A stretch of 32,440 bases of DNA from assembly GCA_018238625.1 (NCBI GenBank), contig JABCSY010000045.1, positions 1 through 32,440 on the forward strand, in the 5' to 3' direction. A program made the position numbers and the translations under genes. The stretch comes from Promethearchaeota archaeon. GTDB lineage: Archaea > Asgardarchaeota > Lokiarchaeia > Sigyniarchaeales > SOKP01. Under the pieces are notes generated by a model, which was given only the letters and a program-made list of their open reading frames with translations, was not told where the DNA came from and searched no databases. Of this stretch, positions 1 through 32,440 are shown piece by piece (the first letter of the stretch is position 1; each line of letters opens with the position of its first letter).

Positions 1-68
1 AATGGTACTGAAAGAATAACAAGAATTCCAGAAGCCGGTACAGCGTAATAGGAAATGTACTTAATGAA

Positions 69-557
69 CTGGTAAATACTTTCATCAATATTTATATTAT
101 CCTTTGGACCCGAAGGTATCATATGACGCAACCGTTTCAGGGCTTCACCTATCATCGCCTGTGTAAGGGGGCCTTCACCGGAATAATCTTTGTACCTTCT
201 TTCCATGGCCACTTTTACGGCGGATTTATTTCTCGACACTCCTCCAACGCGCATGCCTCCGGGATGATATCCCGAATGGCCTACAGGAGAGGTTCCTCCG
301 GTTCCGATCCATTTGTTGCCCCCGTCATGACGCTCGGTCTGTTCTTTAAGCCGCTCTTTAAAGTATTCAATAAGTTCTTCCGGCGTCAGTTTATTCAACT
401 CCGATTCGTCAATTCCAAGCGCATCAGCAAGCATTTTCGGGTTTTGCAACCATTCTTCAAGCATGGTTCGAGCCATTTCATCGAGTTCTGCTCCCTCTAC
501 AACAGGAATTTCCACGCCTTCAAAATGATATGCAAAAACCTGATCAAAAAGATCAAA
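69..557 (-). pseudogene. Internal fragment of a bacterial CoxE-like/vWA-associated protein (COG3825-type), truncated at both ends
   Basis: Manual minus-strand translation (not in the ORF track): FDLFDQVFAYHFEG...ERLKEQTERHDGGNKWIGTGGTSPVGHSGYHPGGMRVGGVSRNKSAVKVAMERRYKDY...NIDESIYQ. The HDGGxKWIGTGGTSP motif is typical of this family. The segment is visibly GC-richer than the rest of the window. Confidence 0.8.
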
Positions 558-559
558 CT

Positions 560-673
560 CTAAGCGATGAGGATTTAAGGGAATTATATGAAAAAGACAC
601 CGGAAAAAACGCAGAGTGGCGAGGTAAGCTCACAAAAGGATATTTAGAATGGAAAAAAGAAAAATTAGGATAG
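560..673 (+). CDS. 3' end of an archaeal gene, by position probably the tail of RNA polymerase subunit A' (Rpo1N); 5' part missing
   Basis: Reads LSDEDLRELYEKDTGKNAEWRGKLTKGYLEWKKEKLG-stop in AT-rich codon style, ending 29 nt before rpoA2. The identity rests on synteny only. Confidence 0.4.
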   Translation, partial: LSDEDLRELYEKDTGKNAEWRGKLTKGYLEWKKEKLG

Positions 674-681
674 ACTTTTAA

Positions 682-1905
<1,224 letters not shown>

Positions 1906-1984
1906 CGAAAAAATTTTATATTATTGTGAATTAATTTTATTACTTTATTATTGATAACTAAAACGAATACAATTTGTAAAGACG

Positions 1985-2362
1985 ATGGCAAGGAAAAGCA
2001 AAAAGATGGTCGAATCACTCGATTTATCTCGAAAGAAAGTTAAGGTATTTGATGTCGATACGAATATTAAAGTTGCATATAAAACAGGTAAATTGATATT
2101 TGGTAAATCGCAAGTTCTTAGTCAACTAAGGCAAAAACCCTTTAAGATGCTTATCCTCGCAAACAACTGTCCGGCCGAATTGGACGCTCAATTAAGTTAT
2201 TATAACTCTCTTATGAACGATAATCTCTTCGTCCACAGATATCATGGCTCTTCGTGGGAGTTAGGTATAGCAATGGGCAAACCTTATATGATCTCTATTG
2301 TTGGAGTCAACGATTTTGGAGATTCCGACTTATTATCTTTAAAAACCAAAAGTAATCAATAA
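1985..2362 (+). CDS. rpl30e: 50S ribosomal protein L30e
   Basis: KTGKLIFG, LILANNCP, GSSWELGIAMGKPY; canonical position between rpoA2 and nusA. Confidence 0.95.
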   Translation: MARKSKKMVESLDLSRKKVKVFDVDTNIKVAYKTGKLIFGKSQVLSQLRQKPFKMLILANNCPAELDAQLSYYNSLMNDNLFVHRYHGSSWELGIAMGKPYMISIVGVNDFGDSDLLSLKTKSNQ

Positions 2363-2381
2363 ATACGTGGAATAAAAAAAT

Positions 2382-2855
2382 ATGTTACGCAAAAGGATTA
2401 AGCTCGACCGTCAATCAATGGAATTAATTTCGCTGTTTAATAATATCTCCGGTGCGATTATTAAAGATTGTTTATTCTTTGAATCCCCAGAAAATAATAC
2501 TGAGATAATCATTTTCTTAGTTAAAAAAGAAGATGTAGGGAAAGCAATTGGTAAAGCTGGAGAACACGTGAAGGACCTCATGGCTAAACTTCAAAAAAAG
2601 ATCGATGTTATCCCTTGGTCAGAAAATCTAGAGCAATTTATTCAATTTATTTTAAATACTACTAAGAATTCAATTCAAGTTCAAAATATTGAAATTAAGG
2701 CAAGTAGAAACGAAAAGAAAACCGTGATTATTTCCGTACGACCTCAAGATCGTGGAAAAGCAATAGGTAAAGAAGGTTCTATGATAAGGAAAATTAAATT
2801 ACTTGTTTTACGCCACTTTGAGGTTGATAACGTAATAATCAACACAAAAAATTAA
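2382..2855 (+). CDS. nusA: Archaeal NusA-like transcription factor (two KH domains)
   Basis: Two GKAIGKxG KH motifs; conserved position in the rpo-str cluster. Confidence 0.95.
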   Translation: MLRKRIKLDRQSMELISLFNNISGAIIKDCLFFESPENNTEIIIFLVKKEDVGKAIGKAGEHVKDLMAKLQKKIDVIPWSENLEQFIQFILNTTKNSIQVQNIEIKASRNEKKTVIISVRPQDRGKAIGKEGSMIRKIKLLVLRHFEVDNVIINTKN

Positions 2856-2956
2856 ATACCTAATTCTCTAAATTCAAAAATTTTAAGTTTAAAGAGATAT
2901 TTAAATCATATAATAAATAAATAAGAACAAATATAAAATTTATAAGGTATCTCTCA

Positions 2957-3391
2957 ATGGGAAAAACCAAAGGATTGTATGCAGCTCGTAAGTTGAAAAT
3001 GAATCGTAAGAAATTTCGATGGAGCAAAACAAAGTATAAAAGAACGAAGCTTAAATTAAAACAGAAAGTTGATCCCATGGAAGGGGCACCACAGGCGCTC
3101 GGTATCGTGTTACAAAAAGTAGGACGAGAAAGCAAACAACCTAACTCTGCTATTCGAAAGTGCGTACGCGTTCAGTTAAAAAAGAATGGCAAAACTATAA
3201 CTGCTTTTCTTCCTGGAGATGGCGCTCTGAACTTCATTGACGAACATGATAGGGTGATTGTTGAGGGCATTGGAGGCGCTAAAGGTCGAGCAGTAGGCGA
3301 TCTCCCCGGTGTAAGATGGCGGGTTGTGAAAGTAAACGGCGTATCACTTCATGCCTTGATTGCTGGTAAAGTGGAAAAACCAATGAGATAA
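2957..3391 (+). CDS. rps12: 30S ribosomal protein S12 (uS12)
   Basis: [15 protein letters not shown] and GDLPGVRW motifs. Confidence 0.99.
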
Positions 3392-3410
3392 TTTTCAGCA
3401 AGTGAAGATA

Positions 3411-4028
3411 ATGAGTAAAACAAAAAAAGACATTAAATTATTTAATAAATGGTCGTTTAACAACGTTGAAATTAAAGATTGGACCCTTGAACATTACATA
3501 AACTTAAGACCTGTTATCATTCCGCACACTGCGGGAAAGCACGAACATAAGCGTTTTTGGAAAACTACTAAAATTTCCATTGTCGAACGATTTGTTAACA
3601 GATTACTAGCACCTGGATTCATTGGTGGTAAAATTAAAGGACATAAGAGCTCGTACGGTTCAGGAAAAAAGAGTAAACTATTAAGGAGTTTAGAAGATGC
3701 GTTCACTTTGATAGAGTTGAATACAGGAGTGAATCCTATCCAAATTTTAATTGAAGCGATTTGCAATACGGCTCCAAGAGAAGAAACGACAAAGATTGCT
3801 CGAGGTGGGATCTCTTACGCGTCTGCTGTTGATATATCGCCACAGCGCCGAGTAGATTTAGCAATTAAATATTTAGTACAAGCTATTGGTGTAAGATCTC
3901 ACTCAAACGAACGACAATTTGCAGCGAATTTAGCTCAAGAATTAATATTAGCTTCGAAAGATAGCCAAGAATCAAGAGCCGTAAAAAGAAAAGACGAAAT
4001 TGAAAGGATAGCAGTATCAGCACGCTAA
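3411..4028 (+). CDS. rps7: 30S ribosomal protein S7 (uS7)
   Basis: KLFNKWS, NPIQIL..AI.NTAPREET, AVDISPQRRVDLA, ERIAVSAR; ATG 3411 preferred over GTG 3402. Confidence 0.98.
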   Translation: MSKTKKDIKLFNKWSFNNVEIKDWTLEHYINLRPVIIPHTAGKHEHKRFWKTTKISIVERFVNRLLAPGFIGGKIKGHKSSYGSGKKSKLLRSLEDAFTLIELNTGVNPIQILIEAICNTAPREETTKIARGGISYASAVDISPQRRVDLAIKYLVQAIGVRSHSNERQFAANLAQELILASKDSQESRAVKRKDEIERIAVSAR

Positions 4029-4308
4029 AAAGCCTTCAATTTGAAAACTTATTTTGTACTCTTTTTATTATTTATTACATACTTAATTTCAATAAAATCG
4101 TTTCTCTTTGTATTATAATTGCTATAAATCCTCTTTAAAGAGTCAGAACAAGAAATTCTTTTTGAAAATTAAAATCTGTATAATATTTTATCACCTACAT
4201 AATATCTATTCTCGTTTTGGTCTGTAAAATTCCTAATTATTATATACCTCTTAAGTATAATATTTAATTAAGCAGAAATAATGATATTCAAGATTTACTG
4301 AACTTAAA

Positions 4309-6327
4309 GTGGATTCCGACAAAAATATTGATGTTTTAGAGAAACAGCTAAAGATACTAAGTCAAAAAATAAGAATTGACATTTTGAAAAAATTAAATGT
4401 CAGTCGTAATCCTTTATCTTATTCAAGGCTTCAAAAAGAAGTTTTAGGTGCAAATCCAAACTCAGTTAACTTCTCTTTTCATTTAAAAGCGCTAAAAAAG
4501 GGTAATTTAATATCAACTTCCGAGAGCGGTTATACTTTAAGCACATTAGGGAAACAAATTTTAAAAACTATTGTATCAATGGAACAAATCCTCAACGATC
4601 AAAACGTACCAATTATGATAAGGACTTCAAAATACTCGAAAGAGCCTTTTAATGCAAATAAAATCGAAGATTACTTGATTAAGGAAGGACAATTGGAGAA
4701 AATTCTTGCAAAACAAATTTCAAAGGAAGTAAAAGAGCGCCTTTCTAAAGCCAAAATTGGTTACTTAACAACACCCTTAATGAGGGAATATATTAACGCA
4801 ATTCTATTAGAAAATGGATTAGAAGAAATAAGGCACAAATTAACTCGATTAGGGACTCCCCCTTTCGAAGCTTTTAGTTTTTTTGACAGAAGCTTCAACC
4901 CCGATCAGTTTATCTCTAAGTTAGGATCCGATGTGTCTGAGCAATTTCTTCTGTTAAATTTGCTCCCTAAAAACTTAGCGGACCTATATTTATCAGGAGA
5001 GATAGCTTTGTTAAACTTAAATTATTGGAGTTTAAGACCCTTAGGCTTCTATCTTGACTCAAAATCGATCGTAGAGTTTATCACCAAGCAATCGTCGATT
5101 AATCTTAATAAACTAGATAAAAATAGAGACTTAATTAATTTAGTAATGAATTTTTTTGATTTTTTAACGAAATTCAAACCCTATTTTTCTGAAGATATCT
5201 TGTTAGGTAATTTTAATAGTTCTTTTTTATCTTATTTTAATTCTAACAAAAATTCATCTTCAAATATTCTTAATATTATAACTTCCCAAATTTTAAAACT
5301 CAGTAATAGACAATACGACGAGAAACCTCACCTTTCTTTAGAACTCTCCTTTTTGAATAATATTAAACAGAATAATGCAGAAAATTCGAAAACTCAATTT
5401 GACAACGACTTTTTAAAAAGTTTAATGTATCAAATTAGCCTAAATAATGATCTCATATGTCCTCTAATGCTATACGATTATTCCGACTTTCTTAGCTCTA
5501 TAAGCGAGTATGATAATTTAATAAAAAATCTCACTTCAAGTTATCGCAACAATGTTATTTTCTATAAGAACAATCATTCAAACTTACTCAATTCAACGCT
5601 TACAAATGTCCACAAGCTCAATAAAAACGACGAAGAAAGAAATAAAATCGTTTTAGATAAAGTTCTGATAAATTTACATATGATTGCTCAAAAATCTAAT
5701 CAAATAGATGATGTTTTTTTCGAAAGTTTACACGAAAAAATAGATTCTGTGTTTGAATTCTTTGTTAATAAAAAAAAATTAGTAGTTCGAAAATTAAAAT
5801 CTTCAATTCATTGGAAGAAAATAATTTCCGAATTTTTTGAGCCGAAAAATGGTGATTGGACTGACGAGGCTTTAAAATCCATTAGTTTTTTTGGCTTAAA
5901 TGAAGCTGTAAAAACGCATTGTGGTATTGAAATAGATAGGAACATAAATAGCGAGATTTTTGCCAAAAAAGTATTAAATTTTATGATAGATATTATTGAC
6001 GAAAATAATCAACGAGAGCATGGAAACTATGTTTTTACTCAACCTCATAACGACAATTACCTATTTAACAAAGGATATAATAGTAAACTTAGTTTGGGAG
6101 ATGATATTAAACGTTACAACATAGAATTGATTAGAACTGATTCAAGATTATCGCTCGAGAGAAAAATTGAACTTCATAAGAAATTCGAAAAAATTCTAAA
6201 CGGAGGGAGCATCTTTACGTGTAATTTAAATGACTTACATTTGCTTGAACTTATAGAGATTTTAATAAATTCAAAATTAAACGCGTTTTCAATTAGAACT
6301 GAAAAAGAAGCGTTTACTACGAATTAG
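4309..6327 (+). CDS. Winged-HTH (ArsR-like) + ATP-cone + degenerate class III ribonucleotide reductase (NrdD-like) fusion; probable nucleotide-sensing regulator
   Basis: wHTH (KIRIDILKKL...FSFHLKALKKGNLI...GYTLSTLG); ATP cone (IRTSKYSKEPFNANKI...LTTPLMREYINAILLENGL..RLG); NrdD-like blocks (LLPKNLADLYLSGEI, INLHMIA, SISFFGLNEAV, LNGGSI); no C-terminal Zn ribbon or RxxGY motif. Confidence 0.8.
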   Translation: MDSDKNIDVLEKQLKILSQKIRIDILKKLNVSRNPLSYSRLQKEVLGANPNSVNFSFHLKALKKGNLISTSESGYTLSTLGKQILKTIVSMEQILNDQNVPIMIRTSKYSKEPFNANKIEDYLIKEGQLEKILAKQISKEVKERLSKAKIGYLTTPLMREYINAILLENGLEEIRHKLTRLGTPPFEAFSFFDRSFNPDQFISKLGSDVSEQFLLLNLLPKNLADLYLSGEIALLNLNYWSLRPLGFYLDSKSIVEFITKQSSINLNKLDKNRDLINLVMNFFDFLTKFKPYFSEDILLGNFNSSFLSYFNSNKNSSSNILNIITSQILKLSNRQYDEKPHLSLELSFLNNIKQNNAENSKTQFDNDFLKSLMYQISLNNDLICPLMLYDYSDFLSSISEYDNLIKNLTSSYRNNVIFYKNNHSNLLNSTLTNVHKLNKNDEERNKIVLDKVLINLHMIAQKSNQIDDVFFESLHEKIDSVFEFFVNKKKLVVRKLKSSIHWKKIISEFFEPKNGDWTDEALKSISFFGLNEAVKTHCGIEIDRNINSEIFAKKVLNFMIDIIDENNQREHGNYVFTQPHNDNYLFNKGYNSKLSLGDDIKRYNIELIRTDSRLSLERKIELHKKFEKILNGGSIFTCNLNDLHLLELIEILINSKLNAFSIRTEKEAFTTN

Positions 6328-7247
6328 TCTGCTAAAAGTTCTGCTAAAATCGCCTTTCTCATAGGGATTCCATAGTAAGTTTGTTTGAAGTAAATTGCTT
6401 TTGGTGAATCATCAATATCAGGAGAAATTTCTGTAACTCTGGGTAGAGGATGCATAATTTTAAAATCGTCTTTAGTTTCCTTTAAATCTTTTTTTGTAAA
6501 TACATATATATTTTTAACTCTATCGTATTCTTCAACGTCAGCAAACCTCTCTTTCTGAATTCTAGTAATGTAGAGAACATCCAAAACATTTAAGATATCT
6601 CGATATTTTTCAATTTCTTTATATTTTGCATGTCGTTGCCGTAAGAAATCCTTGTCTCTTTTTCGCATCATTAGCTCTTTAGGACTTATAAAATAGATAT
6701 TTACATCATAATTTGAAAGTAATATCGACAGAGAATGAACTGTCCTTCCGAATTTTAGGTCGCCCATTATCCCAATATTTAAACCGTCTAACTTACGGCC
6801 CTCTTCTGTAATCGTTAATAAATCTAACAAAGCTTGAGTTGGGTGCTCACCGCTCCCTGATCCCGCGTTTATAATTGGTATTTTTGCAAATTTTGAGGCA
6901 AGTCTTGCTGCTCCTTCTAAATTATGTCTCATGACAATACCATCGCAATAATTTTCTACGGTTCGAATGGTGTCTGCGATGCTTTCTCCTTTCTTTGTAG
7001 AAGAGACATCACCAGAATGGAAGCCTATTACGCTCCCCCCTAATCGATGCATTGCTGATTCAAAGCTTAAACGAGTTCTAGTTGAGGGTTCAAAAAATAA
7101 AGTCGCTAAAATTTTGCCCTTAAGGAGTTCTGAATTCTTCTTATTATGAATCATTTCCTTGGCTTTTTTTAAGATGTGATCGATATCTTCTCGCGAAAAA
7201 TCTTTTGCGGATATGATTCCTTCCCTAAATTTCTCTTTGAATGACAT
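6324..7247 (-). CDS. pyrB: Aspartate carbamoyltransferase catalytic subunit
   Basis: FFEPSTRTRLSFE, HPTQALLD, GDLKFGRTVHSL, RIQKER, MHPLPR; ATG 7247 preferred over TTG 7259. Confidence 0.98.
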   Translation of the reverse strand: MSFKEKFREGIISAKDFSREDIDHILKKAKEMIHNKKNSELLKGKILATLFFEPSTRTRLSFESAMHRLGGSVIGFHSGDVSSTKKGESIADTIRTVENYCDGIVMRHNLEGAARLASKFAKIPIINAGSGSGEHPTQALLDLLTITEEGRKLDGLNIGIMGDLKFGRTVHSLSILLSNYDVNIYFISPKELMMRKRDKDFLRQRHAKYKEIEKYRDILNVLDVLYITRIQKERFADVEEYDRVKNIYVFTKKDLKETKDDFKIMHPLPRVTEISPDIDDSPKAIYFKQTYYGIPMRKAILAELLAD

Positions 7248-7396
7248 AATTCTTAACAAAAGTTTTAATAAAATTAGGTTATTACTACTTAAATTATTTT
7301 TTATCTATTTCTTTAAAAGAGTTATACAGAACTAATAAAATTTAAAATTTATAAATAATTAATTAGTTTAATTAAAAATTTGTAGTTGTTTGAAAA

Positions 7397-7678
7397 ATGA
7401 AATTTCCACGTACGATAAATCGGTATTGCCCAAATTGTCGCGCTCATAAAAAGCACAACGTGACGCTCTATAAGAAAGGGAAGGAAAGAGCGATGAACCA
7501 TGGACGAAGACGCTTAGAAAGAAAGAAGAAAGGCTACGGTAGCTTTCCAAAAGAAATCTTCCATAAGAATGCTAAAATGAATAAAAGATCTCTGCCAATA
7601 TTAGAATGTTCTGAATGTGGTAAAAAGCATTATTCAAAATCATACCGAGTAAAAAAATTCGAATTACAAGAAGTATAA
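7397..7678 (+). CDS. rpl44e: 50S ribosomal protein L44e (eL42)
   Basis: RYCPNCRAHKKH...KGYG...LECSECGK zinc ribbon. Confidence 0.96.
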   Translation: MKFPRTINRYCPNCRAHKKHNVTLYKKGKERAMNHGRRRLERKKKGYGSFPKEIFHKNAKMNKRSLPILECSECGKKHYSKSYRVKKFELQEV

Positions 7679-7692
7679 AACTGTGAGAAATT

Positions 7693-7899
7693 ATGCCAAA
7701 GAAAAAAAGACCAGATGATTTAATTCCCTATCCAAAAAGTAGGTTTTTACGCGTTAAATGTTTAAATTGTGGCAATCAACAAATAATTTTTGGGTGTTCT
7801 GCTACAGATGTGGAATGTTTAGTATGTGGAAAAACATTGCTTCAATCTACTGGTGGTAAAGCACGAATTCTAACGAAGATTTTAGAAGTGCTTTCCTAA
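7693..7899 (+). CDS. rps27e: 30S ribosomal protein S27e
   Basis: [20 protein letters not shown]...CLVCG...TGGKA. Confidence 0.97.
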
Positions 7900-8015
7900 A
7901 TAAGACTAATTCAATAATCTCTTTTTATAGATCTATCCGTTCCTTTAAAAATATTCAATAGAAAATATTTTATTTTAATTTCTATTTTCATCAATAAAAC
8001 ATAAGGTATATTAAA

Positions 8016-8972
8016 ATGATTAAGATTTTTAGCGAAAAATTTGACGAGGATATCGAAATTGGTGAATTAGCTAATTTCATTTACAGAGTAAGAAAAGATA
8101 ATAATTTCTTAGGAGATCAAACGATAGAATCAATAAAAGAAGAGCTAATAGAAACAAGGAATTCGTATGATTTTCTCCTATTTTATGCCTATATTAATGC
8201 TAAGTTAGTAGGATTACTTCTCTTAAATATAAACACTCCTGGATTTGGATTTATTTGGGATTGGTATCCATATGTGGTAGCAGGACCTAAAGAAGATTTA
8301 GTAGCAATTGAATTATTAAAGAAGTGTATCGAATATACTGGTAGAGATATTGATAGATTCGAAGTCGCTTTTACAATTGAGACAGAACAAGATAAGACGC
8401 GATATATTCAACATTCTAAATGGTTTGAAGCATTAAATTTTTATCTAATCGCAGAAGAAGCAGTTATGGAATTAACTCTGGAAAATATAGAATTTAAACC
8501 TCTTCCCTTTCCTGAAAATATTGATCTTAAATCAATTAAAGATGCTGATTTGAACGATTTAGTCGATTGTGCCTATGAAGTATTTAACACGAGCCAAGAT
8601 ACAATATTTCTCGATCTTGATGAAGTACAGAAACAAGTTATGGTAAATAAGTATTTTGATACTTCTAAAAAACCTATTTTTGAAGACGCTTCAATAATCC
8701 TAATGAAGGGTAGAGAAGTTATAGGATTTGTAGTTGTAAATCCTGATGGTAACGAAGCGGAAATAAGATCGTTTGGAATTAAACCTAAATATAGAAATAA
8801 AGGATTAGGAAAGAACCTATTAGTACTGAGTTTAAACATATTAATGAAAAATGGCTTTAAAGTGGTTTTATTAGATGTTACTTTAGATAATAAACCTGCC
8901 ATTGGAGTTTATTCAAAATTGGGCTTTAAAATATCATCTACATCTAATTTATATGGATTAACCTGTGATTAA
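8016..8972 (+). CDS. GNAT family N-acetyltransferase (probably two GNAT domains)
   Basis: C-terminal motif A GIKPKYRNKGLGKNL and motif B NKPAIGVYSKLGF; length fits two GNAT folds. Confidence 0.88.
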   Translation: MIKIFSEKFDEDIEIGELANFIYRVRKDNNFLGDQTIESIKEELIETRNSYDFLLFYAYINAKLVGLLLLNINTPGFGFIWDWYPYVVAGPKEDLVAIELLKKCIEYTGRDIDRFEVAFTIETEQDKTRYIQHSKWFEALNFYLIAEEAVMELTLENIEFKPLPFPENIDLKSIKDADLNDLVDCAYEVFNTSQDTIFLDLDEVQKQVMVNKYFDTSKKPIFEDASIILMKGREVIGFVVVNPDGNEAEIRSFGIKPKYRNKGLGKNLLVLSLNILMKNGFKVVLLDVTLDNKPAIGVYSKLGFKISSTSNLYGLTCD

Positions 8973-8987
8973 CATTAAAACTTTTCA

Positions 8988-9009
8988 TCGTGAAACCACT
9001 CTTTCACGA
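8988..9009. repeat. 8-bp perfect inverted repeat (hairpin or binding site) just after the GNAT gene
   Basis: TCGTGAAA-ccactc-TTTCACGA. Confidence 0.5.
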
Positions 9010-9185
9010 AGATCATTATATTTAGAGCCAAAATAAATCTAATATTTTCAAATAATTATCAGATTTAATTTCATTTCAATAAATCCAATTTCATGCTCGG
9101 TATCAACCAAGCCAATTGTTCGTACAGACATATTGAAAAATTCGATCTTGAAAGTATCTGAAATCTATAAAACAAAAATTGATTT

Positions 9186-9245
9186 CCAAAAATTTATATA
9201 CTGTGAGTAACTTAGTATTCATAAAGTAGTATAAAATGAATACTA
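9186..9245 (+). promoter_or_regulatory. Putative BRE/TATA box followed by a palindromic operator, likely the PadR autoregulatory site
   Basis: CCAAAAATTTATATA at 9186-9200; TAGTATTCAT-N13-ATGAATACTA at 9213-9245, which includes TAGTAT-N7-ATACTA at 9227-9245. Confidence 0.65.
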
Positions 9246-9285
9246 TTCTTGCACTAAAAATTCTAAGAAAAAACAGAGATGAGAT

Positions 9286-9822
9286 ATGTATATGATAAGA
9301 AGAGTTAAGGAATTTGGCACACAAGCTTTAATCGCATCGCAAGAAATCAGAGATTACATAGAAAAGTTTGAAAGCGAAATAAATCGTGGAATCAGTACAT
9401 TATGCATCCTGGCAATAATTGATAGAGCTGAAAATGGAAAGATTCATGGATACGCAATTTTAAAGAATCTTGAAGAGGAGACTAATGAAATGATGGTTAT
9501 AGAAGAAGGTACCTTGTATCCTTTGTTAAGAAAACTCGAAAATAACGGGATACTTAAATCTGAGAAGAAGATCGTGGATAACCGAATGAGAAAGGTATAT
9601 TCGATCACTGAACGCGGAGATAAAATATATAACCATTTATCGGGGTTCTATAGCAAGTTAACAGAGGCTATTTCTCCATTGCTAGATATTAATGTTCGCT
9701 TGAAGGATCATTATTTATATTGCCCAAACTGCGCTAATAAAATCGATTTAAACGAAAATGAGATACAATTTTGCGATATGTGTGGATTAAATGTACAAGA
9801 ATTAAGAGAAAGGAGGTTATGA
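9286..9822 (+). CDS. PadR family transcriptional regulator with C-terminal zinc ribbon
   Basis: HGYAIL, EEGTLYPLLRKLE..G, RKVYSITERG; C-terminal CPNC...CDMC. Confidence 0.92.
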   Translation: MYMIRRVKEFGTQALIASQEIRDYIEKFESEINRGISTLCILAIIDRAENGKIHGYAILKNLEEETNEMMVIEEGTLYPLLRKLENNGILKSEKKIVDNRMRKVYSITERGDKIYNHLSGFYSKLTEAISPLLDINVRLKDHYLYCPNCANKIDLNENEIQFCDMCGLNVQELRERRL

Positions 9823-9826
9823 TAAA

Positions 9827-10822
9827 ATGAGTCAAAAAAATATGAATAAAATGGTTAAGGACTACCTTAAGAATTTTAAGGAGAAATTACCTGATTGGTT
9901 GAAGGAGAAAAAGGGCGAGCTTGAGGATATCCTTAGCGAGCTTGAGGAACATATATGGGACAAGGCTGAGGAGCTTTCAGATATTGAGACGCCTACAGAA
10001 TCCTCAATTCGATTGGCCCTTACTCATATGGGAACGCCTGGAAGCATGGCAAGGGGATATAAGCGCCGTGGAACGCCTAAAGTATACATAACGGAAGAAT
10101 TATGGCCGCTTTACACGACAGTTTTAGGAATACTATCTGCTGTTATTGTCATTATTTATGTGATTTTCATGATCATAAACATTTTTATGGGGAGTTTTCA
10201 GCTTGATTTCGTAGGAATCATCTTAGGGCTTACTGGTGTATTTACAATAGTGACGCTCATATTCGTGGGGCTATCCATGGAAGGTTATCTTCCCGAGGAT
10301 TTTAAGACCGAAGAGGAGCGCAAGAGAGAAGAAAAAGAACTATCGAAAGCAGAAAGTAAGGGATGGCCCATCTCACCTAATACGGGAAAACCATTGAAAC
10401 CCTTCGTACATCCTACGGGCATGATTGTTGGAGCGATTGTTCAGATGGCCTTTGGTTTAATCTTAATAATACAACCAAGCACGGATTTTACTCATCTAAT
10501 AGAACCAGAATTTTTAGCCTTACTACGTATCTTTGGAGTGTTCATTATTTCTGAGGGATGTTTAGACCTAATTCGTGGTGTCATTGGTAATCAGCAAGTT
10601 AGGACGCATCAAATCATCATTGGTATTAAGATATTATTGTCTTTAATGACCATATCACTTTTAGTGATCTTGATGGAACGACCTGAATTAGTACCCTTCG
10701 TTCCATTTGAAAAACACTTGATAAGTTGGTTTTTTGCTTTTGTTATTTTGATGGTCATTATAGGAGCAATTTCAGAAACATATAAGGCTACAACGCTCGA
10801 AAAATATAGAAATATAATCTAA
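9827..10822 (+). CDS. HAAS-domain multi-pass membrane protein (PadR partner)
   Basis: N-terminal YL..F...L...EDILSELEEHI...ALTHMGTP..MA..Y three-helix pattern followed by about six hydrophobic segments; SD-like AGGAGG upstream. Confidence 0.78.
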   Translation: MSQKNMNKMVKDYLKNFKEKLPDWLKEKKGELEDILSELEEHIWDKAEELSDIETPTESSIRLALTHMGTPGSMARGYKRRGTPKVYITEELWPLYTTVLGILSAVIVIIYVIFMIINIFMGSFQLDFVGIILGLTGVFTIVTLIFVGLSMEGYLPEDFKTEEERKREEKELSKAESKGWPISPNTGKPLKPFVHPTGMIVGAIVQMAFGLILIIQPSTDFTHLIEPEFLALLRIFGVFIISEGCLDLIRGVIGNQQVRTHQIIIGIKILLSLMTISLLVILMERPELVPFVPFEKHLISWFFAFVILMVIIGAISETYKATTLEKYRNII

Positions 10823-10886
10823 TAAAAAAAAATTAAAAAATTAAAAAACAAAAAACAAAAAATAAAATAAAAAAAGGTGATAATAA

Positions 10887-11456
10887 ATTACACAAGCGAA
10901 AAGTGACGCACAATTTTGGAAGGATGAAATCAAAAAGCATTGGAAGGTGCTTATTCTCTGCATAGCAGCAATCGTAATTCTTTCTATTATAGCAGTTAAT
11001 GTAGTGATCTGGCACATACAAACATCTCCGATTGGAAATTACGGTAATGCTACCATTGACCAATGGAGTTTGGACTGGATTGTAGGCTTCTATATTGTGC
11101 TGATTTTATGGGAATTGTTATTTGTTGGATTACCCGCGGGTTTATTCTTCGGTTTAGGAGGGTATTTGTGGTGGCAACGCTTATCTGCTGACGATAAAGA
11201 GTGGTATAAAGAGCAAGATAAGAAGAGCCATAAAACAAGAGATGCCGGTGGTGGTTGTGGGCTCGTACTCTTTATTGCGTATTGTATCTATATCGCTATT
11301 GACGGTAGCTATTATGCCGCCTTTGGCAGTCAACCTTATAACTACTGGATATACTCGTACTTCTTAACAATTGTATGGCTATTAATTATAGTAGGGATTC
11401 CAATAGCAATAGCAGGGTTAATATATCTTAGATACTGGTTAAATAAACCTGAATAA
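10887..11456 (+). CDS. Hypothetical membrane protein (about 4 TM); likely ATT start at 10887 (ORF track uses GTG 10947)
   Basis: Frame is open from ATT 10887 (ITQAKSDAQFWKDEIKKHWKVLIL...), 6 nt after an SD-like GGTGA; four hydrophobic stretches. Confidence 0.75.
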   Translation: MTQAKSDAQFWKDEIKKHWKVLILCIAAIVILSIIAVNVVIWHIQTSPIGNYGNATIDQWSLDWIVGFYIVLILWELLFVGLPAGLFFGLGGYLWWQRLSADDKEWYKEQDKKSHKTRDAGGGCGLVLFIAYCIYIAIDGSYYAAFGSQPYNYWIYSYFLTIVWLLIIVGIPIAIAGLIYLRYWLNKPE

Positions 11457-11568
11457 TAAAGTAACTTTTTTTTTTCTTTTTTTTATTGGAAAATCACATG
11501 GTAGAATAGTATTAATAAAACACAAATAAAAAATAAAAAATAAAAATATCAAATAAGGAGGAATACTT

Positions 11569-12582
11569 ATGAAAGTAGTTATATACACAAAATATGGATC
11601 CCCTGATGTTCTTGAATTAAAAGAGGTTGAAAAACCTACTCCTAAGGACAATGAAATCCTGGTAAAAGTGCATGCAGTCACAGTTACTGCAGGGGATGTA
11701 AGAATGCGAAGTGGCAAATTCCCTCTTGTGGGGGGAATTGGCTGGCTTTTAGCGCGAATAATGTTCCGTCCTAAAAAACGGAAAAAAAATATACTAGGGA
11801 TGGAGCTAGCTGGGGAAGTTGAATCAGTAGGTAAAGACGCAAAATTATTTAAGAACGGGGACCCCGTGTTTGGAACTACAACTGGGTTAAGTTCTGGTTC
11901 TTATACCGAGTATATTTGTACGCCTGAAGAACCTTTGTCCACAAGTATGTTTGGAAGTAATGTGGTAGCACTAAAACCAACTAATATGACCTATATGGAA
12001 GCAGCCGCCGTTCCTATAGGGGGACTTACCGCATTGCATTTTCTTAGAAAAGGACAAGTCCAGAGTGGACAAAAAGTTCTCATCTATGGCGCTTCTGGTA
12101 GTGTAGGTACTTTTGCAGTACAGCTTGCCAAGCACCTTGGGGCAGAGGTTACTGGGGTTTGTAGTACAACGAATTTAGAATTGGTGAAATCTCTAGGAGC
12201 CGATAAAGTAATTGATTACACCAAAGAGGATTTTACTAAAAGCGATGACACCTATGATGTTATTTTTGACACGGTAGGCAAGAGTTCGTTTTCAGATTGT
12301 AAAAAATCGTTAAAGAAAAAGGGATTGCTTCTTGAAATCGTCCCGAGGATGTCACATCTTATTCGAGGCCTTTGGTCTTCAATAAATGTAATAACTGGGG
12401 GAGCAAAAGAAAAGGCGGAAGATTTAATTTTCCTCAAAGAGCTTATTGAGGCGGGAAAGATTAAATCTGCCATAGATAGACGCTATCCCTTGGAACAAAT
12501 TGCCGAGGCTCATAGCTATGTTGATAAAGGACACAAAAAGGGAAATGTAGTAATAACTGTTGAGCATAATAACACAACCTAA
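11569..12582 (+). CDS. NAD(P)-dependent medium-chain dehydrogenase/reductase (zinc-independent, quinone oxidoreductase-like)
   Basis: [46 protein letters not shown]; strong SD AAGGAGGA upstream. Confidence 0.93.
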
Positions 12583-12681
12583 CAAAGCGTATGAATACAT
12601 TTTTTTTCTTCTTATTTTTAATTAGATAATCTAACTTAAATAATTAAATTTAAAATTTTCTGAAGTTTTCTTCATCTGAAG

Positions 12682-13242
12682 ATGCCATCCGTTCAAATAA
12701 AATATGACGATATTTATTTCGATCCTAAAGTTCAGGAGATGTGTGTTTCACCTAGTTTTAAGTGTCCTTTTTACGAGCATTCGTGGAGTTGTCCGCCAAA
12801 TTCACCTTATCTTGAAAAGGCTATGTCAACTTACACAGAATTTTATCTAATTTACTCTATGTTTGATCTGGAAGAATATATAAAGATAGAAAAGGAAAAG
12901 ACAAACAGATCAGAATTTTTCATTAAAAATACATTTTTACTCACCAAAAGTTTCGAATTAAATGATTTGGAAGTTGAATTCGATAAATTCTTATCCCAAT
13001 ATAATAAAAACTACAAAAAACGACTTCTTTTGTACGATGGGACATGCAAATACTGTAAAATCCAAAATGCGGGAAATTGCACCTTTGACTCTGGTGAACT
13101 ATGCCGTTTTCCAAGAATGATAAGATATTCTATGGAAGCTGTAGGGATTGAAGTTATAAGGACGGTACTTGAAATGAATTTGGATGTTAAGTATCCCTCT
13201 AATAAATATTCATTTAGATTTGGCTTAGTTTGCTTTAAATAA
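12682..13242 (+). CDS. DUF2284-type Cys-rich metal-binding protein
   Basis: CPFY..SWSCPP, GTCKYC, CRFP...RYSMEAVGIEV pattern. Confidence 0.85.
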   Translation: MPSVQIKYDDIYFDPKVQEMCVSPSFKCPFYEHSWSCPPNSPYLEKAMSTYTEFYLIYSMFDLEEYIKIEKEKTNRSEFFIKNTFLLTKSFELNDLEVEFDKFLSQYNKNYKKRLLLYDGTCKYCKIQNAGNCTFDSGELCRFPRMIRYSMEAVGIEVIRTVLEMNLDVKYPSNKYSFRFGLVCFK

Positions 13243-13258
13243 TTTTTATTGTTCCATT

Positions 13259-13597
13259 TTAATATTCACGCCAAGTATACTTACACTTAACGCATCTAAA
13301 AAAGGATGTACTTGGTTCGTCGGCACTTCGAGTTTGTTCTTGCCAGGCCTCTGCTTCTCTATGACCGCATTTTGGACAATCCTGTTTAACTTTTAGGTGG
13401 ACAGAAATTTTATCTTCTTCTGAAACAATAATTAGATTTTTTTCTAAAGCTTCTTTTTTTCTGTTAATTATCTCGTTAATATCTTCTATGCTCTGCGCTA
13501 ATTCTTTTTGATAACCACACTTACAAACTAAAGTTGATTTCCCATCCAAAAATTCTTTACGTAAAAGATTTGAACATTCAGGACAAAATTCGACCAT
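13259..13597 (-). CDS. tfs: Transcription factor S (RpoM/TFS)
   Basis: FCPECSNLL..CKCGY and CPKCG...QTRSADEP.T.FFRC.KC...WREY with an intact acidic hairpin; GTG 13606 is an alternative start. Confidence 0.96.
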   Translation of the reverse strand: MVEFCPECSNLLRKEFLDGKSTLVCKCGYQKELAQSIEDINEIINRKKEALEKNLIIVSEEDKISVHLKVKQDCPKCGHREAEAWQEQTRSADEPSTSFFRCVKCKYTWREY

Positions 13598-13779
13598 TTT
13601 AGTCACAGTAAAACTTATTTGTGTTCCTTAACTTTTCTAAATAAGCATATCTAATAAAATTTTTGCTTTTAAAAGATTAATTACTTTATGAAATTAGAAT
13701 TAAACTAATTCTAACAAGTTTGCTATATTTTTTATTGAAAATCAGAACCGATTTAGACCGTTTATGAATAAGATTAAAC

Positions 13780-14097
13780 TTATAACAATTCTTTTTTGAT
13801 TTCATACAACTTTAGATAATATTCAAAGTTGAGATTACTTTTATCTTGTATAATTTCTGCTTCTACTTCCTTTTCTCCTTTTAGCTTAATGTTTAACTTA
13901 CCAATAACGTTAATTAGATTATTTTTTTGAAAAGGATATTCAACTGCTTGTATATCGATCTTTAACTCTTCAGTTTTATCGTTCAAAATAATGTAGTCAT
14001 TTTCAACGATTTCCTTAACGAAACCCATTATTTGAATTCGAGTATCTGAGTTTTTTATATCTTTAATCGTCCTCTGAATTGCAGCGTCTTGTACCAT
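13780..14097 (-). CDS. Single OB-fold protein, replication protein A small subunit (Rpa3/RPA14-like)
   Basis: AAIQRTIKDI...DTRIQIMG, ILNDKT, INVIG, AEIIQD plus a C-terminal helix resemble archaeal Rpa3; sits next to PCNA. Confidence 0.75.
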   Translation of the reverse strand: MVQDAAIQRTIKDIKNSDTRIQIMGFVKEIVENDYIILNDKTEELKIDIQAVEYPFQKNNLINVIGKLNIKLKGEKEVEAEIIQDKSNLNFEYYLKLYEIKKELL

Positions 14098-14180
14098 TTT
14101 ATTAGGAATTTTTTTTATTTATATAGATCTAAAAATTTATGGGGGCTATAAATAATTAATTCAAAAATTACAAATAAGTA

Positions 14181-14210
14181 TTATTAAAGGTTATTAAAGA
14201 ATTATTAAAG
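14181..14210. repeat. Three direct copies of TTATTAAAG in the divergent rpa3/PCNA promoter region
   Basis: Copies start at 14181, 14191 and 14202. Confidence 0.7.
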
Positions 14211-14279
14211 AATTTTATAAATATTGTCAATAAAACAATATTATTATAAATTAGCAATCAATAAAAGTACTGATTAAAT

Positions 14280-15083
14280 ATGTCATTTACTCTTAGGTTA
14301 GATAATAGTAGGATATTAAAGGTAATAACAGAAACGCTTTCAAGCATTATTGATGAAACTGAATTTAAAGTTACTCCCAAGGAATTTATTATTTCAGCAA
14401 TGGATCCAAGTCGAATCTGTCTGTTAAAATTGTCTATAAAAAAAGAAAGCTTTGACGATTATAAATGTAGCAAGGAAACAAAAATTGGCTTAAATTTAGA
14501 CGATTTAGATAAAATACTGAAGAGAAGCGCTTCTAACGACTCTCTTGAGATTGATTTTAAAGAGACCGACCAAAAAATTAAAATAAAAATGGAAAGAGAA
14601 GGAAAAAGTCGTTCACGAACTTTCAGTTTAGCTTTAATTGATCTTGATAGGGAAGAAATTCCTATGGATAACTTGTTAAAAATTGAGTACGCAGCTAAAT
14701 GGGTTATAGATACGGATTTTCTTATAGAAGCAATAAGAGACGCTGAAATTTATTCGGAAATACTTAATATGAAAGCTGTTAAAGATGAAGGACTACTTTT
14801 TAGCTCAACGGGACAAATCGGTGAAATGGAGTATAGTATTGCCACAGAGGATTTAATTGAGAGTGATATCGAGGAAACTTGTAGTGGAGCGTATAGTCTT
14901 ACCTTTTTAAAAGCAATTTTAAAAATGGCTCCGATAACGGAAAAACTAGAGGTATCTCTAAAAACAGATCACCCTTTAAAAATGAGTTTTGGTCTTTTAG
15001 AGGGCGGTGAATTAAGTTATTTCCTCGCGCCTCGTGTCGAAGAAGCTGATTTTGATGACGACGACGATATGGACGAATTTTAG
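14280..15083 (+). CDS. pcn: DNA polymerase sliding clamp PCNA
   Basis: AMDPSRICL, YSLTFL, DHPLKM, YFLAPRVE; acidic C-terminal tail. Confidence 0.97.
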   Translation: MSFTLRLDNSRILKVITETLSSIIDETEFKVTPKEFIISAMDPSRICLLKLSIKKESFDDYKCSKETKIGLNLDDLDKILKRSASNDSLEIDFKETDQKIKIKMEREGKSRSRTFSLALIDLDREEIPMDNLLKIEYAAKWVIDTDFLIEAIRDAEIYSEILNMKAVKDEGLLFSSTGQIGEMEYSIATEDLIESDIEETCSGAYSLTFLKAILKMAPITEKLEVSLKTDHPLKMSFGLLEGGELSYFLAPRVEEADFDDDDDMDEF

Positions 15084-15191
15084 CTATCAAATTTTTATCA
15101 TTAAACTTATTTACTCTTAATCTATATAGCTGTTTTACTCTTAATTTATTTTAATCTAGGAATATAAAGGTTAATAGGAGAATTATAAGTC

Positions 15192-16388
15192 TTGAGCATA
15201 CCAATTGATTTATTAAAACACTATCCGTGGTTGCCCTCGCTACAGGTTTATTATTCCGATATAGCAACAAAAGATCCAACCGCATTTATCGAAGAGGCGT
15301 TCTTAAAATACCCCGATGGAGAATTAGAACAAAGAATTTCAAAAATATTTAAAGCCGCTTTCAATAATTTAGAGGAGATAAAAGGCTATAAAGCAGACGA
15401 ATTAAACATTTATTTGTATTTAATTGTTAAAATACTCCTATATGTTTTGAATAATAAGCCAATTTCTAATAGAGTAGCCAACACTTATTCCAAACAAACA
15501 TATAAAGAACTTATAGAGGATAATGACGACGCAAACCTCTACGATATTTGTAAAGATTTAAAATTAAAGTTTGATTTTCTGGATCCCCCTATTGAGTACG
15601 GGATAAACCTTAATAAGGAAAAACGAGAAATCCTTAAAACTAGTTTTAAAATTCACTTCACAGATTATTTGAAACTTGCTGCTAACTTACACGACGATTA
15701 CAGAAAATTGGTCCATAACGCCCTATCAGAAGGATATGTTTACCTTCAAAAAAAAGATTTAATTCGATTATTGCAAGAACATGTTCGTAGAAAGTTAATT
15801 GTGGAAGAAGTTAAAGATGACAACAATATAGAAAAATTTCGAAAAGACCTCTTGAAAATCCGAGAATTTAAGGAGTTATATGGGAATATATTGAATAATT
15901 GGGAACTTAAAAAAGAAGACTTTGAATATTCGTTTAAGATCGGTTTTAAAGAAGGAAGCGACCTTTCAAATAACTTCCCTCCGTGCATACAAGATATACT
16001 TCGTAGAATACAAGAAGGAATGAATATAGTTCATACTGAAAGGTTGTTTCTTGTGTTTTTTTTACACGCTTTGAATTATCCTATAGAAAACATTATTGAT
16101 ATTTTTTCGAATCTGCCTGATTTTGATAGGAAAAAAACTAAATACCAGGTGGAGTTCGCTAAAAAAAAAGAATATACGCCTCACTCTTGTTCTACGCTTA
16201 AATCTTTGAATATATGTAAAGCAAACGAATCTAAAGATGAAATTTGCTTGGAAGGTTATTATTCGAAGAAATTAGATGCGCAAAAAAAACTCTCACATCC
16301 GTTATTTTATATTCAACTAAAACAATATCGAAATTCAATGAAAAACAAGGCAATTAAAACGAAGATTGAAAAAAAAGATGAGCGATAA
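15192..16388 (+). CDS. priL: DNA primase large subunit
   Basis: YPWL N-terminus, LVH..L..GYVYL, Fe-S domain FPPCI...HTERLFL...PHSC..L...NIC...C...HPL. Confidence 0.93.
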   Translation: MSIPIDLLKHYPWLPSLQVYYSDIATKDPTAFIEEAFLKYPDGELEQRISKIFKAAFNNLEEIKGYKADELNIYLYLIVKILLYVLNNKPISNRVANTYSKQTYKELIEDNDDANLYDICKDLKLKFDFLDPPIEYGINLNKEKREILKTSFKIHFTDYLKLAANLHDDYRKLVHNALSEGYVYLQKKDLIRLLQEHVRRKLIVEEVKDDNNIEKFRKDLLKIREFKELYGNILNNWELKKEDFEYSFKIGFKEGSDLSNNFPPCIQDILRRIQEGMNIVHTERLFLVFFLHALNYPIENIIDIFSNLPDFDRKKTKYQVEFAKKKEYTPHSCSTLKSLNICKANESKDEICLEGYYSKKLDAQKKLSHPLFYIQLKQYRNSMKNKAIKTKIEKKDER

Positions 16389-17655
16389 TAAATTTTTAAA
16401 AAGGTTATTTCAAGCTTATTATCAAGAAAAGCAAAAAGAAATTCCAGCCGTAAATTCCCTCAAATTTCGAGAGTTTGGCTTTATTCCCTGGGAAAAACAG
16501 ATTATGATCAGGCACATTGGATTGGAAAACCAAAAAGTTTTACTTAATTATTTAATTGATAGAGGACCTAGACATGTATACTCTAGTGGTTCACTATATT
16601 TGCAACCAGAAGTTCCAGATATGGAAAGTAAAAAATATCAAGGTTGCGATTTCATTGTTGATATCGACGTAGACCACTTCTATACGCCATGTAAAGAAGA
16701 ACACGATTTATGGTATTGTGATAATTGTGAAACTAAAGGAACTGGTATGGTAGAAAAGTGCCCTAAATGTGAACAATCAAAAATTATCAAAGTAACTTGG
16801 ATATGTGATAAATGTTTAGATGTTGCTAAAAATGAGATTAAAAAATTAATTTACGACTTTCTAATACCTGATTTCGGAACTGACGAAAAAGACATGAGAA
16901 TTGCCTTTTCTGGACATAGAGGGTACCATTTAAAAGTTGAAAGCGAAGAATTAAGGAAATTAAATAGCGACGAAAGACGCGAAATTGTAGATCACCTTAC
17001 CGGAGAAAATATTTCTTTTGAAGTTTTAGGTTTGAGAGAAAAATCTCTAATGATTCAAGGATTATCAAAAGAAAATATTGGTTGGTCTCAAAAAATAATG
17101 GAAAAAATAATTGAAGTATTAAAACAACCTAAAAAAGTAATAGAAAACATATTTTTAGATGAAAATATATTTGGGTTTACTCCGAATTACGTTACAAGCT
17201 TTTTAAACTATAAAGATGATTTCTTAGAGCTAATATCTAAAGGAGAAAGAAATATCTGGGCTATTGAAGGTTTTGGTTTAACTAATTGGACGAAACTCCT
17301 AAGAGGGATTGTCAATCTAATAGGAATAGAATTAGATGAGCCAGTATCGATAGATATACATAGGCTCATACGATATCCTGGGTCGTTACATGGAAAAACA
17401 GGATTTAAAGTTCAAGAAATTGAATTAAAAGAACTCGATGATTTTAACCCTTTAGATGAGAATGATGACAAGCTAGATCCTATCGTTTTTAATAGTAAAA
17501 ATGTCACTCAAAAACTCGAAATTGTGGAGCGCGCTTTACCAATTACAAAAATCAAAGGAGTAAAGTATGGCCCCTATGTACAAGGAGAAAGGATTGAGGT
17601 CCCTCATCATATCGCAGTATTTTTATTATGTAAAGAAGTTGCTAAAACTATTTAA
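16378..17655 (+). CDS. priS: DNA primase catalytic (small) subunit
   Basis: REFGF, DIDVD, FSGHRGYHL, DEPVSIDIHRLIRYPGSLHGKTG; Cys-rich zinc insertion; 11-nt overlap with priL. Confidence 0.96.
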   Translation: MSDNKFLKRLFQAYYQEKQKEIPAVNSLKFREFGFIPWEKQIMIRHIGLENQKVLLNYLIDRGPRHVYSSGSLYLQPEVPDMESKKYQGCDFIVDIDVDHFYTPCKEEHDLWYCDNCETKGTGMVEKCPKCEQSKIIKVTWICDKCLDVAKNEIKKLIYDFLIPDFGTDEKDMRIAFSGHRGYHLKVESEELRKLNSDERREIVDHLTGENISFEVLGLREKSLMIQGLSKENIGWSQKIMEKIIEVLKQPKKVIENIFLDENIFGFTPNYVTSFLNYKDDFLELISKGERNIWAIEGFGLTNWTKLLRGIVNLIGIELDEPVSIDIHRLIRYPGSLHGKTGFKVQEIELKELDDFNPLDENDDKLDPIVFNSKNVTQKLEIVERALPITKIKGVKYGPYVQGERIEVPHHIAVFLLCKEVAKTI

Positions 17656-17715
17656 GTTAAAATATAATTAGATAATATCCTTCATTATATAATAGATTTA
17701 AAAATTTTGATGTGC

Positions 17716-18405
17716 ATGAATTTAAAAGCTGATTACAAGAGGCTTTATCAACATTGGCTTAAGGAATTTGAACAACCAGCCTTAACACGCTTATCTCAAG
17801 AGGACTTTAGTTATTTTAGCAAAACTCTTAGTAATATCAAGAAATTTGAGTTAGAAGATAAGCAAAAAGTTAAACTTCAGCTATTAAATTCATACAAAGA
17901 GAATTTAAATTTTTTATTCACTGATTTCTTAAAAATCCGAGAGTTAAAATTATTAAATTCGGCTTTAAATCTTCAGGAGATTGATTTTAGCGATGTTATA
18001 GAAGCAGAGAAGCTATTCTACCAAAGTTTAATTAGTTCCATCAAAGGGTTTAAAAACCTTAAGAAAATCTCTTTATACGACGATACCGAGTCACTTGAAT
18101 TGGAAGAAATTTTTGAAAAAGAAAAAATTATAGCTGAGTCTAAACCAATAGAAAAAGTCAAAGATGACGGAAAAACGCTCGTTCCAATTGGTGACATTTC
18201 AGAAAAATCAAAAATAATTCAAACTAAACAATTAACTCAATATAACTACACTATCATTCGATTTACCAGCCCATCCCCTCCCATAGTTGGGATCGATGGA
18301 TTTAATTATGGTCCTTTTCAGGAAGATAATATCGCTAATTTGCCATATAAAAACGCGAAAATTCTTATTTTTGAGAAATTCGCAGAAAAAATAGATATAA
18401 CTTAG
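17716..18405 (+). CDS. GINS complex subunit (Gins15/Gins51 type)
   Basis: Helical A domain (L.IRELKL) and C-terminal IVGIDG..YGPF...IANLP..NAKIL; follows priS as is usual in archaea. Start could also be 17707 or 17710. Confidence 0.88.
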   Translation: MNLKADYKRLYQHWLKEFEQPALTRLSQEDFSYFSKTLSNIKKFELEDKQKVKLQLLNSYKENLNFLFTDFLKIRELKLLNSALNLQEIDFSDVIEAEKLFYQSLISSIKGFKNLKKISLYDDTESLELEEIFEKEKIIAESKPIEKVKDDGKTLVPIGDISEKSKIIQTKQLTQYNYTIIRFTSPSPPIVGIDGFNYGPFQEDNIANLPYKNAKILIFEKFAEKIDIT

Positions 18406-18593
18406 CTTTTTTCAAACCTTTTCTTAAATTCCTCTTTGAAATATATAATGCGATATTTCCCATACTTATCAATTAAAGAAAATTTTGGCGGTTTAGGGTT
18501 AATTAATTTGCCACCGCAATATCTACATTTAGATTCTGGATTAAGCAATCCATATCTACTGCAATCGCTACATTTTTGGAGGTATTTTGTCAA
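18402..18593 (-). CDS. nop10: H/ACA RNP protein Nop10
   Basis: KCSDC.RY.L...C.YCGG....PKPPKFS..DKYGKYR; directly downstream of aIF2alpha. Confidence 0.92.
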   Translation of the reverse strand: MTKYLQKCSDCSRYGLLNPESKCRYCGGKLINPKPPKFSLIDKYGKYRIIYFKEEFKKRFEKS

Positions 18594-18623
18594 CTTTATT
18601 ACAATTCTCTGTTTAATTAGGTA

Positions 18624-19448
18624 TTAATCTCGTATAAACTCAAATTTTCCGTTATTTTGTAGTGTTACTTTCTCAAGAACCTCTAGTGTACCTGATAGGA
18701 TATTTTCTGCGTCTAGATAGTCTTTAGAGACTATTTCTAATCTATAAAACGGCGCTCCTATATAAGATAAAGTTAACTTTCTCGTCTCCATTGGAGTTTC
18801 AATTAAGTTTATAACTTCATTCAACGTATCTTTAATTTTGTCTATACCATCTCCACTTGTGTTAACAAGTTTTAATTTTCCAATTATACTTACTGTGGAG
18901 ACCTCAACGTTCTCATCAACAATTTTCAAGAACGCTCGTTTGACATCTTCGGGAATGTTTTCAAGATCGGCTAAAATTTCTTTTCCTTCTTCTTTAAGAG
19001 CTTCAACCGCTTCTTGGTAAAAATCAAACTGTTCTTTTATAGGCCAGCCAATGAGCTCGTAAGCTTCCTTCATACTTATATTTATGCCCTCTGTTTCCGT
19101 TAAAAACTGCAGTAAATTTTCGTATTTATTTGCGTATTTATGTTCTTTTACTATCAGAGCTTTTTGGGCAGAATTTACTCGTCTTAACGATAAATCAATC
19201 TGTCCCTTATCAGGGACAACTTTTACAACTCTTAATACGATTCTTTGGTTTATTCTCACTATGCTCCTAATGTTCTTAACCCATCTGCTCGAAATCTCAC
19301 TAATATGTATCATTCCTCTTGCGCATTCTTCTGAAGGTAAGCCATCGAAATCAGGTAGATCCACGTAAATATACTGGTGTTGAATGTCGACAACACGACC
19401 CATAATAAAAGCGCCTTCTCGAGGAAACGGGAGTTTATTCTTTACCAT
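18624..19448 (-). CDS. eif2a: Translation initiation factor 2 alpha subunit
   Basis: S1 domain GMIHISEISSRWVKNIR, KGQIDLSLRRV, YIGAPFYR, DY..AE..L. Confidence 0.96.
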   Translation of the reverse strand: MVKNKLPFPREGAFIMGRVVDIQHQYIYVDLPDFDGLPSEECARGMIHISEISSRWVKNIRSIVRINQRIVLRVVKVVPDKGQIDLSLRRVNSAQKALIVKEHKYANKYENLLQFLTETEGINISMKEAYELIGWPIKEQFDFYQEAVEALKEEGKEILADLENIPEDVKRAFLKIVDENVEVSTVSIIGKLKLVNTSGDGIDKIKDTLNEVINLIETPMETRKLTLSYIGAPFYRLEIVSKDYLDAENILSGTLEVLEKVTLQNNGKFEFIRD

Positions 19449-19615
19449 AATATCTATTAGATTTTTTGAATATTATTTTGTTTTATAATAGTTAAATAAC
19501 AAATTATGACTTTTTACTTTTATTATCTTATTTGATAAAAAAGTTTATTTTTTTATCTTATCTTTTCAAATATACCATAAATATAATTTAAAATCGTTCC
19601 TTAAGTGATCTAAAA

Positions 19616-20092
19616 ATACCTAACTGGATAGTCCATAATAAGTGGGCAAAAATAGCGGGAATAGACGAATTAGTCGCGAATGTCGTCGATAGGAACATTG
19701 ACTACGGGACTACTTGGGCGTTTAATTCGAATAATAACGACCCTGACAACGACGAAGAAAGCGCTATCGTCAAACAACTAAAGTTCTTTCATCAAAAAGA
19801 TTTGGAAAAAAAATATAGCGATAAGAACTTGTACGTAAAAGCTTTTTACTTGCATCACCTGTTAGATTATTTTAGAGAAACTCGCTTTGATATTTATGAT
19901 ATTGACCTAATTTTTGATAAATTCCTGCAAGAAAAAGTTAAAACTCAAATGGTAAATAATAAAGGGAAAGAAATCAATTTCCAAACCGAAATTAACCAAA
20001 TTTTCGATCTTTTAAAAAAAAATAAAAGAGAATTATATTCCGATCTAAGAGGGGAATACTTAACAAAGTTAGATAATAAAAAAGAACAATGA
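19616..20092 (+). CDS. Hypothetical protein; likely ATA start at 19616 (ORF track uses TTG 19802)
   Basis: Frame open from 19592: IPNWIVHNKWAKIAGIDELVANVVDRNIDYG...KAFYLHHLLDYFRE; SD-like GTGATC upstream. The N-terminal W..H and HxxxD pattern may indicate a metal-dependent hydrolase fold (inference). Confidence 0.75.
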   Translation: MPNWIVHNKWAKIAGIDELVANVVDRNIDYGTTWAFNSNNNDPDNDEESAIVKQLKFFHQKDLEKKYSDKNLYVKAFYLHHLLDYFRETRFDIYDIDLIFDKFLQEKVKTQMVNNKGKEINFQTEINQIFDLLKKNKRELYSDLRGEYLTKLDNKKEQ

Positions 20093-20255
20093 ACTTATGA
20101 CATAGTACTTTAACCAAGTGCTTCCCTCAGAAATATAACTTTAATTTATAGTAAAAAATAAATATTCAATATCATTAAGGTAGTTATCATTTAATCTATA
20201 AATGTACAATTCAAAATTAATTTTTAAAAAAAATAAGTTAGGAAATTGATTAAAA

Positions 20256-21566
20256 ATGCCTACAGATAAAAAACATTTAAATTTAGTCATAATTGGGCAC
20301 ATAGATCACGGAAAGAGCACATTGATGGGCGCCATGCTCATTAAAAGCGGTGCTGTTTCAGATAGAGAGGCGCGGGAACTAGAAAAATTAGCAAAAGAAT
20401 TCGATAGAGAATCTTGGTCGTACGCTTATGTGTTTGACCGATTGAAAGAGGAAAGACAACGGGGTATTACCATTGATTTAGCGTTTCGAAAGTTTGAAAC
20501 AAAAACAAAATATTTTACCATAATTGACGCACCTGGACACGCAGATTTCGTAAAGAACATGATTACGGGCGCATCTCAAGCGGACGCAGCCATCTTAGTA
20601 ATTTCTGGAAAAAAAGGTGAAATGGAAGTTGGTATTGCCGCAAATGGCCAAACTCGAGAACACGCTTACTTGGCACAGACTTTAGGTGTTAAACAATTAG
20701 TCGTTGCTGTCAATAAAGCAGATGTCTACGATTATAGCGAAGCCCGTTATAACGAAGTGAAAGACGCGGCCTCTGAGCTTTTGAAGAGCATTGGTTTCCC
20801 CGTCAAAAAGATTCCATTCGTTCCAGTTTCGGGCATAAAAGCCGAGAATTTAACGGAGAAAACCGATAAACTTCCTTGGTATGACGGTCCAACCTTACTT
20901 GAAGCAATAGACAACTTTGAAATACCTCCTAAACCTACTAACAAACCCTTAAGAGTTCCTATCCAGGACGCTTATTCAATTAAGGGTACAGGAGTCGTTC
21001 CTGTTGGACGAGTAGAAACTGGCGTATTAAAGAAAAACGATAAAATTGTAATCATGCCTACGGGCTTTCAAGGCGAAATAAGAAGCATCGAAATGCATCA
21101 CGAAGAACAAGATCAAGCTGAACCCGGTGATAATATCGGATTTAGCATTAGAGGTATTGCAATGGCAGATGTGGGGCGCGGCGATGTAATGGGTCATCCG
21201 AGCGATGTTCCAACGGTAATTACCCCAAAAGGGAACTGGACGGGACAGATTATTGTTATTTGGCATCCAACCGTAATTGCTCAAGGATATACCCCCGTTG
21301 TTCACGCTCATACGGCTCAAGTAGCTGCAAGGTTCACCGAACTGATTAAAAAGCTAGATCAGAAGACTGGTGCTGTGATCGAAGACAATCCAAAATTCCT
21401 CAAAAGAAACGAAGCTGCGATCGTTAAATTACAACCGATTAAAAAGCTCTGTATTGAAAAATACGAAGACTTCCCCGAACTTGGAAGGTTTGCGGTAAGG
21501 GACATGGGCCGAACTGCATGTGTGGGGATTGTTAAGGACTTAGTGCCAGGGGAAGAAGAGGAATAA
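20256..21566 (+). CDS. tuf: Translation elongation factor EF-1alpha
   Basis: GHIDHGKST, RGITID, DAPGH, NKAD, LGRFAVRDMG. Confidence 0.99.
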   Translation: MPTDKKHLNLVIIGHIDHGKSTLMGAMLIKSGAVSDREARELEKLAKEFDRESWSYAYVFDRLKEERQRGITIDLAFRKFETKTKYFTIIDAPGHADFVKNMITGASQADAAILVISGKKGEMEVGIAANGQTREHAYLAQTLGVKQLVVAVNKADVYDYSEARYNEVKDAASELLKSIGFPVKKIPFVPVSGIKAENLTEKTDKLPWYDGPTLLEAIDNFEIPPKPTNKPLRVPIQDAYSIKGTGVVPVGRVETGVLKKNDKIVIMPTGFQGEIRSIEMHHEEQDQAEPGDNIGFSIRGIAMADVGRGDVMGHPSDVPTVITPKGNWTGQIIVIWHPTVIAQGYTPVVHAHTAQVAARFTELIKKLDQKTGAVIEDNPKFLKRNEAAIVKLQPIKKLCIEKYEDFPELGRFAVRDMGRTACVGIVKDLVPGEEEE

Positions 21567-21574
21567 AGATTTAA

Positions 21575-21630
21575 CCTTTTTTGCTTTTTTTATTTATATC
21601 TAATTTTATTTATTTTTTCATTTTTTCTAA
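21575..21630 (+). terminator. T-rich archaeal-type terminator region after EF-1alpha
   Basis: Several oligo-T runs immediately after the stop codon. Confidence 0.55.
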
Positions 21631-21734
21631 TTAATCTGATTATAAGATTTCATATTATGTGAATATTATTTTCATTTTTGAACAATTGCTTGCCTTTTCT
21701 AATTAAGGTAATTTTAGATTAGGAAGGGTTAATA

Positions 21735-22211
21735 TTGTTTTCTACAAAGAAAAAGATTTGTTTTATTGGAAATGGAGGTGTAGGTAAAACCTCGTTGTTA
21801 TCATTATTACAGGGAAGGGAAGTCCAAGAGGAAAGAATTCCTACGGTGGGATTAGAAGTAGAAGACTCCATTTTGAACGGTAAAAATTGCTCAATATGGG
21901 ATTTAGGCGGGCAGAAAAGGTTCAAGTTCATGTGGCAGGATTTCTTGAAAGGTGCCGGTTTAGCCGTTATAGTATGCGATTCAACCGAGAAAAACGTAAA
22001 ACAAACTAAGGAGATTTACGATAGATTTGAACGTACTTTAGGGACCAAAATTATTGCCATCGCGAATAAGCAAGACTTGCCTGGGAGATTAAGTGCTCAA
22101 GAAATTCAGAAGAGGTTAGGAGGGCTAAAAACGTATGGAATGTCTGCTATTCGACCTGAATTGCGCGAAAGGATGAAAGAAATTTTAGAATACGAGATAG
22201 CTACTTTTTAA
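21735..22211 (+). CDS. Small GTPase, Arf/Arl-like (eukaryotic signature protein)
   Basis: G1 GNGGVGKT, G2 PTVG, G3 WDLGGQ.RF..MW, G4 ANKQDL, G5 SA. Confidence 0.92.
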   Translation: MFSTKKKICFIGNGGVGKTSLLSLLQGREVQEERIPTVGLEVEDSILNGKNCSIWDLGGQKRFKFMWQDFLKGAGLAVIVCDSTEKNVKQTKEIYDRFERTLGTKIIAIANKQDLPGRLSAQEIQKRLGGLKTYGMSAIRPELRERMKEILEYEIATF

Positions 22212-22231
22212 AATATGTTCTACAGAAAGCT

Positions 22232-22792
22232 TTATAAGGCTTTTCCTATTATGTGAGCTAGTCGAACTGGCTCAGGTATTTTTGAATCAACGCATAATTT
22301 TTTAAGCAAGGATTCTACCTCAGCAAATCGAATCCCTTTAGAATGAAAATAAATTTTGGAGATTCCCCCTGCCGTTTCAATAAAAGTTTCATATAAATTA
22401 CCTGCATTAACTATATTTTGAAGTTTTTCTTTATAGCGATTAGGAAAATTCTTAACAATCGCTTTTTTGACAGCTTTAAGATCGACTTTTCTTTCGGTTA
22501 TAGCTACGATTGGTTTGCTCATTCGCCTGTAAATTTCCTCTAAATCAATAATGTTAAATCCGCCGAAAGTAATTGTGTCAGTTAAAATGTATTGAACATG
22601 TTTTTCGTTTCGTTTAGCAAGTTCGATCAAAACATCTGTAGCGTCGTTTCCATCAATGGTTATTTCTTTTTTAACCATGCTTACCATCCTAACGCCTTGA
22701 CAGACGATCCCAATTAAATCTGTAGTTTTAGAACGTGATTTAAGGTTAAATCTTGCATCGTCAAATCCAATTGTTATTGGAAAGTCCTTCAT
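22232..22792 (-). CDS. DUF99 family protein (endonuclease V-like)
   Basis: IGFDD, ITIDGNDAT, ITFGGFNIID, KIPEPVRLAHII. Confidence 0.92.
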   Translation of the reverse strand: MKDFPITIGFDDARFNLKSRSKTTDLIGIVCQGVRMVSMVKKEITIDGNDATDVLIELAKRNEKHVQYILTDTITFGGFNIIDLEEIYRRMSKPIVAITERKVDLKAVKKAIVKNFPNRYKEKLQNIVNAGNLYETFIETAGGISKIYFHSKGIRFAEVESLLKKLCVDSKIPEPVRLAHIIGKAL

Positions 22793-22794
22793 GC

Positions 22795-23247
22795 TTAATT
22801 CTCAGGTAGGAATTTTTTAATGTGATTTAAAAGCTTTGTGAACGCAATCCTGGCGCTTTCTATCTCGATATGCCTTTCGTATAAATCTCCTGTAAGAGAA
22901 TCCAAAAGGAAATCTATAATTTCTTTTATCGCCATTTTTTCACTAATCCAGATGTAAGCAATAATAGCTTCAACGGTGTCTGCGAGATCGTGAGCATCTG
23001 CTCTGTTTTTCGAAAAACTTTTCATATTTGCGTTTTTTAAAGCTTCTGCCAAAATTGTTTTGCTTACTTTCTTACCCGTTCGAATAATTTTATTATTTTT
23101 GTTATTACGAGTTAAATACATGGATTTAGCAACCGAGTAAGTAAGATTAACGATACTATCTCCGATTTTAGCTAACCCTTTATCAGTTCCTATGGATCTT
23201 TGGGTAAGATTAAGGTTTAAATCTTTTAATAAAAAAATATCTGCCAT
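22795..23247 (-). CDS. Archaeal ribonuclease III family (mini-RNase III-like) protein
   Basis: DKGLAKIGDSIVN, R.DAH.LAD.VEAIIAY.W; typical position after rpoL. Confidence 0.82.
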   Translation of the reverse strand: MADIFLLKDLNLNLTQRSIGTDKGLAKIGDSIVNLTYSVAKSMYLTRNNKNNKIIRTGKKVSKTILAEALKNANMKSFSKNRADAHDLADTVEAIIAYIWISEKMAIKEIIDFLLDSLTGDLYERHIEIESARIAFTKLLNHIKKFLPEN

Positions 23248-23306
23248 TAAGAATAGATGATCAGTAATTTCTTAAAAACTTTTCATAAAACTGAAAAAAA
23301 GATTCA

Positions 23307-23825
23307 TTACATAAGTTTTTTAAATAATTTCTGTGTTTCATCAACTTCATTTCTCAAAGAATCTATTCCTTTGAGAAAGACTTTTTTTAATTTGTATCCG
23401 TCTTCGAGTCTAATAAAAATCTGAGGCGGGGATATGGCTATTTCCGTAATTTTATAAGCCGCAGCAATAACCCCTTCGATCGTTAACAAATGTTTCACAA
23501 AGATATTACAAAAACCATGCGATTGACCTTCAAGGGTTAATGTATAATCGTTGTCACCTGGACCATTAATAACATTTAATTTTAATATTGTGTGTTCTGG
23601 TAGTTCTGGAGCTTGTTCTACTTCTTCTTCTTCTTCGCCTTCTTCTTCCGATTCACCTTTTTCAGTCTTCTCAAATGTTTCTGCAAGAGGTGTCTCGTCC
23701 TTTTTTCCAGATTCATTTGATACTTCGGGGTAATGGCTATCTATATCTTCCTTGTCAAATAAATCTTCTTTAATGTTTTCAAGATCGCTATCTTCTTCCT
23801 TTGGTTCAATTTTTTTTTTTGCCAT
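23307..23825 (-). CDS. rpoL: RNA polymerase subunit L (Rpo11) with long acidic N-terminal extension
   Basis: C-terminal ~95 aa LEGQSHGFCN...LL...GV..AAYKI...P.IFIR fits Rpo11; csl4-rpoL synteny. Confidence 0.82.
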   Translation of the reverse strand: MAKKKIEPKEEDSDLENIKEDLFDKEDIDSHYPEVSNESGKKDETPLAETFEKTEKGESEEEGEEEEEVEQAPELPEHTILKLNVINGPGDNDYTLTLEGQSHGFCNIFVKHLLTIEGVIAAAYKITEIAISPPQIFIRLEDGYKLKKVFLKGIDSLRNEVDETQKLFKKLM

Positions 23826-23917
23826 CTATACTCTACCAAAATCTGTGAATCTAATTTCTCTAATTTAGAATTAAATAAATGTTTTTTGGTTTTAAAACGC
23901 CAAAAAGACAAGCAATT

Positions 23918-24139
23918 TTATAAATATCGATTAGCTAACTCTTTTAACCTTTCAGTTGCTAAATATTGGAGGTCTTTAGGGCCAAATAATGAGATTTTTA
24001 TTGAATTTCCATCAACTGTACAGTTTAGGGTAAGATAATTTATTTTTTTTTGAACTTCTTCAAGAAATTTAACAGTGTTATTTAACTCCCCATTCGAATT
24101 GTAAAAGTGTATTACTTTTCTTCCACCACGGCTACCCAA
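23918..24139 (-). CDS. Small hypothetical protein, possibly the N-terminal domain of DUF2067
   Basis: 73-aa ORF between csl4 and rpoL; KFLEEV...NSIKISLFG...RLKEL pattern. Confidence 0.6.
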   Translation of the reverse strand: MGSRGGRKVIHFYNSNGELNNTVKFLEEVQKKINYLTLNCTVDGNSIKISLFGPKDLQYLATERLKELANRYL

Positions 24140-24168
24140 GAATAAAACCTTTAAAAATTATTTAATTT

Positions 24169-24765
24169 TTAATATCTTAAGTTTTCAGTTACATTTCCGT
24201 AATCGTCTGCTAATTTTCTACTTTCAAGACTTCCACATCTGGGACATCTTAACCTATCTAGCCCTATTTTCTTAAGAGATGTTCCACAAATTATGCAATC
24301 AGCATGAATAACTCCAAAATTTCTTCCAGACGTACTTAGTTTATATTCGTTATAATTCTGCTCAATTACTTTTGCTCGAATAATATCGGTGGTTTGAAAA
24401 GCATCTGCGATCTTCTCGATGTATTTTTTAGATATCTGGGAAACGTGAATATTTCCAAAATGAGAGCTATTAAAATGAATTTTTCCATTGATTGTATGAA
24501 AATTCATGCCCACAGAATACTGTCTTAAAAACAAAGCTGTCCCAATTACCCGATCGCCAACCTTTACTGTTTTTCGATTTTCGTCTTGATGATCCCTTAC
24601 TTCTATTAATCTTCTGTTCGTATCAATATTGATTACTCCAGTTTTTGATGCAATAATTTGACCATCTTTTACATAAGTAGACTGTTTATCGGGTAAAAAT
24701 TCTTCTACAACACCTAAATATTGACCCGTAAGAACGATTTCTTTATTTTTCGCTGATTCTTTCAT
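24169..24765 (-). CDS. csl4: Exosome RNA-binding protein Csl4
   Basis: VLTGQYLGVVEEF, S1 domain IHVSQIS...DIIRAKV, zinc ribbon CIICG...CPRCG..ESRKLA..YG. Confidence 0.95.
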   Translation of the reverse strand: MKESAKNKEIVLTGQYLGVVEEFLPDKQSTYVKDGQIIASKTGVINIDTNRRLIEVRDHQDENRKTVKVGDRVIGTALFLRQYSVGMNFHTINGKIHFNSSHFGNIHVSQISKKYIEKIADAFQTTDIIRAKVIEQNYNEYKLSTSGRNFGVIHADCIICGTSLKKIGLDRLRCPRCGSLESRKLADDYGNVTENLRY

Positions 24766-24881
24766 AACTTTTAACAAAAATCTTTTAATTTCCCTATTAA
24801 ATTATAGTTAATTAAAACAATTAAGTTTTTTCATAATTTTTCATAAATAAAATTATAGCGTGGATATTTTAGGCGATTGAG

Positions 24882-25520
24882 ATTAATAAAAAAGGTTTAA
24901 TATCGTTAGTTCAACAAACAGAAGTATTTTCTAATCCCAAAATCGAGTTAGAGCAATATTGCACTGACGCGAAAAGTGCGGTAGACATCATATATTTTGC
25001 GGGAGTCGAATTTAACGACATTAAAAACCGATTAATATTCGATCTCGGCGCAGGAACGGGCAGGCTATCGATCTCTTGCGCGTACCTTCAAGCTAAGTAT
25101 GTTTTAAGCCTTGATATAGATTTGGATGCGATAAGTGTTTTAAAACGAAATGTTAGAAATTTGGATCTAGACGCTGTAATTATACCCGTTTGTGCTGACA
25201 TTAATAGGTTTGAAATCTCAACGCAATTACTTTCTAAAGAGTTAAAAATCACGACAATTATGAATCCACCTTTCGGAGTGCAAAAAAAAACCGCGGATAG
25301 ATTTTTTTTACAAAAAGCTTTTGCTTTTTCGGATGTAGTTTATTCAATTCATTTAGCTAATGAAAAAGTTCATAATTTTATCTCTAAATTTGTAAGCTCA
25401 AAAAACTGGACAGTCAATTACGTATTACCGTTTAATTTAGTTTTAGAAAGGTCTTTTCCGTTCCACACAAAAAAAACAAAAAAAGTTGCAGTAAATGTTT
25501 ATAGATTTATCAAAAATTAA
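24882..25520 (+). CDS. METTL5-family SAM-dependent N6-adenine methyltransferase; requires a non-canonical (ATT) start
   Basis: In frame upstream of the track start (25122): FSNPKIELEQY.T and DLGAGTGRL; downstream MNPPFG, VVYSIH, FPFH.K. Confidence 0.9.
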   Translation: MNKKGLISLVQQTEVFSNPKIELEQYCTDAKSAVDIIYFAGVEFNDIKNRLIFDLGAGTGRLSISCAYLQAKYVLSLDIDLDAISVLKRNVRNLDLDAVIIPVCADINRFEISTQLLSKELKITTIMNPPFGVQKKTADRFFLQKAFAFSDVVYSIHLANEKVHNFISKFVSSKNWTVNYVLPFNLVLERSFPFHTKKTKKVAVNVYRFIKN

Positions 25521-25536
25521 AAAAAAATAGACTTAA

Positions 25537-26841
25537 TTATTGAAACTTTTTCCAAGAATCTAATTGTTTAGGATAACTAGCATTTACACCTAGGAATTCT
25601 TCAATTCTTAACAACTGGTTATATTTACAGTTTCGATCAGATCTTGCCGTTGCGCCCGTTTTTAATTGACCTGTACAAAGTCCAACTGCTAAATCTGCTA
25701 TGAAGGGATCTTCAGTTTCGCCCGAACGATGGGATACCATGACGTTAAAGCCATTTTTGAAAGACATTTTTGCTGCGTTTATCGCCTCAGTTAATGAACC
25801 AATTTGGTTCACTTTTAATAATAACGCATTTCCCGCTTTTTCTTTAATTGCCTTTTCAAGTATTTTTATATTAGTAACTGTAAGGTCATCGTCAACAATT
25901 TGTATTGATTTATCGACTTTTGCTGTTAAATTGGCAAAACCACTAAACGCTTTTTCGTCAAACGGATCTTCTATTGATGTGAATGGATAATCGTTAATTA
26001 AATCAAGATAATACTGCAACAATTCCCCTTCAGATAACATCTTGCCATCAATATTGTATGTACCATCCTCAAAAAATTCACTCGCAGCCGCATCCATCCC
26101 TAGGGAGAAATCTTTTCCCATGGAAAAGCCAGCTTCCTCAATCGCTTCTATAATAATTTCTACAGCATCTTTAGTTAAAGATAAATTCGGAGCGAAGCCA
26201 CCCTCATCACCTACATTAGTTGCTGAAGGCCCATATTTTTTGCCTAATAACTTCTTTAATGTTTGATACACCTCAGAAACGTTTTGGATTGCTTGAGCGA
26301 AATTTGGTGCTCCCACGGGTAATATCATAAACTCTTGTATCGATAAATCATTGCCCGCATGTTCCCCCCCATTTAAAATGTTGCAGCATGGTAATGGTAA
26401 TAAGAAATCTTTTCGGGTTTTATGGTATGCTAATTCATGGAGATGAACAAATAATGGTTTTTCGTTTAATAATGCTGCTAATTTCGCGGCGGCTAAAGAC
26501 ACTGAAAGTATTGCGTTGGCACCCAAGTTGCTTTTGTTTTCAGTGCCATCGATTGAAAGCATTTCTTTATCTAACTTTTCTTGCTCCCTCACATCAAATC
26601 CGTTTAATTTTTTCCCTAAAACATCGTTAACATTTGATACTGCTTTAGTTACATGTTTACCTAAGAAAGCAGCACCGCCATCTCTCAGTTCAAGGGCCTC
26701 TAGAACACCCGTTGACGCACCTGAAGGAACAGCCGCTCTTGCATAAATCTTATCTACATAAACATCGGTTTCAACTGTCGGATTTCCACGCGAATCTAAA
26801 ATCCAACGAGACTTAATTTTTGTAATTTTAAAGTCTGTCAT
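25537..26841 (-). CDS. eno: Enolase
   Basis: DSRGNPTVE, PSGASTG, GDEGG, LLKVNQIG, SHRSGETED. Confidence 0.99.
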   Translation of the reverse strand: MTDFKITKIKSRWILDSRGNPTVETDVYVDKIYARAAVPSGASTGVLEALELRDGGAAFLGKHVTKAVSNVNDVLGKKLNGFDVREQEKLDKEMLSIDGTENKSNLGANAILSVSLAAAKLAALLNEKPLFVHLHELAYHKTRKDFLLPLPCCNILNGGEHAGNDLSIQEFMILPVGAPNFAQAIQNVSEVYQTLKKLLGKKYGPSATNVGDEGGFAPNLSLTKDAVEIIIEAIEEAGFSMGKDFSLGMDAAASEFFEDGTYNIDGKMLSEGELLQYYLDLINDYPFTSIEDPFDEKAFSGFANLTAKVDKSIQIVDDDLTVTNIKILEKAIKEKAGNALLLKVNQIGSLTEAINAAKMSFKNGFNVMVSHRSGETEDPFIADLAVGLCTGQLKTGATARSDRNCKYNQLLRIEEFLGVNASYPKQLDSWKKFQ

Positions 26842-26953
26842 TTTAAAATTTCCTACTCTATTAATTAAAGTTCTGAAATAAAATAAAGAAACTTTAATTC
26901 TTAATAATATTTTTTTATATAATTATTATAAGCCTTTAGAATTTAACATTTAA

Positions 26954-27925
26954 ATGTCGACAGATAATAGACCTTGGGTAGAAAAGTATAGACCTCGCCT
27001 TTTAGGCGATGTTGTTAATCAAAAGGGAATTATAAAGCGTTTACAACAATTTATTAAAGATAAATCGATGCCCCACCTTATATTTGCTGGTCCAGCAGGT
27101 ACTGGGAAAACAACTTCTGCTCTAGCAATGGTTAGGGGTCTGTATGGTAGAAAAATGGCGATTAATACTACTTTTTTGGAATTAAATGCAAGCGATGCAA
27201 GAGGTATTAATGTAATTAGAACATACATTAAGGATTTTGCAAAAGCAAAACCTCCGTCTGATATACCGTTCAAAACTTTAATCTTAGACGAGGCGGACAA
27301 TATGACGGCGCCCGCTCAGCAAGCACTTAGGAGAACAATGGAAAAATACACTAAAAATTGTAGGATGGTTTTAATTTGTAACTATTCTAACAAAATTATC
27401 CCCCCCATCCAATCTAGATGCGTTGTTTTTAGATTCTCCTCTTTGAATAAAGAGGACATTAAAGAGAGAGTAAAATATATCGCCAATCAAGAGCAATTGA
27501 GCCTAACCCCCGATGGGTTAATTGCTTTAGTAGACGTATCGAAGGGAGATTGCCGTAGAGCTATAAACTACCTGCAATCTTGTGGTACAATTTCAAAAAA
27601 AATCGATCAAGACATAGTTTTTCGCGTTGCTGGCGAAGTGCCATCAGATAAAATAAGAGAAATATTAAAAACTGCAATTGAAGGGCAATTACAATTTTCT
27701 TTGAAATTACTTAACGATATCATAAGAGAATACGGTTTGTCAGGTATAAATATTATTAAAAATATACATCGAGAGATTTATGACTTACAAATTTCAGAAG
27801 ACTTGAAAATTGAGCTTTCTAAACTTTTAGCTGAATCAGAATATCGATTAAGTCAAGGTGGTACGGAAGAGATTCAATTACAAGCGTTATTAGCCAATAT
27901 TGTTATGTTGCATGAAGTTAAATAA
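26954..27925 (+). CDS. rfcS: Replication factor C small subunit (no intein)
   Basis: PWVEKYRP, GPAGTGKT, ELNASDARG, LDEAD, IQSRC. Confidence 0.98.
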   Translation: MSTDNRPWVEKYRPRLLGDVVNQKGIIKRLQQFIKDKSMPHLIFAGPAGTGKTTSALAMVRGLYGRKMAINTTFLELNASDARGINVIRTYIKDFAKAKPPSDIPFKTLILDEADNMTAPAQQALRRTMEKYTKNCRMVLICNYSNKIIPPIQSRCVVFRFSSLNKEDIKERVKYIANQEQLSLTPDGLIALVDVSKGDCRRAINYLQSCGTISKKIDQDIVFRVAGEVPSDKIREILKTAIEGQLQFSLKLLNDIIREYGLSGINIIKNIHREIYDLQISEDLKIELSKLLAESEYRLSQGGTEEIQLQALLANIVMLHEVK

Positions 27926-28735
27926 CTTTTTTTTTAAAGAGAAATTTTGCTCTTGCTCTCTAAAATATTTATCCCTTCTCTCTTTTGATTTATTATCGAT
28001 TACGAAACTTACATTATTACCATAGTTGATATCCCACAAGATCAATCCAAAAGGATCAGCAGGCTGGTAAGAGATATCTTTGGATGGGTCAAATAAATCT
28101 ATAAATTCTTCATAGCTGGTTTTGCCAAATCCTACTTCTAAAATCTTAGCTACCATTCTTCTTATTTGTTGTCTTAGAAAAGCTCTGCTTTTAAAATCGA
28201 ATATAATAAAATTTCCTTCTGTATTAATTGATGTCGCAATCATATCTCTAACGTTTTTTACTTTTTCTTTTCCTTGCTTAGAAAAGTTTTTAAAGTTATG
28301 TCGTCCCTCTAAAGCCTTACATACTTTTTCCATCGCCTTCATATTATCTATGGAGTCGTCTTTGAGGATAGCTTTTGGATATGGCATAATATATTTATAA
28401 TGCCTAAACTGTGCATTATATCTTGAATAAAAGTCAGTTGGAACTTTTGAATAAGCCCAAACGCCAATATTTTTTGGCAAAGCAGAATTTATTTCCATCA
28501 ATATAGGTGTTTTTTCCGTAATAAAAGAAAATGTAGATCCTCGAGCTGAAACGAACTTATCGGTTCTACTTGCCACCTCGAAGCCCGATGTCTTAGCTTC
28601 ATGCATATAGTTCTTTTCTTGTAATGCTGTTAGTAAGCAGTCTTCAATGGTTAAATAATCGGGTTGTCTTTGAGATCCGAAATATTCCTTCGCTCCTATG
28701 TAATAAAATTTAAAGAGATATCTTGTTTTTTCCAT
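27890..28735 (-). CDS. truA: tRNA pseudouridine(38-40) synthase
   Basis: Y.G..Y.GSQRQP, ASRTDKFVSA, HNFKNF, FLRQQIRRMV, ADPFGLIL; ATG 28735 preferred; 36-nt convergent overlap with rfcS. Confidence 0.93.
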   Translation of the reverse strand: MEKTRYLFKFYYIGAKEYFGSQRQPDYLTIEDCLLTALQEKNYMHEAKTSGFEVASRTDKFVSARGSTFSFITEKTPILMEINSALPKNIGVWAYSKVPTDFYSRYNAQFRHYKYIMPYPKAILKDDSIDNMKAMEKVCKALEGRHNFKNFSKQGKEKVKNVRDMIATSINTEGNFIIFDFKSRAFLRQQIRRMVAKILEVGFGKTSYEEFIDLFDPSKDISYQPADPFGLILWDINYGNNVSFVIDNKSKERRDKYFREQEQNFSLKKKLFNFMQHNNIG

Positions 28736-28826
28736 TCCTAATAATTTCATCATTAAAATTATATTAATTTTATGAAAAAATGGATTTTCGTGAAATAAGA
28801 CTTCCAACTTCACAGACCAACTACAA

Positions 28827-28857
28827 GGTGGGACTACGGCTATTGGAACACCCCAAT
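28827..28857 (+). repeat. Intergenic 31-nt direct repeat (29/31) of the aglB WWDYGYW-coding segment at 30616-30646
   Basis: ggtgggactaCggctattggaAcaccccaat versus ggtgggactaTggctattggaTcaccccaat. Confidence 0.92.
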
Positions 28858-29042
28858 TACAATCCAATCCAATTTTTTTTTTAATTTTATACGAAATCGG
28901 AATTTTAGAACAAATTAAACTCATGTTATAATATTGAGATTAATTAATTTATCAAAAAATAAGCTTTTAATGGAATTTAACATTTATATGTTTAAATTTC
29001 ATATGATAATTTCAGTATATTAAAAGCGTTTAGAGAAAGAAT

Positions 29043-32000
29043 ATGTCCAAAATTTATTCATCATTAAAAAACTTACGAGATCAAACAAGAGCGAGTATTA
29101 CAATAAAAACATATAATATTTTGTTTTTCACCGCTTTGGCCTTGGTTTTATTTATAGCTGTATTAATTCGACTTTCACCAGTTGTATCGGGGAATTTCTT
29201 AATTAAAGCTTTTGACCCGTGGATACAATATTACAACGCTGAATACTTAGCAACACACTCTGTTTTCGACTATTTTAATTGGGTCGATTATAAAAGTTGG
29301 TTTCCAGAGGGATACTCCCGTGGAAGTCTTAGACCGGGTTTAACATTCACCGTAGTAGCTATATTTCAAATAATCAATTCAATTGGGATTCCAATATCCC
29401 TTTACGATGTTTGCTTCTATTTTCCGGCTTTTATGGGTGGAGCTTCTGTTTTAGCGATCTATCTTTTGGGAAAAGAAGTGCTAGACCGAAGATGTGGGCT
29501 AGTAGCTGCGTTCTTCTTGGCGTTTAATCCGGGGTTTATGCAACGAACAATGGCGGGTTTTTTTGATAATGAAACAATTGGGGTATTTGCAACTCTTATG
29601 ACGCTATATTTCTTTGTTAAAACTTTGCGAACAGGTAAAATTCTCGATTCCTTTTTGGGCGGTATATTTTTAGGATATTTAGCCTTGAGTTGGGGGGGAT
29701 ATAATTTTGTATATTTAATTCTACCTATGGTATGCGGTTTTTTAGTCTTACTCAAAAAGTATGACACAAATGTCTTAATAGCATATGCAGGAGTCGAAGG
29801 CGTAGGATTACTAATTTTTTCATTTAGTTATACTTTCAACTATGTAAGCTTTTTCAATAGTTTGGAACTTGTTGGAATTTTTCTTTTTACAATATTATTA
29901 ACCATTTTTCATTTGATTCATACAAAGAAAGGGGATTATCCTCGATTATATAACGGCTTAATCGACTTACTAAAATGGGGCTTAATACCGATAGTTGTAG
30001 GAGGAGGTATGATTATATGGTTAGCACCTGATTTAATTCCATTTGGATTTGGGAAAAGATTACTGAGCGTTATAAGCCCTATGGTTCGAGAAAATTTGAA
30101 TATTGTTGCGTCTGTAGCCGAACACATGCCAAGTTCTTGGAGCGTATTCTACTATAATACTTTAATCCCCCTAATGCTTTTACCCCTTGGGTTGTTCTTC
30201 TTGTTCAAAAGAGGTAACTCTGCGGATTTTTTATTAATAACTTTTATGATTTTGATCTTTTACTTTACCGGTAGTATGATACGAATAATATTATTATTTG
30301 CTCCAGCTGCATGTCTAGTAGGTGCCTACGGATTAGTTAATGTTTTGAAAATTTTTGGCAGTTTTTATGGAGAAAAGAGAATGGGAATTAGTAGGAAACG
30401 AAAACGCCAAGTTAAAAGAATGGTAGGGAAGTCTGAAATTGGCGTGGTTTACTTAATTGTTGGAATAATGTGTATTGCCCAAGTGATCCATGCCTCTAAT
30501 ATGTCTACTACTCAATTAGCGCAAAGCCAAATCTCACCAGGAGGGCTTCATGATTGGGAAGAATCTCTAACCTGGATGAAAACAAACCTTCCTGGAACTA
30601 GCGTTGTCGTGTCGTGGTGGGACTATGGCTATTGGATCACCCCAATAGGAAATATGACTACGGTTAACGATAATGGAACAATTAATCAAACACGAATAGG
30701 TATGACGGGAATGGCACTAATGCAAACGAACGAGATATATAGTGCTAAAGTTTTTAAGGATTTGCACGCAGATTACGTCATGGTCTATTTTGGAATGCTC
30801 TATCCGGGTTTAGGCGGTGATGAAGGTAAATGGCCGTGGATGGTAAGGATTTGTAACGATAACTACGAAACTTATAAAAATTATGGCATGGAGGAGGATA
30901 ATTGGGGTCCAAATTATGTGTTTGACGAAAGCGAATATTTTAACGATACTCTTGCGAAGCCAACAAGAAAATGGTTCCAAAGTACACTGGTAAAATTAAT
31001 GTTTTCTGGATTTAACACTGCCCCCATACCAAACCCGGGAAACCCACAAACCTGGGAGGAAGTCTATCGAGACGCAATTAACTCGAAGAGAGATGCTGCA
31101 GGAAACTTATATGTTCAAAACATACCCGAAGAGGGAAATTACAATTTTGATGTATTTAGAGAATTATATTTCTCTACAAACGGGATGGTTAAAGTATTTA
31201 GCCTTGATTATACTGCTTTATCTTCAAGTTTTCAAATAGAAAACCCAGAAGTATTCGATACAGGTTATGCAACTTTCAAGATAAAAAACACAGGATCTAA
31301 AGATTTAACTATTTCCGATGTTAAAATAAATGGCGAGAGTTATGATTTCGAGTTGGGCAAAGGTAGTAGTACACACAAACTAAATGCCAGCGAAGATGAC
31401 TTGGTTTGGGTTGATATAAAAACAAGCGGTCAATCCTTTCAAACTAACGATGTCGTAAAAATCACAGTAGAGGCTAAATCAGTAGCCTTGGATAATAAAG
31501 ATTATTTCTTTACAAATACTACGAATAATTTCTTTGTTGAAGAAGCTCTGGAAGGAGACATAAAAATTAATAAACCTAATAGCAAAGTTGTTCAAGTCGA
31601 TGAGACTAATAGCGAGATATATCTTGAAGTTGAGAATACTGGATATACAACCGTGATCTTGAAAGACTTTTATGTAGATAACGAAAATAATACCTTTATG
31701 GATAAACAATATATATCTGGTTCCCCTATATTAAATCCTGGTCAAAAAGCTTATGTTAAAATAACAAATTCACTAGTTCCGTTTTATCCGTTAAGAACTG
31801 AACACAAAATTGGTGTTGTTACTCCAAATAACATCAAAGATGAGCTATTATTTACTTCGAATTATGAGGATTTCAAAATTTCATTCGTAGATGAAAACAG
31901 AATTGCTTCACCTGAAGCCTTAATTGCGAGTCAAAGCGATTATAGAAAACATATTCCAATTAATTTGGACGATACATATGCGTATACTTACGAGAACGGA

Positions 32001-32440
32001 ACTACTATGGTGAATATTAAAATTAAAAACACTGGAGACATCATATTAGGACTCGATTCGATATATATAACAAAATCTACTAGTTGGACATCTGTTGGAG
32101 ATTTAGTACCATTTAATTTAAACCCTGGTCAAGAGAAAAGCATAAAGGTAATTGCATCCGATTATTTGGTGGATCTAAATGTAAATGACGAGATTGGAAT
32201 TATAGTCACAACAAATTTTGATGGTTCTACCAAAGCTTCTGACGTTGGATTTGTGCACACAATCATTGACAAACCAGATATACAAATTATCGACAATGTC
32301 GAAAGTCAAACTATGTCTTATATTGCCGCTAACGAGACGGGTAAAATTTTAATCAAAAACACTGGAGACGAGTCAATAACTTTAGATAAGTTATATCTAA
32401 ATACCACAACAATGTTATCATTTGATAGCGATGTAAATTT
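29043..32440 (+). CDS. aglB: Oligosaccharyltransferase STT3/AglB with long C-terminal repeat region; partial, runs off the window
   Basis: Manual translation from ATG 29043: FDPW, RTMAGFFDNE, SVAEH, SWWDYGYWI (Trp codons at 30615 and 30618), DEGKWPWMVRI; many TM segments; no stop seen in the parts read, consistent with its absence from the ORF track (over 1130 codons). Confidence 0.96.
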   Translation, partial: MSKIYSSLKNLRDQTRASITIKTYNILFFTALALVLFIAVLIRLSPVVSGNFLIKAFDPWIQYYNAEYLATHSVFDYFNWVDYKSWFPEGYSRGSLRPGLTFTVVAIFQIINSIGIPISLYDVCFYFPAFMGGASVLAIYLLGKEVLDRRCGLVAAFFLAFNPGFMQRTMAGFFDNETIGVFATLMTLYFFVKTLRTGKILDSFLGGIFLGYLALSWGGYNFVYLILPMVCGFLVLLKKYDTNVLIAYAGVEGVGLLIFSFSYTFNYVSFFNSLELVGIFLFTILLTIFHLIHTKKGDYPRLYNGLIDLLKWGLIPIVVGGGMIIWLAPDLIPFGFGKRLLSVISPMVRENLNIVASVAEHMPSSWSVFYYNTLIPLMLLPLGLFFLFKRGNSADFLLITFMILIFYFTGSMIRIILLFAPAACLVGAYGLVNVLKIFGSFYGEKRMGISRKRKRQVKRMVGKSEIGVVYLIVGIMCIAQVIHASNMSTTQLAQSQISPGGLHDWEESLTWMKTNLPGTSVVVSWWDYGYWITPIGNMTTVNDNGTINQTRIGMTGMALMQTNEIYSAKVFKDLHADYVMVYFGMLYPGLGGDEGKWPWMVRICNDNYETYKNYGMEEDNWGPNYVFDESEYFNDTLAKPTRKWFQSTLVKLMFSGFNTAPIPNPGNPQTWEEVYRDAINSKRDAAGNLYVQNIPEEGNYNFDVFRELYFSTNGMVKVFSLDYTALSSSFQIENPEVFDTGYATFKIKNTGSKDLTISDVKINGESYDFELGKGSSTHKLNASEDDLVWVDIKTSGQSFQTNDVVKITVEAKSVALDNKDYFFTNTTNNFFVEEALEGDIKINKPNSKVVQVDETNSEIYLEVENTGYTTVILKDFYVDNENNTFMDKQYISGSPILNPGQKAYVKITNSLVPFYPLRTEHKIGVVTPNNIKDELLFTSNYEDFKISFVDENRIASPEALIASQSDYRKHIPINLDDTYAYTYENGTTMVNIKIKNTGDIILGLDSIYITKSTSWTSVGDLVPFNLNPGQEKSIKVIASDYLVDLNVNDEIGIIVTTNFDGSTKASDVGFVHTIIDKPDIQIIDNVESQTMSYIAANETGKILIKNTGDESITLDKLYLNTTTMLSFDSDVN

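Follow-up and report, generated by a model that had tools for sequence, protein, structure and literature searches.

An apparently dead anaerobic ribonucleotide reductase paralogue fused to a winged helix in Asgard archaea: a candidate nucleotide-sensing regulator whose gene shares a DNA box with ribonucleotide reductase genes

The window, meaning the whole 32,440-nucleotide stretch of a Promethearchaeota archaeon analysed here (contig JABCSY010000045.1), carries on its forward strand a gene at 4309..6327 that starts with GTG and encodes a protein of 672 aa, hereafter the pseudoenzyme. It converges with pyrB, located on the reverse strand at 6324..7259. The 672-codon frame and the 4-nt overlap with pyrB, both claimed in an earlier sequence-only reading, are borne out at these positions; the overlap is peculiar to this strain, as most orthologues have 663-665 aa and end 8-35 nt short of pyrB. 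Regarding transcription, three RNA-labelled runs out of 23 were compared, of which X18 and X20 are probably DNA, and in X19, the sole true metatranscriptome, coverage is confined to 6228-7239 and corresponds to pyrB of a relative 90-95% alike.

The protein has three parts, a winged helix-turn-helix (wHTH), an ATP-cone-like domain and a barrel derived from the class III ribonucleotide reductase (RNR) NrdD, as the sequence-only reading had proposed, with Pfam DUF7347 and NRDD scoring above their cut-offs and ATP-cone below. The ArsR/SmtB-like wHTH (4348..4572, forward strand; aa 14-88), with the recognition helix NFSFHLKALKKGNLI, is matched by DUF7347 (PF24038) over aa 14-88 with an E-value of 4.6e-11 and 43.2 bits against a gathering cut-off of 27.6, and by the NCBIfam ArsR/SmtB model NF033788 with 1.7e-4 and 21.3 bits, under its cut-off of 55. 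Its residues N54, S56, F57, H58 and L59 are invariant among 33 sequences. The ATP-cone-like domain follows (4612..4827, forward strand; aa 102-173), matching Pfam ATP-cone with E 1.1e-3 and 19.9 bits, under the cut-off of 25.8, which is cleared by the longer relatives P0153 and P0163 (27.9 and 28.3 bits). There, full or near invariance is seen at R105, T106, S107, Y109, E112, K118 (nearly invariant), Y152, T154, P156, R159, E160 and N163, and Ile stands in place of the first Lys of canonical cones.

The NrdD-derived barrel (4864..6297, forward strand; aa 186-663) is matched by Pfam NRDD at aa 447-659, covering positions 277-501 of the 562 of the profile (E 6.4e-15, 55.3 bits, cut-off 26.2). 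Its best-conserved segment, which is also the predicted homodimer interface, lies at 4870..5037 on the forward strand (aa 188-243), with G206, S210, L215, L216, L219, P220, D225, L234, L237, W240 and P244 as invariants. The counterpart of this segment in NrdD is the region of the dimer interface and of the allosteric specificity site.

The barrel lacks the thiyl Cys, HxH, NLPR, PxE, Zn ribbon and glycyl loop of an active enzyme. All the altered motifs quoted in the sequence-only reading (HxHD-type, Cys, NLPR and PAE), as well as the stop before the Zn ribbon and glycyl-radical loop, can be seen in the translation, which carries GEIALLNLNYWSLRPLGFY, INLHMIAQ and TQPHNDNY. At the matching places, the active NrdD of the same genome (L001:1138-3267, 709 aa) has GDIHVHMLRYFDLRPFCQEW, SQCCRKF, NLPRYA, QPSESS, CPSC..CPQC and SRVTGYY. 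Both proteins align by BLASTP over two regions, aa 113-256 with NrdD 37-188 (28% identity, E 1e-14) and aa 449-665 with NrdD 421-649 (28% identity, E 9e-12), and the pseudoenzyme ends where the Zn ribbon of NrdD starts. The thiyl-Cys columns, which belong to the finger loop, hold T and L, compared to CCR in the NrdD of this genome and of T. maritima, and the whole pseudoenzyme contains three Cys, none of them conserved within aa 257-445. The equivalog model TIGR02487 gives 46.5 bits, far from its cut-off of 326.35. These losses are not a local truncation, a possibility that had been raised against the earlier reading, because orthologues do not keep RxxGY and the catalytic Cys: a Cys stands at the two thiyl-Cys columns in 1/23 short and 3/89 long family members, so almost all the long relatives lack it as well; RxxGY is kept in none of the 23 short forms, 21-22 of which have gaps at the loop columns; and the four-Cys Zn ribbon is gapped in all 23 short forms and retained in 57/89 long relatives. 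Judged from its sequence, the pseudoenzyme is a catalytically dead NrdD paralogue fused to a wHTH.

A whole-protein sequence search of the PDB gave no meaningful match. The AF2 model (pLDDT 80.3) was compared to the PDB with Foldseek, where all 25 listed matches with E ≤ 5.4e-10 are class III RNRs, the best being 8p2c_A (E 2e-17, TMq 0.55), indicating the ten-stranded barrel fold of NrdD; a C-terminal region without this fold would have spoken against the earlier reading, and model and search alike give it. For aa 1-190 modelled separately (pLDDT 83.8), the best match is DNA-bound NolR 4omy_A (TMt 0.72, rmsd 2.9) at a weak E of about 0.03, followed by ArsR 6j05, the DNA-binding domain of CggR on DNA 7oyk and CzrA 1r1u, also at weak E-values (0.03-0.07); HlyU and BigR are further best structural matches of the wHTH. 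The homodimer model reaches an ipSAE of 0.75 against 0.00 for the best control, a mark attained by 20 of 30 solved homo-pairs and by 1 of 23 single chains, although the prediction may show only likeness because NrdD dimers have already been solved. At least 91% of contacts recur between runs, with pLDDT ≥ 78, and the segments 188-217 and 238-243 both contribute residues to the interface. Thus, the best-conserved region of the barrel is the predicted site of homodimerisation.

The form of about 665 aa is matched, mostly at full length, in 133 of the 134 other genomes of the same family (f1) and in 258/400 of the phylum. A database search returned 487 proteins with E ≤ 1e-3, the best 120 listed having 659-672 aa and the identical Pfam pair, and longer wHTH-NrdD-like relatives amount to at least 2912 proteins from Asgard and TACK archaea. 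In public records, relatives are labelled 'anaerobic ribonucleoside-triphosphate reductase', 'ArsR family' or 'helix-turn-helix domain-containing protein'. The selection and distribution checks proposed earlier point to a retained gene: besides this spread, 8 close pairs give a whole-gene dN/dS of 0.21-0.27, indicating purifying selection, and the lowest block is the ATP-cone-like domain (0.04-0.24). The pseudoenzyme evolves faster than NrdD, with 39-55% identity across the same family against 80-85%, and synteny and promoter region are conserved among orthologous loci.

The genome keeps its real reductases elsewhere, which answers the question of a separate intact RNR: besides NrdD, there is the NrdG activase on another contig, C156, no activase gene being near the pseudoenzyme gene, as the earlier reading had noticed, and a class II NrdJ on C201, split by an intein. 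The PF02867 search of this genome gave no class I/II RNR match, although the intein-split NrdJ sits on C201. No NrdR was found in the genome, where the sole TIGR00244 match is a lone ATP-cone open reading frame on C60 (21.1 bits, cut-off 124.65). In the sister family f3, a real NrdD is missing from 4/5 genomes (89-93% complete), which carry NrdJ together with the fused pseudoenzyme. In metabolic reconstructions, the fused frames should not be tallied as class III RNRs, as those four genomes would wrongly score as NrdD-positive. A second dead NrdD paralogue, lacking the wHTH, occurs in sister genomes.

Three elements surround the start of the gene, all on the forward strand. The first, TTTTATCACCTACATAATATCTA, lies at 4186..4208, about 30 nt upstream of a TATA-like box; across the family its consensus is ATATCACCYACATAWTATC, which forms an inverted repeat, ATATC-N5-sATAT, that is imperfect. 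It is present with at most two substitutions in 28/28 orthologous loci, mostly at -121/-122 from the start codon, and is unique in the genome by the full PWM (30.0 bits compared to 16.5 for the next site). The second is the predicted BRE/TATA-like promoter element AAAATTCCTAATTATTATATA at 4226..4246, conserved as AAAATTCCTAAwTnTTATATA across the loci shown. The third, the box CCGACAAAA at 4316..4324, falls in codons 3-5 of the pseudoenzyme gene and is its sole match in the window.

This box is common to the pseudoenzyme gene and to the regulatory regions of nrdD, nrdJ and orc1/cdc6. Counted over related genomes, which are not independent, so that the numbers overstate the support, CCGACAA occurs in 26/28 nrdD leaders and 27/28 5' ends of the pseudoenzyme gene, CCGAYAAA at -46 to -52 of nrdJ in 18/30 loci, CGAYAAAA at -248 to -284 of nrdJ in 14/29 loci, often as 11-bp tandem copies, and CGAYAAAA upstream of orc1/cdc6 in 13/29 loci, with positions between -179 and -204 in 11 of the 13. 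The 8-mer CGACAAAA is the top one common to three upstream sets, and nrdJ was examined after the motif had been defined on the nrdD and pseudoenzyme-gene sets. As controls, the upstream regions of pyrB (0/28), L44e (0/28), S12 (0/17) and S7 (0/22) of the same genomes carry no box (0/95), and on the sense strand its genome-wide background is 0.001 per 339 nt. Inside the coding sequence, the box is held by unusual codons: codon 3 ends in CC at all 25 loci with a predicted start 7 nt ahead of the box or of its one-mismatch variant, while TCC makes up 9% of Ser codons elsewhere in pseudoenzyme genes, and the following GAC is kept in all 25, compared to 24% of Asp codons elsewhere.

Within the own genome, the box is not enriched, as CCGACAAAA occurs 32 times, compared to an average of 30 among 60 permuted 9-mers, and the tandem form has 11 sites with two mismatches against 0-29 in permuted controls; regulon membership therefore rests on cross-genome conservation and not on single-genome counts. 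Of the 119 CCGAYAAAA sites, just ten precede a gene in sense orientation, three of them belonging to nrdD, nrdJ and the pseudoenzyme gene. The box was also met at genes for an AMP-binding enzyme, an enoyl-CoA hydratase, a small GTPase and a TrmB-like regulator, probably as chance matches, and the upstream region of nrdG has none. Distant long-form genes (f9, f11, f21 and others) carry no CCGACAAAA near their starts, except L123, a long form of f3, which has an inverted box pair upstream; at L122, CGACAAAA is on the opposite strand, and the nrdJ upstream regions of f3 have the box in both orientations. The box may be specific to the order. In f1 it is not palindromic and, in sense orientation, follows the predicted TATA boxes, a placement that would also fit an RNA element; Rfam gave no match at E ≤ 1 on three leaders, so no known riboswitch or RNA motif accounts for it.

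Taken together, the pseudoenzyme is best explained, with moderate confidence, as a nucleotide-sensing transcription factor of a DNA-synthesis regulon, NrdR-like in action and with an unrelated DNA-binding part. A paralogue of the anaerobic RNR would have been turned into a transcription factor by gaining an N-terminal ArsR-like winged helix. It keeps the ATP-cone-like domain and the N-terminal helices of the barrel, with which NrdD reads nucleotides and dimerises, and has lost everything that radical chemistry requires. The dimer would bind boxes of the CGACAAAA type that lie within, or directly behind, the promoters of nrdD, nrdJ, the orc1/cdc6 gene and its own gene, and ATP or dATP, possibly dNTP, at the retained allosteric sites would alter its conformation or oligomeric state; DNA-precursor supply and replication initiation would then track the nucleotide pool. 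The earlier idea of a retained, repurposed enzyme that reads nucleotide pools and regulates transcription is supported in silico, where every refuting check that could be run turned out in its favour. That the wHTH binds DNA, and the box in particular, that nucleotides are ligands of the pseudoenzyme, whose ATP-cone scores below the Pfam cut-off, and that it affects transcription are inferred. The sign of the regulation, repression, is a guess made because of the box positions. The shared cis box at RNR genes adds independent support for an RNR-linked regulatory role, and the suggestion of a functional NrdR analogue of different architecture gains from this box common to RNR genes and from the lack of NrdR in the genome.

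A rival reading, unlikely but to be taken seriously, accepts the pseudoenzyme as a nucleotide-sensing DNA-binding regulator and assigns the CGACAAAA box to another factor, for example Orc1/Cdc6 or a cell-cycle regulator, the pseudoenzyme gene being merely a regulon member with an operator of its own, such as ATATCACC..TATC at 4186-4208. Palindromic sites are the usual preference of ArsR-type dimers, and the 4186-4208 element, an imperfect inverted repeat of this type upstream of the promoter in 28/28 loci, could be the true operator; the box of f1 is asymmetric. The box is also found upstream of orc1/cdc6, and the pseudoenzyme, as opposed to another factor such as Orc1/Cdc6, is linked to it by inference. 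However, the 4186-4208 element has no site of comparable score elsewhere in the genome, so a regulator using it would control itself alone, and the long-form gene L123 of f3 does have an inverted box pair upstream. Moreover, when a regulator gene carries the same box as its targets, this usually points to autoregulation, NrdR being an example (an extract of PMC9110341).

A non-transcriptional role is rather improbable, in which the dead subunit would modulate or buffer RNR activity, whether as a partner of NrdD, as a sink for effectors or, via the wHTH, as a tether between dNTP synthesis and chromatin. Dead paralogues that regulate active relatives are known in other enzyme families, the conservation of the dimer-interface region above the rest of the barrel would also suit heterodimers with NrdD, and the wHTH-less paralogue of the sister genomes would fit as well. 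Nevertheless, NrdD cannot be an obligatory partner, since 4/5 f3 genomes have the fused pseudoenzyme and NrdJ without it; in addition, the identity with NrdD is just 28%, and the ArsR-type recognition helix is conserved family-wide. It is very improbable that the pseudoenzyme is still an enzyme, performing a new non-radical nucleotide chemistry with the winged helix as an accessory. A His-Cys pair in the KxHCGIExDR motif (H537 nearly invariant, C538 invariant), absent from active NrdD, could be read in that way, but the known catalytic elements are all lost, no cofactor motif was seen in the pseudoenzyme and, in the family alignment, variability is highest in the mid-barrel, which carries the finger loop and is full of indels. 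Finally, a decaying, functionless remnant of a duplicated nrdD, despite the missing catalytic residues and C-terminal domain and the faster evolution, is refuted by frames intact in nearly all family genomes and a dN/dS of about 0.25, together with the conserved synteny and promoter region and the at least 2912 family proteins of Asgard and TACK archaea.

To our knowledge, the control of archaeal RNR genes is essentially unknown. A widespread and conserved family appears to join a DNA-binding domain to a dead RNR that is predicted to be still able to dimerise and read nucleotides. The sequence-only reading could not confirm that such proteins are undescribed, a reservation that partly stands: full-text searches of openly accessible papers returned no published description of the family. 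What is new here is the box common to the pseudoenzyme gene, nrdD, nrdJ and orc1/cdc6, which suggests a long-missing archaeal regulator of DNA-precursor supply. The family and its shared box lead to a concrete hypothesis of how Asgard archaea might sense the dNTP pool and link transcription to the cell cycle. It is possible, as a more tentative extension, that the family is the archaeal counterpart of NrdR, a master regulator made out of a dead RNR that would read ATP, dATP or dNTP at the allosteric sites kept from the enzyme and control both RNR classes, its own gene and orc1/cdc6 via CGACAAAA boxes, with Asgard and TACK relatives acting likewise; if true, this would couple the start of replication to dNTP supply in the prokaryotes most closely related to eukaryotes.

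Among known systems, the inactive homologues of the RNR large subunit from betaherpesviruses, e.g., M45, are a precedent for a non-catalytic RNR subunit; they belong to class I, act in host cell-death signalling and have neither a DNA-binding domain nor a link to RNR regulation. Compared to NrdD (PF13597, TIGR02487), the pseudoenzyme shares the fold, the ATP-cone-like N-terminal domain and the dimer-interface region, in clear paralogy, and differs in the extra wHTH and in the catalytic elements that it has lost, from the thiyl Cys to the glycyl-radical loop. With ArsR/SmtB proteins it shares the N-terminal fold, NolR, ArsR, CzrA, HlyU and BigR being the best structural matches, and a recognition helix that we take to be of their SxHLxxLxxxGLI type; the difference is a sensor module of 570 aa fused to the wHTH in place of short dimerisation helices. 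In NrtR, a Nudix-like effector domain is joined to a wHTH, so that an enzyme fold taken from the pathway under control serves as a ligand sensor (an extract of PMC2330246). The same logic of an enzyme fold as sensor is proposed for the pseudoenzyme, with another enzyme fold, pathway and domain order, and NrtR is backed by comparative genomics and experiment, whereas the pseudoenzyme is a candidate. NrdR, the master RNR repressor of bacteria and rare in archaea according to an extract of PMC9110341, has a Zn ribbon where the pseudoenzyme has an ArsR-like wHTH followed by a whole dead RNR barrel, and the pseudoenzyme has no TIGR00244 match. The NrdR boxes are two 16-bp palindromes (an extract of PMC13584703); in place of such a pair, the conserved element here is CCGAYAAAA, single or as an 11-bp direct repeat. 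NrdR couples an ATP-cone to a DNA-binding domain, as the pseudoenzyme may do with its ATP-cone-like domain, and as every RNR operon has NrdR boxes at its promoter, and frequently nrdR does too (an extract of PMC9110341), here too one box is common to nrdD, nrdJ and the gene of the putative regulator.

The dead NrdD paralogue is encoded by an uninterrupted ORF of 672 codons with a GTG start (4309..6327, + strand), convergent with pyrB (6324..7259, - strand) and overlapping it by 4 nt. The open frame, the overlap and every one of the altered motif strings listed by the sequence-only reading are borne out in the window sequence or its translation; start codons and promoters here are predictions. 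The protein carries a DUF7347 (PF24038) winged helix at aa 14-88 (Pfam E 4.6e-11), an ATP-cone at aa 102-173 (E 1.1e-3; 19.9 bits, under the gathering score of 25.8) and an NRDD domain (PF13597) at aa 447-659, matching profile positions 277-501 of 562 with an E of 6.4e-15, above the gathering score. With the NCBIfam NrdD equivalog model it scores 46.5 bits, where the cut-off is 326.35, and with the NCBIfam ArsR/SmtB model it has an E of 1.7e-4, under that model's cut-off. Judged by predicted products, the gene sits among core information-processing genes: an Rpb1-domain-5 RNA polymerase subunit, an L7Ae-family protein, a NusA-like KH protein, S12 and S7 lie upstream (703-4028), and L44e, S27e, a GNAT acetyltransferase and a PadR-like regulator beyond pyrB (7397-9822). 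A contig of the metatranscriptome run X19, from a relative 90-95% alike, covers 6228-6706 (-); it extends from pyrB to about 100 nt beyond the pyrB stop, antisense to the last part of the dead-RNR gene, hinting, from this one contig only, at overlapping convergent transcripts.

Motif loss was judged against the active NrdD of the same genome (709 aa, contig C24, locus L001), which is also the separate intact RNR that the sequence-only reading had left to be looked for. This enzyme possesses the motifs GDIHVHM, RPFC, SQCCRKF, NLPRY and QPSES, a CPSC..CPQC ribbon and SRVTGYY, and its CCR and RxxGY motifs line up with those of T. maritima NrdD. By BLASTP, the window protein aligns with it at 113-256 / 37-188 and 449-665 / 421-649, with 28% identity each, and ends at the point where the Zn ribbon starts in NrdD. 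The window protein is not an active NrdD, since four defining features were tested and none was found. At aa 537-538 (nt 5917-5922), the short forms of about 650-670 aa carry a His-Cys pair in KxHCGIExDR, a newly conserved site, as C538 is invariant and H537 nearly so among 33 sequences, and the active NrdD has Met-Thr there.

The proposed NrdD fold is supported by an AlphaFold2 model built from 33 family sequences (mean pLDDT 80.3, pTM 0.72), for which all 25 listed Foldseek PDB matches at E <= 5.4e-10 are class III RNRs. The best is Prevotella copri 8p2c_A (E 2e-17), with S. thermophilus, T. maritima and phage T4 among the others and class I enzymes far lower. Modelled alone (pLDDT 83.8), aa 1-190 are closest to ArsR/SmtB-type repressors, with weak E of about 0.03-0.1; the matches include DNA-bound NolR 4omy_A (TMt 0.72), ArsR, CzrA, HlyU and BigR, as well as the DNA-binding domain of CggR on its operator. 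We take the helix NFSFHLKALKKGNLI to have the shape of the ArsR recognition helix and the start of the wing, and its residues N54, S56, F57, H58 and L59 are invariant across the 33 sequences. For aa 186-672, modelled as two copies, pairing is predicted with an ipSAE of 0.75, against 0.00 for the best control; among solved homo-pairs 20 of 30 passed the homodimer mark, and among single chains 1 of 23. Contacts agree by at least 91% between runs, with a pLDDT of at least 78, and the predicted interface comprises residues within 188-217, 238-243 and 276-292, scattered in 319-335 and 494-502, in agreement with the conservation pattern of the barrel. Because NrdD dimers have already been solved, this modelled pairing shows a likeness to them and not a proof. 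In NrdD, the allosteric specificity site is made up by the same region.

A word-indexed search with the window protein found 487 proteins at E <= 1e-3, the best 120 of which have 659-672 aa, 57-100% identity, both PF24038 and PF13597, and source names of Lokiarchaeota or Promethearchaeota. Matches occur in 258 of 400 genomes of the phylum and in 133 of 134 genomes of the window's own family in Lokiarchaeia, mostly full-length and with 39-90% identity; convergent pyrB adjoins the gene in 29/30 loci, and S12-S7 lie upstream in 24/30. The dN/dS over the whole gene is 0.21-0.27 (Nei-Gojobori, 8 close pairs), in keeping with the retention proposed earlier, with the smallest values in the ATP-cone (0.04-0.24) and N-terminal barrel (0.03-0.20) and the largest in the last 80 residues (0.22-1.01). 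The alignment of 33 sequences shows almost no variation in the wHTH, ATP-cone, linker LTRLGTPP and aa 198-244, and aa 250-445, where the finger loop would fall, are variable and indel-rich. Between genera, the dead paralogue keeps 39-55% identity, versus 80-96% for the active NrdD across the family. By these comparisons, the gene is not a local accident.

At E <= 1e-3, 638 clusters came out of an exhaustive representative search; besides the forms of about 650 aa, they include proteins of 700-800 aa that match from residue ~10 and therefore include the wHTH. When 23 short and 89 long members were aligned with active NrdD, the catalytic Cys and the RxxGY loop were not retained, as the reading of a lost catalytic apparatus implied: Cys stands at the two thiyl columns in 1/23 short and 3/89 long forms, and RxxGY in 0/23 and, by eye, 2/89. 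The Pro and Arg of NLPR are lost in most short forms and kept in 69 and 64 of the 89 long ones, and the Zn ribbon is present in 0/23 and 57/89. From these counts, the radical Cys seems to have been lost earlier and more widely than the C-terminal domain, the absence of which distinguishes the Lokiarchaeal short form. With the first 300 residues of one long form as query, at least 2912 proteins were retrieved. Their annotations are anaerobic RNR, ArsR family regulator or HTH protein, and their source names cover several Asgard lineages and, within TACK, Methanomethylicia/Verstraetearchaeota and Bathyarchaeia. A third NrdD paralogue type was seen in a sister genome of the family (L176:1005-2813, - strand; 602 aa). 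It has no wHTH, its N-terminus resembles an ATP-cone and its barrel shares 52% identity with active NrdD; HIN replaces HVH and RPLS replaces RPFC, CCR is missing, and the protein stops short of both Zn ribbon and glycyl loop. Frames of this kind, about 600-630 aa long, occur in many genomes of the family and are absent from the window's genome.

Upstream regions of the dead paralogue, aligned at 28 loci, show a BRE/TATA-like box and two further conserved features. The first is a 19-23-nt element, ATATCACCYACATAWTATC (4186-4208), found in 28/28 loci, mostly at -121/-122; the second is the string CCGACAAAA, a CCGAYAAAA-type box, at codons 3-5 of the gene itself. The third amino acid is S, T or A, yet its codon is invariably ...CC in the 25 loci with a predicted start 7 nt before the box; in the rest of these genes, TCC accounts for just 9% of Ser codons. 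The next codon, GAC, is kept in the same 25 loci, versus 24% of Asp codons elsewhere. The main ORF starts with GTG or TTG in 25/28 loci. The predicted leader also holds a 6-codon upstream ORF (4281-4301, +; ATG..TGA), with similar ones in the closest relatives but not family-wide.

The box recurs at other genes, with counts that come from related genomes and are not independent. At nrdD it lies about 86 nt ahead of the start codon in 26/28 loci (context TTCAGTTCATAtTrCCGACAAAA). In the nrdJ set, examined only after the motif had been defined, CCGAYAAA is found at -46 to -52 in 18/30 loci, and a second site at -248 to -284 in 14/29, often as a direct repeat with an 11-bp period (e.g. ACGACAAAATTGCGACAAAA) that follows a CTTTAAATA element at a distance of about 35 nt. 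Of 119 CCGAYAAAA sites in the own genome, only 10 are upstream of a gene in sense orientation; nrdD, nrdJ and the window gene account for three and an orc1/cdc6 gene for one more, whose orthologous loci carry CGAYAAAA in 13/29, 11 of these at -179 to -204. Control upstream regions of the same genomes had no box (pyrB 0/28, L44e 0/28, S12 0/17, S7 0/22), the background rate is 0.001 CCGACAAAA per 339 nt of sense strand, and the top 8-mer common to the three RNR-related upstream sets is CGACAAAA. Boxes in either orientation upstream of nrdJ in a sister family, an inverted pair in one of its fused genes (L123) and palindromic pairs, TTGTCGGAnTCGACAA, at two orc1/cdc6 loci argue for recognition as DNA rather than RNA, as far as sequence patterns can tell; an Rfam search of the box-bearing leaders gave no match. 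Two near-identical copies of AAATTACACTCACCCGACAAAAA..CTCGGGCGGA in the own genome (C7:42609, +; C74:9353, -) hold the box 9-mer within a CCCGA/TCGGG hairpin, and resemble two instances of a small structured repeat or RNA that has no relation to the RNR box. It is also conceivable, though rather unlikely, that the window protein binds the 4186-4208 element, present at all 28 aligned loci of its gene, and that the box seen at these other genes is bound by another factor.

The own genome (4.29 Mb, completeness 97.9%, contamination 7.6%) further encodes an NrdG activase on contig C156, over the NCBIfam cut-off, and a class II NrdJ (C201:34977-38705, -; L087 / L089), a 1251-aa frame with an intein and an ATP-cone-like N-terminus that a PF02867 genome search missed. 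The lengths of NrdJ orthologues, about 745 to 1600 aa, show that intein content varies between genomes, and some NrdD genes lie in frames of 1214-1687 aa. NrdR was not found in this genome, the sole TIGR00244 match being a lone ATP-cone ORF with 21.1 bits against a cut-off of 124.65. A stand-alone ATP-cone (L086:1501-1722 on C60; 84-aa frame, 39.2 bits, above the Pfam cut-off) shares its locus with an ArsR-like 117-aa gene and a universal-stress-like gene, and could be a second small nucleotide sensor. A MazG-type nucleotide pyrophosphohydrolase (L001:3314-3631, +; 105 aa) lies 46 nt downstream of nrdD, and the two may form a small dNTP-hygiene operon. In the sister family, NrdJ is present in 5/5 genomes, and in 4/5 (89-93% complete) NrdD-family matches are limited to weak ones inside fused ORFs; the dead paralogue therefore persists in the absence of active NrdD, which speaks against a role as partner of NrdD.

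The most economical reading, to which we give an even chance, is a nucleotide-sensing transcription factor whose box would be the one found at the RNR genes of both classes, at a replication-initiator gene and at the gene of the factor itself. The wHTH would contact the DNA and the ATP-cone, together with the barrel dimer, would act as the nucleotide sensor; the link between box and protein is one that we infer. Database records label these wHTH-NrdD-like proteins as RNRs or generic HTH proteins. Searches of the open full-text literature, together with PMC9110341, PMC13450708 and PMC2795772, turned up no description of such a protein, and a full-text search for 'DUF7347' gave 0 papers. We rate the window protein as a putative enzyme-derived, ATP-cone-bearing regulator. 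It is proposed to work like NrdR; however, it lies outside that family, differing in DNA-binding domain, box and architecture. In NrtR-type regulators, according to PMC2330246, an enzyme fold of the regulated pathway serves as the sensor, and the window protein would likewise reuse such a fold.
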